Shown one piece after another: positions 1-64,000 of a stretch of DNA of 64,000 nucleotides (positions within the stretch are counted from its first letter, which is position 1; every line of letters starts with the position of its first letter). Source of the DNA: Phycisphaerae bacterium (lineage in GTDB: Bacteria; Planctomycetota; Phycisphaerae; UBA1845); assembly GCA_963666835.2 (NCBI GenBank), contig CAXXGO010000006.1, positions 1,696,001-1,760,000 of the forward strand, in the 5' to 3' direction. The notes beneath the pieces are model-generated. The model made no database searches and was not told the DNA's origin. It worked only from the letters and a program-made list of their open reading frames with translations. Made by a program: the position numbers and the translations under genes.

Positions 1-1
1 C

Positions 2-1546
2 GCTCAGCACGGTGATTGGATGCTCCTGCCGGACCGGGCCGCCATCCAACTCAACGATACTCATCCGGCTTTGGCCGTTCCGGAGCTGATGCGGGTGCTC
101 ATGGACGACAAGGGGCTGGAGTGGGACGATGCCTGGAGCATCACGACCCGGACTTTCGCGTACACCAATCACACGGTTTTGCCCGAGGCTTTGGAGAAAT
201 GGCGGGTCTCGCTCATGGGGCGGCTGCTGCCGCGGCACCTGCAGATCATCTTCGAGATCAATCGGCGGTTCCTCAAAGAGCTCCACGAACGCTATCCCGA
301 CGACCCGGAACGTGTCGCTCGAATGTCACTAATCGAGGAGGGCAACGAGCAAAGTGTGCGGATGGCCCACCTCGCCATCGTAGGCAGTCATTCGGTCAAC
401 GGGGTGTCCGCTTTGCACACCCACATTCTGACCGAGAGCATTTTGCGTGATTTCCACGAGTTCTACCCGACGCGTTTCAATAACAAGACCAACGGCATCA
501 CCCCGAGACGCTGGCTCAAGAAGGCCAACTCCCCGCTCGCCTACCTTATCAGCGACGCTATCGGGGCCGATTGGCCTCGCAATCTCGATGAACTCCGTAA
601 GCTGATTCCGCTGGCCGAAGATGCCGAGTTTCGGGCTCGTTGGCGGGAGATCAAAAAGCTCAACAAGGACCGGATGTCCGGGTATCTCCGCAAGACCCAG
701 GACATTGTGATCGATCCGAATACGTTTTTCGACTGCCAGGCAAAACGCATCCACGAGTATAAACGTCAGATGCTTGTCATCCTTCACGTCATTACCTTGT
801 ATAACCGGATTAAGGAGGGTCGCAGCGACATCGTACCGCGCACGGTGATGCTGGCCGGCAAAGCCGCGCCGGGTTACTACCAGGCCAAGCTGATCATCGA
901 GCTGGCGTGCGCCGTCGGGAAGACCTTGGATGACGATCCCCAGGTTGCCGGCCGGCTCAAGCTGGCCTTTCTTGCTAACTATGGCGTTTCTCTGGCGGAG
1001 TACATCATCCCGGGAACCGAGCTGTCCGAGCAGATCTCGACGGCCGGGATGGAGGCCTCCGGCACGGGTAACATGAAGTTCGCCCTGAATGGTGCCCTGA
1101 CGATCGGTACGCTCGACGGGGCCAACGTCGAGATTCGCGATGAGGTCGGTGCGGACAACATCTTCATCTTCGGCCAGACCGCCGAGCAGGTCGCAGCCCA
1201 CTGGGCGGCCGGGTACAGCCCTTGGAAGTTCCGCGACCGCAATCCCGAGCTACGCCTGGCTCTCGACCAGATTCTCGGGGACACGTTCTGCCCCGGTCAA
1301 GCTGGCAGGTTTGCCCCGATTGTGGACCGGCTGCTTCGCGACGGCGATCCGTATATGGTGCTGGCCGATTATGATTCGTACATTCAGTGCCAGGAGGTTG
1401 TCGGCCGGACGTACGAAGACCGCGAGAAATGGGGCCGGATGTCGATCCTCAACACGGCCAACATGGGCAAGTTCTCCAGCGACCGCACCATCCGCGAGTA
1501 CGCGGAAGAGATCTGGAACGTGCGCCCGGTGCCGGTGGAACTATAG
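2..1546 (+). CDS. glgP: Glycogen/starch phosphorylase, 5'-truncated by window edge
   Basis: Motifs IQLNDTHP, FAYTNHT, KTNGITPRRW, KRIHEYKRQ, EASGTGNMKF (PLP lysine), FSSDRTIREYA. Frame is open from position 2. Confidence 0.97.
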   Translation, partial: AQHGDWMLLPDRAAIQLNDTHPALAVPELMRVLMDDKGLEWDDAWSITTRTFAYTNHTVLPEALEKWRVSLMGRLLPRHLQIIFEINRRFLKELHERYPDDPERVARMSLIEEGNEQSVRMAHLAIVGSHSVNGVSALHTHILTESILRDFHEFYPTRFNNKTNGITPRRWLKKANSPLAYLISDAIGADWPRNLDELRKLIPLAEDAEFRARWREIKKLNKDRMSGYLRKTQDIVIDPNTFFDCQAKRIHEYKRQMLVILHVITLYNRIKEGRSDIVPRTVMLAGKAAPGYYQAKLIIELACAVGKTLDDDPQVAGRLKLAFLANYGVSLAEYIIPGTELSEQISTAGMEASGTGNMKFALNGALTIGTLDGANVEIRDEVGADNIFIFGQTAEQVAAHWAAGYSPWKFRDRNPELRLALDQILGDTFCPGQAGRFAPIVDRLLRDGDPYMVLADYDSYIQCQEVVGRTYEDREKWGRMSILNTANMGKFSSDRTIREYAEEIWNVRPVPVEL

Positions 1547-1609
1547 GGCTGCGTTGCACCCGGATTCTCGGGTGTGTTACCGCTGTTGAGCATCGCGGAA
1601 TCGTCATTA

Positions 1610-2090
1610 CCTCATGACACCAGATTGTCACCATCCGTAGGGCAGGTCGAGGCCCGAGACCTGCCGCAAAGACGCCCGATGCGCGAAGGCTGCGTGGCGA
1701 TTCGAGCCCGTATGGTCCGCTGTGCGGACCGGGCGGTTCAGGGCTCCGCCGCGCTTTGGTTCGCAGTGCGGACCGCGCCTGCTCCACGGGTCAACGAGTT
1801 GTCCCATGACACCTATGTGGCACCATCTGTAGGGCAGGTCGAGGCACGAGACCTGCCACAAGGGCGCACGATGTGCAGAGTCTGCGTGGCCATTCGAATG
1901 CCCCCGCCTCTGCAACGCTACGCCACCCGGGCCCGCACCGAACAGCAGTCGGCCGGGCATGCGGCGATCTGTCCCGAAGGGACGTAGGCGGGTAGCCACG
2001 GGTGGAGCGTAGCGGAACCCGTGGGTGCCATTCGCCCCATGTGCTCCCGTCCCGAAGGGCCGGCGGACGGTTAGAGGGATCACGCGACGA
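1610..2090. repeat. Cluster of GTAG REP palindromes and related hairpins
   Basis: REP1 GTAGGGCAGGTCGAGGC(A/C)CGAGACCTGCC at 1637 and 1829; REP2-like GGTCCGCTGTGCGGACC near 1714; CCACGGG..CCCGTGG hairpin near 1996-2024. Confidence 0.85.
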
Positions 2091-2092
2091 GC

Positions 2093-2508
2093 GCGGCAGG
2101 TCTCGTGCCTCGACCATGCCCTACGATCTGCTAACCGCATTTGCATCGGCGAGTGAACCGGTCCGCACAGCAGGCCCTACCGGCTGCGTGTCATGCAAAG
2201 CCGCGGCAGGTCTCGTGCCTCGACCATGCCCTACGATCTGCCAACCGCATTTGCATCGGCGAGTGAACCGGTCCGCACAGCAGGCCCTACCGGCTGCGTG
2301 TCATGCAAAGCCGCGGCAGGTCTCGTGCCTCGACCATGCCCTACGATCTGCTAACCGCATTTGCATCGGCGAGTGAACCGGTCCGCACAGCAGGCCCTAC
2401 CGGCTGCGTGTCATGCAAAGCCGCGGCAGGTCTCGTGCCTCGACCATGCCCTACGGTCTGCTAACCGCATTTGCGTCAGCGAGTGAACCGGTCCGCACAG
2501 CGGACCCT
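2093..2508 (-). repeat. Tandem array, 110-bp unit x ~3.8 (REP1 + REP2 variant; BIME-like)
   Basis: TCTCGTGCCTCG recurs at 2101, 2211, 2321, 2431; each unit also contains GGTCCGCACAGC(A/G)G(G/A)CCCT. Confidence 0.95.
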
Positions 2509-2572
2509 GCCGAATCCACGGTGCGGAAGGGGCGATGAAGCCGTTGCGGTCGAACGGGCGGGGCCCGCAATG

Positions 2573-4510
2573 TCAGACAATGCCGGAATATTGGTCGAGT
2601 GCTTCCGGGTTGGCCAAGGCGTCGCGGTTGAGGACGGGGTCGCCGTGGATCATGTTGGTGACGGCCAGCTCGACCTTCTTCCCGCTGATCGTATACGGAA
2701 CCGCGGTCACCTGCTTGATGAACTTCGGTACGTGGCGTTTGGTCGCCCCCTCGGCGATCCGCTTGCGGATCTTGTCGATTAGCTCGCTATCCAACGTCAG
2801 ACCTTCGCGCAGGGCAACAAATAGGCATACCTGCACGTCGGCGTCTTCGGTTTGCTTGCCGACCACCACGCTATCCACCACCTCCTCCATCGTTTCGACC
2901 TGCCGGTAGATCTCCGCCGTGCCGATTCGCACTCCGCCGGGGTTGAGCGTCGCATCGGACCGGCCGTAGACGATGACCCCGCCGCGCTTGGTGATCTCCA
3001 CGAAATCTCCGTGCCGCCAGATTCCGGGATAATGCTCGAAATACGCGCTACGGTACTTCTCGTTGTCCTTATCGCGCCAGAACCCTGCGGGCTGGGACGG
3101 AAACGGGGCACAGCAGACAAGCTCTCCCTTCTCTCCCACGAGCGACTTACCCACGGCATCAAAGGCGTGGACGTCCATGCCAAGACCAAGACACTGGACC
3201 TCTCCGGCGTATACCGGGAGCATCGGGTTGCCCAGGATGAAGCAACTGATGATGTCCGTGCCCCCGCAAATGCTGGACAACTGCAAGTCGTCTTTGACAT
3301 TGCGATACACCCAGCGGAAGTTCTCGACCGTTAACGGCGACCCGGTAGACAGGACCGCCCGCAGTTTCGATAGATCGTGCTGCGTCCGCGGCTCCAACTG
3401 CACCTTCTCGCAGGCGGATATATACTTCGGGCTCGTGCCGAAGACCGTGATCCCCAACCGTTCCGCCATCTGCCAGAGGTGGTCCGGGGTCGGGCTGAAC
3501 GGACTGCCCTCATAGAGCACCACGGTGGCGCCGACGCCCAGGGCACTGACCAGCCAGTTCCACATCATCCAACCGCAAGTCGTGAAATACAGAATCGTGT
3601 CGTCGCGCCGCAGGTCGCAATGCAGCATCAACTCCTTCATGTGCTGCAAGAGCGTGCCACCCACCCCGTGAACGATGCACTTGGGGATGCCCGTCGTGCC
3701 GGACGAGTACATGATGTATACCGGATGATCGAACGGGACCGGCTCGAACGTCAGCTCCGCGGCGTCTGCCAGGAAGTCACCCCACCGTACGGCGCTTCTG
3801 ATCCCGGATACGTCCGGAGCCGCCTCGATGAACGGTACGATGATCACCTGCTCGATGCTCGGGATCTTCTCGACAATCCCGGCGATTCGTTCGAGCGAGC
3901 TGATCGTCTTGCCGTTGTAGGTGTAGCCGTCCGCGGCCACGAGCATCTTCGGCTCGATCTGGCCGAACCGGTCGAACACCCCGTTGATTCCGAAATCAGG
4001 GGAGCATGAGGACCAAACCGCACCGATACTCGCGGCCGCGAGCATGGCGATGACCGCCTCCGGGATATTGGGCATGTAACCGCCGACGCGGTCGCCGCGG
4101 GTGATTCCCGCAGCCCGCATCGACGCCGCCAGCCGGGCCACCTCGGCGCGCAACGCCCGGTAGGTAATCGTCCGCGTCCGCCCCAGCTCGTCCTCGGCCT
4201 CGATGGCCACGCGGTCATCGTCGAACCGCAGCAGGTGCGCAGCGAAGTTCAACTCCATACCCGCGAACCACTTGGTCCCGAGCATTCCCTCTCCGCTTTC
4301 TACGGAATCTGCCGCCTTGGTTGGGGCAACTTCTGCGAAATCGAGAAGTTCCTGCCAGAACTGGTCACGATGCTCCACCGACCAGCGGTGCAACGCGGGC
4401 CAGTCCGCAGCGAAGCCGTACTTTTTGGCCGCCATGGTCATAAACGCGTGCATCTGCGATTTCTGGATACGTTCCGGAGATGGCTGCCACAGCAGTTCCG
4501 CATCTTGCAT
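2573..4510 (-). CDS. Acetoacetate--CoA ligase
   Basis: LLWQPS start, YIMYSSGTTGIPKCIVHG, GRSDATLNPGGVRIGTAEIY, TISGKKVE, NRDALANPEALD. Start trimmed to ATG 4510. Confidence 0.93.
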   Translation of the reverse strand: MQDAELLWQPSPERIQKSQMHAFMTMAAKKYGFAADWPALHRWSVEHRDQFWQELLDFAEVAPTKAADSVESGEGMLGTKWFAGMELNFAAHLLRFDDDRVAIEAEDELGRTRTITYRALRAEVARLAASMRAAGITRGDRVGGYMPNIPEAVIAMLAAASIGAVWSSCSPDFGINGVFDRFGQIEPKMLVAADGYTYNGKTISSLERIAGIVEKIPSIEQVIIVPFIEAAPDVSGIRSAVRWGDFLADAAELTFEPVPFDHPVYIMYSSGTTGIPKCIVHGVGGTLLQHMKELMLHCDLRRDDTILYFTTCGWMMWNWLVSALGVGATVVLYEGSPFSPTPDHLWQMAERLGITVFGTSPKYISACEKVQLEPRTQHDLSKLRAVLSTGSPLTVENFRWVYRNVKDDLQLSSICGGTDIISCFILGNPMLPVYAGEVQCLGLGMDVHAFDAVGKSLVGEKGELVCCAPFPSQPAGFWRDKDNEKYRSAYFEHYPGIWRHGDFVEITKRGGVIVYGRSDATLNPGGVRIGTAEIYRQVETMEEVVDSVVVGKQTEDADVQVCLFVALREGLTLDSELIDKIRKRIAEGATKRHVPKFIKQVTAVPYTISGKKVELAVTNMIHGDPVLNRDALANPEALDQYSGIV

Positions 4511-4623
4511 GATTATCTCGCCACCGGTTGGAGGTTTCGGGAGTTCCCGATTCACGGATCGGGGCATTACGCCGCCCGTACACTCATAGTCCGCGACCAT
4601 TCTTGTGGCATGTTCCGGGGGCG

Positions 4624-5808
4624 TCAACTTTCCGCGCGGGCCTTGCGGCGTGCGAAGCGATTGCCCGGCAGGCGTTGGATCAGGCCCTTCAGTTGCAGCG
4701 CCGTAAGCGTCGAAGTCACCTGTGCCATATCCAGCTCGGCTGACATACAGATTTCGTCGGCGTCTGCGGTTCCCTCGGCCAGCACCGTCAGAATGGCCTG
4801 CTCGGTTGCGCCGGCGGGCGACGCGGCGGCCGGAGCCTCGCCGGCAGGTTCCGCTTCGTCTCCGGCGTACCCCCGCATAATCTCCCCGACCTCCTGCAAC
4901 TCGTCGAGAATGTCCTCCAGGCTGGTAATCAGCTTCGCTTGCCCATCACGGATCAGACCGTTCGTTCCGCACGTAAGCGATGGCTGGTCCAGACGCCCGG
5001 GAATCGCAAAGACCTCGCGGTTGTACTCGCTGGCCAGCCGGGCCGTGATTAACGCGCCGCTGCGCTTCCCGGCCTCAACGATAATCACCCCCAGAGCGAG
5101 CCCAACGATGATCCGGTTCCTCCGGGGAAAGTTCTCCGGGGTGGGGGACACGTCGATTGGGTACTCGCTGACCAGCGCCCCAGTCCTCGTGATCTCTTCG
5201 GCCAGCTCGTTGTGCTCCGGCGGATATACTGTGGCCAGCCCATTGCCCAGCACGGCAATCGTTCGGCCGCCGGCCCGGATTGCTCCACGGTGGGCATGAC
5301 CGTCCACCCCTCTTGCCAACCCGGAGATTACCGTGAAGCCTGCGGCCCCGAGCAGTTCCGCGAACCGCATGGCCTGCTCGCGCCCATAGTGCGAGCATCT
5401 TCTCGTCCCGACTATCGCAAGCGCCACGCAGTCCGTTGGCTGGAGAGTTCCGCGAACATATATACAAGTCGGCGGGTCCGGAATGTGGTGCAGCGGCTTG
5501 GGATAATCGGAATCCTCCAGGCATAGGATGCGTACCCCGCATTGGCTCGCCCGTTCAATCTCGGTATCGACCGTGGCGTCGCCGCGTGCTTGGAAGACGG
5601 CCTCGGCCACCTTCTCGGAGATCAGACTGACCTGCATGAGCTCCGTTCTCGACGCATCCAGGACGGCCTCGATTGACCCGAAGTGCTCGATGAGGTTCCG
5701 CAGCCGAATCGGCCCGACCATGGGGGCCAAGTGCAGACGCAGGTACTTACGCCCCACCTCGGAAACCACCGGCCCGGCCTTGGGTGTCATTAGATCTGCT
5801 TCGCTCAT
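4624..5808 (-). CDS. dprA: DNA-processing protein DprA
   Basis: AIVGTR, ISGLARGVD, FPRRNRIIVGL, SGALITA, REVFAIPG, GTNGLI; C-terminal winged helix. Confidence 0.96.
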   Translation of the reverse strand: MSEADLMTPKAGPVVSEVGRKYLRLHLAPMVGPIRLRNLIEHFGSIEAVLDASRTELMQVSLISEKVAEAVFQARGDATVDTEIERASQCGVRILCLEDSDYPKPLHHIPDPPTCIYVRGTLQPTDCVALAIVGTRRCSHYGREQAMRFAELLGAAGFTVISGLARGVDGHAHRGAIRAGGRTIAVLGNGLATVYPPEHNELAEEITRTGALVSEYPIDVSPTPENFPRRNRIIVGLALGVIIVEAGKRSGALITARLASEYNREVFAIPGRLDQPSLTCGTNGLIRDGQAKLITSLEDILDELQEVGEIMRGYAGDEAEPAGEAPAAASPAGATEQAILTVLAEGTADADEICMSAELDMAQVTSTLTALQLKGLIQRLPGNRFARRKARAES

Positions 5809-6053
5809 TGTCGCGCCATCCCAGAAGAACGGTCTTGATAGGAAGATTCAAGTGTAACAGAGAGCCGGCGATAACTCAAGCCGCATCGCCGGATTCGACC
5901 ACCGAGGGGGTCGGGATTATTTCTTACATCGATGAGTCGGCGTCGTTATACTAGTTACCAGGAGGGTTTGTGAATCGGTCGGGGCGTCACCCCGCGTTGC
6001 GTGATTCCCGCATCTCAAGAGTTCAGAATAACAGGGTTCGGAGGGCAAGAAGG

Positions 6054-7430
6054 ATGTTCTCATCTTCAATCGGTCGCGGGTCGGTGCGTTGTACGGTTAT
6101 CCTGCTGTTGGGCGTGCTCCTTCTCGGCGCCGCCCCGGCATTCGGGGCAACGATGGCGGAGCAGTTTCAGGCCCAACGTGGCGTGACCACTATCGGGTTC
6201 GGTCCGCTTGGCGGGATGTTCAACTTCCTCGGCTGCAACCGGGAATACGCCTACCCGGCCATGGGTGGCCCACCGCCGGGAACTCCGTCGGGCGCCACGC
6301 AGGTCTTTATCTCTCGTTGGTGCGAGAATCATCGTTGGCAGGCGGCGTGTGAGGAGTCCTGCGTTCGGTCCGCGCAGAACATCAACATCTCCATCCACTT
6401 CGGTGACGGATCGGTCTACGTGTACCGGTTCTATTCGAGCCGAATGAACTGCACTAACGGCGATTATCAGTACTTCCGAAGCGCAAATGACGAAGCCAGT
6501 GGAATTGGATATCACCGGATCCGATCCGATAGCATTCGCCGGACGCAATCCTCCAGTGCGCGGGCGGAAGTGGTGGAGGAGAACAGCTCAGCAGCCTGGC
6601 GGGCACCGGCCGGGGGGACTCTGGTGCTGGGTGATGACGCCCAAGATACCGTTGAGGATCTTGACGATATCGAGCTGTGCGCGGGATCCGGCGGGACTCT
6701 CGATCTCCGCGGGCTCGATCCGACCGTGCCGGTTCTTGTGACGAGCCAACCGGTCACCATTTACGCGGATAACGTCTTGTTGGATGGGGGCGTGAGTCTC
6801 TCCGATCTCTTCAGCCCCGCCCCGACCGTGGTCGCCGGAGCCGACCGTTACGAGGTCGAGATCGCCCCGGTTTCGCGAACCTGCATGATCGGGCCCGGCG
6901 ACTATATGACGGTTTTGTCCATCCACAATCTCTCTAACGTGGATGATAGTATTACGGTGTCTTTGAGCGATGAGCTCGGTTGGCTGGCGACGTCTGATAC
7001 GGTGATCCCCATTGTCGCCGGCGGGTCCACGAATTTCGACGTTGTCGTCGTTGCTCCGGATCCTGCGGGGATGTGTGACATCGATAAGGTAACCGTCACG
7101 GCCACCACTAGCGATGGGGGATCCGCCGACTTCGAGTTTGAGATCAGCGCGGATGTCGACCTGGACAGCGATACCATTCCTAACGCCTGTGATGTGTGCT
7201 GGAACGACATCGACGCGGGGCAGGAGGACGGCGATACCGACGCCACCGGGGACGCTTGTGACAACTGCCCGGCAACCTTCAACCCGTGGCAGGCCGACGA
7301 GGACGGGGACGGGATCGGCGATGCGTGCGAGGGGAACGTTCCCGCGGTGTCGGAATGGGGGGTGCTGGTTCTGTTACTGCTTACTGCTTCGGCGGGGTCG
7401 GTCGTGTTCGCCCGACGCCGGACGAGCTAG
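6054..7430 (+). CDS. Secreted protein with Ig-like domain, thrombospondin type-3-like Ca-binding repeats and IPTL-CTERM-like sorting tail
   Basis: Signal peptide; DxDx[10 protein letters not shown] repeats; C-terminal VPAVSEWG + TM helix + RRR. Start is uncertain. Confidence 0.8.
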
Positions 7431-7443
7431 GATTGCGAAGCGG

Positions 7444-8091
7444 CTACGGGCGGCCGAAGGTCTGCGTCCAGTAGTTGCCCGCGTAATAGCCGACCCCCGT
7501 TTCGGTGTATTCGCCCTGCATGAGGTTTGCGCAGTGGCCGGAGCTGCCCATCCAGCCGGCCACTACATCTTCCGGCGTGCTATAGCCCCAGGCGATGTTC
7601 TCCGCCCAGGCGGATCCGCTGTAGCCGGCGTCTTCAAGCCGATCGCCCGGGCCGGCGCCGTCGGGGCTGGTGTGATCGAAGTAATCCCGCGCGGCCATGT
7701 CCCACGAGTGATTCCGCGCGGCACAGCGAAGCGTGGAATTCATAGTGAGCGGTCCGGCCGGCTCGAACACGCCGCCGGTTCCGCAATCCGCGCCTTCCGC
7801 CCGCCGCTGGTTTATCAGCTCGAGCACCTCTTCCTCGAAGGTGTTCCAACTCGTAGTCCAAGTGGTTACAGCATCGCAGTAGTCGTTTGCGGGCATGCCC
7901 TCGTCCGACACCTGGTCGAGGACCCCGCCCCCATTCGTGATCGAGTCGATCGTGGATATCGCCTGCATGCCGCATCCCCCGACGCTGATCGCAGGAACCA
8001 GACACGCCAAACAACAGGACTCCGCCGCTGCAACGCGAGCGATTTTCGGTAATAGCACGATGGTTGAACCTCCTCTCGTTTCCCTTTGCAT
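7444..8091 (-). CDS. CAP/SCP domain protein, probably exported
   Basis: VLELINQRRA, AARNHSWDM, YFDHTS, AENIAWG, WMGSSGHCANLM. Start is uncertain. Confidence 0.88.
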   Translation of the reverse strand: MQRETRGGSTIVLLPKIARVAAAESCCLACLVPAISVGGCGMQAISTIDSITNGGGVLDQVSDEGMPANDYCDAVTTWTTSWNTFEEEVLELINQRRAEGADCGTGGVFEPAGPLTMNSTLRCAARNHSWDMAARDYFDHTSPDGAGPGDRLEDAGYSGSAWAENIAWGYSTPEDVVAGWMGSSGHCANLMQGEYTETGVGYYAGNYWTQTFGRP

Positions 8092-8187
8092 CGGCTGTTT
8101 TAAGGCAACACGCCAGTACGGCGGCCGGCCCCGTTCCTCGATGCTGTCATATCAGTCCGTAGGGTCCGCCGTGCGGACCATCAGCAG

Positions 8188-8620
8188 GTAGGGCACGGTC
8201 GAGGAACGAGACCTGCCATTAAGGCCGCAATGGCTCGAGTCGCACGAATATGTGCCACCCACGTGGCTCGCGGGACCAGCCCGCTAGGGCGGCAGCTCTG
8301 CCTAGCCCGCGGCGTCAGCCGCGGGATCGAGTCGCACGTCAACCCAAGCCCCGCCAGGGGCGGCACTTCGATGATTGAAGAGCTCCCGGTGGTCGCCAAC
8401 GTGCTCCTCTTATGATGTTGAATCACCGGTGTTCGATCCAAACCTCGACGTCTTGTGCCGCCCCCAAGGGGGCTTGGCGTGAAGCGACCGCACAATCCCC
8501 CAGGCTTACGCCGCGGGGCTATAGGACCTGTCGCCCCAAGGTGTTTCACTTCCGACACGCTCGAGGTACGAGGCCTGCCAGAAGAAGTCGAGCGTCGCGC
8601 GAAAACCTCGTAGGGCACGG
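8188..8620 (+). mobile_element. ~400-bp REP-bounded non-autonomous element, copy A
   Basis: Colinear with 58326-58780 and 63346-63737; begins with REP1; internal hairpins GCCCGCGGCGTCAGCCGCGGG and AGCCCCGCCAGGGGC. Confidence 0.8.
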
Positions 8621-8720
8621 TCTCGTCCCTCGACTTGGTCTACAAGGGAACTTACCCGGACGACCATCGATGGGCCGGAACACGCGCCAAACTCAAGAGG
8701 ACGTGCTGCCCGGCCTTGGT

Positions 8721-8833
8721 GGCAGGTCTCGTGCCTCGGCCGTGCCCTACGGGTCGGCCGTGTTGTATGAAGGTCGAGCGTTCGGTGCGGTTTGAGAGTT
8801 TGCGGCAGGTCTCGTTCCTCGACCGTGCCCTAC
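8721..8833 (-). repeat. Two REP1 copies with 83-bp-type spacer unit (same unit as 12016-12295)
   Basis: Spacer GGGTCGG.CGTGTTGTATGAAGGTCGAGCGTTCGGTGCGGTTTGAGA is shared with the 12-kb array. Confidence 0.9.
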
Positions 8834-9235
8834 GAATCATCAACGCCGGTTGGCGGTCCTGCGCTGCGCGCAGTCGATTCGGCGAGTATGCTACACGCCC
8901 CGGGAATCCCCGTTGAGGGAAACCCGATTCGGTCCGCAATCCGCGCCGCGATGTCCGGACACCACAATCGGTGATGAGACACCTTGCGAGATTAGGGCGT
9001 CTTCCTTGACTATCTTCGCGCAACCTGCGTACGATTACTGTAACAACTGCCCAGTGGTGTTGAAGTTGCCCGCTGTCGCTGGATGCAGAGACACATTCAC
9101 AAAGTGACATGAACAGGGCACTCCGACGCCACGTGGGGTGTCGCTTTCGTTGAGATCGAACGCGCGGAGGTGTTTCGATCCGCATCAACGTTCGCGGGCG
9201 TCTACTCAAGCCTTCTGGGGTCAGCGTGAAGCCGT

Positions 9236-10129
9236 ATGAGATTGCTTACCATCCCGGCGCGCAGCGATCGATTAGTCGCCGCGTACATTGTCGCGGTTTG
9301 TCTTTGCGGCATAATTATGACATGTCTCCTTGCGTATAACGATCGGGCAGTCGCGTTTTGCAGCAATTCGGTAGCCGTAGGCATCATACTCGTCTTCTTG
9401 ATGATAATGTTCTGGGCCGGCCTTTCCTGGCGGATGCACCGGTCGTCGTACAACCACCTGCGGGCCAAGGTTGGCCCATTACCGGAGCCGGATCGCGACC
9501 TGGGGCTGCCACTCATTTGGGACGACCGGGTCATTCTGAAGAAGGCCCGGCGCCGATTGAGTGAGGACGCCGAGCCGATCTTCCTTGCCTACGGACTTTT
9601 CGCGGAGCCCTTGTCTTTCCGGGCCCCCGACCAATTGCGCCAACCGATTAGTCTCGGATCGGGTAGGCCTCTAGGCCCGGGGACGTGGATGGTCGTTGCG
9701 CTGTGGCTTACCTGGCTTGGGATGTTCTGCGTGGGAGTGAGGAACTGGGAAGGGTGGGTACTTCGTCAGGTCATCCTTGGTTTAGCCGTTGCCTCCACCG
9801 CCGGCTGGGGCGTTCACTTCTTCTTGTGCAGGATTCGGGAGGAGGTCCGGGTCGGAGAAGGGGTTCTCGATATCTACCGGATACCTTTTGGGGGCGGGGA
9901 TCCTATCCGGAGGTTGCGATACTCGGTGGAGGATGAAGGGACTTTCTTCATCCTGAAATCCCCGGCGGCCGGTTCGGCGGAAAGTCACATGGTCTGTGGT
10001 GCGAGGCCGACTCTGCTGGTCGGCAACGCTCATAGAAGCCACCGGATTCGCCTTCGACGTACGGATGTGACGCAGGTCCTTGATCGACTGCTGGTGCGGA
10101 AGGCTCGAACCGAATTGCCGACACTCTAG
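9236..10129 (+). CDS. Hypothetical membrane protein (~4 TM)
   Basis: 297-aa ORF with two pairs of hydrophobic segments; no recognised motif. Confidence 0.6.
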   Translation: MRLLTIPARSDRLVAAYIVAVCLCGIIMTCLLAYNDRAVAFCSNSVAVGIILVFLMIMFWAGLSWRMHRSSYNHLRAKVGPLPEPDRDLGLPLIWDDRVILKKARRRLSEDAEPIFLAYGLFAEPLSFRAPDQLRQPISLGSGRPLGPGTWMVVALWLTWLGMFCVGVRNWEGWVLRQVILGLAVASTAGWGVHFFLCRIREEVRVGEGVLDIYRIPFGGGDPIRRLRYSVEDEGTFFILKSPAAGSAESHMVCGARPTLLVGNAHRSHRIRLRRTDVTQVLDRLLVRKARTELPTL

Positions 10130-10485
10130 GACCTACGAATCATCAACGCCGGTTCGCGGAATCGGCGACCGGCTTCCGTGGATCGCCGCTATGCGTGTTG
10201 CCTGGACTTCGGTCCTGCGTTACGCACAGTCGGTTTGGCGGGCGATCTCAGTTCCGATATCGGGACGCCGCAAGCTCTGATGAAGGAACCTGCAATATGC
10301 GAGCGTTCCGCCTTGACTATCTGTGTGTGATTCGCTTAGGATTGCAGTAGCATCTCCAGTGAAGTTGGGAGCTTGCCCGCGCTCATAAGGAAAGGAGGGA
10401 CATGTTTGCCAAGTGCGGGACAACTCTGTGGTTCGCGATGCGTGTTCATGTGTTTGAGGCTATTCATATCTTACGGAGAAGTGAA

Positions 10486-11555
10486 ATGAAGAAGCTGTTG
10501 GCAAGTATAGGGATCACTTCGCTGGGTTCGTTGGGCCACCGCTCCGACGCGGGCTCGAGTAGGACCTATGCGGAGGGCGTTCAGCCCCCCCCCTTGATTT
10601 CCTGGAGCCGTACTTTCGAGGTAGGTCTGCCCGCTGGGTTGCTTCCTGGGTTCTCGCGGTAGCATCCATGGTCTTCGGGCCGATTCTGCCTGCCGTGATG
10701 GCTGATGGGGGCGTTGGCGGTGATCGCTCTACCGACCCGCCCACTCTGTTTGATACACTGTGGGGATCCGCCGCTGACGATGACGCCGGGATGTTCATCG
10801 AGGACGGGGTCGTTTCGCTCACCCTGCCGGTCTACGAGGGCGAAGAGGTGGTGGACCTCGAGGAGCTGGATACGGCCCTGTTCGAGGTGCACTTCAGCGA
10901 AACATGGTTCGACGGCTCAGAACTTGGAGGCGACTTCCTGTATGAAGAGGTGGTCGAGGCGGGAGCGTTCACGCGCGAAGAGGAGACGTTCATTCTGGTG
11001 GTGACGAGAACTGAGTTCGTGGTGCAAACTGACGCCGGTGAGGTGCGTATGCAGACTTTCATGCCAATCCTACTGTGCGCTGATCTGCCCGAGGCCATTG
11101 AGTCTGCCGAGAGCCTCGCGGCGTACCGGCCCCCGCCTCCTGGAAGCGGAGAGAAGGAGCGGTTTCGTGAAGACGCCGCGCCGTGCATGGCAATTGCCCC
11201 GGCAGATGTCGGGGATCCTCTGGACCCGACCCCGACACGGGGTGGCGATTTCTGTCTCAGGAAGAAGCAGAGATGCAATAGCGTTGCCTGGAACAATTTC
11301 CAGGCGGAAGCATGGACGGCAGCCGGGGTAGGCATCGGGTTAGCTGCTACTTTGGCTGTTGGGTGTTGCGTTCTTACGGGCCCAATAGGCGCGAAATTGT
11401 GTATCGTCGGCGCGGTGGCTGCCGCGTCGGCTGTCACGGCATGCTACATCGAGTCAGCCCGATACACAATGATGGCAACGCAGACGTTGTGCGGGGACAA
11501 GTACGACGACTGTTGCCGCGACCACCCAGGAGTGTGTGGCAGTGTCCCGGACTGA
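10486..11555 (+). CDS. Putative secreted Cys-rich, bacteriocin-like protein, frameshifted at C9 tract 10585-10593
   Basis: RBS GGAG + ATG 10486 (MKKLL) is in one frame and the body (open 10563-11555) in another; one extra C joins them. C-terminus is Gly/Ala-rich, hydrophobic and Cys-rich. Confidence 0.6.
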
Positions 11556-11937
11556 TCCTCCGCCCCGAGTCAGAAGGGCCCGAGTGTGGTCCGCTACCGC
11601 GCTCTCTGTATCGCCCCTTATCCTCTTGCTCGGGTTGGTGGCGAAGTGGGCCAACTTTGAGTTTTCACCTTACTGGTCGCTCCCACTCCTTAGCGTTTTC
11701 GTGCTCACGACGATTGGCGTGCAAATCAGGTATGAGTTTCGCGAGAAGGCCAAGGAGGCCGAAGGATACCGGCCCTGCAGTAAGTGCTCGTATGACCTGC
11801 GCGGTCAGCCGGACTATGACGTCAACGGCGCCCGGAAGTGCCCGGAATGTGGCACGATCAGCGAGCGCCCCGATTGGGAGCCGCGAATACGCGAACTCTG
11901 GCGGAACTCGACGCTCAGGCGCATCCTGAAGAAGTGA
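11536..11937 (+). CDS. Small 2-TM protein with Zn-ribbon (CSKCSYDLRG..CPECG)
   Basis: Two hydrophobic helices followed by paired CxxC; abuts or overlaps the upstream gene end. Confidence 0.75.
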   Translation: MAVSRTDPPPRVRRARVWSATALSVSPLILLLGLVAKWANFEFSPYWSLPLLSVFVLTTIGVQIRYEFREKAKEAEGYRPCSKCSYDLRGQPDYDVNGARKCPECGTISERPDWEPRIRELWRNSTLRRILKK

Positions 11938-12015
11938 AGATCGGACCGTCTGAGCCGGGCTGGCCGGGTCGAGGCACGAGAACTGCAACAGGCTCGCGCG
12001 ATACGTGACGGCTGC

Positions 12016-12295
12016 GGCAGGTCTCGTGCCTCGACCGTGCCCTACGGGTCGGGCGTGTTGTATGAAGGTCGAGCGTTCGGTGCGGTTTGAGAAGTTGCGG
12101 CAGGTCTCGTGCCTCGACCGTGCCCTACGGGTCGGGCGTGTTGTGTGAAGGCCGAGCGTTCGGTGTGGTTTGAGAGGTTGCGGCAGGTCTCGTGCCTCGA
12201 CCGTGCCCTACGGGTCGGGCGTGTTGTATGAAGGTCGAGCGTTCGGTGCGGTTTGAGAAGTTGCGGCAGGTCTCGTGCCTCGACCGTGCCCTACG
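12016..12295 (-). repeat. Tandem REP1 array, 83-bp period, 4 REPs
   Basis: GTCTCG at 12021, 12104, 12187, 12270; spacers are near-identical. Confidence 0.95.
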
Positions 12296-12423
12296 GGCAG
12301 GGTGCCTGCGTTACGTGAACGACGCGGCCCTGCGGAATCGGCGGCATTATGCGAAGCGGCCCCGGATCGGGTTGACCCGGGGCCGCTATCATCAACGCAC
12401 GGTTTGTTACCGCGCCGGTTTTG

Positions 12424-14355
12424 TTACTTGCCGACGGCCAGCACCAGGCTCCGCGTTGCCTTCAGCTTATTGACGGCCTCGCGCAGACCGGCGAATTCCG
12501 CAGCCGAGACTCGCTCGCGGTCGATCGTAATCTCGCGGTGGAAATGCACGTTCTTGCCGTCGATCTCCACCGTCTGAACAGCCCGGCCCCAACGTCCGGT
12601 GATTGGCTCGAGCGATTCCGGCACGATTACGGCCTGCCACTCTTCCGGCAACTCGATCAGCAGGTCGACCTGCTCGTTCAAACGGCCGCCGATCCAAACA
12701 TCGCTCCTCCGCTCGGACGCCCCGAGCGGCAGCGGGATACTGCCCAAGAACGCCGGACCGTCGCCCAGCTTCAGCATGTGCCGCCCGCCGTAGGTCTCGA
12801 GCGCGTCCGCGGAGGCAACCGAAGCCGTGGCCTTGAACACCTTCTCCGACAGCTTCGCGACGGAATGGCTCGTGACGTCCAACCCGCTGAGAACGTGCCC
12901 GACCGTACCCGTAACCTGCGACTTCTGGGCGCCGGCCGTCTCCAGCCTCTTGGGAACATAGAACGCACCGGTTGCACGGATTCGCATATCGCCGGACGCC
13001 TTGCCGTCCTTGTCGATGGTGATTTTGCCTGCAATCTGAAGATCGCTCGGCTTCTTCTCGCCGCGGGCGTGAATGTAGTTCGTCACGAGCGATCCGGCGG
13101 CGTCACGCCCGATCAACCAGTGCCGTCCCCACGAGCCCGGATTCATGAAGACCCCGTGCTGCGGGTGCACGTACATCGGACCATCTTCAACATCCGCCAC
13201 GACTACGGCATCAATCCCGGAAGCAATCGGTACGACCTCGTCCGATTTGTCCCACGCCGCGGAGGGGACCCCAACCATGGCCGACGCGTCAATGCCCAAC
13301 GAACGCACCGCGGCCAGCAGCAATGCCGCCGACTCCAACCGGTTACCGTAGTTTGCCTGCAGAACGTCCGCGGCAGGGCGGCAGGACAGCCCGTGCATCG
13401 CCTTTGCGTCGCTTACGAAATTGAACGAGTCGTGGATCTTCTTGGCCAGCAGACGAACGCGCTCCGCCGCGTCCGGCTCGCCCTCAACGGTGGCCTCGGC
13501 AAACTCTTTAATCGTCCCGTTGCCCGCGCCGGCTTGGTTTACCCGGCCCGCGGTCGCTCGTTCCCAGGTCTCCAGATCCGCACAGGTTGTGAACCGCAGG
13601 CGCGGGCACTGCATCTGCCACACCGGGGCATGGTGCTCCGCGCGGGCTCCGGCAAGATCCTGCATCTTCCAGGCGTAGGTGGTAGCCGGTCCCCAGCCTA
13701 CCACCGTAGAGGTCTTTCCGAACTGGGCGCCCGGGTCGCGGTCTATCTGGTAATGGAAGGGGCCTTCGGTCGGCACGGTCACAGAGACTAGCCGCTCGAC
13801 AATCGGATACTCATCATTGAGCCGCACATCCCCTTCGAGCCAGGGCAACACTCCGGCCGGAGTCACGACTTCGTAGTCCAGCTCCAACACACAGTCGGCC
13901 TCTATTCCGCTGAATGACACGATCTGGTCACGCCATGCAGCGTACTCCGGCCAGCCCACAATCTCGTCCGGAGCGGCGATATTGAACGAGTAATCCGGCA
14001 CCGGCAGAACGGTACCGTCCGCCGTTGTAGTCTGCGCCTTGTGGATGATCAGCTCTTCCTGTTCATTCACGAAAGCGAGGCGGGGGTCGCCATACCGGTC
14101 GATCGGGCGAACGTTGAACAGCTTCACCCATTTGTGGTCCCGCCGCTGGACTGTGCCGTCGGTCTTGATCGTCCAATACTGCTCCCATTTGAGGATCACG
14201 GCGTCATCGCCGGGAAAGTCGGCCTGTTTGATGCTCAGATCGACCGCGCCCGCGTGCGCGGCGGCGCAACCGAACATGGCCGCCGCCAGGGTAAGAAAAG
14301 CCATCGCAAACGTGCCACACCGAAAGACCCTCATACTCAGTCTGCTATGCTGCAT
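12424..14355 (-). CDS. DUF3857 + transglutaminase-like + DUF3858-like exported protein, catalytic Cys apparently absent
   Basis: DAVILK, G.E..CVLELDYE, PAADVLQANYGNRLESAALL, C-terminal FAGLREAV; signal peptide. Confidence 0.8.
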   Translation of the reverse strand: MQHSRLSMRVFRCGTFAMAFLTLAAAMFGCAAAHAGAVDLSIKQADFPGDDAVILKWEQYWTIKTDGTVQRRDHKWVKLFNVRPIDRYGDPRLAFVNEQEELIIHKAQTTTADGTVLPVPDYSFNIAAPDEIVGWPEYAAWRDQIVSFSGIEADCVLELDYEVVTPAGVLPWLEGDVRLNDEYPIVERLVSVTVPTEGPFHYQIDRDPGAQFGKTSTVVGWGPATTYAWKMQDLAGARAEHHAPVWQMQCPRLRFTTCADLETWERATAGRVNQAGAGNGTIKEFAEATVEGEPDAAERVRLLAKKIHDSFNFVSDAKAMHGLSCRPAADVLQANYGNRLESAALLLAAVRSLGIDASAMVGVPSAAWDKSDEVVPIASGIDAVVVADVEDGPMYVHPQHGVFMNPGSWGRHWLIGRDAAGSLVTNYIHARGEKKPSDLQIAGKITIDKDGKASGDMRIRATGAFYVPKRLETAGAQKSQVTGTVGHVLSGLDVTSHSVAKLSEKVFKATASVASADALETYGGRHMLKLGDGPAFLGSIPLPLGASERRSDVWIGGRLNEQVDLLIELPEEWQAVIVPESLEPITGRWGRAVQTVEIDGKNVHFHREITIDRERVSAAEFAGLREAVNKLKATRSLVLAVGK

Positions 14356-14526
14356 TATGTATTACCTCGTCTGGGCCCACCTGCGGGGCCAATGGGGTTA
14401 TTCCCTCAGCCTTCCCCGGGCTGCCGAGATGTAAACGGTAACCATGCTCCGTTGCCGTATTTTCTCACCGCCCGTTGATGGCTGGTTGCGTCTCATTCTT
14501 ACGCTTTCCGTTGGTCCGCCGGAGTT

Positions 14527-16572
14527 CTACCGCGAGGCGACTTGCGTATCCTCGTCACCCTCGGTGCATACGATCCAGTCGTTGGCGATCTTGTTCATGG
14601 CATCGACGGCCTTCTTGTATTCCGGATACTCGTCCGCCGGTACTTCGCCCTTCTTGAGCGTCAACTCGAACCGATAGGTCAGCTCGCCGTCGCCCGGCTC
14701 GATCTCGAACTTCATCGCCGCCGATTCGGAATCCATGCTCACGGGGTCCGGAGTATGTGCGATCTTCCAGCCGTTCGGCAGCTTGATCGTCTCCTCGTAA
14801 CGCAGCAGTCGAGTCGCCCAGAACCGCATAGTATACTTACGTTCCTTGGCACTGCCCGGGTCCATATGCGACGCTCTGAAGAACCGATTCAGCGGGTGGG
14901 ACATCAGCGGCAGACGGAACAGGTGCAGACCGTCGCCCCCGGCCGCATAGCCGTCCGCCGTCACCTTCATGTCGACAAACCCGTCTTGCGAGTAATCGTA
15001 CGGATCGATCATCTTAAGTCCGGAGACCCGAGCGTTCGGGGCGATGTTGATCGCTTCCTCGAAGGCGGCTTGGCGATCCGGGACCGGCATGCCGTTCACC
15101 GCCCGCCGCAGTCGGTTGTCGGCCGCTCCGTGCAGGTCAAACAACAAATGCGAAGAGAGCTTGCCGTCCGCGTCGATCTTCGCGTCGCTGCGAACGAATC
15201 GCATGTTGTACTCGGGCTCGTAGTGCGGCGAGAGGGTCTGATCCTGTCCCTCCGGCGTGCCGTATACCAGCCCCTGCAAGTCCTCGAAGCTCGACCACAT
15301 TCCCCGGGTCAGCGGCACCCACGTCGGGTCGAGGACCATGAAACTGCCGTCTTTGTTACGCATAACCGTGACCGTGTGGTTGAACTGGTCCGCCGGGACC
15401 CGCTCTACTCGCGACCCGGCCATGGTCAACGCCGGGTATACCTCGTGGCCGAGGACCCGCATCATGGTCACGGCCATGCCGGCCTTGTCCTTGCATACTC
15501 CGCCCCGGTCTCGGAACGTATTGATGCTCTTGTGCAGCGTGTATCCCTCGCGCGGGCCGCCCTGTTTGGTGCCGTAGTACCGGACGTGGTCAGCCACCCA
15601 GTGTACCACGGCCTCGATCTTCTCCATTTCGGTCTTTAGCCCCTTGGTCAGCTCGGCCACCTTCGCCCTGATGGCGTCGTCCGCCTCGAACTGCGGCTCG
15701 TTGACCTCGTAGAACCAGCGCGATTTGGCGTGCCAGTCTTCCAGGGTGGCCATGACCACCTTCGGAACGCAGTCATCCAAAGCGACCATCCGCGGCTCAC
15801 TCTTGACGGCCGGGATGTCCTCGGCCCACCACGAATGGACCAGGTAATCGCCGTCGAACCACAAGGACGACTTCAGTTCCCCGTTGTACACCTCATACTG
15901 GACCGGCATGTCTTTGGGCATATACACCGAATACCGCTTCTTGAGGATGGGGTTGTGACCCTGGAACAGCGTGACCTCATACCAGTGCCCGGCCATCGGC
16001 GGGATCAGGCCCTCGCCGGCGTCCCGGCCGCCCGCTCCGGCGCCCCCCCCGGAGTCGGCCAGGTAGGCGATGTTGAACCCGATTTTGCTCGTGCGAATCT
16101 CCAGAGAATCGCCGATTTCCAGCCGTGGAATCGCCAACAGGTGCTCGAGTCCCTCCCAGTAGATCATGTGTAACGCGGACGGCGGGGTGATGAGCGTCGA
16201 CAGGTCGACATCTTCAATAGTCCCGTCCTTGCGATGGATCCGCACGGCCTTGATGGTTACCCGGTAGGTGTCCGGGTCGAACTGCCATCGCAGCACCGAG
16301 CGCGAACGGACCCCGGCGTCCGTCAGGATCTTGATTACCTGACAGGCCTCGGTCGTCGCCAAGCCGCTTTTCTGAACGTAGACGTCCGCTTCGTCGAGCA
16401 CATAGACGAAGTCGGCGTTGTCGTAGTCCTTCGCTCCCTTAGCGGAAGCGATCATCTCCTTGATCTGCTCGTCGGTGGCCGGCTGCGGTGGCTCGGCCAT
16501 CGCCGGCACCGCGTACCATGCCATCAGTCCAAACAGCAGAACCCGTGTGGTCAAACTCATCGTTTTCTTCAT
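14527..16572 (-). CDS. DUF3857 + transglutaminase-like exported protein
   Basis: WVADHVRYY, GVCKDKA, QFNHT, LDPT give a Cys-His-Asp triad; signal peptide MKKTMSLTT. The longer ORF runs into repeats. Confidence 0.88.
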   Translation of the reverse strand: MKKTMSLTTRVLLFGLMAWYAVPAMAEPPQPATDEQIKEMIASAKGAKDYDNADFVYVLDEADVYVQKSGLATTEACQVIKILTDAGVRSRSVLRWQFDPDTYRVTIKAVRIHRKDGTIEDVDLSTLITPPSALHMIYWEGLEHLLAIPRLEIGDSLEIRTSKIGFNIAYLADSGGGAGAGGRDAGEGLIPPMAGHWYEVTLFQGHNPILKKRYSVYMPKDMPVQYEVYNGELKSSLWFDGDYLVHSWWAEDIPAVKSEPRMVALDDCVPKVVMATLEDWHAKSRWFYEVNEPQFEADDAIRAKVAELTKGLKTEMEKIEAVVHWVADHVRYYGTKQGGPREGYTLHKSINTFRDRGGVCKDKAGMAVTMMRVLGHEVYPALTMAGSRVERVPADQFNHTVTVMRNKDGSFMVLDPTWVPLTRGMWSSFEDLQGLVYGTPEGQDQTLSPHYEPEYNMRFVRSDAKIDADGKLSSHLLFDLHGAADNRLRRAVNGMPVPDRQAAFEEAINIAPNARVSGLKMIDPYDYSQDGFVDMKVTADGYAAGGDGLHLFRLPLMSHPLNRFFRASHMDPGSAKERKYTMRFWATRLLRYEETIKLPNGWKIAHTPDPVSMDSESAAMKFEIEPGDGELTYRFELTLKKGEVPADEYPEYKKAVDAMNKIANDWIVCTEGDEDTQVASR

Positions 16573-16967
16573 GGGGTTGTCCCTGTCGCTACCTTTCGAG
16601 ATCGCTCGCCCGATACGATACGCTCCCACTCCCCGCGTCTGCGCAAACAGCGGGCAGATAGGCAATCTAGCGGAAAACGACGAGTTTTTCCAATGACGGA
16701 GTGGACCTCGGTTCGGGGCACGGGAAACGTGTGAAGAGCCGACGGAAAGCGGCGGGCGAAGGTGTTGCGGCGGCCGTAGATCTTTCATCGCCCAGGGCGT
16801 TGGCCGGCGAAACGGGGGGAATCTCGCGACAGCGACCGCTCGCCGACCTGCACGGTGCCGCGGGTAACACCCCGATCGGTCTCCCGATCGCGCCCCGGGC
16901 AGCGCCCAGGCGACAAGATCATACAACTTGTCCGCCTCAGGTTCGCCCTTCGTCCGGTATGCCCCTC

Positions 16968-17517
16968 GTAGGGCACGGTCGAGGAACGAGACCTGCCGCA
17001 ACGCTCAACCACCTCCCTGACCGTAACACGCGACACAATCCCTACGGGTCAACAAGTTGACCCAGACCACCCACCAGATCCGGCGCCCTTCGTAGGGCAC
17101 GGTCGAGGAACGAGACCTGCCGCAAACACCCGCGGCCCACGAGACTCGCGTCGCGATTCGAGTCCCCCACCTCCAAAGAGGTGAGCCACCCGGCCAACGT
17201 GTCCGCCTTCGTGGCAGGTCTCGTACCTCGACCTGCCCTACAACCGCTACGCCACCCCGTAGGGCAGGTCGAGGAACGAGACCTGCCATCGACTGCTGCA
17301 AGCCTGCGCTACGCCCTTCGTAGGGCATGGTCGAGGAACGAGACCTGCCGCAAACACCCGCGGCCCACGAGACTCGCGTCGCGATTCGAGTCCCCCACCT
17401 CCAAAGAGGTGAGCCACCCGGCCAACGTGTTCGCCTTCGTGGCAGGTCTCGTACCTCGACCTGCCCTACAACCGCTACGCCACCCCGTAGGGCACGGTCG
17501 AGGAACGAGACCTGCCG
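16968..17517. repeat. REP1 cluster (7 copies) including a duplicated 228-bp unit with inverted REP doublets
   Basis: GTAGGGC at 17092 and 17320 start near-identical units containing +, -, + REP copies. Confidence 0.92.
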
Positions 17518-17538
17518 TGAGCTTCTTTCTCGGTCGGT

Positions 17539-17587
17539 AAAAAAGAGGAAGGCAGCGTATGACGTTGCCGCCACACGCTGCCTCCTC
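17539..17587 (-). terminator. Rho-independent terminator
   Basis: Minus strand GAGGAGGCAGCGT..ACGCTGCCTTCCTC followed by TTTTTT, 54 bp after the stop at 17641. Confidence 0.75.
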
Positions 17588-17640
17588 AAGGTTCGAGCCT
17601 AGAAAGAGCCGAAACCCTTCCTAGTCCGACTTACGTTCAA

Positions 17641-20277
17641 CTAGCGAACGCGCTTCACCTTCTGGATCTGGACAGCACCCTGTGCGTACAGAGCCATGTC
17701 CTCGAGGTTCAGACGTCCGTCGTTGTTGATATCACCAGCGGCCAGCTCACCGCGACCGTCGCGGATGAGTTCCTTCACGCTGATGTCGAGCACCGGCTCC
17801 GAAGCGCCGGCGGTCGCGTAACCGCAGCACCCGAGCTTGCTCTCAGCCATGAAGTTGGCGTCGATGAGATCGAAGTCGTCCACGTCCACGATGCCGTCAC
17901 CGTTCAGGTCGGCATTCGGGAACGAACCGTACGCACAGTCTTCGCCACACTCGGTGTTACCGGTGCCGTAATCCGCACCGATCTGCCACATGTAGACACC
18001 GAAGTCCAGAACGTCAACGTGGTTCGGGCCATTGTCGCCAACCTGATAGAAGTCCAGGTTACCCGGGACCAACCAGTTGCCGCCAATCAGCGGATCGCCC
18101 TTGAAGACGACCTTCCAATTGCCCGTAACCTCGTCGCACTCGATGTCGCTGAACGAACGCAGCGTATGGAGCGGATCACGCGCCTCGATGCACTCGAAGT
18201 TGCCCTTATCCACATCCAGCGTCGCCGTGCCGTGGTTCGGGAAGTTGTACGGCGGACCGAACGTGACTTCCGCGCAAACCGTCTGCGGGGCGGCGCAGTT
18301 GTAGATCAGGTCGAACATGATGCAACGCGTCAGAGCGCCCGGAACGACCGCCGGCGAGAGGTCAACCTCAACGTCCAGGGTCTGCTTGTCCGAAACATTG
18401 ACGGTCCAGACACACTCGGCAGTGCTCTCGCACTCATTCTCCGCGATGCAGTGGAAGTACGTCTTACCCTGCGGGAAGTTGCCACCGTTCATGATCATGT
18501 CCTGCGAAATCGGCAGGCCACCATCGTGCTCGGCAATGCAAACAACGTCCAAAGCGCCCAGGCACTCGTCCTCGGCGTAAGGCGGATCCCACAGAACCTC
18601 GGCATCGACAACGCCGCAGTCCACATTCACGTCGGCACCCTCGGGGCAGACGATCGTGACTTCGCCGTCGAGGACGATTTCCTCGCTGCAACCACAGTTG
18701 TCCAGCGGAACATTCGCACCGTGGTAGTCACCCAGCAGGGTGTTGTACGGGTTCTCGCTGATGAAGCACATACCACACGGGTCGCACTCGCCCAGCTTCA
18801 CGAACTCGATGCAGGCCATGTCGTACGGACCGACCGTGCCCGAATTCGGGGTCATCGCATCGTCAGCCGCCAGAACGGCGTACCAGATCTTACCGGCAAC
18901 TTCGTCGACCCAGGAGTCAACCTCCAGCAGGAACTGATCGTCACCTTCGCACGGTCCGATGCCTACGAACTCGAGACAGGTCGGATCATACGTCATCAGG
19001 AACTGACCACTCGTTACGATTGCGGAACCGGCACCCATGGAGACCGAAGCGATGACCGGGTCACCTTCTTCGTAGCAGACCCCGTCGAACTCGATACACA
19101 GCGGAGTCTCGAGGCTGCAATCGCAATAGCCGAACATCGGTGAGGACGTATCCTCGTTCTCGCAGAACCAGCCCTCGGGGCAATCAGCCAGCACGGTGCA
19201 GGGAATCATCTCGTCCGCCGGGAAGTCACCCGAACATGCCGTCGGATCGGCCGTACCGTCGCAGACGTCATCGATCGAGCACGGGTTGCCGTCATCGCAA
19301 ACCGTATCGGCCGGCAACGCGTTGTGGGCAACGTCACCGGTGTTAGGATTACAGATGTCCTCGGTGCAGATGATGCCGTCATCGATTGGCGTCAACGCAG
19401 CGCCGTCCGGATCGCAGCAGTCGGTCAGGACGTTGTACGTTGGTGTGTTGTGGCACATGCAGGTTTCGCACGTGTCTTCGGTGCAGTCATTGCCATCGTT
19501 GCAGTTGGCGTCGTCGAGGCACGTGCAGCAGGGTGTCGCGCACGTCTCGCCCGCGTAGAACATGTAGGCCTTGCCCGGATCGGTAAGAGCATCACATTCG
19601 GCTTCCGTGATACCGTCAGCGCAACCGAGGCCCGGGCCGAGGTTGTAGCAGCACTGGCCCGTGACAATCGTCACGAGACCGGTCGTGCGAACCAGACCCG
19701 GAATCAACTCGGCGATATCGTTGTTCAAGAACGTCTTCGACGAGTCCGGGTTCAACGTGATCTCGTACGTGCCCTTCGCGGCAGCCGGGATGTCCAGGAG
19801 CAGCGTAGCACCGTACTGGATAATACCCGGGTCGGGCGGGAAACCACCCATGCAGGTCGAACCCATCTCGTAGTCCAACGTGCCGACGAACACCGCGGCC
19901 AGCGGCGTACGGCCGAAGTACACGAAGTCCGTCCGGGTGGTGTCAATCCACAACCCGTCTTCGGTCAGCGGGTTGAGCGGACCAATGTCCGCGCCAACGC
20001 CGTTGCTGTACGAAGCCGCGCTATCCAACGTACCCTGATAGGCACCCAGCAGCGGCGCCCCGGGAGCCTCACCCCAACCGCTAACCTTCAACTCGAGCGT
20101 GACGGTAACACCGCCGGCCGGAATCAGAATCTCAGACGGCGTACCCGGCGTGCCCATGTTGTCGATGATCGTATACGTCCCCGACGACCCGACCGGCTGC
20201 CACCTGAGCTCTTGGCCACTAGCGCTTACCGTAAGCAGCCCAACAACCAAAACACAACACAACCTACTTGCTTTCAT
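17641..20277 (-). CDS. Large secreted acidic Cys-rich protein with DDG..CT.D.C repeats, cohesin-like, HYR-like and dockerin/EF-hand-like regions
   Basis: RBS GGAGGT + MKASRLCC signal peptide; CNDGNDCTEDTC, CDDGNPCSIDDVC; DLNGDGIVDVDDF, GDINNDGRLNLED. Confidence 0.85.
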   Translation of the reverse strand: MKASRLCCVLVVGLLTVSASGQELRWQPVGSSGTYTIIDNMGTPGTPSEILIPAGGVTVTLELKVSGWGEAPGAPLLGAYQGTLDSAASYSNGVGADIGPLNPLTEDGLWIDTTRTDFVYFGRTPLAAVFVGTLDYEMGSTCMGGFPPDPGIIQYGATLLLDIPAAAKGTYEITLNPDSSKTFLNNDIAELIPGLVRTTGLVTIVTGQCCYNLGPGLGCADGITEAECDALTDPGKAYMFYAGETCATPCCTCLDDANCNDGNDCTEDTCETCMCHNTPTYNVLTDCCDPDGAALTPIDDGIICTEDICNPNTGDVAHNALPADTVCDDGNPCSIDDVCDGTADPTACSGDFPADEMIPCTVLADCPEGWFCENEDTSSPMFGYCDCSLETPLCIEFDGVCYEEGDPVIASVSMGAGSAIVTSGQFLMTYDPTCLEFVGIGPCEGDDQFLLEVDSWVDEVAGKIWYAVLAADDAMTPNSGTVGPYDMACIEFVKLGECDPCGMCFISENPYNTLLGDYHGANVPLDNCGCSEEIVLDGEVTIVCPEGADVNVDCGVVDAEVLWDPPYAEDECLGALDVVCIAEHDGGLPISQDMIMNGGNFPQGKTYFHCIAENECESTAECVWTVNVSDKQTLDVEVDLSPAVVPGALTRCIMFDLIYNCAAPQTVCAEVTFGPPYNFPNHGTATLDVDKGNFECIEARDPLHTLRSFSDIECDEVTGNWKVVFKGDPLIGGNWLVPGNLDFYQVGDNGPNHVDVLDFGVYMWQIGADYGTGNTECGEDCAYGSFPNADLNGDGIVDVDDFDLIDANFMAESKLGCCGYATAGASEPVLDISVKELIRDGRGELAAGDINNDGRLNLEDMALYAQGAVQIQKVKRVR

Positions 20278-20647
20278 CTTCCGGACCTCCGATTCTCTTA
20301 ATGCGCAAGCGCGCATACCACGGAACCAACTCGGTCTGAAACGCACATCCAAGCTAAAGTCTGCCGGGGCAGCTCGGCCAAGCCCGAGCCACCATGAACT
20401 GCACACAAAACTACGAGTTAGCTAAACGGGCACTTTACTAGCCGTCATTATAGCAGAACGGACGTATACGATGCAAGGGGATTCCCGGGCAGATTCACCC
20501 GAGTTCTGGATTATCCACAGTTTTCGACGGGAGAATCTCTCGGTCGATTCCGCTGGGCCGCCTCATCCAGGGGGGGGTGGTGTCTGTACGCAATTACCGT
20601 CAAAGAAACAGCCTTCCCCGCCTCTCGCCCACGTGTCCGCCTTCGTG

Positions 20648-20790
20648 GCCGGTCTCGTGCCTCGACCTGCCCTACCGCTCTTCGCACGACACGACCGCTC
20701 GTAGGGCACGGTCGAGGAACGAGACCTGCCGCAAGCGCTCCGCACAACACGACCCTGCTCGTAGGGCAGGGTCAAGGAACGAGACCCACC
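20648..20790. repeat. REP1 cluster (3 copies)
   Basis: Copies at 20648 (-), 20701 (+), 20761 (+). Confidence 0.88.
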
Positions 20791-20878
20791 GTCACCGTGC
20801 TGCGCTTGGGGGGTGTTTCACAAAGAGCCCTGGAGATACCGGTTTGAATGCCTCCCGGCAGTCCTGCTCATCCGGGAT

Positions 20879-20950
20879 TGAGGGTGCTGGGGCTCGAACC
20901 CAGGACCTACGGCTTAAAAGGCCGTTGCTCTACCACTGAGCTACACCCCC
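20879..20950 (-). tRNA. tRNA-Lys (anticodon TTT), CCA not encoded
   Basis: GGGGGTG TAGCTCAGTGGTAGAGC AACGGC CTTTTAA GCCGT AGGTC CTGGG TTCGAGC CCCAG CACCCTC A folds as a cloverleaf. Confidence 0.96.
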
Positions 20951-21097
20951 GTTCGGTCCGCCGCTGACCCGCATCGTGCCGAAGGTATCGGCGGATACGA
21001 ACCGTAGCGGGCGATCGGTCCGGTCAATATGCACGCCGTTAAGCGCGCGTCAAGGCTGCGAAAACGAGCGGGCCGATAAGGGAGAACTTCCCGTCGG

Positions 21098-21700
21098 CTA
21101 CAGATACCCGAGATCCCGCAGACGCCGCCGGATCATCTCTTCTTCCTCCGGAGAATAGCAGGCCGTATCGACCGGCCCGATCATCCCGAGCACCTCCAGA
21201 GTGGCCAGGGTGTGCTCGACGGACTGCGCCACCGTCATCCGGTCGGTATCCAGCAGAATCTCCGGCTTCAGGGGCTCCTCATATGGGGCATCCACACCGG
21301 CCACGTGCTTGATCTCGCCGCGTCGCGCCTTCTCAAACAGATCCGCCGCCCCGCGCGTCAGCAGCACCTCCATCGGGCACCGGCAATGTACCTCCACGAA
21401 AGCTCCGATTTCCTCGCGGATCCGCTCGCGGACGTCTCGGTAGGGCGAAACGGCCGCGACGACCGTGGTCACCCCGTTGCGATTGAGCAGCCGGCACTCG
21501 TAGCCCAGGCGCAGGAGGTTTGTCTCGATCTCCTCGCGAGTGAAGCCCAAGTGCCGGTTCAGGGTCTGGCGGATCCGCCCGGAATCCAGCACTTCAATGC
21601 GCAGCCCTCGGCCACGAAGGGCCTCGCCCAACGCACGACCCACGGTCGATTTGCCCGAGCCCGAAAGACCGGTGAACCAGATTGTGAAGCTCTTCGTCAA
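21098..21700 (-). CDS. cysC: Adenylyl-sulfate kinase
   Basis: IWFTGLSGSGKST, SPYR, FVEVHC, ARRGEIK, GVDAPYEEP. Confidence 0.88.
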   Translation of the reverse strand: MTKSFTIWFTGLSGSGKSTVGRALGEALRGRGLRIEVLDSGRIRQTLNRHLGFTREEIETNLLRLGYECRLLNRNGVTTVVAAVSPYRDVRERIREEIGAFVEVHCRCPMEVLLTRGAADLFEKARRGEIKHVAGVDAPYEEPLKPEILLDTDRMTVAQSVEHTLATLEVLGMIGPVDTACYSPEEEEMIRRRLRDLGYL

Positions 21701-21704
21701 GATC

Positions 21705-23135
21705 TCACCATGCGTTGACGTTCAAGACCGGCCCCCACCACAACACGATAACTGCCAGAACAACGAGCAGCCCCCACACGTTCATCGACCAGCCGATGCG
21801 AACCACATCCCGCACGCCGTAATAGCCCGCCGAAAAGCTGATTGCGTTCGGCGGCGAGCTTATCGGCAGAATGAAAGCCAACCCGGCCGGTACCGTCACC
21901 GCCAGAGTAATCATCACCGGCCCGACGCCCGCCACCTCGGCCAGGGAGTATCCGATCGGCAGGAGAATGGCCACTGCCGCGGCGTTGCTGATTCCTTCGG
22001 TCAGGATGATGCTGACGGTTGCCATCGCCAGCACAATCATCAGCGGCGAAACGGTGGAGTCGATTATTCGGTGAACCAACCACTCCATCGCTTTCGTTTC
22101 GGTCAGCGCCGCCCCGAGGGCTACGGCCCCTCCGTACATCAGCAGAATACCCCAGTTCACGTAGTCCTGCACGGTTTTCCAATCGACGATCCGCAGGACG
22201 AACAGCAATGCGCCGGAAACCATGGCGATCACGGCCAGTCCGACGGTGTGACCCACAGTAATCCATGCTGCGATGGTCACAAGCGTGAGCCCGGCCAATC
22301 GGCGTTCGCGCCCCGACAGGCGCCCGAGTCGCCGCACTCGCTGGTCGAGCATGCGCGTGGCGGGTTTGATGTCGTCAATGTCGTTCGGGATCCGCCGCAG
22401 GGTCAGCACGGCCACGACGGTCATGATCACCACGACCGGGATGCAGGCCGCCATCCAGCTCAGGAAGCTGATCGTTACGGTCGGGTGGGCTTCATGGAGC
22501 AGACTCAACGCCAAAGGGGTGCGGGCTCCGCCCAGGAACGTCCCGACTCCGCCGATGATGGCTCCCCAGGCCAAGCCGAGGAACAGTTTCTTTGCGTAAT
22601 GGCTGCCCCGCGTCAGTCCCAAAGTGGCGGCGATCTCGGTGGCAATTGGGTAGATCATGGCCGCGACCGCATGCTCCGGCATCCACAGCGCCATGAACGA
22701 CGCCGATACGGTGATCCCGACGATCAACCGTTCGGGACTGCTGTCGAACCGCTGTAGCGCCACCAGCGTGATGCGTTTGGAGAGCCCGGTCGAGATCATG
22801 GCCGCGGCCAGTAGGAACACGCCCAGCATAAAGAACACGGCGCTGTTGCCGAACAGACCGAACGCCTCATCTTTCGACAATACGCCTAACAACGGCAACA
22901 AAGCCACGGCGAGCAAACCGGTAGCCGCGAGCGGAATCAGATTCGTGAACCAAAGTGCCATGCAGACCAGGAAGATCCCCAGGCAGCGTTGCGGAGCCTC
23001 GAGGGGCATGTCGCCGGGCAAGCCGTCGGGGAGAACAAATGGCTGGGCCAGGGCGAGCCACGCGGCGACGGCGGCGGCGGCGGCCACGATCCCGAGCTTC
23101 AATGTCAACCGTCGATCCCCGGTCACCACGATCAT
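21705..23135 (-). CDS. DASS/SLC13 family anion:sodium symporter (possibly sulfate)
   Basis: W.T..IPL..T, GLSKRI, IGGVGTFLG, TEGISNAAA, AFILPISSPPNAI. Start is uncertain (up to 23201). Confidence 0.9.
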   Translation of the reverse strand: MIVVTGDRRLTLKLGIVAAAAAVAAWLALAQPFVLPDGLPGDMPLEAPQRCLGIFLVCMALWFTNLIPLAATGLLAVALLPLLGVLSKDEAFGLFGNSAVFFMLGVFLLAAAMISTGLSKRITLVALQRFDSSPERLIVGITVSASFMALWMPEHAVAAMIYPIATEIAATLGLTRGSHYAKKLFLGLAWGAIIGGVGTFLGGARTPLALSLLHEAHPTVTISFLSWMAACIPVVVIMTVVAVLTLRRIPNDIDDIKPATRMLDQRVRRLGRLSGRERRLAGLTLVTIAAWITVGHTVGLAVIAMVSGALLFVLRIVDWKTVQDYVNWGILLMYGGAVALGAALTETKAMEWLVHRIIDSTVSPLMIVLAMATVSIILTEGISNAAAVAILLPIGYSLAEVAGVGPVMITLAVTVPAGLAFILPISSPPNAISFSAGYYGVRDVVRIGWSMNVWGLLVVLAVIVLWWGPVLNVNAW

Positions 23136-23249
23136 CCACCATCCCCGACCGGATATTGCCGTTTGCTCGCGGCATTGTCGCGACTGACGACGATCTGTCA
23201 CCGTGTCGGCCGCTTACTCGGGGTCTCCGCCGCAGCGCGGCAAGCCGGA

Positions 23250-23798
23250 TTATTCACCGTCGTACGTCAGGATCGAGTGAATCGGGTACTTCCCCAACTT
23301 CTCGCGGCCTTCGAGGTACGCCAGCTCGATCAGGAAAGCACACCCGACGATCACTCCGCCAAGATCCTCAACCAACTCGCAGCAGGCCGCCATGGTCCCG
23401 CCGGTAGCCAGCAGATCGTCTACCATCAAGATGCGGTTACCCGGCTGGATGGCGTCCTCGTGGATTTCGACTCGATCTGTGCCGTACTCAAGGTCGTATT
23501 CCTGAGCACGGGTCTTGTCCGGGAGCCGGCCCGCCTTGCGCACGGGAGCGAACCCTGCGGAGAGGCTGCCCGCCACCGCGGTGGCGAAGATAAACCCGCG
23601 GGCCTCTACTCCGACAACCGCATCAACCGCTTTGCTTCGAAACGGCTGGGCGAGGTACTCGACGGCCAGCGACAATCCGGCCGGATTGCGCAGCAGGGGG
23701 GTGATGTCCCGAAACACGATGCCCGGCTTGGGGAAGTCTGGTACGTCTCTAATCAGGTTACGCAGCTTCGTGATTTCAATCTGACCATCCGTTGCCAT
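23250..23798 (-). CDS. apt: Adenine phosphoribosyltransferase
   Basis: IRDVPDFPKPGIVFRDIT, EARGF, VRKAGRLP, YDLEYG, VDDLLATGGT. Confidence 0.97.
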   Translation of the reverse strand: MATDGQIEITKLRNLIRDVPDFPKPGIVFRDITPLLRNPAGLSLAVEYLAQPFRSKAVDAVVGVEARGFIFATAVAGSLSAGFAPVRKAGRLPDKTRAQEYDLEYGTDRVEIHEDAIQPGNRILMVDDLLATGGTMAACCELVEDLGGVIVGCAFLIELAYLEGREKLGKYPIHSILTYDGE

Positions 23799-23889
23799 AC
23801 ACGATTCCTCAACGCTTGACGCCATCAAACGACTCCAAGTTAATAACGGAAACCAACACCCACACCACTCCTATTCTCCAATCCCTGAA

Positions 23890-24495
23890 TCACGCCTTAG
23901 CGTTGGGCAGCATCGTTCGGCGAATATACGGACTGTAAATTGCGCCGATCGGGTTATGCGCCAGGACCCGGTCCTTCGCAATCAACGTTGTCACCGGAGC
24001 GCGGGACGTTATCCCGAAGACCGCATCGTGTCCGACGCACAGGCCGCACAGGATGTTGAGCTCCGTCCCGGCCTCGTTCAGCTTCATTGCCTGCCCGGCC
24101 GGGTTGCACATCGTTTCCCTTTCCTTGGCGGAGTCAATCTGCTCGAGGCCGAGCGTGCTTTTGTCGATCCCACACACCTTGCAGCAGACCGAAACGACCT
24201 CGAACTTATCGCCCAGAATCTCCGCGACGATCTCGGCCTCGTCCGCCAGTCCGACGCAGAACGCCAGCCCCAACTTGCGAAACCCCATCTCTTCGGCAAA
24301 CAGCATTGTCTCCCGAATGCGCGGCTCCCGGCAGTAGTGACGTCCTTCGATGGCCGTCGCCGCTTTGTGCAACCGCGCGATTTGCGAGTCTTCATATAAG
24401 GCGCGATGCTGCGCGGTGTCCTCGAAACAGTCTTTGCCCTCGCGGCACTCCCGGGTTCGGCACTTCGCGCAGCGTGGTGACGTTTGTTTGCTCAT
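23890..24495 (-). CDS. DUF1847 family Cys-rich (metal-binding) protein
   Basis: GLAFCVGL, CCKVCG, MCNPAGQA, GLCVGHD, KDRVLAHNP. Confidence 0.9.
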   Translation of the reverse strand: MSKQTSPRCAKCRTRECREGKDCFEDTAQHRALYEDSQIARLHKAATAIEGRHYCREPRIRETMLFAEEMGFRKLGLAFCVGLADEAEIVAEILGDKFEVVSVCCKVCGIDKSTLGLEQIDSAKERETMCNPAGQAMKLNEAGTELNILCGLCVGHDAVFGITSRAPVTTLIAKDRVLAHNPIGAIYSPYIRRTMLPNAKA

Positions 24496-24525
24496 TCTCG
24501 TGCCCTTACTCGCACCGACCGTTCA

Positions 24526-25101
24526 TCAGGAAACCAGACCATGTCCGAATGCCTGCGCCCGTGACATTATGGTGGCATCGTTGCGGATGTCGTCGGGCGA
24601 CTTCACCTGGCTTGCTACCATTGCCCCGAGCCATTCGGCCTGGCCGAACTTGGCCATGCGCTGACAGATCTCCTGGACGAGATCTGCGCCGTCGTTATCT
24701 CCGCCGCCACCGGTAATCACGGCCGCCATCTTTCGCCCCTTCAGGAGGCTCTTGATGGTTCCGTCGCCGCCGAATTTGAACATGCAATAGAACCGGTCCA
24801 TGGCCATCTTGAGCGGCCAGGCCGGGGACCAACAGAACACCGGGGTCGCCCAAATGATGAGGTCGGCGGCAAGAGCCTTATCCAGCACCGCGAGCATGCC
24901 GTCGTCGACCGCGCAACCGGGCAGGTCCGGCTTTCTCTGGCAGGAGAAGCACTCCTTGCAGCCGACAAGACCCTCCAACCCGGCCAGGTAGACTGTTTCT
25001 GCTTCTGCTCCGGCTTCCGCTGCCCCGGATAGAACAGAATCCAGGACCGCCTGGGTGTTACCGTGTTCCCGCGGGCTGCCCTGCAGGGCGAGAATGTTCA
25101 T
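24526..25101 (-). CDS. Flavodoxin-like / iron-sulfur flavoprotein (NADPH-dependent FMN reductase family)
   Basis: GSPR.HGNT, CKECFSC..C, ATPVF, KMAMDR. Confidence 0.9.
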   Translation of the reverse strand: MNILALQGSPREHGNTQAVLDSVLSGAAEAGAEAETVYLAGLEGLVGCKECFSCQRKPDLPGCAVDDGMLAVLDKALAADLIIWATPVFCWSPAWPLKMAMDRFYCMFKFGGDGTIKSLLKGRKMAAVITGGGGDNDGADLVQEICQRMAKFGQAEWLGAMVASQVKSPDDIRNDATIMSRAQAFGHGLVS

Positions 25102-25243
25102 TGCGTTTCCCTCGACGTTGGAGCCTCCGCGGCTATCGCGCCGCCCGTTACGGCGGATATGCTAACACACTCGGTCGCTGTCGGCGAGTCATCGGGTTCC
25201 TGCTGCCGTGGGCCGCTAGTAGGCCGGGTGGCCCATGGCTTTA

Positions 25244-27091
25244 GGGCCTGTCGGTTTAGTCGCAGCAGACGGAGTATGGGTGAGCGATCTCCGTGCGGCT
25301 CGCGCTGTTGCACGGCTACGTTCTCCTCATCCAATCCGTGTCATCGTGGGTGTCCCTGGCAGATCAGACTCCCTATCTTCCCTAATAGAACGGTTTTTCC
25401 TGCGCGCAAGCCCTTTTAGGCCTCTTAAATGGCTTTCACCCGACCCTCGGCGCGCAGAGCTCCCACTATCGCTATCAGTTTCTTTATGTTGAAGGCTGTG
25501 CATGCCCATAACCACTCGGTTCGGACCTTGTCCAATCCACGTAGCAGAAACTGCCGAAGCCCCATTGCATGCTTGATGACTGCGTTGGGAGTCTCCGCCA
25601 GATGCGCCCGCCGTGCGTAGTCCTTCTTACCGGATGCCGTCTTCAGCCACGCCGCAACCTTCTGGCGAAGCGGTTCATGTTGATCATGTGAAACCGTTCG
25701 CCGCTTGCACTTGCCGGATAGACAATCTTCCGCCAGCCTGCAACCCTCACATGACAAACACCGATAGACCCGGTATTCCGAATCGGCGCCGTTCTCACGA
25801 CCCTTCGTCTTGACTTGATCAAACGTCAGCCGGCGACCCTGTGGGCAGTAATAGCAGTCTTCTTCCCGCTGATAAACGAAGGCGGCGCGGTCCAGCTTTC
25901 CCGTCTGACGACGACGAGGAAGCTTAGCCCAGTCCGCCTCCGGCACCGGGGTACTCGGGTCCGAACGTTCCGCCGGATTGTCATCCGGCAACCGCGAAGT
26001 CCCCGTAGGCATCAAAGGTTCAATCCCGCGATCCACCAACGCCGAGAGGTTGCCACCTGTGCCGAACGTCGAATCTGCCACCAACTGCTCGGGTTTCTGA
26101 CCAAAAGCGGATTCAATACGCTCGGCCGTGGGGATTACGGCCTCCGCTTCGTTAATCTCGTTGAGCACGTCCCCATCTACGATCATCCCGCACTCATCAT
26201 CCGCAGCGGCTACCGGATTGTAATTCGGACCATAGCCGCCCTCTTTATTGGGCATGATCGTCGAATCCGGATCGGCCACCGGAACCTTGGCCTTACGTTT
26301 CGAAGTGTTTTGGGACTTGCTATGCTTGGCGTCGATCTTCTTCGCAGCCTCCAAGGCCTTATGAAGTTGTTTCTGACGCTTCTTCAGATCGCCCAACTCC
26401 GACGGCAGGGTGTTGACCGAAACGCTGTCGCCAAACAGATCCTTCTCGCGACGATCTATCTGATCCGCCTCGGCCAGCAACTTATCGATCTGTTCGTCCA
26501 GAACACGTAATCGTTCTTCAAGCGTCTTGGCAGTGGCCGTCGCGTGTGGACTGCTATTCGCTTTAACCCGAGTCCCGTCCAACGCCACCTGATTCAGGCG
26601 TATCAATCCCATTTGCATAGCCACGCGGCCGATCTGTCGGAACAGATCCTTCAGTTCTCGTTTGAACCTCGTGCGGAAATCACAGAATGTCGAATGGTCG
26701 ATGATCCGTCCTTCCGTCAGCCACATGAAGTCAACAGCGTTACCACACGCCCACTCCAGACGCCGACTCGATCGAATCTTGTTGGTCAGACCGTATAGAA
26801 TCGCCCCGGCCACGATCTTGGGGTGAATCGGCGGCTGCCCCACCACCAGAACGTAATGTTGTTCCCAGCTTGCCCAATCCAGTCCATCGAGGATTTCCAT
26901 CAAGAGCCGCACCGAGTGATTCTCGGGGATGCGGTCTCCCAACGTCTCGGGAATCAGGAGTATTTGGTCTCTGGGCAGCGGGGCTCGGTTCCATCTGCTC
27001 ATGCTCGTTGCCTCCCTGCGACGCCTCTCTTCCTGACGCTCGGCCACGAACACCTGCCATCAAGAACCATGCCAATTAAATCGACAGGCCC
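25244..27091 (-). mobile_element. IS1182-family insertion sequence (1848 bp), 4-bp TTTA target duplication
   Basis: TIRs GGGCCTGTCGGTTTAGT / ATTAAATCGACAGGCCC; TTTA at 25240-25243 and 27092-27095. Confidence 0.92.
25425..27002 (-). CDS. IS1182-family DDE transposase
   Basis: GQPPIHP, SSRRLE, DHSTFCDFR, ALDGTRVKAN, DPDS, YN, ADS, CPQG, RRAHLAETPNAVIK, RGLDKV; RBS GGAGG. Confidence 0.93.
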   Translation of the reverse strand: MSRWNRAPLPRDQILLIPETLGDRIPENHSVRLLMEILDGLDWASWEQHYVLVVGQPPIHPKIVAGAILYGLTNKIRSSRRLEWACGNAVDFMWLTEGRIIDHSTFCDFRTRFKRELKDLFRQIGRVAMQMGLIRLNQVALDGTRVKANSSPHATATAKTLEERLRVLDEQIDKLLAEADQIDRREKDLFGDSVSVNTLPSELGDLKKRQKQLHKALEAAKKIDAKHSKSQNTSKRKAKVPVADPDSTIMPNKEGGYGPNYNPVAAADDECGMIVDGDVLNEINEAEAVIPTAERIESAFGQKPEQLVADSTFGTGGNLSALVDRGIEPLMPTGTSRLPDDNPAERSDPSTPVPEADWAKLPRRRQTGKLDRAAFVYQREEDCYYCPQGRRLTFDQVKTKGRENGADSEYRVYRCLSCEGCRLAEDCLSGKCKRRTVSHDQHEPLRQKVAAWLKTASGKKDYARRAHLAETPNAVIKHAMGLRQFLLRGLDKVRTEWLWACTAFNIKKLIAIVGALRAEGRVKAI

Positions 27092-27180
27092 TTTAGCCGT
27101 GGGGGACAAGGACTCGCCGGTTGGCCCCGGTCCTCTTGAGTCTGGTGTATGATGCGATCCATGAAGGACCTTTGGAATAG

Positions 27181-27865
27181 GGCGCATCGGCTCCTTGCGG
27201 GGCTGGGGCCGACGTGCAACTCGATCCTGCGGCTCACGCCGTTGGCCGGGCAGAACTAGCGCCCTTGCGGGCTGGTCCCGCGAGCCACGCGGGCGGCACA
27301 TCGTCGTGCGACTCGGGTCATTGCGGCCTTGACGGCAGGTCTCGTGCCTCGACCGTGCCCTACGGCAAGCCCCTTGGGGCGACAGATCCTCTAGTCCCAT
27401 GGCGTAAGCCTGGGAAATCGATTGGTCCCGCGAGCCACGCGGGCGGCACATCTTTGTGCGACTCGGGCCATTGCGGCCTTGATGGCAGGTCTCGTGCCTC
27501 GACCGTGCCCTACGGCAAGCCCCTTGGGGCGACAGATTCTCTAGTCCCATGGCGTAAGCCTGGGAAATCGATTGGTCCCGCGAGCCACGCGGGCGGCACA
27601 TCGTCGTGCGACTCGGGTCATTGCGGCCTTGACGGCAGGTCTCGTGCCTCGACCGTGCCCTACGGCAAGCCCCTTGGGGCGACAGATCCTCTAGTCCCAT
27701 GGCGTAAGCCTGGGAAATCGATTGGTCCCGCGAGCCACGCGGGCGGCACATCGTCGTGCGACTCGGGTCATTGCGGCCTTGATGGCAGGTCTCGTGCCTC
27801 GACCGTGCCCTACGGCAGGCCCCTTGGGGCGACAGATCCTCTAGCCCCATGGCGTAAGCCTGGGG
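27181..27865 (-). repeat. Tandem array, 150-bp unit x4 (internally deleted form of the ~400-bp element)
   Basis: TGGTCCCGCG at 27273, 27423, 27573, 27723; each unit holds one REP1. Confidence 0.95.
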
Positions 27866-27870
27866 GACCG

Positions 27871-29325
27871 TTACGGAGCCCGGACCATCGGCTTGGCGTG
27901 GGTGACGCTGAAGGGCAGCGAGAGCTTTGGCAGCCCGGCCGCGGCGCGCAGGTCGTTCTGCTCGGAAAGCAGTTGGCGGAAGGACGAGGCGGGAACCTCG
28001 ATAACACTCCCGTCGGCCAGCCCGATCGAGACCATGTCGTACGGGGAGATTCTGGGATTCTGATCCGGATCAGGTGACCAGACCACCAGCCACAGGTTCG
28101 GGTCCGCCGTTGAGAGGTCGATGTCGTGGTAGGTGAAGACGAAGTCGCCCAGTCGATGCGCTGTGGTGCCTTCGGGCAGAGCGCGGGCGGCGGCGGTGGC
28201 GACTTCTTGCCGACGGTCCTCCGACAGGCCTGTGAAGCCACTCAGGTAGATCTCTGCTACCGGTACGGCATCGCGTGCCGTAGTGGTGTCAAACAGAACG
28301 AAATCTGAAGCGAGCACGAAGTAGTCGGCCGCAAGTTGGATCGCATGGGGCGGAAGCTGCCCGTCGTTTACGTCGGCGAATTTCACAATCGACTCGGCAA
28401 TTGCGGCGGTTTCGTCGCGTTGCATCCCCGGATATGGGGCAAACGGACCGGTCCCCGACATGCTGCTGACAAACGCCCAGATGTAGAGGCCCGCCGCTCC
28501 GGCAATAAGAAGGACCGGGACCAAAAGAACTGCGAACGCTGCCCGGAGTCCGCTTACCGTCTGGCCCTCCTTCACTGCCAGGACCGCGCTGACCAGCCAC
28601 CAGATCCAGCCGAAGTACGGTCCAAGGCAAGGGGTGGCCGTGAGGATGTTCGCGCCGGAGCTATAGCAAAGCGACTGGAAGGTCCGGCCTATCACGTCGG
28701 CCGTCGGCCCGGTCAGTCGCAGTAGTCCGTGAACGAATGCCCCCCATATAACGACCAGGATCACGAAGGCGATCGGGATAGCGACGAAAGACGCGCAGCA
28801 TGCGCCCCCTCCCCACAACATTCCGGGTGGCGAAACGCCTCCCATAATCAGACCCAAAATCGCAACAGGGAAGATGAACGTCCCTGTGATGATCAACTGC
28901 GTGAGAACCGCAAACGTCCAACAGGAATTCTCTGGTTCCATTACCGGAGCAAGGCGCATGAGTTGCTGCGGTTTCACCATCGCCCAGCCGACGGTCGACA
29001 ACCAACGCTTAAAGATGTTCGTTCCATCACGCCGCAGCCAGGGCACTTCCTCGGCGGTGGTTCGGTCTTCTTCCACTCCCTCGGTCGGGAGCAGGGTCAT
29101 CTCGTCCATACTGACCGGCTGACCGCACGAGCCGCAGGTGAAGGCCTTAGGGACGAGATGGCCGTTCTCGTCGGTACCGTAGTAGTCCTGGCCGCAATGC
29201 GGACAGCAGAAGCGGACGCTGCTGGGGGCGAAGCGATACTCGCTTGGAAGGAACGCCGTGCCACACTCCGGACACTTCCGCGAGACGAGGTTCCACAAGC
29301 GATAGCCGCAAGTCCTGCAACGCAT
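27871..29325 (-). CDS. Membrane protein with N-terminal Zn-ribbons and YIP1-like TM region
   Basis: CRTCGY..CPECG..CPHCG..CGSCG, followed by ~5 TM helices and a C-terminal soluble domain. Confidence 0.78.
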   Translation of the reverse strand: MRCRTCGYRLWNLVSRKCPECGTAFLPSEYRFAPSSVRFCCPHCGQDYYGTDENGHLVPKAFTCGSCGQPVSMDEMTLLPTEGVEEDRTTAEEVPWLRRDGTNIFKRWLSTVGWAMVKPQQLMRLAPVMEPENSCWTFAVLTQLIITGTFIFPVAILGLIMGGVSPPGMLWGGGACCASFVAIPIAFVILVVIWGAFVHGLLRLTGPTADVIGRTFQSLCYSSGANILTATPCLGPYFGWIWWLVSAVLAVKEGQTVSGLRAAFAVLLVPVLLIAGAAGLYIWAFVSSMSGTGPFAPYPGMQRDETAAIAESIVKFADVNDGQLPPHAIQLAADYFVLASDFVLFDTTTARDAVPVAEIYLSGFTGLSEDRRQEVATAAARALPEGTTAHRLGDFVFTYHDIDLSTADPNLWLVVWSPDPDQNPRISPYDMVSIGLADGSVIEVPASSFRQLLSEQNDLRAAAGLPKLSLPFSVTHAKPMVRAP

Positions 29326-29362
29326 TAATCCGCTCCCTTTAGCAATGCCGGCGGGGCATGAG

Positions 29363-29965
29363 TCAATCCCACTCCGTTGTTTCCTCCCTGATCTTGCCCC
29401 GAGATAGCCAGATCATCATAAACACTGGAAAGGCCCAGCCCCAGGCAATAGCGAACGCTATTCCCACAGCGACTCCGATCGCAACGGCCCCCGCCGGTAT
29501 GCCTGCCTGAATGGGCATCGTTTGCATCATCTGCTGCTGGATCCGGTAGCCGATCATCGCACTAACCACAACCAACATCATTTTCAGGACCGCCCAGCAC
29601 CATAGGATATTCGACGACCGCCGGCGACGCTTGAGCAACCCGATCCCGCCCACGACGTGGATCAGGGCGACAACCAGAGTGGCGAGCGAACTCATCACCG
29701 TCCACCCGCGGTGCTCTATGGCGATTCTTATGGCCACATCATTTGCCGTCGTCTGGGCGCCCGCAGGAAGTGCGCTCTCAAAGAACCATTCATAGAAGAA
29801 GGGCGAAAGTACCCCCCAACCCCCAGCCAACGCCGCTAATCCTCCGAATACGATGCAGAGTGCGCCCAACACCGTTGGCCACTTCGACGGAACCTCCGGC
29901 GGAGGATTATGCACGGGTTGGGTCGGAGGAAGGTCGGGAATTTGGTTGACATCATTGATCGTCAC
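29363..29965 (-). CDS. Hypothetical 4-TM membrane protein (paralog 1)
   Basis: GTG start after AAAGGAGA; paralogous to the adjacent gene. Confidence 0.78.
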   Translation of the reverse strand: MTINDVNQIPDLPPTQPVHNPPPEVPSKWPTVLGALCIVFGGLAALAGGWGVLSPFFYEWFFESALPAGAQTTANDVAIRIAIEHRGWTVMSSLATLVVALIHVVGGIGLLKRRRRSSNILWCWAVLKMMLVVVSAMIGYRIQQQMMQTMPIQAGIPAGAVAIGVAVGIAFAIAWGWAFPVFMMIWLSRGKIREETTEWD

Positions 29966-30074
29966 AAGTCTATCTCCTTTGCTGCGTCTCCGCACAGACT
30001 TCCGGATGTGGCAAGGAACCCCGCCGGTTGCCAGACGAGAGCGTCCGATCGATAGTCGCAAGTGCTGCAGCGCA

Positions 30075-30692
30075 TCAATCCGTCCCCAGAGAGGGTGCCG
30101 GCCGGACATAGCCCCACGCCGCCGTCTCCTCCCTGATCTTACCCCGTGATAGCCAGATCATCATGAACACCGGGAGCGCCCATGCCAACCCAATGAGGAG
30201 CCCGTCCAGCACGATCGAGGCGTTTACATAGATCGTCGTCGGAGTGACGTTTGGAGGGGGCAGCGGCGCAATGTGACTCTCGAGCACGAGGTCACTGATA
30301 AGCAGCAGCACCTTCAGAATCGCCCAGAACCACACGACATTGAACGCCCAGCGGCGCCGCTTGAACAGTCCGCCCCCGGCCACCAGTTGAATCACGGCGA
30401 GGGCGACAGTGGCGAGTGAGCGCACCAGCACCTGACCTTCATGGCCCGCGGCGATCTCACTGACAAAGAACTCCAACGTCCCGCCCGTGATCGGATTCGG
30501 GAAGCTCGTGTAGAACCCATGGAAAAAGAGAGCCGACAGCACGCAGAAACACCCGGCCAGCGCGGCCAACGCCCCGAATACAATGCAGAGCACGCCCAAC
30601 ACCGACGGCCACTTCGAACGGACCTTTGCCGATAGACTGTGTGCCGGCACGGTCGGCGGAATGTGCGGCATACTGTCAACGTGATCGGCCAT
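30075..30692 (-). CDS. Hypothetical 4-TM membrane protein (paralog 2)
   Basis: Shares SKWP.VLG.LCIVFG.LAALAG and PVFMMIWLSRGKIREET with paralog 1. Confidence 0.75.
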   Translation of the reverse strand: MADHVDSMPHIPPTVPAHSLSAKVRSKWPSVLGVLCIVFGALAALAGCFCVLSALFFHGFYTSFPNPITGGTLEFFVSEIAAGHEGQVLVRSLATVALAVIQLVAGGGLFKRRRWAFNVVWFWAILKVLLLISDLVLESHIAPLPPPNVTPTTIYVNASIVLDGLLIGLAWALPVFMMIWLSRGKIREETAAWGYVRPAPSLGTD

Positions 30693-30785
30693 TACCGTCT
30701 TGTTCCCATCCGTGCGATCATGGACCGCCGCCGGCGAGGCGCTATCAACTCTCTGATCGATGTGGGCTCCGCCCAAGAGCCCCAA

Positions 30786-31361
30786 TCACCCGTCTTCCGA
30801 CTCCGCCGGCGTGCTCTGCGGTGTCTTCTTCTTCAAAAGGGCTCTGCCGCCAAGGATCAACAGGAAGATCGCCCCCAAGCCGATGGCCGGGAAGTGCTTC
30901 TGCAGGAGTGGTTCCTTGTCCGGGCATCGGACCCCGGGAATCTCCAGTTGCGTGCCGTCGGCGAAACCGACGACCACGGTTCTTTTCGTCTCGTGGATGC
31001 CCGCAGGGGTGAGGGCGATAGCGAACTCGAGAGACTCACCCCTTCTAATGGCGGCCGCCGGGGTCTCAGCCGCCCATTGAATGTGCCCGAGCTTGGCCGC
31101 TTCGTAGCGGACGTTGCCGGTCATCTCCGTTGCTTTCCAGCCGTCCGGGGCCAGCGTATCGTTACTGCCGTAGTGGAGGGCTTTGAACGTCGTGATCGGT
31201 TTCGATCCGTTGTTGGTGACCTTCCACACGAAGCGGCGTACGTTGTTCGCCTCCTTGCCGCCCGTCACCTCGACGTCGGCCGCGGTGGCCGGAGTGCTAA
31301 CCGCGAAGGACCCAAACAGTGTAAGCCCGACGGCAGATGCGAATTGCGGAAATCGTCGCAC
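30786..31361 (-). CDS. Exported beta-sandwich protein with C-terminal membrane anchor
   Basis: RBS GGGAGG + GTG; signal peptide ending ATA-A; C-terminal TM followed by KKK. Confidence 0.72.
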   Translation of the reverse strand: MRRFPQFASAVGLTLFGSFAVSTPATAADVEVTGGKEANNVRRFVWKVTNNGSKPITTFKALHYGSNDTLAPDGWKATEMTGNVRYEAAKLGHIQWAAETPAAAIRRGESLEFAIALTPAGIHETKRTVVVGFADGTQLEIPGVRCPDKEPLLQKHFPAIGLGAIFLLILGGRALLKKKTPQSTPAESEDG

Positions 31362-31660
31362 TGGCAAACCTCCCATAATGGCCCGATGCCTGGTGTTTGT
31401 GACGCGTAGACCTTGTGCCGATCCGGCCCCGCACCGACCGGCGACAGTGTATGCGAACTCGGGTAATCCCGCCAACCGCGGCGGTTTGCCGGCTCGCCGA
31501 CGCGGTTTCCCGGGTCCGGGAACTCTGACCCCGGCCGGGTGCCGGGTGCCATGGCCCACGCTCGCGTGGCCATGAAGGTTGGTAATCGCATGAAAGGCTG
31601 TCTCCCGCCGGACGGTAGGATGTCCGTTCGGCGGTCGGGAGGACCAATAGGGAGACGACC

Positions 31661-32848
31661 ATGAAGAAGGACAGAATGGTAGCGCAGATTGGCTTGGATA
31701 GCCACAGGAAGTTCAGCTCGGTGACGGCACGGGGAGAAGACAACAGGATTGTATGGCGGCAGCGTCTCGAGCACTGGAATCGGGACGAGGTACGAGAACG
31801 CCTGCAGTCTTGGCCGGTTGGGACTCCCGTGATTCTCGAGGGGACGTTCGGGTGGGGCTGGTTGGCGGACGAGTTGACCGCGGCGGGGTTGGATCCGCAC
31901 TTGGCATCGAGTCGGAAAGTGGCTGGCTGGCGGGAGGTTCGGGGAATCGCGAAGTCCAACCGGACGGATGCAGATCTGTTGTCGGAGCTGTGGTCGGAGA
32001 AGTCGCGGTGGTGGGAGGTCTGGCTGGCGCCGCGGGCGGTTCGGGACGAGCGAGAACGGATGCGGTACCGAATGAGCTTGGTGCAGATGCAGACGCGGCT
32101 CAAGAATCAGATTCACGCCATCCTGCATCGGCACGGGATCTTGCATGAGTTTTCCGACCTTTTCGGCCGGGCCGGCCGGCGTATGTTGGATGGTCTGGTA
32201 ACGCCGAAGGATGAGACGCTTCGAGCCAGCGCGAAGGCTGCGTTGAAGGGGTATCTGCAATTGCTCGATCATGTGCGTCGCCAGATTGCACGGGTCACGC
32301 GAGAAATTCGCCGGGAGCTCAAGAAGGATCCAAACGGCGAACGCTTGCGTACGATCCCGGGGATTGACGTGGTTTTGGCGTATACGATTCTGGCGGAGAT
32401 CGGACGAATCAGCCGATTCCCAAACCGGAAACACTTGGCTTCGTACGCCTTGTTGGCTCCGCGCGCGGACGACAGCGGTGATGAGGACGATGAGACACCC
32501 AAGGGGCGGCATGTGGGACGGATCGGTCGCCGTACGCTGAAATGGGCGTTTATCGAGGCCGCCCGCGGCGCAGTACGGAAGGATAAGCGTTTTCGGGAGA
32601 TCTTTGACCGACGCACAGACGGGGGGAAGAAGGACCGCAATCGCGGCTACATCACCGTGGCTCACGATTTGACGCGTGTGGTACACGTGATGTGGAAAAA
32701 GGAGATCGACTACATGGACGATCCGCCGGATCGTCCACGGACAGCATCAAAGAAACGCCGTCCGGCAAGAACGGCAAGGAAGCGACTTCGAAAGAAATCT
32801 CGTCCGGGAACGGGCCAGCCCGAGGACCCTATGGTCGTTGCTGTCTGA
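31661..32848 (+). CDS. IS110-family recombinase/transposase
   Basis: RuvC-like IGLDSH, ILEG, KSNRTDA; RLKNQIHAIL; Tnp domain LRTIPGI, LAEIG.ISRF, LAPR..DSG, GRRTLKWAFIEAA. Confidence 0.95.
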   Translation: MKKDRMVAQIGLDSHRKFSSVTARGEDNRIVWRQRLEHWNRDEVRERLQSWPVGTPVILEGTFGWGWLADELTAAGLDPHLASSRKVAGWREVRGIAKSNRTDADLLSELWSEKSRWWEVWLAPRAVRDERERMRYRMSLVQMQTRLKNQIHAILHRHGILHEFSDLFGRAGRRMLDGLVTPKDETLRASAKAALKGYLQLLDHVRRQIARVTREIRRELKKDPNGERLRTIPGIDVVLAYTILAEIGRISRFPNRKHLASYALLAPRADDSGDEDDETPKGRHVGRIGRRTLKWAFIEAARGAVRKDKRFREIFDRRTDGGKKDRNRGYITVAHDLTRVVHVMWKKEIDYMDDPPDRPRTASKKRRPARTARKRLRKKSRPGTGQPEDPMVVAV

Positions 32849-33000
32849 GAAGACGGCTCCAGGCCTCGTAGTAAATGGGCCGCCCGTACCGGACGAGATC
32901 ATGCGACCCCGCGCCCGGTGTCCCATGGTGGCATCGGATCGACATCATGTTGTTATGTCGGCAGGCAAGCGGTAGCGCGAATGGATAGATGGACCGATCG
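32797..33000 (+). ncRNA. Candidate bridge/seek RNA (two stem-internal-loop modules)
   Basis: Stem 32797-32821/32877-32899 encloses GGACCCTA (reverse complement of target TAGGGTCC); a second stem encloses ATGGATA (donor junction). Confidence 0.7.
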
Positions 33001-33374
33001 AGAGATCTAGTCCGAACCGGTACACGGACGAGACAGATACGAGAAAGACACTGGGAAACGCCCGCGGGGTCGGGCTTTCCCGCCTACGGCGGAACTGGGG
33101 GCGCTGCCCCCAGACCCCCGGAGTTTATCGCTTTGGACCAAGAGCAGACTGCAGAACATATGATAAGAGGCGTCCACCAGCTACGATGGACGCCCCTGCC
33201 CTTGACCAGGTCGTCAAGAGTCTGCCCTCGGGTCTTGCGGGCGCTCGGGTCGCACTCCTGCGTTGCCCTACCCTCTCGCAAGACAACGCCAGGATAATCG
33301 GATTGACCCCAATCGAACAGCCCCGTTGCCTGCCGAATCAGCAAGCAGCCGGGCCGAATGGGAATGTTTTATAC

Positions 33375-33399
33375 TTGACCGGGACATGCCTTTCATGGA
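33375..33399 (+). promoter_or_regulatory. Outward -35 of IS circle-junction promoter
   Basis: TTGACC + 17 bp + GA|TAAT once joined to the left end at 31583. Confidence 0.8.
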
Positions 33400-33955
33400 T
33401 AGGGTCCGCTGTGCGGACCACTGGAGTTTGGCACTTAACTAGTTAGCGCGATTGCTCTCCTTTCCGCGTTGGCGCGGCTGAAATCAGCCCGTTCACGCGT
33501 ACGCGATAGGTGGAGCCAGTGCCAGACTCCGTTCCGGGGACTTCGTGATGGACCATGGAGCTGACACGAAGTCGTTTGAACATCCGTCAATCATCTTGCA
33601 TCCCTGTCTCCCATGCTGTTCCGTACCTCAGGGCCCGTCCGTTTTGCCTGCCGAATCACGCCTTCGATCTCTAGTCGCAGGTCAATCGGGAGCGTGCCCG
33701 TTTTTCCGTTAGAGAAACCAGGCTCAAGATGCCGAAACCTGATAATACACGGGAAGTCCGGAATCTTTGCTCGACCCCCGGGCCCAACAGCCAGACTAGC
33801 TCTAGACAAAAAGGGCCAAAGTCCAGGGGTCCGCTGTGCGGACCAACCGACTTCAGGGAAACCGAGGCCCTCGGCCAAGTCAAAGAGGCACGGTCCGCCC
33901 GGTCGATAAGGCGGGGAGGTGCGTAAGGCTCACATGTCCAACTAAGGAGCTCAAC

Positions 33956-34279
33956 ATGTACGCCGCCATGATCTTCCCGGGTAGTGGCCCGCTGGTAATC
34001 CTCACCAGCCACACGGGGCTGGAAGACCCGGACCTGCTCAACCGCTTAGCCGCCAAGGGGATCTACAAGTTCATCGCCTTTCCGGTCCCGATCGAGACGG
34101 TCAAGGCGAAGTACGGCATTCACTTCGACATCGTCTGCAACTCTCTGGAGGAGACCGACGACCTTCGGGTATTGGACTTTGACGGTCGGCGGGCGATGGA
34201 GTTGCTGCCTTTCGACGTGCTGGGCGAGCCGATCTACCACACCGGCACGGTGGCCGCGATGCAGCCGGTACTGATGTGA
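33956..34279 (+). CDS. Conserved-looking small cytosolic hypothetical protein
   Basis: RBS AAGGAG; GSGPLVILTSH, KGIYKFIA, KYG.HF, DLRVLDFDG. Confidence 0.8.
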   Translation: MYAAMIFPGSGPLVILTSHTGLEDPDLLNRLAAKGIYKFIAFPVPIETVKAKYGIHFDIVCNSLEETDDLRVLDFDGRRAMELLPFDVLGEPIYHTGTVAAMQPVLM

Positions 34280-34735
34280 CCGGCGGAGGGCAATCGGGAC
34301 CCGTGTTTGCGGTCGCGGGGGTCGTAGCGCGGTCACGGCGCCGCGCTCGTCATGCTTGACCGTCATCCGGGACGAGAACACGGGCGACCATGTCGCCCCC
34401 TAGCTCTGCGTCGCCTCTCCGAAACGCGGACCCCAAAACGGGCGGTCATTCGAGTACATGACTGGCGTGCGCCGGCTGACCATTCCGGGGCTTGCGGGCT
34501 CGGTTACGTAAGTGGTTCCACCTGCTGCCCGGACCCTCAGTTCCCTTTCACCACACCGCCGGCGCGGGCAAACACCGGCGTAATACAAGTTCTTGCGCAG
34601 TCAGACGGCTTGTTGCGGACGAGCGTATTGACTCCCTTGAGGCGTCAGTTGTGGAATAGGGGAAGTAGTTCGTTCGGATATCGTCGCAGCGCGCTCACCA
34701 AGCGGGCTGCTGGTTTCAAACTCGGAGATCCAACC

Positions 34736-35665
34736 GTGAGAGTAGTCCTTATTCTGAGCATCGTAGCTATTATGTTATCGGCGGGGCACCGTGTGGAAGC
34801 TGGGGTGGCGTTCAGTCGCGACCAAGACGTGATCTACGGGCACGATTACGGCATGGCGCTGACTATGGACGTGTTCACGCCGGAGCGTGACGCGAATGGT
34901 GCGGCCGTGGTCTTTCCCGCAAGCCTGGGGTGGGGTTCGAATCGCCGAGCACTTGAGATGATGCCGGTGACCGAACTGCTCAGCCGAGGGTACACGGTGT
35001 TTGTCGTAATGCACGGGAGCAAACCGAAGTTTACCATAACCGAAGTGATCGAGCACCTACACCGGGCCGTCCGGCACATCCGCTACCACGCGGAGCGGTA
35101 CAAGATCGATCCGGATCGGATCGGGGCTACCGGTGTGTCGTCTGGTTGTCATTTGGCGCTGATCCTCGGAACTGCCGGTCACAAGGGGAAGTCGCATCCG
35201 CGCGATCCGGTGGGGCGAGTCCACAGCGGAGTCCAGGCGGTTGCGTGCTACTTTCCGCCAACGGACTTCCTGAACTACGAAGCGCCTGGCCAGGATGCGA
35301 TCGGACGGGGGGCGCTGGAATACTACCGGTCGTGTTTCGATTTCCATGAGTTCGACAAGAAGGAGAACCGCTTTCAGCGAGTCACGGACGAAAACAAGAT
35401 CAAGGCGATCGGGCGAGACATCTCGCCGATTACCCATGTCTCCGCGGACGACGCCCCGACCCTGCTCATTCATGGCGAAGCCGATATGGTCGTGCCGATC
35501 CGGCAGGCGGAGACGTTCCTCGACAAGCTGGAAGCGGCCGGTGTTTCCGCGAAGTTGGTGGCAAAGCCCGAGGCTACCCATCTCTATGACGGCTGGGAGA
35601 ACGACATGAGCATCCTGGCGGACTGGTTTGACAAGCACCTCGGCACACCATCGAAGACCAAGTGA
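34736..35665 (+). CDS. Exported alpha/beta hydrolase (esterase/lipase)
   Basis: GVSSG nucleophile elbow, IHGEAD, ATH; signal peptide; RBS GGAG. Confidence 0.88.
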   Translation: MRVVLILSIVAIMLSAGHRVEAGVAFSRDQDVIYGHDYGMALTMDVFTPERDANGAAVVFPASLGWGSNRRALEMMPVTELLSRGYTVFVVMHGSKPKFTITEVIEHLHRAVRHIRYHAERYKIDPDRIGATGVSSGCHLALILGTAGHKGKSHPRDPVGRVHSGVQAVACYFPPTDFLNYEAPGQDAIGRGALEYYRSCFDFHEFDKKENRFQRVTDENKIKAIGRDISPITHVSADDAPTLLIHGEADMVVPIRQAETFLDKLEAAGVSAKLVAKPEATHLYDGWENDMSILADWFDKHLGTPSKTK

Positions 35666-35911
35666 GCCCGGGCTGTGGTTGACTCGCACCGTGATGAAAG
35701 CGATCGCGAGCGGATTCACCCGACTCCGTTGCCACGACCGCCCCAAGGGCGGCTCATGTGCTGTTTGGCGCCTTCTCGCGAGTCGGCACCGGTGATGACG
35801 GGGGATACGTATGCCTTGAGGGTGTGACTGCCCGCCGTAAGACGCGACAGGAGCCAGCAATGAATCGGCGCACCGAGCTCGATCTTGATCTTGCTCATCA
35901 CACCTCTCACG

Positions 35912-36931
35912 CTATCCGGTTACCCGCACCACGCATCCCGGCGGCGATTCTTGGTTGATCTCAAAGCCCACGTCGAGAAACGCCGTTATGACGTCGATAT
36001 TCGTCTGGGCATGTCGAGACAGCCCCAGCGTGCGAAACGCTCCACCACCGGCCAGGGCGAGGGGGATAAGTAACTGATCGGTCAGATGCTCGCCGACCGG
36101 AACTCCCTTCGACAGGTAGCCCTGGGCTTCACCGGCCGCTTTGGCCGCGATGCTCTCCGCCCGCACATGCCGCTCGCCGAATCCGGTGACCACTTCGGTT
36201 ACGTGCTCGCTTTCGATTTCTATCGAAACGACGTTGCCCGGCCCGCACGAGTCGGTGACCTCTTCAACGATCAGACGGTCTTTGGTCAGCCCGAGCTTGC
36301 TGCCGATGACGCGCAGCTCGCGCTCCGCGATCTTGCGCGGCAGGTGGGCAACCATGGCCCGCGCCGTGACTCGCTTCATCTCACCTCGTTCGAGCAATTC
36401 GATCGGGACCAACGTCGCCGCTGGGGTGATTGTCACGTGAAACTCACCGCCCCCGGCCGGGTAGTACCCCGGGCGGATAATTGTTGCCTCAATTCTCGGC
36501 CCCATACGGTTGACCAACGGCAGAAACGACTTGACCAGGAAATCAAACGGCGGCGCCCAGGGATTGTGGGTGCCACCCTCCAAACGCAGGGTGGACGGCC
36601 CCTCGGCGCTCAGCAAAGCCGGCAGCACCGCCTGTAGCACGAGCGTGGCACTCCCCGCGGTTCCCACAGCGAAGTGATAGTCGCCGGCCCGAATCTCGCC
36701 GGGATCGAAGGTCAGCTCAGTGCTGCGCAACGACGCTCCGACGACCTTGGCACGTCCGATCTCTGTAGCCGCATTAACGGCCGTCAGATGTTGCCGCAGC
36801 AGCCCGGGCTTCTTGCGCCCGGCGCGGATGTTGTTAATCGTAAATGGCCGCCCGGTGACGAGTGACAGCGCCAAAGAAGTCCGCAACACCTGCCCGCCAC
36901 CTTCGCCTTGAGATCCGTCGATTGTGATCAT
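35912..36931 (-). CDS. rtcA: RNA 3'-terminal phosphate cyclase
   Basis: IDGSQGEGGGQVLRTSL, GLLRQH, GTAGS, GGTHNPWAPP, GYYPAGGG, EHLTDQL. Confidence 0.97.
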   Translation of the reverse strand: MITIDGSQGEGGGQVLRTSLALSLVTGRPFTINNIRAGRKKPGLLRQHLTAVNAATEIGRAKVVGASLRSTELTFDPGEIRAGDYHFAVGTAGSATLVLQAVLPALLSAEGPSTLRLEGGTHNPWAPPFDFLVKSFLPLVNRMGPRIEATIIRPGYYPAGGGEFHVTITPAATLVPIELLERGEMKRVTARAMVAHLPRKIAERELRVIGSKLGLTKDRLIVEEVTDSCGPGNVVSIEIESEHVTEVVTGFGERHVRAESIAAKAAGEAQGYLSKGVPVGEHLTDQLLIPLALAGGGAFRTLGLSRHAQTNIDVITAFLDVGFEINQESPPGCVVRVTG

Positions 36932-37068
36932 GTGTATCTGCCGTAACCACTGCGATTCGCAGTGCTATGCACTGCATCCGCCTCACCAGTCTACCCGCAA
37001 TGGCCCTTGACAGGAACGGCTCAAGACGGCGGGGAAGCCTCCGATTAACCTGTGGGCGCTGCTTGGCA

Positions 37069-37788
37069 CTACGAGTCGAGGAACTTGTTCTGCAACCTAT
37101 CGACTACCCTGTCAGACATTCTGGGTGTGAAATCCGGTGACCTCGTAATGAACATACAGTCGAATGATACGGTTGGCGGTCGGAACTCGTCGCGATTGAA
37201 CATCCGTAAGGGTATCGAGCAGTCGAGTTCCTGTTCGGTGCTGCGCGTACTGTACTCCAGTGATGTGCCGCAGAATCGTCGCAAGTCCAGATAGCCGTCA
37301 GTGTACTTATCCGTCCATCTGTCCATTCCGATCGGGATATCTGGGCAATAGGCAAACACCTCCGGATGCGTCACGTAGTCGATTGAACCGACGAAGTCGC
37401 ACGCGATCGCATACAAGAGGAAGTCGCCCTGCCGGGGATTGAATTCGCAGAGCCGACTCGGACGCAGTGACCGTTCGATCGCGAGGAAATCCGAATAGAA
37501 CCGATAGCAGTCTTGCCCTATACCAAGATCCGCATGCGCGTCCAGATGGTACAAATGTACTGGTGATTGAAGCTCGGCTAGCGCATCGAGTATCTCTTCG
37601 TGCGTTTCAAACACCCGCCCAGGGATCCGCCGGTCAGAATTAAGGCCCAACCAGGTTTGCATGAAATCGACCACTTTTTCCGGACGCCAGGCCTCCACCC
37701 CCTCCGCGCGGCGTCCCGTCCGCACCAAAGGGCCGGTGGGAAGCGGATCGACGAACAGATCGATATCGATGTCCAGTACAGTGATCAT
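37069..37788 (-). CDS. UPF0489-like protein (arginase/deacetylase-like metal motifs)
   Basis: VLDIDIDLF, THEE, HLDAHADLG, ITRSPDFTP; RBS GGAGG. Confidence 0.7.
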   Translation of the reverse strand: MITVLDIDIDLFVDPLPTGPLVRTGRRAEGVEAWRPEKVVDFMQTWLGLNSDRRIPGRVFETHEEILDALAELQSPVHLYHLDAHADLGIGQDCYRFYSDFLAIERSLRPSRLCEFNPRQGDFLLYAIACDFVGSIDYVTHPEVFAYCPDIPIGMDRWTDKYTDGYLDLRRFCGTSLEYSTRSTEQELDCSIPLRMFNRDEFRPPTVSFDCMFITRSPDFTPRMSDRVVDRLQNKFLDS

Positions 37789-37820
37789 ATTGCCTCCGCG
37801 AGAGCCCTCAATCACGCGCA

Positions 37821-37997
37821 TCACCCGTTGTCCTTAATCACGAAACGAGCCCTCAGCTTCGCCACCTCGGTGGCGAGACCGGCCAGTTCCACGGAGTGTA
37901 CCACTTCGTTGAAATCCTTGTACGCCGCTGGGGCCTCGTCTCTGGGATATCGTCGGCAATTCGTCAGAATGTCCCCCGCCTCGAGCTCGGCTTCGAC
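37821..37997 (-). pseudogene. rtcB: 3' remnant of RNA ligase RtcB
   Basis: DEAPAAYKDFNEVV..LATEVAKLRARFVIK matches the RtcB C-terminus; no upstream part. Confidence 0.85.
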
Positions 37998-38177
37998 CGC
38001 GTGCAGCTTGCCGATGTGCTGACGGTATGCCAAGAGTGCGGTACGCTCTCCGAAGCTGGTCGAAGCCTGTTTGCTGCTTCGCGGCAACGGCGGAAGAAGA
38101 CGAACGACGCCGACCGCCTGAGAAAGTACCTCAGCCGCTTTGGTATCCAGTGGTCGGACATCGCCGAGTCGATATGA
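37992..38177 (+). pseudogene. rtcR: 3' remnant of sigma54 activator RtcR (C-terminal HTH)
   Basis: FDRVQLADVLTVC..LSEAGRSLFAASR..NDADRLRKYLSRFGIQW is the typical RtcR C-terminus. Confidence 0.87.
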
Positions 38178-38202
38178 AAGCCCTCTCCCCGGTCGAGCTG
38201 AT

Positions 38203-38871
38203 TCAACCACGTTGACTTCTGAGCTGCGCGAGCTTCCGCTGGAGTGGATGGAGGTACTTCTCCTTGTCTTCGTTGTTTCGGAATCCTATCTCTACCTCAT
38301 GGGCGAGCATCCATTCGAGAGCTTCGATCTGAATCTCGGTCAAGGACCGGTCTTTACGCTCGTCGAGCCAGCTTTCGATGGTGCTGGGGTTGAATAGTCT
38401 CGGCTCGAAGAACATCGGGCGTCCGTGCATCTGGCCATCCTGCCCGGTGCGATAGATGCTGCAAACAAAGTCGTCAGGAAACAGGAAGATCTGATGCTCC
38501 ATGATTGAAAAGCACGCGAGGCGGACTGAACACGGTAACGTCCGGCGGAGACAGATGGACTGCCGATCGTCATCCAGATGTTCAAGTAACTTCGGGAAGG
38601 CGGCCTTACCCAAGGCACGAAGCTGCTCAGCTGCTTCGTATGCAGGGACGCGAGGGTCTGTGGACGGCGTGTCCGGGGCGGGGGTGTAGATCGGCCGATC
38701 TGCCGCCGGTTGCGATGATAACGCCAGTTGCTCGATCAGCGAATCGATGCACTCGAGCTGCGCGGGTGTGCTCCCGCAACCGGCAATGTCTTTGTCCTGC
38801 GGTCCACAACCGGCGGCGAGCATACCGCAAACCACAGCGATAACGGCAGTCAGTCGTAGTCGATCGGTCAT
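38203..38871 (-). CDS. Hypothetical lipoprotein
   Basis: Lipobox LAAG-C; HEAT-like AAEQLRALGKAAFPKLLEHLDD. Confidence 0.72.
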   Translation of the reverse strand: MTDRLRLTAVIAVVCGMLAAGCGPQDKDIAGCGSTPAQLECIDSLIEQLALSSQPAADRPIYTPAPDTPSTDPRVPAYEAAEQLRALGKAAFPKLLEHLDDDRQSICLRRTLPCSVRLACFSIMEHQIFLFPDDFVCSIYRTGQDGQMHGRPMFFEPRLFNPSTIESWLDERKDRSLTEIQIEALEWMLAHEVEIGFRNNEDKEKYLHPLQRKLAQLRSQRG

Positions 38872-39139
38872 AGTATGCCCCGGCCAATCTCCGCTTCCTT
38901 CGTCGCCACGACTCACGTATCATTGGCTGGCGGATTGGGGACGTGCGACATCCCCATTTGCTCCATACTTAATCGTAGTTGTGTCGCTCGCGAACTGCAA
39001 GCAAGGCTTTGGCGTATACATATTGGGAAGAGGCTCATCCAGGCCTGCGCCATTTCCCGTGAGTTATCGCGTCGCAAGTACGTCTCACCGCCTTGCGAGA
39101 ACAGGAGTCTTGCGTATGACACTCTGGTATCCTCGCGAC

Positions 39140-40627
39140 ATGCGCATTGCGCCGCAACTTGGTGCGAGTGTTCGGTATCCACCGGTCCGAAACTGTCATG
39201 CGTTGCTTCTCAATCCCTTCTACCCGAAGGACCCGCACGGAAGTTTCGGTAAGCACGTTCTTACGCCGACTCTGGCCCTCACCTCGCTTGCGGCCGTCAC
39301 CCCGGCCAATTGGAGTATCCGTTACTGGGATGAGAACCTCCTGCAAGGGGGGCCGCCGGTACATCCAATGCCGCAAGTCGTCGGGATCACTGTCCACCTG
39401 ACTTTCGCCCGGCGGGCCTACGAGCTCGCCGGTTGGTACCGACGAGGCGGGGCACGAATAGTCCTGGGAGGGCCGCACGTGGCCACATGTCCGCAAGAGG
39501 CGACCCCGCACGGCGATGCCATTGTCATCGGCGAGGGAGTGCAGGTCTGGCCGCAGATTCTACGCGACGTGGAGGCCGGTGTGCTTCGGCAGGTTTACCG
39601 GGGAGATTACCGACAACCGTATCGCGAAGACCCTCCGCCTCGTCGAGAGATTCTGCCGCGCGAGCAGTTTCTGACCACCACCAGCCTCATTGCTACTCGT
39701 GGGTGCAACAACCGGTGCGATTTCTGTTATCTGTCCACTGAGGGGCTCCGCGTTCCGTACCAGCGACGAGATGTTGCCCGGATCGTAGCGGAATTCGCGG
39801 CCGACGGGCAACCGTACGGGGTATTCACGGACAACAACCTGGGCTCCGATCGGGATTACTTGCGGAGTCTGTGCCGAGGCCTGCGCCCGTTGGGCAAGAT
39901 CTGGAGCGCCGCCGTGTCGTTGGACGTGACGGACGATCCGTCCCTGGTGCGTGAGATGGCTTCGGCGGGTTGCACGGGCGTCTTCGTCGGGTTCGAATCA
40001 CTAAATGACGAGAACCTGCGGTCGGCTCACAAACGTTCGCCCGGCGCGAGTGACTATAGTCGCCGCGTGCGAGTCTTCCGCGACTACGGTATCCAGGTGA
40101 ACGGGAGCTTCGTCTTCGGTTTCGACCATGACACGAGCGATGTATTCGCCGAGACCGTGGGGTGGATCGAGCGAAACCGCCTCGAGTGCGCGACGTTCCA
40201 TATCCTCACGCCGTATCCGGGCACGCCGCTGTTTCGCAGGCTGGATGCTGAGGGGCGACTGCTGCACAGGAACTGGGATTTGTACGACACGGCCCACGCT
40301 GTCTTTCGCCCCACGCACATGACCCCCGAGGAACTTGAGGAAGGCTATGGCTGGTGTTATCGCCGGCTGTTCTCTCATGCGTCCATCTGGCGTCGCCGTC
40401 CTGCCGACCGGCGCGCCGTGCTGCCGTATTTGGCGATGAGCTATCTGTACAAGAAGTCGAACCGTTTGTGGCACATCTTGATTCGACATCGGCTCACCGC
40501 GACGGTCTGGCGGCCACTTGTGGAGTGGACTCGTCGCCGTCACCTCCGGTTTCGCCGCCGGTTGGCGGATCCGGCGGTTCCAGCTCCCCGGTCAGTCGCA
40601 GGGAATCCCGTGAGCGCGGGAGTATGA
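39140..40627 (+). CDS. B12-binding radical SAM protein
   Basis: VLGGPH, ATRGCNNRCDFC, VGFES, LTPYPGTPL. Start is uncertain. Confidence 0.92.
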   Translation: MRIAPQLGASVRYPPVRNCHALLLNPFYPKDPHGSFGKHVLTPTLALTSLAAVTPANWSIRYWDENLLQGGPPVHPMPQVVGITVHLTFARRAYELAGWYRRGGARIVLGGPHVATCPQEATPHGDAIVIGEGVQVWPQILRDVEAGVLRQVYRGDYRQPYREDPPPRREILPREQFLTTTSLIATRGCNNRCDFCYLSTEGLRVPYQRRDVARIVAEFAADGQPYGVFTDNNLGSDRDYLRSLCRGLRPLGKIWSAAVSLDVTDDPSLVREMASAGCTGVFVGFESLNDENLRSAHKRSPGASDYSRRVRVFRDYGIQVNGSFVFGFDHDTSDVFAETVGWIERNRLECATFHILTPYPGTPLFRRLDAEGRLLHRNWDLYDTAHAVFRPTHMTPEELEEGYGWCYRRLFSHASIWRRRPADRRAVLPYLAMSYLYKKSNRLWHILIRHRLTATVWRPLVEWTRRRHLRFRRRLADPAVPAPRSVAGNPVSAGV

Positions 40628-40687
40628 CAGTGTTTCCACTCTAGCCCGGATTACTCATGACGTTCGCATGAATGCGCGTGGCTCGCT

Positions 40688-40761
40688 GTAGCGCCACCCC
40701 TAGTGGGTGGCGTCACGGAAACACAGCGTACCTATGCGCCAGGGACAAGCCCTGGCGCTAC
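40688..40761. repeat. Inverted doublet of a third GTAG REP family
   Basis: GTAGCGCCACCCCTAGTGGGTGGCG ... CGCCAGGGACAAGCCCTGGCGCTAC. Confidence 0.8.
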
Positions 40762-40962
40762 ATTAATCCACGGCCTGCACTTTGCTTGGGTGAATAGTCC
40801 GGGCTGCGCCGCTTGAGCATCGTGAGGTTACTTGGATCACGAAACCGCCCTCGCCTCCAGCGCCGTGCCGGCGGGGCCTGTGACCTTGGCCGCTCGGAGA
40901 CGACAGAATACAATCGGCTCCTCGACAACAGCATCGGATATCGAGAGGGAGAGCAGAAACCA

Positions 40963-41442
40963 ATGGATGATCAGCTCGCAGAGCGTATTCAGCCGTTGAA
41001 GGTCATCATCTTGGCGATGGCCGGCGGGATGGTTGCGTTTGCCGTCGTGGCTGCGGTAGTCGCTAATGGCGAGTCCTTCAAGCCCGATGAGAAGGCCGGG
41101 CCGTTGCTGCTCGGAGTCCTCGGTCTATTGGCGGCAGGGGAATCGGTGGCATACGTTGTTCTTCGGCATGTGGTTCTGGCGAAGCTGAAGGCTCAGGAAC
41201 ATGGGGGCTCGTCGGCCGACCCGGCCAGTCGGATAGGCGAGGGCTTCAGCACGTTGACCATCATAGGCGGGGCCATGGCCGAGGGACTGGGCCTTTTCGG
41301 CGTTGTTATCTACTTGATCAGCGGCAACGCCTGGGGATTGGCGGCGGCGGGCGGGGCGCTCTTGGCAGTGCTGGCGCAGTTTCCCACACGCGCGCGGATT
41401 CGGTCCTTTACTTCGGCTGTTAGCGGGCAAATGGAGTTGTGA
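40963..41442 (+). CDS. Hypothetical 4-TM membrane protein
   Basis: Four hydrophobic segments; AMAEG..LFG and FPT motifs. Confidence 0.75.
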   Translation: MDDQLAERIQPLKVIILAMAGGMVAFAVVAAVVANGESFKPDEKAGPLLLGVLGLLAAGESVAYVVLRHVVLAKLKAQEHGGSSADPASRIGEGFSTLTIIGGAMAEGLGLFGVVIYLISGNAWGLAAAGGALLAVLAQFPTRARIRSFTSAVSGQMEL

Positions 41443-41835
41443 CGGCGGAACTTTGTGGCGCTTGGAGGGCGGGGGCGGGTTGCCGGCACCGACAACGCCA
41501 ACTGGGAATACGGGGGCCATGGGTCTGAGGGCCGCACGCACCGTTTGGCCTGCCGACCATTTCTTCTTGCCTAATGTCGGCTGGCTGCGAAGGCCCCGGA
41601 CACCACGTGCGAAACCGTGCAGGCTCTGCAATTGTTCTTGAAATCCGCACCCTGTTCAGTACAATTGACTCTCTCATCTGCGGGCCGGGGTAGATCTCGG
41701 CGCGCGATGGTGGTCGTATCAACTCGGCCTATCACTGTTGATAGTCGCCGGGGAAGCTGGTGCCGTATGCGATCGGGAGGCGCATCCGCGCATTTTGGCA
41801 TGTTCTGACAACACGGTCGGTCGGGGAGGTCGAGA

Positions 41836-43572
41836 ATGGATCGGGAGACTATTAGCGTAGCCTGCGGGTGCGGCGAGAGGCTTGGGTTTCCGGTATCGCG
41901 TGTCGGTAAACCGGCCAATTGTCCGGCGTGTAACCGCGGGATTCTGATCTTGGGAGAGGTGGACGCCGATGCCCGCGTTGCGCACGGGGCTTTGACGATC
42001 GTCAGCGGCCCCGGTGCGGTCGGAGAACAGCTTTGCCTTGTCGGCACGTCGGTTGTGGAGATTGGAAAACTGCCCGGATTGGGGCTGCGACTCAATGGGA
42101 AGCAGGTCTCTCGGAGACACTGCCGTCTCGTTCCTGTTGGTACGAACTGGCGCATCGAGGACAACAACAGCACTAACGGGCTGTTCGTAAACGAAGAGCG
42201 TGTAATCCGACACGATCTGTCGCACGGCGATTTGGTCCGCGTTGGTGATTACGAGCTGAGCTATATCAGTGCGGTTCGCGCCGGGCGGGATTCGGCCGGA
42301 TTAGACGATTCCAGCGCCGATGATGAGGGCGAGATCGAGACCTACGCCTTGGGCGGCAACCTCGGGGATCTGTATGCCCTTGCGGAGGGCGGCGAAGTAA
42401 TCGCAGAGCCCGAGCCATCTCACGACGGTAAGGACGCGTCCGTACCCGAAGAGGACGTGATATGCCCATCCTGCGAGAGGCGGATGAGGCCCGGGACGCA
42501 GATCTGCGTTGATTGCGGGATCGAAATCAAGACCGGCCGGAGCATAATCACCTCGCAACAAACCAATCTGGACGACATCTACGCCGGGGCGGAGGGCGTG
42601 ATTGGCTGGGCGAGTTGGCTGTTTCCGATCGGGCTATATCCGATCGCATCGGAGGCTTTCGGTTTGCGGAAGCCCTATGCTACGCGGGCAATCGCGATCA
42701 TCACCATTTTGGTAAGCGCGTGGTTCCTGGCGTACGAATGGTCCGGCTCTCCGCGGATGCAGACTATGAAGAACCTCATGCTCTGGCCGGCCGAGGGCGA
42801 GCTACCTGCCAGAGAATTAGCCGGCTGGTATGCCTATACCGGATACGGTGACAACGACGCTTTTCTCGAGGCGTGCTACATTCTGGAGGAGCGGGATCCG
42901 GAACTCACCGAAAACGAGATTGTCGTAGCGGCCCATCAGGCCCTTCGACCTGATCAGCAAGTCGTAGGCCGGTATCGCACTTCGCAACTGCTCACCCATG
43001 CATTCTTGCACGGCGGCCCGATGCACTTGATCGCGAATTTGATCTTCCTGCTGGTTTTCGGCTCTCGTGTTAATGCTCTCGTCGGCAACACGATGACCGT
43101 TTTGACCTACCCCGTGTTGGCGGCGATTGCGGGTCTGGCCTACTTGGCTTCAATACAAGGCGAACCGCCCACGCCGATGCTCGGTGCCTCCGGGGCGATC
43201 ATGGGGCTTGCCGGTATGTACTTCGTGTTCTTCCCCATGCACAAGGTACACATGGCCGCCTGGGCGCGGTGGGGGATCTTGGTCGGGTTCCACCTGTCGC
43301 TCAAGATGTGGTCGGTACGGGGGTTCTGGGTGGTACTGTTCTATATAGCGGTTGACATCTTCATGACGGCGCAAGGCGTCGACGACGGCACCGCCCATTG
43401 GGCGCATATCGGCGGTTTCGGAATCGGGGTTGCGGTGGGTCTGATTCTGCTGCTCACCCGTTCGGTGAACGGTCGCGGGGGCGATATTGTCTCGGCGTTG
43501 CTCGGCAAGACTGCTTGGCTGCTCGTGGGTCGCCCGCGCCAGGACGGCGGATTCGTCCAAACGCTTCCGTAG
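41836..43572 (+). CDS. Zn-ribbon + FHA + Zn-ribbon + rhomboid intramembrane serine protease
   Basis: FHA VSRRHC..IEDNNSTNGLFVN; rhomboid HAFLHGGPMHLIAN, GASGA, AHWAHIGG; RBS GGAGG. Confidence 0.9.
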   Translation: MDRETISVACGCGERLGFPVSRVGKPANCPACNRGILILGEVDADARVAHGALTIVSGPGAVGEQLCLVGTSVVEIGKLPGLGLRLNGKQVSRRHCRLVPVGTNWRIEDNNSTNGLFVNEERVIRHDLSHGDLVRVGDYELSYISAVRAGRDSAGLDDSSADDEGEIETYALGGNLGDLYALAEGGEVIAEPEPSHDGKDASVPEEDVICPSCERRMRPGTQICVDCGIEIKTGRSIITSQQTNLDDIYAGAEGVIGWASWLFPIGLYPIASEAFGLRKPYATRAIAIITILVSAWFLAYEWSGSPRMQTMKNLMLWPAEGELPARELAGWYAYTGYGDNDAFLEACYILEERDPELTENEIVVAAHQALRPDQQVVGRYRTSQLLTHAFLHGGPMHLIANLIFLLVFGSRVNALVGNTMTVLTYPVLAAIAGLAYLASIQGEPPTPMLGASGAIMGLAGMYFVFFPMHKVHMAAWARWGILVGFHLSLKMWSVRGFWVVLFYIAVDIFMTAQGVDDGTAHWAHIGGFGIGVAVGLILLLTRSVNGRGGDIVSALLGKTAWLLVGRPRQDGGFVQTLP

Positions 43573-43740
43573 ACGCCGCGGTAAGAAGGTGTACTCGGCC
43601 GCATTTGCCCCGCTTTGACCATCACGGGGGACGCCGTAAACTTGAGCCACGAATGTGTGCGGCCTGTGGTTCTCGCCCGGGGTGAGGATTGAGCCGGCCG
43701 GGATTGGCGCGACCCAACGATTCGGCGGGGAGTTCACACC

Positions 43741-45780
43741 ATGCGTAATACAAGCAACACCGCGGCGGGGCACCAACGATGCCTGCGTGCTCTTTTGACC
43801 GTGCTCGCCTGCCTGGCCGCCATGATGTCCACGGCCGCGATGGCTCAGAGCGAGCCGGATCCGGCGATCCATGAGGACTCTGCACAGAAGGCCACCCACG
43901 ATCCCGTTGAGACCGACCCGGTTGAACGGGTGACGCCAGTGCAAGAGCCGGCCGCTCCCACCGCCGATCAAGCGGCTGCGGCCGGCCCGGACGTCAACAA
44001 ACCCAAGGACCCGAAGGACTATGGGTGGTTGGTCATGGCCCCGGCCATCGTGGCCATTCTTCTTGCAGTGGTCACGCGTCAGGTGGTGCTGGCCCTGGTA
44101 GTCGGCGTAGTGGTGGGGGCCTACATGTTCGTACCCTGCCTTCCGCCGGTCAGCCCGTACGCTGACGCGCATTCCGTAGTCGGCGGGTTTCGTCTCGCGG
44201 CCGAGAAGTACGTCATCGGGGCAATCCATGAACCGCCCGATGAGAACGCCGCCCATATCAAGATCATGATCTTCACCCTGGTGATCGGGTTTATGGTCGG
44301 GGTGATCGGTCGCAACGGGGGCACGGCCGGATTGGTCCGAATCGTGGCCGGGCGAACGGAGTCACCGCGTCGTAGCGGACTGACCGCTTGGGCGGCCGGT
44401 CTGGTGGTGTTCTTTGATGACTACGCTAACACGATGATCGTCGGTCCGACGATGCGGTCGGCGTTCGACCGGGTCAAGCTCTCGCGGGCCAAGCTGGCCT
44501 ACATCGTAGACTCCACGGCTGCCCCGGTAGCGTCGCTTGCTCTGATCGGAACGTGGGTTGGAGCGGAGATAGGTTTCATCCAGCTTGGGCTCGACAAGAT
44601 CAGCGCGAGCGCGACTCCGGAATTCCTCCTGAACGAGCACGGCAGCATGATCGATGGCATGCACGCGTTCATCGCCAGCCTGCCGTATCGGTTTTACCCT
44701 ATTCTGGCGCTCTTTCTGGTATTCGTCATCGCCTGGACCCGGCGCGATTTCGGGCCGATGAAGCGCGCGGAAGCCCAAGCCCAAACCGGCAAAGAGGACC
44801 GCCCTTATGAGTCTGCCGCGACTGATTCCGGTTCGAACGATGCCGACCAGCCGACGCCGCGCTGGTGGCTGGGTTTGCTGCCGGTGTTGGTGCTCGTAGG
44901 AGCGACGATTGCGATATTGGCGATCACCGGATACTCCACCGCCGACGGCGAGTCGGTGATGCAGCAGTCTAAACCCTGGTGGGAGAAGGCTCAGGAGATC
45001 TTGAAGGCGGGCGATTCGTACCTCTCCATCTTCTACGGGGCGATTCTCTCGGCGCTGGTTGCCGTCGTACTGACCGCGATATCGCGATCGTGCCGCGTGC
45101 GTGACGCTGCCGACGCCGGTCTGAACGGTATGGCCCGGATGTTCCCCGCGATTGCCATCCTCATCCTGGCCTGGGCGCTCTCGGCCGTGGAGCAGGATTT
45201 GCAGCTCGGGAAAGTCGTCGGAGGTTATCTTCAGGCCGCCGAATTCCCGGCCGTGTGGATGCCGCTGTCCGTGTTCCTTTGCGCGGCCGTGGTTTCGTTC
45301 GCCACGGGAAGCTCCTGGGGGACGATGGGGATCCTGTGTCCCATCACGGTTACCGTCACGGCTAAGCTCGCCGGCGGGTTGCCGGCCGAGCAGGGGCTGC
45401 CTTTGTTCTATGCGGCCGTGGGGAGCGTATTGGCCGGGGCGATTTTCGGCGACCACTGCTCGCCGATCAGTGACACCACCGTGCTATCTTCTATTGCGGC
45501 CGGGTGCCGGCACGAGAGCCACGTCTGGACGCAGCTCCCGTATGCGTTGGTGACCGCCATTGTTGCCATGGGTCTGGGTGACGTGCTGTGCAGCGTGTAT
45601 CACCAACCGTGGTACTACGGGCTCGTCGCCGGTGCGTTGGTCTTGCTGTTGATTGTTTTCGTTTTCGGCCGCCGCCCCCAACCCGAGCCGGAGCCCGAAC
45701 CGGTGGAGCCGCCGCCCCCGTCCCGGCCACAGGGCCTGGGTATGTGGGCCCGCGCCAACCGCCCGCAAGACCCTCAATAG
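43741..45780 (+). CDS. NhaC-family Na+/H+ antiporter / transporter
   Basis: FFDDYAN, KLAYIVDSTAAP, ATGSSWGTMGI, GDHCSPISDTT. Confidence 0.93.
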   Translation: MRNTSNTAAGHQRCLRALLTVLACLAAMMSTAAMAQSEPDPAIHEDSAQKATHDPVETDPVERVTPVQEPAAPTADQAAAAGPDVNKPKDPKDYGWLVMAPAIVAILLAVVTRQVVLALVVGVVVGAYMFVPCLPPVSPYADAHSVVGGFRLAAEKYVIGAIHEPPDENAAHIKIMIFTLVIGFMVGVIGRNGGTAGLVRIVAGRTESPRRSGLTAWAAGLVVFFDDYANTMIVGPTMRSAFDRVKLSRAKLAYIVDSTAAPVASLALIGTWVGAEIGFIQLGLDKISASATPEFLLNEHGSMIDGMHAFIASLPYRFYPILALFLVFVIAWTRRDFGPMKRAEAQAQTGKEDRPYESAATDSGSNDADQPTPRWWLGLLPVLVLVGATIAILAITGYSTADGESVMQQSKPWWEKAQEILKAGDSYLSIFYGAILSALVAVVLTAISRSCRVRDAADAGLNGMARMFPAIAILILAWALSAVEQDLQLGKVVGGYLQAAEFPAVWMPLSVFLCAAVVSFATGSSWGTMGILCPITVTVTAKLAGGLPAEQGLPLFYAAVGSVLAGAIFGDHCSPISDTTVLSSIAAGCRHESHVWTQLPYALVTAIVAMGLGDVLCSVYHQPWYYGLVAGALVLLLIVFVFGRRPQPEPEPEPVEPPPPSRPQGLGMWARANRPQDPQ

Positions 45781-45868
45781 TGCGGAACGCGTGATTGGAC
45801 CGGCCAGCCCGTCCTGCTGAGGGCGGCGAACGCATCGTCTCCCCGAGGATTGCGGCGGTGAAAGCCGC

Positions 45869-47320
45869 TCACGAAGGAAGGACTATCGAGATGGTAAACG
45901 TGCCGCCGTCGTTTGTGGATACCGAAACCGATCCACCAAGCAACGCAACCAGCTTCTGGCACAATGGCAGGCCCAACCCGTAGCGCTTTTCACCGCGTTC
46001 TGTCGTTCGGGCAGCATCCCCGCGCCAGAATCTGTCGAATACTCGCTCCGCATCGGTATCCGCCACTCGACTTCCCGTGTTCTCAACGCGGAACTCGACT
46101 TGGCCGGCTGTCGAGTGCAGCGCAATCTCAATCCGCCCTCCGGCGTTCGTATAGGTAGTTGCGTTATCGAAGACGTTGCTGAGCACAAGCTGTATCTTCG
46201 CACGATCAGCGGAGACGGGACACGATTCCGGCAGTCGCAACGTTACCTCGATCCGGCGCTCGATGGCACACTCGGCGAACTGCGCCCAGCATTCTCTTAC
46301 CAGTGCGACCAGATCGACGCTTTCCCACGCTACTTCAAGCTGGCTGGCGTCTGCCCGGGCGAGTTCGAGGAGATTCTCGACCAAGCGCTGCATTCGTTGG
46401 CAGATGGCCAAGGCAGTAACCATCGCCTCTCGATACCCGTGTGCGTCACGGTTTCTCGACAGCGCGACCTCGAGCGTGGAGCGCAAGCCGGCCAGCGGGG
46501 TGCGCAGCTCGTGCGCCACATCCGCGGTAAGTCCTTTCTCGCGAGCGAAGGCGGTCTCGATACGGGCAAGCAGGTCGTTAAGGCGAGTGGTGATCGGGAG
46601 AAGTTCGCCCGGAGTGTTGCTGGCCGCCAGACGGTTTGACAGGTTGGTTTCGCCGATCGAAGCGATCTCGACGGCAAGGTCTCCCACCGGCCGAAGCCCC
46701 CGGCGAACGAACCACGATAAGACGCCTACTGCCACTAGTATGGCGCCGATACAACCGCATACCAAGAGAAGCCGGAGACGGCCCAACGTAGTGTCAATCT
46801 CGATCGAATCCCAGCCGACCACCAGCATTACCGTGAATCGTCCGCGGGTGCTGCCCGGCGGAGGGGGGGCGTACCGGTCGGATCCGGTTTCGTGCTCATC
46901 CGCAATCTCCCGGCGCGGAACGAAGGTCATTCCCACGAGGCGCCCGGGCCGACCATCGGGAAGACTCACGCTCCGATACGCCGGTGAGCCGTCCGGACCA
47001 CTCAACTGATCCAGATCATCCCCGTTTAAAGACGCGGATCGCCCGAGGACCTGCTCGGGTCCGGACCAGAACTGGAAGTACTCGGCGCGTTCTGACGGGG
47101 CGAACTCGGTCAGGCCGATCTCTTCAATCTCCAAATCCAGCCTACTGCCCTCCTGCTCCACCAGCGCCGCCAGAGAGCGGGCTTTGGAGCCGAGACTCGC
47201 GTCGAACTCCGCCCAAAGCGCGGCATGTACGACCCCGTACAGTACCAAAGCGGAAACGGAGAAGACCAGCCCGGTCCCCAGGGCGGTGCCGATCACCAAT
47301 CGCGCCCGCAGCGTCTTCAT
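45869..47320 (-). CDS. Sensor histidine kinase (HAMP-HisKA-HATPase)
   Basis: DVAHELRTPL, N-box, VFDRFWRG, GLGL; two TM; overlaps the regulator stop (TGATG). Confidence 0.93.
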   Translation of the reverse strand: MKTLRARLVIGTALGTGLVFSVSALVLYGVVHAALWAEFDASLGSKARSLAALVEQEGSRLDLEIEEIGLTEFAPSERAEYFQFWSGPEQVLGRSASLNGDDLDQLSGPDGSPAYRSVSLPDGRPGRLVGMTFVPRREIADEHETGSDRYAPPPPGSTRGRFTVMLVVGWDSIEIDTTLGRLRLLLVCGCIGAILVAVGVLSWFVRRGLRPVGDLAVEIASIGETNLSNRLAASNTPGELLPITTRLNDLLARIETAFAREKGLTADVAHELRTPLAGLRSTLEVALSRNRDAHGYREAMVTALAICQRMQRLVENLLELARADASQLEVAWESVDLVALVRECWAQFAECAIERRIEVTLRLPESCPVSADRAKIQLVLSNVFDNATTYTNAGGRIEIALHSTAGQVEFRVENTGSRVADTDAERVFDRFWRGDAARTTERGEKRYGLGLPLCQKLVALLGGSVSVSTNDGGTFTISIVLPS

Positions 47321-47994
47321 CAGTCGCATCGCCCCAACATATAGCCGTGTCCCCGCCGGGTATGGATCAGCTTCGGCTGGTCCGGTTGCTCGATCTTCTT
47401 GCGCAAGTGCCCGATGTGGACGTCGACCACGTTGCTCTCCGGATCGGAGTGGAAATCGTAGATGTGCTCCCAAATGGCGGTGCGGGAGACAACCTGGCCG
47501 GCGCGGGAGGCCAGGAACTCCAGGAGGGCGTACTCGCGGGCGGAAAGGGCAATGGATTTATCGCCCCGGCGGACGGTGCGCCCCGTGGTGTCTATCTCCA
47601 GATCTTCGACGCTGATGATGGGGTCTTTGTTGTTGTAACCGCGTCGAACCAAGGCCCGAACCCGGGCGAGGAGCTCCTGGAACGCAAAGGGCTTGACCAG
47701 GTAGTCATCCGCGCCGAGGTTGAGGCCCCTGACCCGGTCTTCGACGGTGTCCCGGGCCGTCAGGATGAGGATGGGTACGGCGCAGCCCTCCTGACGCAGC
47801 CGGCCGAGGATCGTGAGCCCATCGATTCCAGGCAGCATCAAGTCGAGTACAATGACGTCGTTCTCATTCGACCGAGCGTACCACAACCCCTCCTCGCCAT
47901 GGGCCGAAGTGTCGACCGCGAAGCCCGCTTCCTCCAACCCCTGTCGGAGGGCTTCCCGAAGGGGTCTGTCGTCTTCAATAACCAGCACGCGCAT
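47320..47994 (-). CDS. OmpR-family response regulator
   Basis: EDD, DLMLPG, GADDYLVKPF, NVVDVHI, HTRRGHGY. Confidence 0.96.
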   Translation of the reverse strand: MRVLVIEDDRPLREALRQGLEEAGFAVDTSAHGEEGLWYARSNENDVIVLDLMLPGIDGLTILGRLRQEGCAVPILILTARDTVEDRVRGLNLGADDYLVKPFAFQELLARVRALVRRGYNNKDPIISVEDLEIDTTGRTVRRGDKSIALSAREYALLEFLASRAGQVVSRTAIWEHIYDFHSDPESNVVDVHIGHLRKKIEQPDQPKLIHTRRGHGYMLGRCD

Positions 47995-48049
47995 GACAGC
48001 AACACCTCACGATTCTAGTGCCGTCTCCAGAAAGGTCGTTCAAGATCGT

Positions 48050-48131
48050 CCCCTCTTGGCAAGGGGGGATACAGGGGGGTCCATTCGTACGGAGAAGAAC
48101 CTCCCCCAGCCCCTCCTTAGTAAGGAGGGGA
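48050..48131. repeat. Inverted CCCCT..AGGGG hairpin doublet (different short palindromic repeat class)
   Basis: CCCCTCTTGGCAAGGGGG..ACAGGGGGGT ... ACCTCCCCCAG CCCCTCCTTAGTAAGGAGGGG. Confidence 0.6.
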
Positions 48132-48332
48132 GGCAGAAACGCAACTAACTTCTTGGGAACAGCACGAGTATATCATCGCCAGGCACCCGATTGCAGCAAT
48201 TGGCGGGCGGCGGCCCGGACGGACTCCGGGTCCAGGCTACTCAGTCGACTCTGACCTTCCGAGCAAGCCCGATCCGGACAACTTGGTGTCACGATACCCC
48301 GCCGGTTCTGGATCCACGACGACCCATCAGTA

Positions 48333-49055
48333 TTAATCGTTATCGTATCCGTCGTCGTCATCATCCTCATCTGCATCGTCCGGCTCTTCGATTACCCGGC
48401 CGGTCGGAAGGATGACCAGCTCCTTTTCGCGCCCGTCGACTTTCGCTTCGATCTCATACAATACGATCTTCTTCTCTACTACCACGGCCGCCCGCGCACC
48501 GAGGTACTTGGCCACAGCGTCGCGAACGGCTTTCGGGGCCTTATCGAGGGGGATCGTCTCCTCAGTTTCCAGCAATGTCCCGTCTGCGGTCACCGCGGCC
48601 TCGTGCTTGGCGCCGCCTTCGGACCACTCGGCTTCGAAGATCAGGACGCCGTGCTCGTTCTCGCGCTCCGCCTCGAGGATCTTCGCACCCCGGGCGAGCT
48701 TCTGCAGTGCCATTCGAGCGGGAGCCGGGATCTGATCAAACGTGATGTCCTCGTCTTCGTCCTCGTCTTCGATCTCGCGGGCGAGCACCGTCCCGTCGGG
48801 GGCGACTTTGATCTCGGTCTCTCGCCCGTCTTTGAGGAACTCCGCTTCATAGATTGTCTTTCCGTCTTCCGTCTCACGTTCGATCTCGGTGATCTTCACG
48901 CCCTGGGCCTCTTTCAGAATCGTCGCCCTGACGGCAGGTGGCACTTGGTCGAGATTGACGTTCTCCTCACCGGTGTCGCCCGCCCACGCGGCGAACGCCA
49001 TCACGCCAACCATGCCTGACCCGATCATCAACAGCGTTGTCTTGTTTAGCGTCAT
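48333..49055 (-). CDS. Exported PepSY-like repeat protein
   Basis: Three LDQVP.AV..YE(A/I)E..DG repeats; signal peptide; typically found upstream of OmpR/HK pairs. Confidence 0.85.
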   Translation of the reverse strand: MTLNKTTLLMIGSGMVGVMAFAAWAGDTGEENVNLDQVPPAVRATILKEAQGVKITEIERETEDGKTIYEAEFLKDGRETEIKVAPDGTVLAREIEDEDEDEDITFDQIPAPARMALQKLARGAKILEAERENEHGVLIFEAEWSEGGAKHEAAVTADGTLLETEETIPLDKAPKAVRDAVAKYLGARAAVVVEKKIVLYEIEAKVDGREKELVILPTGRVIEEPDDADEDDDDDGYDND

Positions 49056-49244
49056 CACGGTCTCCTTGTAAGCAGTTGTGTTCTCGGCAGCGATACCGGC
49101 CCGCGCCGAACCGGGCTACCAGTACATCACCCACGAGTATAGGAACCTATTATGAACGGACGATGAAGGGGATAGGGTTCGCTTGATGAAAACGGCACTC
49201 GCGCGAGGGCCGGCGGATTCGGAATCTCTCGAGAGCCTGAGGTC

Positions 49245-50249
49245 ATGCGTTGGTTGAAGCTGCTGCGTCACGATCCGATCGCCCCGCTGATGGCGGTCGA
49301 CATCTCGGCCATCATGTATCACGTACGCCGCGACCTGCTCGAGGAGCGCGTCCCGCCCGTTCGCCGGCTCTGGGAATCGCCCGAGGTACAACGTATTCTC
49401 CGCCGGCAGAATCCGGACGGATCGTTCGAGTACCCCGGCAAGCGCGTCGTGCCGTACCCGGCGCACCACTATCCTCTGGTCGAAACGTGGAAGCAGATCC
49501 GCTTCCTCGTAGAGCAATACGGAACGAACCGCCGCCACGAGCCTACCCGGCGAGCGGCCGAGTACCTGTTCTCCTGCCAAACCGAGGACGGCGACATCCG
49601 GGGCTTCATCGGCAACCAGTACGCCACCTATTACACCGGCGCCATACTCGGCCTTTTGATCAAGGCCGGGTATGCCGGGGATCCGCGGATAAAGAGCGGC
49701 ATGCAGTGGCTTCTGGGGATGCGGCAGGACGACGGCGGCTGGACCGTGCCGATGATCACCGTCAAACTCAGCCGGGCCCAGCAGTATAGACTGACCACTA
49801 CCGCGGCGCCGCCCATCGAACCGGATCGCGCCAAGCCCTTCTCCCACAACTGGACCGGAATGGTCCTGCGGGCGTTCGTGGCCCACTCGCGGTACCGCAA
49901 GCGAAAGTCCACGTGCGTCGCGGCCGGGCTGCTCAAGGGCCGCTTCTTCAAGCCCGACGGCTACACGTCGTACAAGTCCGCGCACTACTGGACCACGTTC
50001 GCCTACCCCTTCTGGTGGAATAATCTGGTTGCGGCCATGGATACGCTTTCGACGATCGGATTATCCGCGGACGACCGCGACATGCAGCGCGGTCTTGACT
50101 GGTTCGTGGCCCACCAACAGAAGGACGGCCTCTGGTCTCTCGATCATCGAACAGCCGGACAATCCGCAGCCCCGCCGGCCAAAGCCACCCAGATGCGCGC
50201 GTGGGTCGCCCTCGCGATCTGCCGGATTCTCCGTCGATGCTGTGGGTGA
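49245..50249 (+). CDS. Prenyltransferase/squalene-cyclase (QW-like) repeat protein
   Basis: QNPDGSF, QTEDG, RQDDGGW, QQKDGLW repeats. Confidence 0.75.
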   Translation: MRWLKLLRHDPIAPLMAVDISAIMYHVRRDLLEERVPPVRRLWESPEVQRILRRQNPDGSFEYPGKRVVPYPAHHYPLVETWKQIRFLVEQYGTNRRHEPTRRAAEYLFSCQTEDGDIRGFIGNQYATYYTGAILGLLIKAGYAGDPRIKSGMQWLLGMRQDDGGWTVPMITVKLSRAQQYRLTTTAAPPIEPDRAKPFSHNWTGMVLRAFVAHSRYRKRKSTCVAAGLLKGRFFKPDGYTSYKSAHYWTTFAYPFWWNNLVAAMDTLSTIGLSADDRDMQRGLDWFVAHQQKDGLWSLDHRTAGQSAAPPAKATQMRAWVALAICRILRRCCG

Positions 50250-50374
50250 TTGTCCGAGCGGCCCAAGGTTGACTATCTCGTGAATAGTCGAATCTGTTCG
50301 GAGAAGAGAGTCCTCACGTCGGCACCGGAGGGGACAGTCTTTATGAACGTTATGCCAACTGGGTGTCATAATAT

Positions 50375-50775
50375 AGGCATGTCTTCGCGCGACACGCGCC
50401 GTTGCGGCAGGTCTCGTGCCTCGACCTGCCCTACATGATATGCCACCTAGGTGTCATAGGTCAACTTGTTGACCCGTGGATTCGCATGTTACCGGCATGT
50501 AGGCATGTCTTCGCGCGACACGCGCCGTTGCGGCAGGTCTCGTTCCTCGACCTGCCCTACATGATATGCCACCTAGGTGTCATAGGTCAACTTGTTGACC
50601 CGTGGATTCGCATGCTACCGGCATGTAGGCATGTCTTCGCGCGTCACGCGCCGTTGCGGCAGGTCTCGTTCCTCGACCTGCCCTACGGGACATGCCACCT
50701 GGGTGTCATGGGCCAACTTGTTGGTCCGTGGAGCGGCATGCTCTCGGCATGTAGGCATATCTTGGCGCGACGGGC
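50375..50775 (-). repeat. Tandem array, 126-bp unit x3 (REP1 + GGTCAACTTGTTGACC palindrome)
   Basis: GTCTCG at 50411, 50537, 50663. Confidence 0.93.
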
Positions 50776-50929
50776 GCGTTTGGCACATACGCCGAAGGCG
50801 TTGAACAACAAAGTCCAGGGTAAACGAACCGGCGCAGCCGCGTAAGTGCCACCCTGGGTCACCGAGCCCCCTCCAGCACCACCCCCGAAGTGGGTTGAAC
50901 AACGGCGTTTCACTGCGCTCCACCCATGG

Positions 50930-52189
50930 CTACTTGCCTACGTTCCTTCGGGCTGGATCATCCCGGCAAACCAACTTTCCCTTTTTCATAACGAGGCGCA
51001 CGCAGTTACGGCCCGGTTCGTACAGCCAGCGGGCGTGGTTGGGGACGTCCAGGATCAGCAGGTCCGCCTGCATTCCTGGGTGTATCGCCCCGACTCGGTG
51101 AGATCGGGCAAGGACGGCGGCGGCATTGGCGGTGGCGGCGATCAGAGCTTCGGTCGGAGTCATACGCATCTGAACGCAGCCGATCGACATGACCAGCGGC
51201 AACGACTCGACCATCGCCGAACCGGGGTTGTAATCGGTGGCCAGCGCCACCGGCAGATCCGCTTCGAGCAACCGGCGGGCCGGAGCCTGCTCTACTCCCA
51301 AGAAGAACGAGCATCCCGGCAAAAGCACGGCCACCGTCCCGGCGGACTTTAGCGCAGCAATCCCGGCCTCGTCCACCGTTTCAAGGTGATCGGCGGAGAC
51401 GGCTTCGACCTCTCCTGCCAACAGAGTGGCACCACACTGGGTGATCTGATCGGCGTGCAGCCGTGGAGCGAGCCCGAACTGCCGGGCGGTGTTCAAGACG
51501 CGCCGGGACCGCTCAATATCGAAAGCGGTTCTCTCGCAGAACACGTCACAGAACTCGGCCAGTTTCTCGTCGCGAATCCGCCCCAGAACTTTGTCGGCAA
51601 ACATGGTGTCCAGGTACTCGTCAGGCCGATCGGCATACTCGACCGGCGTAGTGTGGGCGGCCAGGTAAGTGGCGACTAACTCGACCGGCTGCAGCTTGTT
51701 CAACCGCTGGATTACTTCCAGCATCTTCAACTCGTCGGCCACCGTAAGTCCGTAGCCGCTCTTGATCTCCACAGTGGTCACTCCCCGGCGTAACATGCGC
51801 TCCAGGCGGGGCAGAGTCAGGGCGATCAACTCGTCGTGACTCGCTTGGCGAACCGCCTCGACAGTGACCCGAATCCCGCCGCCGCTCTCCGCGATCTCCG
51901 CGTAGGACTTGCCTTCGATCCGTTGGACGAACTCCCGCTCGCGGGTCCCGGCGAAGACCGTGTGAGTGTGGCAGTCGATCAGCCCGGGGACGACGCAGCC
52001 CCCGGCCGCATCGATCGACTCGGTCCCCGCGGGCGCGTCCAGCTCCGCCTGTGGTCCGAACCACGCGATCAGCTCGCCGTCTATCAACATGGCGGCGTTT
52101 CTAATAACCGTTACCTCGCCCATTGAACGACCGGTTACGGGGCCCGGCGGTACGACGATCAGCTCGGCTATGTTCCGTATGGCTAACAT
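50930..52189 (-). CDS. hutI: Imidazolonepropionase
   Basis: PGLIDCHTH, EIKSGYGL, DVFCE, HADQ, SADHL, ATDYNPGS. Confidence 0.95.
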   Translation of the reverse strand: MLAIRNIAELIVVPPGPVTGRSMGEVTVIRNAAMLIDGELIAWFGPQAELDAPAGTESIDAAGGCVVPGLIDCHTHTVFAGTREREFVQRIEGKSYAEIAESGGGIRVTVEAVRQASHDELIALTLPRLERMLRRGVTTVEIKSGYGLTVADELKMLEVIQRLNKLQPVELVATYLAAHTTPVEYADRPDEYLDTMFADKVLGRIRDEKLAEFCDVFCERTAFDIERSRRVLNTARQFGLAPRLHADQITQCGATLLAGEVEAVSADHLETVDEAGIAALKSAGTVAVLLPGCSFFLGVEQAPARRLLEADLPVALATDYNPGSAMVESLPLVMSIGCVQMRMTPTEALIAATANAAAVLARSHRVGAIHPGMQADLLILDVPNHARWLYEPGRNCVRLVMKKGKLVCRDDPARRNVGK

Positions 52190-52362
52190 GCTCTGGGGGA
52201 CCTCCTCAATCACGATTTCTTCGTGCCGGCAACGCCGGGGCATCATAGCACGAATCGGCGGGCTGGTCCGCTGTTTGGTTGGAGCCGGTTTCTGAGTTAT
52301 CGTTCCGGGCGAAGATGCCGCGATGGAGCGGACTCTGTAAGGATAGGGCCAGGAGAATCGAA

Positions 52363-53349
52363 GTGTCTCGGCGGTTCTTGTTTGTTTCGCTCCCTCTGGT
52401 TGTGCTGGGGGTCGGGTGCAATCCTTCGGAGCGGGTTCATCCTGTGGCCGCCCCGAACACGGTTCGGGAGATTCCTTCGTTCTCGATTCCATCACTTCCG
52501 GACGGAACCGCCTGCGAGCGGTTCATCGCCATGGGGGATATGGGCACCGGACGACGCGATCAGTACCTGGTGGCTGAGAAGATGGCGGAGTGGGCCGAAG
52601 CCAACGGCCTGGATTTCATGGTCTTCCTGGGGGATAACATCCTTCCGAACGGAACACGGTCGGCCGACGACCCCCAATGGAAGACCAAGTTCGAGGACGT
52701 CTACGCCGATCCGGCGCTAGCCGTGCCGGTCTACGCGGTGCTGGGCAATCACGAGTATCGCGGGAACGTGCCGGCTCAGATCGAGTATGGGAAACGCAAC
52801 GCGAAGTGGAAGATGCCCGCGCGGTACTACACGTTCACGCGGACCCTTGCCGACGCCACCCGGGTACAGTTCTTCGTCCTGGATACCACGCCGATCGACA
52901 AACTTGAGCCGGAAGTGGACGAGCAGGTCGCCTGGCTCGACCGGGAACTGTCCGCCTCAGCGGCTCGATGGAAGATCTGCCTGGGACACCATCCGCTTTA
53001 TCACCACAACCCTCGCCACGAGCCTAATCCGCGTACGATTGCCAAGCTGGAGCCGCTGTTCACGAAGCACAAAGTTGATCTCTACATGGCCGGCCATCAT
53101 CATGCTCTTGATATGCTCAAGCCGATCAAGGGGGTGTACTATGTGGTCAGCGGTGGCGGCGGCGGACCGGACTGCGCCCGGGAGATTGCCTGGACCGATG
53201 GTTCATACTATGCAACCACCGGTGGCGGATTCGCCGCTCTTCGTATCAGTCGCGACGAGCTGGTTATTGAGTTCGTGCGGATGAACGGGCGGACGGAATA
53301 CGCTCACACCCTGGCGGCGCGACAAGAAGTGCCGAATCCGTCGCGATGA
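52363..53349 (+). CDS. Purple-acid-phosphatase-like metallophosphoesterase, probable lipoprotein
   Basis: GDMG, GDN, GNHE, GHHP, GHHH; VLGVG-C; RBS AGGAG. Confidence 0.9.
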   Translation: MSRRFLFVSLPLVVLGVGCNPSERVHPVAAPNTVREIPSFSIPSLPDGTACERFIAMGDMGTGRRDQYLVAEKMAEWAEANGLDFMVFLGDNILPNGTRSADDPQWKTKFEDVYADPALAVPVYAVLGNHEYRGNVPAQIEYGKRNAKWKMPARYYTFTRTLADATRVQFFVLDTTPIDKLEPEVDEQVAWLDRELSASAARWKICLGHHPLYHHNPRHEPNPRTIAKLEPLFTKHKVDLYMAGHHHALDMLKPIKGVYYVVSGGGGGPDCAREIAWTDGSYYATTGGGFAALRISRDELVIEFVRMNGRTEYAHTLAARQEVPNPSR

Positions 53350-53567
53350 CGGCCCCTGTCCGGCAGTAAACGCCTCGAAGCAATCTTGCGCCGCTCCGAA
53401 GTTGGAGGCGGTGCCGTTCGATGAAGATCTGATACGCTACATCGGGGCAGGTCCTGGCAGACCGGCCTCGCGCATCGAGTCGGCTTACTCACCGGCGGTC
53501 ACACCACGTGCCGCGTTTGTTCCGGATGGCTGCCGGGGCCCCACGCCCGGCGCCGTATCGGCCTGGC

Positions 53568-54251
53568 TCAGGCGAACTCTACCGTGGAGGGTTCGCTCTC
53601 GTGCTCGATGTACCGATCGGTGAAAGAAGCGGCTTGGCCGTTCATCTCCTCGGCTACGTGGGCGAACCGCACGAGATCCGGAAGCGAGTTGGCCTGCATC
53701 TTCCTCATGGTGTTGGCCCGGTGAGCCTCGACCGTTTTCTGGCTGACGTGCAGCTCGGCCGCAATGGCTTTGTTGGGCAAGCCGTTCACGACCAGGTTCA
53801 TGACCTCTCGTTCGCGGCGGGTCAGCTTTCCGACGCGCGCCGAGATCACCGAACGGCAGGTATGCTCCGCCCGGTTGTGCCGATCCAGTTCCACGGCCTC
53901 GCGAATGCGTCTCAAGAGGACGTCGTTATCGAATGGTTTCTCGATGAAGTCGAGCGCCCCGCATTTCATGGCCCGGACCGCCGCGCGCACGTCACCGTAT
54001 CCTGTGATCACAATCACGGGAATCGAGGGCTTGCGGTTCACGACGTGTTCGAGCAGCTCGAACCCGCTCATTCCGGGGAGCCGCACATCGACAATCAGGC
54101 AGCCCGGCCTCGAGGGGTCTTGTCCCTCAAGGAAGTCTCGTGCGGTGGCGTAGGCTTCTACGGGATAACCCGCTGGCTCTATGAGCCAGCGCATTGCGTT
54201 ACGCACGTTCTCGTCATCATCGACGACGAAGACTGTTGATTCGGAGATCAT
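53568..54251 (-). CDS. FixJ/LuxR-family response regulator
   Basis: VVDDD, DVRLPGMSG, FIEKPF, LTRREREV, KTVEAHRAN. Confidence 0.94.
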   Translation of the reverse strand: MISESTVFVVDDDENVRNAMRWLIEPAGYPVEAYATARDFLEGQDPSRPGCLIVDVRLPGMSGFELLEHVVNRKPSIPVIVITGYGDVRAAVRAMKCGALDFIEKPFDNDVLLRRIREAVELDRHNRAEHTCRSVISARVGKLTRREREVMNLVVNGLPNKAIAAELHVSQKTVEAHRANTMRKMQANSLPDLVRFAHVAEEMNGQAASFTDRYIEHESEPSTVEFA

Positions 54252-54936
54252 CAAGCACATCCTCCGTACCGAAATTGGCGAAGTGACAGATCACAACAGC
54301 CAATATGATCGACTCGTACATACCCTTAACACAATAGGGTATTTACCTCAATTAGCAAGTCGCCGCTCTCAAACCGCCGTAAGGCTGGACTAGGGGCCGC
54401 GACGTTGCGGGAAGCGGTTCGCTCTTCTGACGTTGCTGCGTTGGTTTCGCGAAAGTGCCTTTCTTGCGACACTAGACACTTTCACGCAAGACGAACCACG
54501 AAACCGGTCTCTTTGCGTGCAAGAGTGAGCGGTCCGGGGCATGCTCTTCCATCCTGACGCGACGGACTTCGGTTATCGAGGGACTTTCGGGCTCCCCGCC
54601 CGGTTGCCGAATGTGGTTGAGGCCCGTCCCAATGGGGAAAGGCTGCGAACGTCACTGGGGATTGACCGCCTGTTGAAGGGCGGTCCCGGTCGGGCGGCCG
54701 GGCAGCTCGCTTGTGCGGTAGCTGTAATTATGCGAGCTAAGGAGACACTCCGATCCCCCTGCAGCGAGCGTAACGCCGGACCTGTGAGGCGGTTTATCGT
54801 GACCCATCCGTTGCTCCACGCAGCTCCGCCGTTCGTCGATGATTATAGACAGGGGTCCATGAAAACAGCTTAGAAGCCGTATTGGTGGGGTCCCTGGTGG
54901 GCCAAGAACCCTCTTTTGCGTCCGAGCGAGCCTGTA

Positions 54937-56316
54937 ATGAACGTTCCTGAAAACCATGATGAGTTGGATTTCTCGGTGGAGCAACTTGGTCCACGAAAAG
55001 TCAAGTCACCGTACAGGCTGTGCCGGTACGTATCGGACGACGAGCGAACGCTCCACGACACGTCGGTGGAGTCGTGGCGCGATCCGGACCGAGCCTCTCG
55101 TCGAGAGTCATCTTTGGGCTTCGAGTTGGCCGGCCCGCGGGAGCACATCTACTTCGATGCGACCAAAACTCGCTGTGCGGTGGTGACCTGCGGGGGATTA
55201 TGCCCTGGTCTCAACGACGTGATCCGGGCGGTTGTTCTCCAGCTTTATCACCAATACGGCGTCAAGATCATCTACGGCTTCCGTTTCGGTTTCGAAGGGC
55301 TCATCCCTCGATACGGACACGAGCCGCTCATGCTCGGGCCTTCCACGGTGACCGACATTCACCGGCACGGCGGCTCGATCCTGGCATCGTCGCGCGGGCC
55401 GCAATCGCCGGAGGAGATCGTCGACGCCCTGGAGCGCCTGAACATCCAGGTGCTCTTTTGCATCGGGGGAGACGGGACGTTTCGAGGCTCCTTGGCAATA
55501 CACGATGAGGTCCGCCGACGCAATCTCAAGATCGGGATCGTGGGAGTCCCTAAGACTATCGACAACGACATCCCGTTTACCTCCCGGACTTTCGGGTTCG
55601 ACACGGCATGCGCCATCGCGGCCAATGCCATCATCGGGGCACACGCCGAAGCGACGGGGGCGTTCAACGGAATCGGCCTGCTTAAGCTCATGGGCCGGCA
55701 CGCCGGGTTCATTGCCGCTCACTCCGTATTGGCGAGCCGCGACGCCAACTTCGTGCTGGTCCCCGAGGTGGATTTCGAACTGGGCGGAGACAGTGGGTTG
55801 CTGACCCACCTTCTGCGCCGGGTGCAGACGCGTCAACATGCGGTAGTGGTAGTCGCCGAGGGGGCGGGGCAACACCTCTTCGAAGGGGATTCCGGGGCGA
55901 CGGATCCATCCGGAAACGTGCGACTTAAGGACATCGGAGTGTTGTTGCGGGATCGAATCACGCAATATATGAAAATGGTCGACACTCCCTGCACGCTCAA
56001 GTACATTGACCCGAGTTATCTGATCCGGTCGGCCCCGGCGACGGCGAGCGATGCCCTGTTTGCCGGAACGCTGGGGCAGATGGCGGCCCATGCGGCCATG
56101 GCGGGAAAGACGGGTATGTTCGTCGGGTTTTGGAACAACCACTTCACGCACGTCCCGATGGCCGCGGCGGTGGCGCGCACCAAGAGGCTCGACCCGCAGG
56201 GCAACTTCTGGCACAGCGTCGTTGAGTGTACCGGGCAGCCGCACAACATGACCAATCAGGTGGAGTGTTCGGAGAGTATGGAAGAGGATTTACTGGCGGA
56301 GTCGTTGTTGGCCTGA
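54937..56316 (+). CDS. pfkA: ATP-dependent 6-phosphofructokinase (group X / plant-like)
   Basis: AGPREHIYFD, TCGGLCPGLN, GGDG, PKTIDND, MGR, KYIDPSYLIRS. Confidence 0.9.
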   Translation: MNVPENHDELDFSVEQLGPRKVKSPYRLCRYVSDDERTLHDTSVESWRDPDRASRRESSLGFELAGPREHIYFDATKTRCAVVTCGGLCPGLNDVIRAVVLQLYHQYGVKIIYGFRFGFEGLIPRYGHEPLMLGPSTVTDIHRHGGSILASSRGPQSPEEIVDALERLNIQVLFCIGGDGTFRGSLAIHDEVRRRNLKIGIVGVPKTIDNDIPFTSRTFGFDTACAIAANAIIGAHAEATGAFNGIGLLKLMGRHAGFIAAHSVLASRDANFVLVPEVDFELGGDSGLLTHLLRRVQTRQHAVVVVAEGAGQHLFEGDSGATDPSGNVRLKDIGVLLRDRITQYMKMVDTPCTLKYIDPSYLIRSAPATASDALFAGTLGQMAAHAAMAGKTGMFVGFWNNHFTHVPMAAAVARTKRLDPQGNFWHSVVECTGQPHNMTNQVECSESMEEDLLAESLLA

Positions 56317-56456
56317 CGAGGTCGCCATTTCGTTGATTGCAGGTGCCTCCATCGTGGAACACTGTCCGGCGGAGGCGGGTTCTCTTTAGATAAACGGACA
56401 AGTGCCGGGTAGTACGGCGACGTACGCCGGACAAACCGCAACGGGAGTATTCTGTC

Positions 56457-58103
56457 ATGGAAATGTCTGAACTGGTTTGCGATTACGGGCTGGAGCATCT
56501 CGGCCTGACGAATCTGGGGGCGATTTACTGGAATAGATCGACGCCAGCTCTCTACGAGAACGCGATCCGGCAGTCCGAAGCGCAGATAGCGCATCTCGGG
56601 CCGCTGGTCGTGCGTATGGGGCAGCACACCGGACGTGCGGCCAAGGACAAATACATCGTTGACGAGCCGAGCTCGACGAACGACGTCTGGTGGGGCAAGA
56701 TCAACGTGAAGTACTCCGCGGAACGGTTCGATGTTCTGCACCGGCGAATGTGCTCTTACCTGCGCGGCAAGAAGGTGTTCGTGCAAGACTGCTATGCGGG
56801 CGCCGACGAGCAGTTCCGCCTCCCCGTTCGGATTGTCAACGAGTTCGCCTGGCATAACCTCTTTGCTCGGAATATGTTCATCTCCCAGCCGCGGGAGCGG
56901 GCGTCGTTTCGCAACTTCCGACCGGAGTTCTCCGTCCTGCAGTGCCCGAGCTTCCATGCCGATCCTGATGAGGACGACACCCGGAGCGGGACGTTTGTTG
57001 CCGTCAGTATTGCGAAGAAGCTGATTCTCATCGGCGGAACGGCGTACGGCGGCGAAATCAAGAAGTCTGTCTTCTCCGTATTGAATTACCTCCTGCCCCA
57101 ACGCGGGATTCTGTCAATGCACTGCTCCGCCAACGTCGGCCGGAAGGACCCGGACGACGTGGCCGTCTTCTTCGGTCTCTCCGGAACCGGGAAGACCACG
57201 CTTTCCGCTGATCCCAATCGTCTTTTGATCGGTGACGACGAACACGGCTGGTCTGATGAGGGTATCTTCAACTTCGAAGGCGGTTGCTACGCCAAGGTCA
57301 TCAACTTGTCACGAGAGTCGGAGCCGGAGATCTTTGATTGTACGCGCCGCTTCGGGACGATTCTGGAGAACGTCGCGATGGACCCGGCGCAGCGCATGGT
57401 CGATCTGAACGACGCCTCCATTACCGAGAACACGCGGGCCTCATATCCGCTTTCACACATTCCCAACATAGTGCGTTCCGGCAAGGCCGGGCACCCGCGC
57501 AATGTAGTCATGTTGACAGCCGACGCGTTTGGGGTCCTGCCGCCGATCGCCAAGCTTACGCCCGAACAGGCGATGTACCATTTCATCAGCGGTTACACTG
57601 CGAAGGTCGCGGGAACCGAAGCGGGTATCACTGAGCCTACGGCGACGTTCAGTGCGTGCTTTGGGGCGCCGTTTATGATCCGGCATCCCTCGGCCTACGC
57701 CGAGCTGCTGGCGGCTAAGCTCGTTAAACACAAGGCCGATTGCTGGTTGGTCAACACCGGGTGGACCGGCGGGCCGTACGGAGTTGGATCCCGGATGAGC
57801 ATCGAGGTGACCCGGGCTCTGCTCAACGCCGCTTTGGACGGGGCCTTGAGCAACGTGAAGATGGAAGTCGATCCGTTCTTCGGCTTCTCCGTTCCGCAAG
57901 AGGCGCCGGGGGTGCCGTCGGGTGTGCTGAATCCCCGTAATACTTGGGCCGATCCGCACGCCTATGACGAGCAGGCGAAGAAGCTGGCCGGGATGTTCCG
58001 GAAGAACTTCGAGCAATACAAGAACGATACTTCGGCCGAAGTCGCGGCCGCGGGCCCGTCGGTAGAGGGCAAAGCGGCCCAGCCGGCAGCCGCGGCGTAC
58101 TGA
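56457..58103 (+). CDS. pckA: Phosphoenolpyruvate carboxykinase (ATP)
   Basis: YGGEIKK, MHCSAN, GLSGTGKTTLS, IGDDEHGW, NTRASYP, NTGWTGG. Confidence 0.97.
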   Translation: MEMSELVCDYGLEHLGLTNLGAIYWNRSTPALYENAIRQSEAQIAHLGPLVVRMGQHTGRAAKDKYIVDEPSSTNDVWWGKINVKYSAERFDVLHRRMCSYLRGKKVFVQDCYAGADEQFRLPVRIVNEFAWHNLFARNMFISQPRERASFRNFRPEFSVLQCPSFHADPDEDDTRSGTFVAVSIAKKLILIGGTAYGGEIKKSVFSVLNYLLPQRGILSMHCSANVGRKDPDDVAVFFGLSGTGKTTLSADPNRLLIGDDEHGWSDEGIFNFEGGCYAKVINLSRESEPEIFDCTRRFGTILENVAMDPAQRMVDLNDASITENTRASYPLSHIPNIVRSGKAGHPRNVVMLTADAFGVLPPIAKLTPEQAMYHFISGYTAKVAGTEAGITEPTATFSACFGAPFMIRHPSAYAELLAAKLVKHKADCWLVNTGWTGGPYGVGSRMSIEVTRALLNAALDGALSNVKMEVDPFFGFSVPQEAPGVPSGVLNPRNTWADPHAYDEQAKKLAGMFRKNFEQYKNDTSAEVAAAGPSVEGKAAQPAAAAY

Positions 58104-58265
58104 GGGAGTTTTGCTTCGGGGTAGGCGGCTTGGCCGGCAGAACCGCATAGAAAAAGACCGCCCGGGAGTGATGTTCACAACACCGCTACCGGGCGGTTCC
58201 ACGTTTGCAGACAGCCCGCGAGCCGGTCGAGGTCCCCGGAAGATGACACTCTGGTGACATCTCCT

Positions 58266-58835
58266 GTAGGGCACGATCGAGGCACGAGACCTGCCAGAAG
58301 AAGGCGAGCGTCGCGCGAAGACCTCGTAGGGCATGGTCGAGGTACGAGACCTGCCATCAAGGCCGCAATGGTCCGAGCCGCACGAAGAGGTGCCACCCAC
58401 GTGTCTCGCGGAACCAACCCGTCAGGGCGGCAGCTCTGCCCAGCCCGCGGCGTCAGCCGCGGGTTCGCGTCGTACGTCAACCCCAGCCCCGCCAGGGGCG
58501 GCACTTTGATACTCGAAGGGGGGCCCGACCTTCGCCAACGTGCTTCCGTTATGATGGTGAATCACGGGTGTCCGATCCAAACGTCGATGTTCTCTGCCGC
58601 CCGCAAGGGGCTTGGTGCGAAGCGGCCGCACGGTTTCCCCAGGCTTACGCCGTGGGGCTACAGGACCTGTCGCCCCAAGGGGCTTGGCTTGCGACACGAT
58701 CGAGGCACGAGACCTGCCAGAAGAAGGCGGGCGTCGCGCGAAGACCTCGTAGGGCACGGTCGAGGTACGAGACCTGCCACAATGGCGCCCGTCACGCGAG
58801 GACCACGGCAGGTCTCGTGCCTCGACCGTGCCCTA
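58266..58835. mobile_element. ~400-bp REP-bounded element, copy B, with extra REP1 copies
   Basis: REP1 at 58266, 58326, 58749 (+) and 58807 (-); body is colinear with 8188-8620. Confidence 0.82.
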
Positions 58836-58865
58836 CAAAAGGGGACAATCACATGTCAGGACGCG

Positions 58866-60233
58866 CTATTGACACTTGCAGCAGGATGGTCCGGACGGTT
58901 GCAGATCATCATAGGGACGGCGGAGCTTCTTCACTGCCGACTCGTAGCGGGCCCGGAAGGCGTGGGGGGTCAGCCCGGCCTCGGCGGCCAGGCCGGCCAA
59001 CATCGCCGGTGACTCGAAATCACGATCTTCGAGCCGGATCATATACGCTCGGGCGACGCTGTAGGAGTAACTATTGATGTCCACGAGGCGGATCCGAGCG
59101 CGATTCGTCTCCGGGGCGATCATGTCGTCGAAAGGTACCGGGACGAGGTTGTTGTCCTTGAGCGATACCATCACGCCCGCAGGAAGATCCCGCGTCGACT
59201 CCAACAGAAGCCGCACCCCGCCGTGTCCCAAATCCCGCGTGTACGCCATGTCGAAAGTTGTCGGCGGGGCGCAACGCATTTCGTACCCGAGAGTGTAGCT
59301 GACGATGGTCTCCCTCTTGCCTCGCTCACTGAATCGCTGCTGGAGTTCGTCCTTCAGAATCCGCGCCAGGGGCACCTCCGAGAGCCGCGGGTGACCGGCC
59401 GCATCCACCGGGACGTCGCGACCGAGCAACCGGGAGAGTTCCTCCTGGTCTCCGAGCTTGTACGCCAGCCCTTCTGCGAAGACGACGACTCCGTCATCGC
59501 GGCCCATCGCCCGCCGCTTGAGCATGGCCGCCTCGATAACGTCGACGATCTCCTTGATCGTAGTGGAACCGGGAAACTCCTCGGGAATCAGGGTGAGTGT
59601 CGCCCCCGCTGATTTGCCAATCCCCAGCGCAAGATGACCCGTGTTTCGTCCCATCGTCTCGACGATGTACCACCGCTTGGTAGTACGCGAGTCCTCCATC
59701 AGATTGGCCAAGATGTTCGAGCCGATATGTCGGGCGGTTGTGAACCCGAAGGTCGGCAATTCGCCCGGCAGCGGGAGGTCGTTGTCGATGGTCTTGGGCA
59801 CCAGCACGACGCGGATCTTGCCCTGGAATTGCTCCGCAATGAAACGCGAACTTAGCGCTGTGTCATCTCCTCCGATCGCCAGAAGGTGCGTGACTCCAAG
59901 GGCCTGGAGCCGCTGACAGACTCGGGCGACCTTTTGAGCGTCCGGCTCGACGACCGTCGAGGTGCGGAGCTTCTCCTTGTTGAGCAGGCTGGTCCGCGCA
60001 GTGCGCAGGATGGAGCCACCAGTGAAGTGGATCCTCCCCACGTCCCTGATGGTCAGTTCATGGACGTGATGCTCGGGGTCGAAGTCCTCGTCCGCCAAGT
60101 ACCGGAAACCTTCGTACATTCCCAGGACCCGAAGGCCGTTGTTGATGGCTTCGATCGTCGCTGCGCCTATAACCCCGTTAATCCCCGGGGCCGGTCCGCC
60201 ACCAACGATAATCCCCATCGTTGCGTGCATCAT
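58866..60233 (-). CDS. pfp: Pyrophosphate-dependent phosphofructokinase
   Basis: GGGPAPGIN, GGDD + PKTIDND (PPi signature), MGR, LGYEMRCAPP. Confidence 0.9.
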   Translation of the reverse strand: MMHATMGIIVGGGPAPGINGVIGAATIEAINNGLRVLGMYEGFRYLADEDFDPEHHVHELTIRDVGRIHFTGGSILRTARTSLLNKEKLRTSTVVEPDAQKVARVCQRLQALGVTHLLAIGGDDTALSSRFIAEQFQGKIRVVLVPKTIDNDLPLPGELPTFGFTTARHIGSNILANLMEDSRTTKRWYIVETMGRNTGHLALGIGKSAGATLTLIPEEFPGSTTIKEIVDVIEAAMLKRRAMGRDDGVVVFAEGLAYKLGDQEELSRLLGRDVPVDAAGHPRLSEVPLARILKDELQQRFSERGKRETIVSYTLGYEMRCAPPTTFDMAYTRDLGHGGVRLLLESTRDLPAGVMVSLKDNNLVPVPFDDMIAPETNRARIRLVDINSYSYSVARAYMIRLEDRDFESPAMLAGLAAEAGLTPHAFRARYESAVKKLRRPYDDLQPSGPSCCKCQ

Positions 60234-61161
60234 GCTCAGTAGTCCTCCCGAAGACCCGCCTACACGTATCCACTATCGGCATCTGCTCGCGACAGCGAAA
60301 CCTCAGATTCGATCAGGGAATTCTGAGTTTGTTGGTGCCGCCGCAACGTAACCGGCCTTTTGCCTCGTATCCTCCGAGAGTTTATCGGCCCTTTGCGCGG
60401 GAAACGGGAATGCGTCTCGAGATGGAGCCCGCGATGGTCTCGGATCAAAAAGCGTGCCCGGACCGCCGTTGGTCCGGACGGGGTGGGCTCCGCCTCTGCG
60501 AGGAAGGGTCTCGAAGTCTACCGCGCCGTCCGGCCGCCGGACCCCCTCACCACGTGCGTTGCCTTTGTGGTGAGGAGCCGGCCTTAGACGCGGTGAGAAT
60601 CCGAGTTGAGCGACATCGCCCACCCCGAACCGGTCAATCCCAACGCGACACGAGGCGTTGCCAGGATGGGCTCCCCGGGATACCCGATCCCGGCAACGTC
60701 GCACGCTCGCCAGCATCCCTGTCTTGTCCACCAGGGCGGCCTAATTCGTCGACCTGGTGTACACGGAACGCGTCAGTCGCCTCTCGGGTGACCCCAACCG
60801 CCACCCCGGAGTCAGCGGCGGTCATCCTGGTTTGCCGCAGCTCGGACTCCGTAAGGGGAGGCCTCCATCGATTGACAACACGGCGGATTGTACAGTGGAG
60901 AGATGAAAGATCAAAGTCAACTTAATAGGCTAACCTATACAGGTTAGCCTGTGTAGGTGGTCTTCTTCCGATGGGGTAGACGGGATTGCTGCCGGTCGTC
61001 TGGAGGCATGTGGCTCGTTGCCTTGCTCGTGGCGGGGGGCGACCTACAATCGCCGCGTGCCGTGCAAGTTCTACTTGCTTCGTTGCGATGCTCAGACGCG
61101 CGATTCACGTCGTGCATCCGGGGTGGGAACCAGATTGACACTGAAAGCTCGGAGGCAGCTT

Positions 61162-62928
61162 ATGTTCGTTCGATTGCCGGCCGGTCTCGGCCTTCTACTG
61201 CTCGCTCTTGGCCCGTTGCCGGCGACACTCGCAGCAGACCGAGTTGCAGCTCCGGGGTGGCTGACCAAGTCGCAATGGTACCACGTGTTGGTGCCCCGCT
61301 TCTCCGACGGAGAGCCCCTCAACGATCCGACCGGCGTTCTACCGTGGCCTTCCCTGGCTGCTAAGGATTCCGGAAAGACGCCTGCGCCTGAGGCGGCGAA
61401 AGGAGAGAAGCGATTCGGTGGCGATCTTCAAGGCCTTCAGAATCGCCTCGGGTATCTCAAGGAACTGGGTGTGGATGTTTTGTACCTCTCGCCGGTGTTC
61501 ACCGCTCCGTCCGATCTGAAGTATGACTCGGCGGACCTGCGGCACGTGGACGGGGCCTTGGCGGTTGCGAACCAACCGGGGGATGTGGGCAAGGAGACCG
61601 CGGATCCGGCAACCTGGCAGTTTACGCCGAGTGACCGCCTCTTTCTGGGTTTCATCAAGCGAGCCCACGCGCAAGGTCTTCGGGTAGTCTTGGAGATCAC
61701 AGGTACGTCGGCGAGTCGAGAATCCTGGATGTGGCGCGACGTTGTCGCCAAGGGCGAGCGATCGGAATGCTCGAGCTGGTTCGACGTAGCCGATTGGGGT
61801 CCCCCGGTTCGCGCGCAAGTGGATGGAGGGCCTTCCCACGACGGCACGGTGCCGTTTAAGCGCAACGCGACGTCACTCGCGCCAGGTGTGGAGAAGTACC
61901 TCCTGGCCGTAACGCGGCGTTGGATGGACCCGGACGGGGACGGCAATCCTGTCGATGGGGTCGACGGGTGGGTGGTTCGCAACGCGTATCGGCTGGGGCC
62001 GGAGACTCTCGCCAGGTGGCAGAAGCTCGTGAAGAAGGTCAACCCGGCCGCGGTTCTGGTGGGCGACTATCGCGGCATGTCCGGAGCTTTCGGCACTTTC
62101 GGCACGAACCAACCCTTCGATGCGGTCGTGCAGGAGGAAACCGGGGCGGCTCTTCGCCGGTTCTTTTGCGAGGAGGCGAAGAAGGGCTACACGTCCACGA
62201 ACCTGCTTGTTGATTTGGACGTTCTGTTGAAGAGCCGGCGTGCGGAGGCGGGCCCGGTGGTGATCGATTCGATCGGCGGAACGAATGTCCCGCGGCTGTG
62301 GTCGGTCATTGAAGGCGGGGCGAGGCCGACAGACGGTAAGCCCGCTGCTTCGGTTCTTAGCCGATTCCGGTTGGCGATGGTCATGCACCAACTCTGTCTG
62401 CCGATGCCGCTGACCTACTACGGCGACGAGATCGGTCTGCCGGGCGAAGCGGACGGGCGGGATCCGATGTGGTGGCAGGGGAGTCCCGCAGACGGCAGCA
62501 ACGCCTATCGCCGGGACTTAGCCGCGCTTGCGCTGCAGCTTAACAGCCTCCGCGAGCGATTCGCGCCGCTGGCGTCGGGTTCGTTTCGCAAGGTCCTTGC
62601 CGACGAGAAGCAACGGGTGCTGGCGTTTGCACGGGCTTTACCGGGTGATGAGGTCATTGTCGTAATCAACTTCGGAGATACTCCGCAGCGCGTAAAAGTG
62701 CCAACAGGGTGTCCCGGACAACTCATCGGGGTGGTTACGCCGGAGCTGACTCCCGGCCCGCCGCACCCGTTCTTCAAGAACCGCGCGGCTGCCGAACCAG
62801 CCTCGGCCATTCCGCAGTTGCGGTTAGGCGGTAATCAGCAGTATGCCGACGAATCCGGTAATCTCTCCGTGTCCCTTAAGCCCCAGACTATTCGGCTATT
62901 GCTATTGAAAGGCAAGGGCGGATCATGA
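61162..62928 (+). CDS. Exported GH13 alpha-amylase-family protein with degenerate catalytic residues
   Basis: FGGDLQG..LGYLKELGV..YLSPVF, RWMDPDGDGNP.DGVDGW, YYGDEIG; RBS GGAGG; signal peptide. Confidence 0.85.
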   Translation: MFVRLPAGLGLLLLALGPLPATLAADRVAAPGWLTKSQWYHVLVPRFSDGEPLNDPTGVLPWPSLAAKDSGKTPAPEAAKGEKRFGGDLQGLQNRLGYLKELGVDVLYLSPVFTAPSDLKYDSADLRHVDGALAVANQPGDVGKETADPATWQFTPSDRLFLGFIKRAHAQGLRVVLEITGTSASRESWMWRDVVAKGERSECSSWFDVADWGPPVRAQVDGGPSHDGTVPFKRNATSLAPGVEKYLLAVTRRWMDPDGDGNPVDGVDGWVVRNAYRLGPETLARWQKLVKKVNPAAVLVGDYRGMSGAFGTFGTNQPFDAVVQEETGAALRRFFCEEAKKGYTSTNLLVDLDVLLKSRRAEAGPVVIDSIGGTNVPRLWSVIEGGARPTDGKPAASVLSRFRLAMVMHQLCLPMPLTYYGDEIGLPGEADGRDPMWWQGSPADGSNAYRRDLAALALQLNSLRERFAPLASGSFRKVLADEKQRVLAFARALPGDEVIVVINFGDTPQRVKVPTGCPGQLIGVVTPELTPGPPHPFFKNRAAAEPASAIPQLRLGGNQQYADESGNLSVSLKPQTIRLLLLKGKGGS

Positions 62929-62945
62929 CCCGTTAGGAGATTGAG

Positions 62946-63260
62946 ATGACGCGGCGATTATCGAGGATTGCCTCAGTCGTTGCCGCCGGTCTGTCGATCG
63001 GCGCATGTGACGCGTTCCTCTTCCCGCCGGTGTTGGAATACGACTCGGAGGCGTGTGCCGCGGTAGACGCACGACTCTCGGGATGGGGGTGGGGGTTTGG
63101 TCTTGCTCTGCCCAACCCGGCGTCCTTGTATTGCGGCGAACTTGGCGGCGCGTCCGGGCAGGATAGCGTTTGCGCTCTTCCTGACGGCACAGAGCAAGAC
63201 GAATGGGATCTGTTCTGCACCGATTGCCCAACATCGGGCTGGTGTGACTGGTATGAGTAG
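62946..63260 (+). CDS. DUF333 domain lipoprotein
   Basis: LPNPASLYCGELGG..CALPDG....EWDLF; lipobox IGA-C. Confidence 0.85.
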   Translation: MTRRLSRIASVVAAGLSIGACDAFLFPPVLEYDSEACAAVDARLSGWGWGFGLALPNPASLYCGELGGASGQDSVCALPDGTEQDEWDLFCTDCPTSGWCDWYE

Positions 63261-63271
63261 GATCCGAGCGA

Positions 63272-63950
63272 GTAGGGCCCGCTCCGCGGACCGCATTTGC
63301 TCCACGGGTCAGCAATTGCTCCATGACACCCGGGTCTTACCATTTGTAGGGCATGGTCGAGGCACGAGACCTGCCACCAAGGCCGCAGTGGCCCGGCTCG
63401 GACGAAGATGTGACACGCGCGTGGCTTGCGGTATTAGCCCGCCAGGGCGACAGCTCCGCCTAGCCCGTGGCGTGAGCCGCGGGATCGAGTCGCGCATCAG
63501 CCCTAGCCCCGCCAGGGGCGGCACTTCGATAACCGCATGGGTTCCGGCCGTCGCCAACGTGTTCCCCGCATGATGTTGAATCACGGGTGTCCGATCCAGA
63601 CCTCGACGCGTTCTACCGCCCGCAAGGGGCTTGGCGCGAAGCGACCGCACGGTCCCCCAGGCTTACGCCATGGGGCTTCAGGACCTGTCGCCCCAAGGGG
63701 CTTGCCCGACGGCACGGCCGAGGCACGAAACCCCGCCGAGAGGTGTGGCATGGGCAAGCGTAGCTCTCACGCAAAGCACTTTGCCGTACGCCTGGAGACT
63801 GCGCGCGTAAGGCACGGACGCTTGCAGCTTGCCCGTGGATGCGCGTCCCCCGGGTCAACAAGTTGACCTATGACACGCGATTGTCATCCGCCGCAATGGC
63901 GCGCGTTGGGCGAAGACCACGGCAGGTCTCGTTCCTCGACCATGCCCTAC
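63272..63950. mobile_element. ~400-bp REP-bounded element, copy C (63346-63737), plus flanking REP2/REP1 copies
   Basis: Body is colinear with copies A and B; REP2 variant near 63272; REP1 (-) at 63921. Confidence 0.8.
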
Positions 63951-64000
63951 ACCCGGCTGCGACGCCCTACCTGTACGGTCGGGTGCCGGGTGGCATGGCT

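Follow-up and report, generated by a model that had tools for sequence, protein, structure and literature searches.

A complete IS110-family element of 1817 bp occupies positions 31583..33399 (+ strand, counting one TA core at the left end) of the 64,000-nucleotide stretch of Phycisphaerae DNA analysed here, referred to as the window, and its predicted bridge RNA begins inside the reading frame of its own recombinase. The bases predicted to specify the insertion site are the last codons of the recombinase gene and, in sequence comparisons across the lineage, they change with the insertion site. The probability of the explanation as a whole, an IS110-family bridge recombinase of IS1111-type organisation that inserts mostly at REP sites in this host and carries a dual-coding guide, is put at roughly 0.88.

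A preliminary description of this DNA had extended the element to 33419, which takes in the flanking REP; the element stops at 33399. The sub-terminal inverted repeats, CATGAAAGGC at the left (31589..31598, + strand), which is conserved in homologs, and GCCTTTCATG at the right (33388..33397, − strand), lie as described; on the left 7 nt lie beyond the ATG, and on the right 3 nt lie beyond the CAT. TA is indeed the sole sequence common to both ends. There is no target duplication beyond this core. Precise insertion into the host repeat REP2 was also confirmed, as deletion of 31583-33399 gives GG directly joined to TAGGGTCCGCTGTGCGGACC, a 22-mer that occurs exactly three further times in the genome. 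The non-coding DNA is distributed asymmetrically, 551 nt downstream of the gene versus 78 upstream, and most of the predicted RNA lies downstream; the rest of the right end (33033..33374, + strand) is longer than in most homologs and contains a hairpin motif (~33094-33147) that is common to other elements.

The genome contains five copies, four complete and one cut by a contig end. Comparison of their boundaries and flanks, proposed earlier as a check, showed that the complete copies are each 1817 bp with 0-2 base differences and have the right flank TAGGGTCCG in common, while the left flanks of the five copies end in TGG, TGG, AGG, AAG and CAC. The expectation of REP flanks held for three of the four complete copies (two perfect REP2 hairpins and one degenerate) and failed for the fourth, at C6:1566821, which is identical to the window's copy and occupies a site without a REP2 hairpin. 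TAGGGTCCG was ruled out as part of the element, given its 45 genome sites and its divergence in homologs with identical ends. In one public assembly (run X1) a single piece corresponds exactly to 31583-33408, the element plus the shared 9-base target, at a depth ~3x that of its flanks; this boundary evidence is not fully independent because X1 may be the window's source sample. In run X3 the same span is covered by two overlapping pieces. The contigs of four sequencing runs showed neither an empty allele of this locus nor the joint expected of a circle, which is not evidence of absence. The circle-junction check suggested in the preliminary description was negative for this element in these runs, but the predicted junction, CATGGATAATCGCATG, is present as DNA in a homolog, L109, which is a head-to-tail pair. 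The sequence data indicate that the element is real, intact and probably active, and that it has recently spread in this genome.

The interrupted REP2 (33400..33419, + strand) comprises the core TA and a hairpin, with its first G left behind at 31582. A second, unrelated host repeat, REP1 (31541..31576, + strand), lies just left of the insertion site and has ~60 short genome matches. REP2 is a GTAG REP by definition, GTAG followed by a short palindrome and present in many copies. Its motif has seven matches in the window at ≤3 mismatches compared with 0.01 expected, and the genome contains 31 REP2-like hairpins, 23 of which have G before TA. Of the further REP2 copies reported earlier, the one at 8158 has two mismatches; the other two, at ~33826 and ~63272, are degenerate, and a search allowing ≤3 mismatches did not recover them. 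The 8-mer TAGGGTCC has 70 genome sites. A profile search found nine Y1_Tnp matches in the genome; REP2 was not found within 900 bases of the eight examined as candidate RAYT neighbours.

The recombinase (31661..32848, + strand; 395 aa) contains a RuvC-like domain with D13/E60/N100/D103 and a Tnp domain with S272, followed by a tail that is predicted to be disordered from about residue 362, residues 362-387 and 389-395 having pLDDT values below 50. Both PF01548 and PF02371 are present, and the match to NF033542 (175 bits against a cut-off of 140) supports the earlier assignment to an intact IS110-family element with IS1111-type ends. The best matches of the predicted structure are IS621 (E 1.9e-12) and ISCro4. 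S272-G273 forms the SG motif of the Tnp domain, which is nearly invariant among relatives. Three acidic positions of the RuvC tetrad (D13, E60 and D103) are kept, and the third position is N100, so the tetrad is not DEDD; DEND is treated as a variant of the IS110 family and not as a ground for exclusion. The protein is 26% identical to IS4321 over 76% of its length, and in a FastTree analysis of 94 sequences, with only five references, IS4321 is the most distant of these (4.5 versus 2.7-3.6). The view that the lineage is a little-studied one is consistent with relatives that occur mostly in Planctomycetota records and with the 40 best plasmid matches, none of which exceeds 33% identity. Five motifs of the protein were not found in the transposase table of PMC11187229 (392 rows, in the sequence parts that it lists).

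The predicted RNA was analysed across 143 loci, comprising 33 genome loci (all kept, and mostly from Phycisphaerae or other Planctomycetota by title), the best 80 of 187 metagenome loci, and 30 loci from 41 related genomes. A recognisable target loop is present in 96, the rest being cut short, distant or missed by the pattern; duplicate removal left 92, of which 74 have a right flank. Because the loci are related, these counts overstate independence. The predicted bridge RNA of ~234 nt (32799..33032, + strand) consists of an internal target-binding loop and a multi-branch donor-binding loop, and its first 50 nt overlap the recombinase gene. In an alignment of 42 sequences, the window and 41 of 61 listed loci, a 35-pair model has 97.6% of its cells paired, with two-sided changes in 12 of the 35 pairs; none of 500 shuffles scored as high and the model also beats all slid controls, it being noted that the model was derived from the same sequences used to score it. 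RNAalifold reproduces the target loop and the two donor-loop stems, but its 5′ arm forms local pairs. The single-strand fold also departs from the model in how this arm is closed, which leaves the long-range stem uncertain. Rfam returned no relevant family, its one chance match lying outside the element. The 5′ part of the predicted RNA encodes the conserved tail peptide SRPGTGQP-x-x-PMV, within which third codon positions are invariant in stems and positions 32824-32828 vary freely; the invariance of the third positions indicates that peptide conservation is accounted for by the RNA stems.

The variable positions fall in the predicted left, or main, target guide, GGACCCTA (32824..32831, + strand), which is complementary to the right flank TAGGGTCC and read as codons E388-D389-P390-M391. 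In 57 of the 74 distinct loci the guide matches the right flank at all six bases, compared with a mean of 3.9 and a maximum of 14 in shuffles, the guide register having been set by a hand rule for one subgroup. The other 17 loci are imperfect; 11 match at five bases and six at four or fewer, the latter including L109 (the tandem junction), L056 (a shifted register) and L037. The guide of L037 matches its flank at only one base of six. At least one perfect locus was found for 24 of the 30 distinct guides. When this genome was excluded and one locus retained per guide string, 35 of 43 were perfect (shuffles 1.6, maximum 8, with the same best-of-two rule for data and shuffles), and the flank 7-mer occurs in the in-gene slot in 33 of the 43 but in the following 250 nt in only one. 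The right target guide (32869..32873, + strand) is short, and its last bases match the TA core plus 1-3 left-flank bases. Agreement is 74/78 at position −1, 45/78 at −2 and 37/78 at −3 (57, 27 and 22 in shuffles), with no match at −4 or −5. These data support the prediction of an element-encoded RNA whose target guides covary with insertion sites. The programmed target would be a short sequence of six bases, the TA core and 1-3 further bases, and not the whole REP, since one of the four complete copies lacks a REP2 hairpin and another has C in place of G before TA. The earlier proposal that the element is programmed against the REP is therefore retained for the sites, which are mostly REP2, and not for the extent of the target. 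The lineage appears to have followed many GTAG-REP families, with six bases rewritten and the TA core kept. As the guide is dual-coding, each natural retargeting would rewrite two or three residues of the disordered tail.

In the donor loop the predicted right guide, ATGGATA followed by the handshake base at 32988 (32981..32988, + strand), matches the right end and core. The match is 7/7, but the guide is nearly invariant across loci. The handshake base is identical to the flank base directly following TA in 66 of 66 loci, among them six non-G cases (A, T and C) from four groups, as the IS621 handshake rule predicts (PMC11208158). The handshake base of the target loop shows no covariation with the donor (61 A/A, 7 C/A and 1 A/C). 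The candidate left donor guide (32893..32901, + strand) is imperfect, matches the left end at six of nine bases by eye and covaries only in scattered loci, and is the weakest part of the model. TCATGCGA at ~32899 was ruled out as a donor guide, being mostly a covarying stem in homologs.

Reading frame is preserved across the overlap. The linker between Y351 and the GQP codons has 25 distinct lengths, ranging from 60 to 198 bases, and is a multiple of three in 78 of 82 loci and for 23 of the 25 lengths; a stop follows the guide in 79 of the 82 (one further locus gave no alignment). The exceptions are stops before or within the guide in L091, L093 and L104 and out-of-frame linkers in L046, L084, L087 and L104, and these three early stops and four frame shifts show that the overlap is not obligatory. 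Frame was kept in 14 of 15 cases in uncut genome scans, so the cut-off of metagenome sequences is not the explanation. Two distant proteins, P0156 and P0172, have HPMV- or HPLV-like tail ends, a hint that the overlap may extend to more distant proteins. From these comparisons the frame over the 5′ part of the RNA appears to be under selection.

The principal alternative is that the guide is real and the overlap incidental. An ancestor would have lost its stop codon and the reading frame run into a normal downstream bridge RNA, leaving an idle tail whose translation has no role in making the RNA. This is quite possible, if somewhat short of probable. It would be consistent with the predicted disorder of the tail, with the match ending near profile position 355 in most distant relatives, with the few members that stop early or shift frame, and with a tail peptide whose conservation the RNA stems explain. 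In addition, the other two frames reach a stop at medians of 36 and 41 codons, compared with 17 in the frame used. Given this difference and the exceptions noted above, selection may act only against longer junk tails. Against an incidental overlap, the frame has been kept through 25 linker lengths, and the tail could be lost through a stop at any point of the 60-200 nt linker, yet only three of 82 loci stop before the guide ends. A different view is that the protein alone reads the target through its variable tail residues, the nucleotide match being a by-product. These residues do vary along with the target, there being 46 three-residue variants in 96 loci, but the match is base-for-base DNA complementarity that includes third codon positions, the guide sits in an unpaired loop between conserved stems, and the handshake base, which is outside the reading frame, covaries too. 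Protein-only recognition is thus scarcely credible.

Targeting might also require the REP hairpin in addition to the guide match, as for ISPpu10, in which a target stem-loop raises efficiency (bioRxiv 10.64898/2026.03.19.712850). Among 53 distinct rebuilt empty sites, four of them from this genome, 42 begin with GTAG and 26 have a perfect 5-bp hairpin (5.5 in shuffles); moreover, three of the four complete copies lie in REP2 though only about 23 of the 70 TAGGGTCC sites are REP2 hairpins. The copy at C6:1566821 and the 27 of 53 sites that fail the strict hairpin test are not readily reconciled with such a requirement, and survival in intergenic repeats would yield the same enrichment; a hairpin requirement is therefore considered unlikely. 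The replacement of Asp by Asn in the RuvC tetrad raises the question of whether the enzyme is dead or crippled and moved by another recombinase, given that mutation of the corresponding D102 abolishes recombination in IS621 (PMC11208158). D102 of IS621 forms a hydrogen bond with G242 in the serine loop and does not bind the metal (PMC11208158), and by analogy Asn could make the same bond. Among 120 listed relatives (62-100% identity, including the window's own protein) 93 have Asn at the third position and 14 have Asp, the other 13 being unparsed, while Asp occurs in 64 of 81 more distant proteins (325-410 aa), none of these 64 having the tail motif. Asn is also found at this position in ISSm3 and in one protein of the Durrant table (PMC11208160). 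The genome (assembly 92% complete) has no PF02371 matches besides the five near-identical copies, which suggests that the Asn form is functional and makes a dead enzyme very improbable.

The preferred explanation is a functional bridge recombinase with its guide partly in its own gene. The sequences show that the element inserts at the TA of N-TA-GGGTCC sites, mostly GTAG-REP hairpins in this host, with nothing duplicated beyond the core. By analogy with IS621 and ISEc11, the ends would then join into a circle, creating a promoter in which the −35 hexamer TTGACC (33375..33380, + strand) is followed 17 bases downstream by GATAAT. TTG[AT]C occurs at the matching distance in 30 of 58 homolog ends, and no promoter was detected when the integrated element was scanned for sigma-70 sites, which is what one that arises only through end joining would predict. 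The left end contains a long hairpin (31596..31660, + strand) whose 3′ arm covers the ribosome-binding site and whose inner loop contains a −10-like TANNNT motif (31616-31621); in raw counts, without a shuffle control, 67 of 73 distinct left ends have arms that pair and 70 of 73 have TANNNT. A left-end GTAGGATGTCCG was rejected as an internal REP copy of general occurrence, homologs keeping only the hairpin with TANNNT. The junction transcript would carry both hairpin arms and be poorly translated, freeing its 3′ end to fold as a guide. Modelled on the same two systems, the 3′ part of the transcript would fold as the ~234-nt bridge RNA bound by a recombinase tetramer, the target loop pairing with the target and the donor loop with the joined ends, and S272 and the RuvC site, with Asn third, would exchange strands around TA.

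A more elaborate proposal is that the mRNA is also the guide. The target bases would be translated, and the frame would be maintained to bring ribosomes to a halt in the target-loop tip; the left-end hairpin and two promoters would choose between translation and guide folding; and a recombinase with a DEND site would have tracked host GTAG-REP families through ~30 natural retargetings. We hold this tentatively, as rather doubtful; if true, each recombinase would be coupled in cis to its own guide. The dual-coding guide, the DEND site and the natural retargetings lift the element above a catalogue entry. The in-gene guide offers a direct test of guide release from the mRNA in IS1111-type elements, and the guide would be lost if such a gene were recoded or codon-optimised in its native layout. 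The set provides ~30 natural guide-target pairs on one scaffold and a handshake base that covaries naturally, and in many of its members Asn replaces an Asp that is essential in IS621 (PMC11208158). Surveys that cluster only intergenic DNA, as described in bioRxiv 10.64898/2026.10.21.760802, can be expected to overlook this lineage's main target guide; the pipeline of Durrant et al., which retains 50 bp of the gene end in its flanks (PMC11208160), could catch it.

REP targeting by IS110/IS1111 elements is already known; what is new is the predicted bridge RNA that starts within the reading frame, with its putative main target guide in the codons. A target guide inside the gene was not found in the text, figures apart, available from PMC11187229, PMC11208160, PMC11208158, PMC13626964 and PMC13604230, or in the portions available of bioRxiv 10.1101/2025.05.14.653916, 10.1101/2025.10.25.684509, 10.64898/2026.08.14.744561, 10.64898/2026.08.31.748434, 2026.01.12.699009 and 2026.10.21.760802. 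Such a guide may nonetheless be in print or in a figure already, given the 17 elements without a long non-coding region in Siddiquee et al. (PMC11187229) and the 50-bp gene ends in the flanks of Durrant et al. ISPpu10 is likewise an IS110-family element that inserts in a repeated intergenic stem-loop; a structural requirement was shown for ISPpu10 and is only a possibility here, and no passage on an RNA-gene overlap was found in the available text (bioRxiv 10.64898/2026.03.19.712850).

The left end begins, as in IS4321, with TAAT, three bases and ATG. TnpB is an unrelated nuclease; there the overlapping part of the RNA serves as scaffold, and the variable guide derives from sequence that is not part of the element. 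In the element described here, by contrast, the variable guide is itself coding. The TnpB/reRNA systems (IS200/IS605) are similar in having a guide RNA that shares sequence with the 3′ coding region of the protein gene to which it belongs (bioRxiv 10.64898/2026.09.09.750255). The closest comparisons are with the IS1111-group seekRNA elements ISEc11, ISPa11, ISKpn4 and IS4321 (Siddiquee et al. 2024, PMC11187229) and with IS621 (Durrant et al. 2024, PMC11208160; Hiraizumi et al. 2024, PMC11208158). In common with the former, as described there, the element has sub-terminal inverted repeats with 7 and 3 outer bases, a long 3′ non-coding end with a junction promoter (predicted here) and a top-strand match 5′ of the bottom-strand match, and, like ISPa11, it targets a REP; it differs in its repeat length (9-10 bp versus the usual 11-13), in its protein of 395 aa compared with 330-350, and in that its predicted main guide is inside the gene, seekRNAs having been mapped downstream of it. 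With IS621 it shares the fold, according to the predicted structure, the guide order LTG-RTG-LDG-RDG (predicted here), a 2-base core, a predicted donor-loop handshake base, and a GTAG-type REP target, that of IS621 being ATCAGGCCTAC (PMC11208160). Conversely, IS621 carries its RNA at the left end, uses CT (the AG of GTAG) as core where this element uses TA, and has a DEDD tetrad and not DEND; the predicted donor loop here is multi-branched, as in many IS1111 RNAs. By these analogies the element is IS1111-type in organisation and IS621-like in its predicted working, and has most features of the IS110 family save the third Asp.

The REP2 hairpin repeat interrupted by the IS110-family element is accompanied by a second, abundant repeat family, REP1, at window 31541-31576. 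REP1 lies a few bases to the left of REP2 both at this position and at C6:351437 in the same genome, giving composite REP1-REP2 units. Elsewhere in the window four REP2-like copies are spaced exactly 110 bases apart (2160-2511, minus strand).

A remnant of the element is found at G000:C6:351479-351531, where 33 bases of its left end are left over, the first 32 of which are identical. The remnant abuts a REP2 directly and has REP1 upstream, the same layout as in the window. The locus looks like the product of a deletion that joined a TA inside the left end to the right end, with one base unaccounted for; half-match recombination is a possible cause.

Among the homologous loci, one contains a head-to-tail pair (L109:1697-1800) in which the junction of the element ends creates a perfect TTGACA-17-GATAAT; the second copy is cut off about 40 codons in. 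In a subgroup of homologs, L046-L049, the tail frame, in which the recombinase C-terminus runs into the predicted bridge RNA, is shifted. The targets of all four copies are TATTCGAG sites, which form a different hairpin and are not GTAG repeats.

The right end of the element carries a GGGGG...CCCCC double-hairpin motif (window 33094-33147), which was also seen by eye in the right ends of several homologs and gave zero matches to Rfam. The motif is shared, at about 80% identity, with another multi-copy element of ∼1,847 bp, located at G000:C1:1310288-1312135 and five further sites. The six copies are 99.7-100% identical, and the element behaves like one that has recently been mobile. It encodes two overlapping DUF1670 genes, the only other Pfam matches being to helix-turn-helix models.

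The window also encodes, on the minus strand, a 542-residue DDE transposase with a DUF772 domain (Pfam; 25425-27053). A tandem repeat with units of roughly 120 bases, visible as repeated peptides, adjoins the gene (window ∼27250-27850). The transposase is presumably IS1182-like.

Follow-up and report, generated by a model that had tools for sequence, protein, structure and literature searches.

Bridge (or seek) RNAs are described as non-coding, and their use as programmable tools for recombination is under development. RNA-guided targeting by IS110 and IS1111 elements, the 3′ location of the RNA in IS1111, the order of its guides and the targeting of REP sequences are all in print, as the text of two papers sets out (Durrant et al., 2024, PMC11208160; Siddiquee et al., 2024, PMC11187229). 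Bridge RNAs of IS1111 elements have been reported in the right end, with the donor-binding bases of many orthologues lying in a multiloop (text of PMC11208160), and in ISEc11 the non-coding region that was deleted comprises bases 1170-1374 of 1433 (text of PMC11187229). The general principle was thus published in 2024 (PMC11208160, PMC11187229, as far as their text goes), and the finding presented here is less novel than an earlier note on the same DNA had implied. In the 64,000-nucleotide stretch analysed (the window), the region from 32797 to about 33034 very probably encodes the predicted bridge (seek) RNA of an IS1111-type insertion sequence. To judge from the sequence, this is a known RNA-guided system of an unusual kind, in which the C-terminal amino acids of the enzyme are encoded by the very stretch that would choose the target.

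The element and its boundaries comprise the following features.

31583..33399, forward strand: insertion sequence of 1817 bp (TAATCGC...CATGGA), IS1111-type.
31589..31598, forward strand: left subterminal inverted repeat CATGAAAGGC, the reverse complement of 33388-33397, present in 82 of 97 related loci.
31661..32848, forward strand: transposase open reading frame (ORF) of 395 aa, with stop codon TGA at 32846-32848 and domains PF01548 and PF02371.
33388..33397, forward strand: right subterminal inverted repeat GCCTTTCATG, complement of the left repeat.
33400..33419, forward strand: target, consisting of the core TA plus GGGTCC, within the REP-like hairpin GGTCCGC-TGT-GCGGACC.

Five near-identical copies of the element occur in the genome, with zero to two substitutions between any pair; one is cut by a contig end, and the same stretch (31583-33399) is common to all. 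In the DNA assembly a unitig of 1826 nt covers 31583-33408 at a depth of 26, as against about 9 in the flanks. The right flanks start with TAGGGTCCG, in the same orientation, in all four readable copies, while the left flanks of the five copies differ (TGG, AAG, CAC, TGG, AGG). Only the 2-nt core is common to both junctions, as in site- and orientation-specific insertion without target duplication, and one TA core dinucleotide can be assigned to either of them (31583-31584 or 33400-33401). There are 45 TAGGGTCCG sites in the genome, followed by the hairpin arm at 21, and the element occupies four. The shared ends of the five copies, their TAGGGTCCG flanks and the association of these sites with a hairpin therefore identify an IS1111-type element that inserts in a specific orientation at the TA of a REP-like hairpin. 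Neither an empty site nor a circle junction of the element was recovered among the contigs of four DNA runs. The subterminal inverted repeats, 10 bp each and set in by 6 nt on the left and by 2 nt (plus core) on the right, fall within the 7-17 bp of IS1111 elements. With a left end of 78 nt (31583-31660) and a right end of 551 nt past the stop codon (32849-33399), the element also has the long non-coding end downstream of the transposase gene that belongs to the IS1111 type.

The transposase combines a DEDD (RuvC-like) N-terminal domain with a PF02371 C-terminal domain, as IS1111 enzymes do (PF01548, E = 4.8e-07; PF02371, E = 1e-17), and matches NF033542 (IS110 family RNA-guided transposase) over residues 10-347 with 175 bits against a cut-off of 140. 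Its LLAPRADDSG corresponds to the S/T-G motif GL-P----S(t)G, the first G of which is replaced by L; S272 is nearly invariant and G273 invariant in a protein alignment of 33 sequences. At 395 aa the protein exceeds the range of 330-350 aa given for the IS1111 family in the text of Siddiquee et al. (PMC11187229), and the excess consists of a basic linker and the tail that overlaps the RNA. An AlphaFold2 model computed from the 33 sequences has a mean pLDDT of 64 and values below 50 for residues 356-395, which are predicted to be disordered; the model says nothing about the function of this tail.

A protein search returned 1578 relatives at E ≤0.001 among 8000 scored candidates, the best 120 of which are 62-100% identical to the transposase and 379-418 aa long, except for one of 330 aa. 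DNA was taken for 33 loci from genome contigs, belonging to Planctomycetota-type or unclassified MAGs, and for a further 80 loci, the best 80 of 183, from metagenome contigs. Among the window and these 113 loci, a recognisable target module (module 1) was found in 97, the donor motif in 93, the right end in 83 and the left end in 82, the element ends of the relatives being placed by anchor motifs and not by empty sites. Structural counts refer to an alignment of 82 distinct RNA regions. All relatives share phylogeny, and the shuffle controls used throughout therefore overstate independence. The conserved order of the DNA in the RNA region is TCTCGTCCGGGAACGGGCCAGCCC, a variable 6-8 nt, TATGGTCG, a variable hairpin, CTTCAGRCCTC, a variable 3 nt and GTAAATGGGCCGCCCGCACCGGACGAGATC. 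An Rfam scan of 31300-33700 at E ≤10 gave four chance-level matches only and no bridge RNA family.

Two of the variable segments correspond to guides for the two halves of the target.

32824..32831, forward strand: predicted right-target guide GGACCC plus core UA (GGACCCUA), complementary to the top strand TAGGGTCC; it coincides with codons E-D-P-M.
32869..32873, forward strand: predicted left-target guide UAG plus core UA, identical to the top strand, which would pair with the bottom strand.

In each locus, the variable bases that precede TATGG form the reverse complement of that locus's right flank. At least seven contiguous Watson-Crick pairs, counted from the core, join guide and flank in 56 of the 77 loci that have both parts, most often eight (TA + 6), and 39 different guides and 41 different flanks are represented among the 77. 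Runs average 6.44 pairs, compared with 3.30 for shuffled pairings (1000 pairings, maximum 3.82), a comparison that overstates independence, the loci being kin. Several of the 21 loci with fewer than seven contiguous pairs reflect single mismatches or slips of register in the parser; true mismatches between guide and flank are present in L021, L029/L103 and L054, and another low scorer, L114, is a head-to-tail junction, in which the right end, TA and the left end are followed by a second transposase start. Within the window alone TAGGGTCC occurs three times where 1.27 are expected and 13 of 100 shuffles reach three, which is not beyond chance; the weight therefore rests on the comparison across the family. 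The covariation of guide and target that the earlier note had named as a check on its bridge/seek RNA reading is thus present, and its assignment of GGACCCTA at 32824-32831 as the guide for the right half of the target holds.

On the left side, the three bases before the conserved G/TA are identical to the left flank at positions -1, -2 and -3 with frequencies of 0.96, 0.64 and 0.52 (80 loci), each above the maximum of 500 shuffles (shuffled identity 0.71, 0.33 and 0.27). Only one register fits: UAG-UA gives 2.39 of 4 left-flank matches, whereas TCGTA (32866-32870), which had been proposed as the opposite guide, gives 0.96 and lies three bases out of register, the core TA of the family being at 32872-32873. 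The left-target guide is therefore placed at 32869-32873. The left flanks of the five copies in this genome fit UAG at only one or two of three positions, a point against the assignment, CAC at two of three when a wobble pair is counted. Guide-flank covariation on both sides thus reveals two guides that address opposite strands of the target and overlap at the core, as expected of a bridge or seek RNA, with the top-strand match 5′ of the bottom-strand match. Together they would specify about 11 bp, nnn-TA-nnnnnn, in the REP-like hairpin. The 39 guide variants with their matched targets form a natural series from which targeting rules can be read, and these suggest that the six nucleotides of the right half and the core are read strictly and the three of the left half loosely.

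Both target guides lie within the fold of module 1.

32797..32807, forward strand: 5′ strand of outer stem P1a, ATCTCGTCCGG, pairing with CCGGACGAGAT at 32889-32899; codons K-S-R-P-G.
32810..32821, forward strand: 5′ strands of P1b (32810-32815) and P1c (32818-32821), pairing with 32882-32887 and 32877-32880.
32833..32865, forward strand: inner target module, helix GGUC (32833-32836)/GGCC (32862-32865) around hairpin P2 (32840-32858).
32877..32899, forward strand: 3′ strands of P1c, P1b and P1a, found in the minimum free energy (MFE) fold, the RNAalifold consensus and the alignment pairing.

This arrangement is the MFE fold of 32790-33010 (221 nt; -91.6 kcal/mol, z = -2.63, with 5 of 200 shuffles as good) and also that of 32795-33044, and it is recovered as the RNAalifold consensus of 82 relatives. 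Pairs of P2 covary strongly in RNAalifold (for instance CG:21, UA:17, GC:17), the GGUC/GGCC helix is paired in 97.3% of alignment cells, and compensatory changes in P1b/P1c occur in a few relatives (CG:3, AU:2, UA:1). The target module would take the form of an internal loop between stems P1a-c and the GGUC/GGCC helix. Every string that the earlier note had quoted lies where it was placed, and both its outer stem of module 1, ATCTCGTCCGG/CCGGACGAGAT, and its inner hairpin GCTGTCT-GAGA-AGACGGC at 32840-32858 agree with the fold and with the comparative data.

The 5′ part of this RNA, about one fifth of it (32797-32848), lies within the ORF and includes the right-target guide, so that the RNA is not wholly derived from a non-coding region. 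Codons K-S-R-P-G-T-G-Q-P form stem strands, E-D-P-M form the guide, and the stop codon TGA (32846-32848) is located in hairpin P2. The location of the target guide in the final codons of the ORF, noted before from the window alone, is a feature of the family at large: of 94 distinct loci, 89 have an ORF that runs through the 5′ half of the RNA in the frame used in the window, and five use another frame; the stop codon lies mostly 36 or 39 nt past the ACG codon (94 loci). Among the 120 proteins listed, the best of 1578, 114 carry an SRPGTGQP-like motif 8-17 residues before the C-terminus; after it the guide codons specify 32 different residue triplets. Third codon positions are 0.98 identical over the eight overlap codons and 0.67 in the best-conserved core of the protein, where codon positions 1 and 2 reach 0.98 and 0.97; the DNA of the overlap is therefore held by the RNA.

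How far it is also held by the protein can be argued in two ways. The overlap may be incidental, the RNA being the sole functional product of 32797-32848 and the last 17 codons, perhaps the whole 48-residue tail, having no role in the protein; we regard this as a serious possibility, somewhat short of an even chance. It agrees with the conservation of third codon positions and with the five loci in which the same DNA is read in another frame. The tail, moreover, lies outside the NCBIfam profile and in the part of the enzyme predicted to be disordered, and substitutions obey the rules of the RNA and not those of the protein: a change of C to U keeps a G-U pair while altering Pro to Ser or Thr to Met. 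Against this stand the 89 loci that keep the frame, where about one third would be expected to do so if it were free, the linker varying by up to about 30 residues, and the motif shared by nearly all listed relatives at a similar distance from the C-terminus. Maintenance of the frame despite a very variable linker length argues, by inference from the sequences, that the tail of the transposase is also under selection at the protein level.

A stronger form of this argument, possible but doubtful, is that in a subfamily associated with Planctomycetota the guide segment is truly dual-coding, specifying both RNA stem and guide and a selected C-terminal peptide, with translation and RNA maturation mutually exclusive and the 5′ strand possibly switching partners. 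The peptide would then consist of a basic linker followed by SRPGTGQP-xx-PMVVA, and each retargeting would rewrite two or three residues of the enzyme. Because excision of the RNA would remove the stop codon, a single transcript could serve for translation or for RNA maturation and not for both, and the dosage of enzyme and guide would be coupled.

The possible change of partners involves a further conserved strand.

33025..33034, forward strand: conserved strand S4, CGGACGAGAC, a possible second partner of 32797-32806, paired in 81.8% of alignment cells.

S4 repeats the 3′ strand of P1a. At the variable column of the 5′ strand, where C or U is found, pairing with S4 gives CG:69, UA:8 and UG:5, that is, compensation in eight sequences, whereas the same column paired with its P1a partner (32889-32899) gives CG:69 and UG:13 and is never compensated. 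The outermost pair of the 5′ strand with S4 varies as CG:25, GC:7 and AU:4. Constrained folds of the two alternatives have energies of -99.8 and -96.8 kcal/mol and are thus 3 kcal/mol apart. Pairing with S4 may represent a switch, the closing helix of a long form of the RNA or a protein site. If it is a switch, the 5′ strand would pair with 32889-32899 in a target-only fold and with 33025-33034 in a full multiloop, which would free CCGGACGAGAUCAU beside the donor guide. For the question of how IS1111-type RNAs present the donor, this second partner also offers a lead. In the running text of the literature, no report of such dual pairing in a bridge RNA was found.

The donor side of the RNA contains three features.

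32903..32978, forward strand: variable hairpin P3, with base helix GCG (32903-32905)/CGC (32976-32978).
32981..32987, forward strand: predicted right-donor guide AUGGAUA, equal to the right end ATGGA plus core TA.
32991..33013, forward strand: hairpin P4, GGAC (32991-32994)/GUCC (33010-33013) with inner GAUC (32996-32999)/GAUC (33004-33007).

At 32984, which is G or A, the loop base agrees with the penultimate base of the right end in all 74 of 74 loci (68 G/G and 6 A/A), the six A cases being all among the loci most distant from the query, such that they may trace to a single change. The base helix of P3 is 96.7% paired and shows clear covariation (UA:46/GC:34/CG:1 and GC:75/AU:7), while the length of its interior ranges from 26 to 154 nt among relatives; the outer helix of P4 is 93.9% paired, with GC:55/AU:15 at one pair. 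For the corrected structure as a whole (P1a-c, GGUC/GGCC, the base of P3 and P4), 92.4% of cells pair in the 82 RNA regions, compared with 28-45% in slid controls; both sides change at 18 pairs, and none of 500 shuffles reaches the observed values on all five measures. Together, the covariation of guide and flank and the agreement with the right end support the bridge/seek RNA reading.

The donor part does not appear to be a simple internal loop, and AUGGAUA lies between P3 and the conserved P4, probably in a multiloop; the layout P1, P3, AUGGAUA, P4 fits the remark on multiloops in IS1111 orthologues in the text of Durrant et al. (PMC11208160). The donor-binding loop of the earlier note survives only in its guide: ATGGATA at 32981-32987 does match right end and core, while the simple internal loop closed by ATCGG/CCGAT is not supported. 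The exact model proposed there, two simple internal loops of which the donor loop is closed by ATCGG..CATC/GATG..CCGAT and holds TGTTA and ATGGATA, appears very improbable. Its strings are present and complementary in the window, and pairing of UGUUGUUA with TAATCGCA would be possible at the cost of two wobbles and one mismatch. Its stem, however, is formed by neither the MFE nor the centroid fold, its columns are gaps in 61-76 of the 82 relatives and pair in only 49-64% of cells in the rest, its 3′ arm falls inside the conserved P4, and it cannot be accommodated in relatives whose P3 interior is 26-29 nt long.

Examination of three candidates revealed no left-end donor guide among the RNA columns of the relatives. 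UGUUGUUA, the candidate taken from the earlier note, is not conserved, and most relatives lack, or differ in, the part in which TGTTA lies. In the window CAUGCGA (32900-32906) is complementary to TCGCATG of the left end, but it was ruled out by its middle base, which in relatives follows the opposite strand of P3 instead of covarying with the left end. When left-end positions 4-7 were scanned for mutual information with every RNA column, associations emerged, the best at position 6, but these are not pairing patterns.

Other explanations of the structure fare worse. That it is a terminator, or an element controlling stability or translation of the transposase mRNA, and not a guide, would suit its position at the end of the ORF with the stop codon in a hairpin, and such a side role could still exist; as the whole explanation it is hardly tenable, since an element of this kind would track neither the flanking target across 39 different guides nor the base of the right end. 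Conservation of 32797-32848 through the C-terminal peptide alone, with no RNA involved, can practically be discarded: the SRPGTGQP motif is nearly invariant in the protein alignment, but third codon positions are as conserved as first and second ones, five loci retain the DNA in another frame, and the non-coding 3′ strand is equally conserved and complementary.

For the bridge RNA supported by these data, synthesis of the RNA and its binding by the transposase can be proposed from sequence. It is presumably co-transcribed with the overlapping transposase gene, and a promoter may be assembled when the element circularizes.

33375..33380, forward strand: TTGACC, likely -35 box of a predicted junction promoter, 17 nt before GA-TA-AT.

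The hexamer GA-TA-AT arises only when the right end joins the left end, and at least five of six matches to TTGACA are found at exactly the 17-nt spacing in 44 of 77 distinct right ends. TTGACC-17 nt-GATAAT is thus inferred to be a junction promoter, which would drive the RNA from the circular form.

The closest described counterparts are the IS1111-family seekRNAs of ISEc11, ISPa11 and ISKpn4 (Siddiquee et al., 2024, text of PMC11187229), which are likewise located downstream in the transposase transcript, place the match to the top strand 5′ of the match to the bottom strand, as here, and belong to elements with subterminal inverted repeats; ISPa11 also targets a REP. Those seekRNAs are described as mapping to the non-coding region (text of PMC11187229), whereas in the present element the ORF, that of a longer transposase, takes in the 5′ stem strands and all of the right-target guide. 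No statement placing the guide of a bridge or seek RNA within coding sequence was found in the literature text, the scope of which does not extend to figures (for example that on the stop codon in PMC11187229) and PDF supplements. The bridge RNA of IS621, in the IS110 group, serves a recombinase with the same two domains and has separate target- and donor-binding parts whose loop guides read both strands and include the core dinucleotide, and its promoter lies at the circle junction, as is predicted here (Durrant et al., 2024, text of PMC11208160). It differs in lying upstream, in the left end, in the reversed order of its guides and in a donor loop that is a simple internal loop (text of PMC11208160), where the donor bases here would sit between two hairpins.

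The presence of the guide inside the recombinase ORF throughout a subfamily, of which more than 100 relatives were sampled, suggests that genes for RNA and protein can be fused. Part of such a system can be overlooked or altered when a pipeline is limited to non-coding ends or reprograms guides and takes no account of the protein. A comparable overlap is known from IS200/IS605 elements, in which the omega RNA (reRNA) of TnpB, a guide RNA encoded by the transposon, has a scaffold that, as in the element described here, overlaps the 3′ end of the gene for the protein that uses it. The class of enzyme and the reaction of TnpB differ from those of an IS1111-type transposase, and the guide segment of its RNA lies outside both the element and the ORF, whereas here the programmable guide bases are themselves codons.

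Two kinds of guide variant among the relatives of the insertion sequence concern the bases of its TA core. In the relative at locus L082 the right junction reads TG and not TA, and the 5' guide of its bridge/seek RNA correspondingly carries CA in place of UA, while TA is retained at the left junction and in the 3' guide. Since the exchange at the right junction is matched in the guide and the left TA is kept, the second "core" base appears, to judge by the sequence of this locus, to act on the right side much as a programmable target base does. In a subgroup of loci (L026-L028, L031, L096, L101, L105, L109, L114-L116, L121 and L130-L132) U-UGG stands after the 5' guide in place of UA-UGG, so that one base is missing. 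In these elements T, the first base of the core, would then have no pairing partner; they are nonetheless located at TA.

A contig from run X3, a sequencing run of another organism, shares the RNA of the element from 32860 onward and has a loose end at this position of the window, upstream of which its sequence differs (…GCTATGGTCGCGGCC…). This points to a sister element that would carry another guide. In the non-coding right part of the element, two short stretches (33096-33134 and 33240-33275) show a higher contig depth in other runs, and a joint between them that omits about 105 nt was seen in runs X3 and X6. The raised depth together with this joint hints at a shorter variant, or at a further family of small repeats.

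A solo left end of the element was found at locus L006 (G000:C6:351477-351531) and compared with window 31583-31640. It comprises the first 33 nt only, which are joined directly to a TAGGGTCCGTTCCGCGGACC REP, while the intact element runs on from that 33-nt point into G-TA-GGATGTCCGTTCGGCGGTC, which is its own target in degenerate form. The solo left end could be the scar of an aberrant excision (internal pseudo-target x right flank), or a captured REP. On its left side lies a repeat of another kind, the palindrome CCATGGCCCACGCTCGCGTGGCCATG, which also forms the left flank of the copy in the window (31534-31579) and accounts for most (about 45) of the 52 genome matches. The minus strand at 29363-30785 carries, side by side, two ORFs (248 and 236 aa) that are paralogous, look like membrane proteins and have the C-terminal …PVFMMIWLSRGKIREET… in common.

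At locus L114 (1700-1860) the right end of an element passes directly into TA and an entire left end, after which a second transposase gene begins. One single TA separates the two ends, and the arrangement represents either two elements joined head to tail or a circle junction that was assembled.
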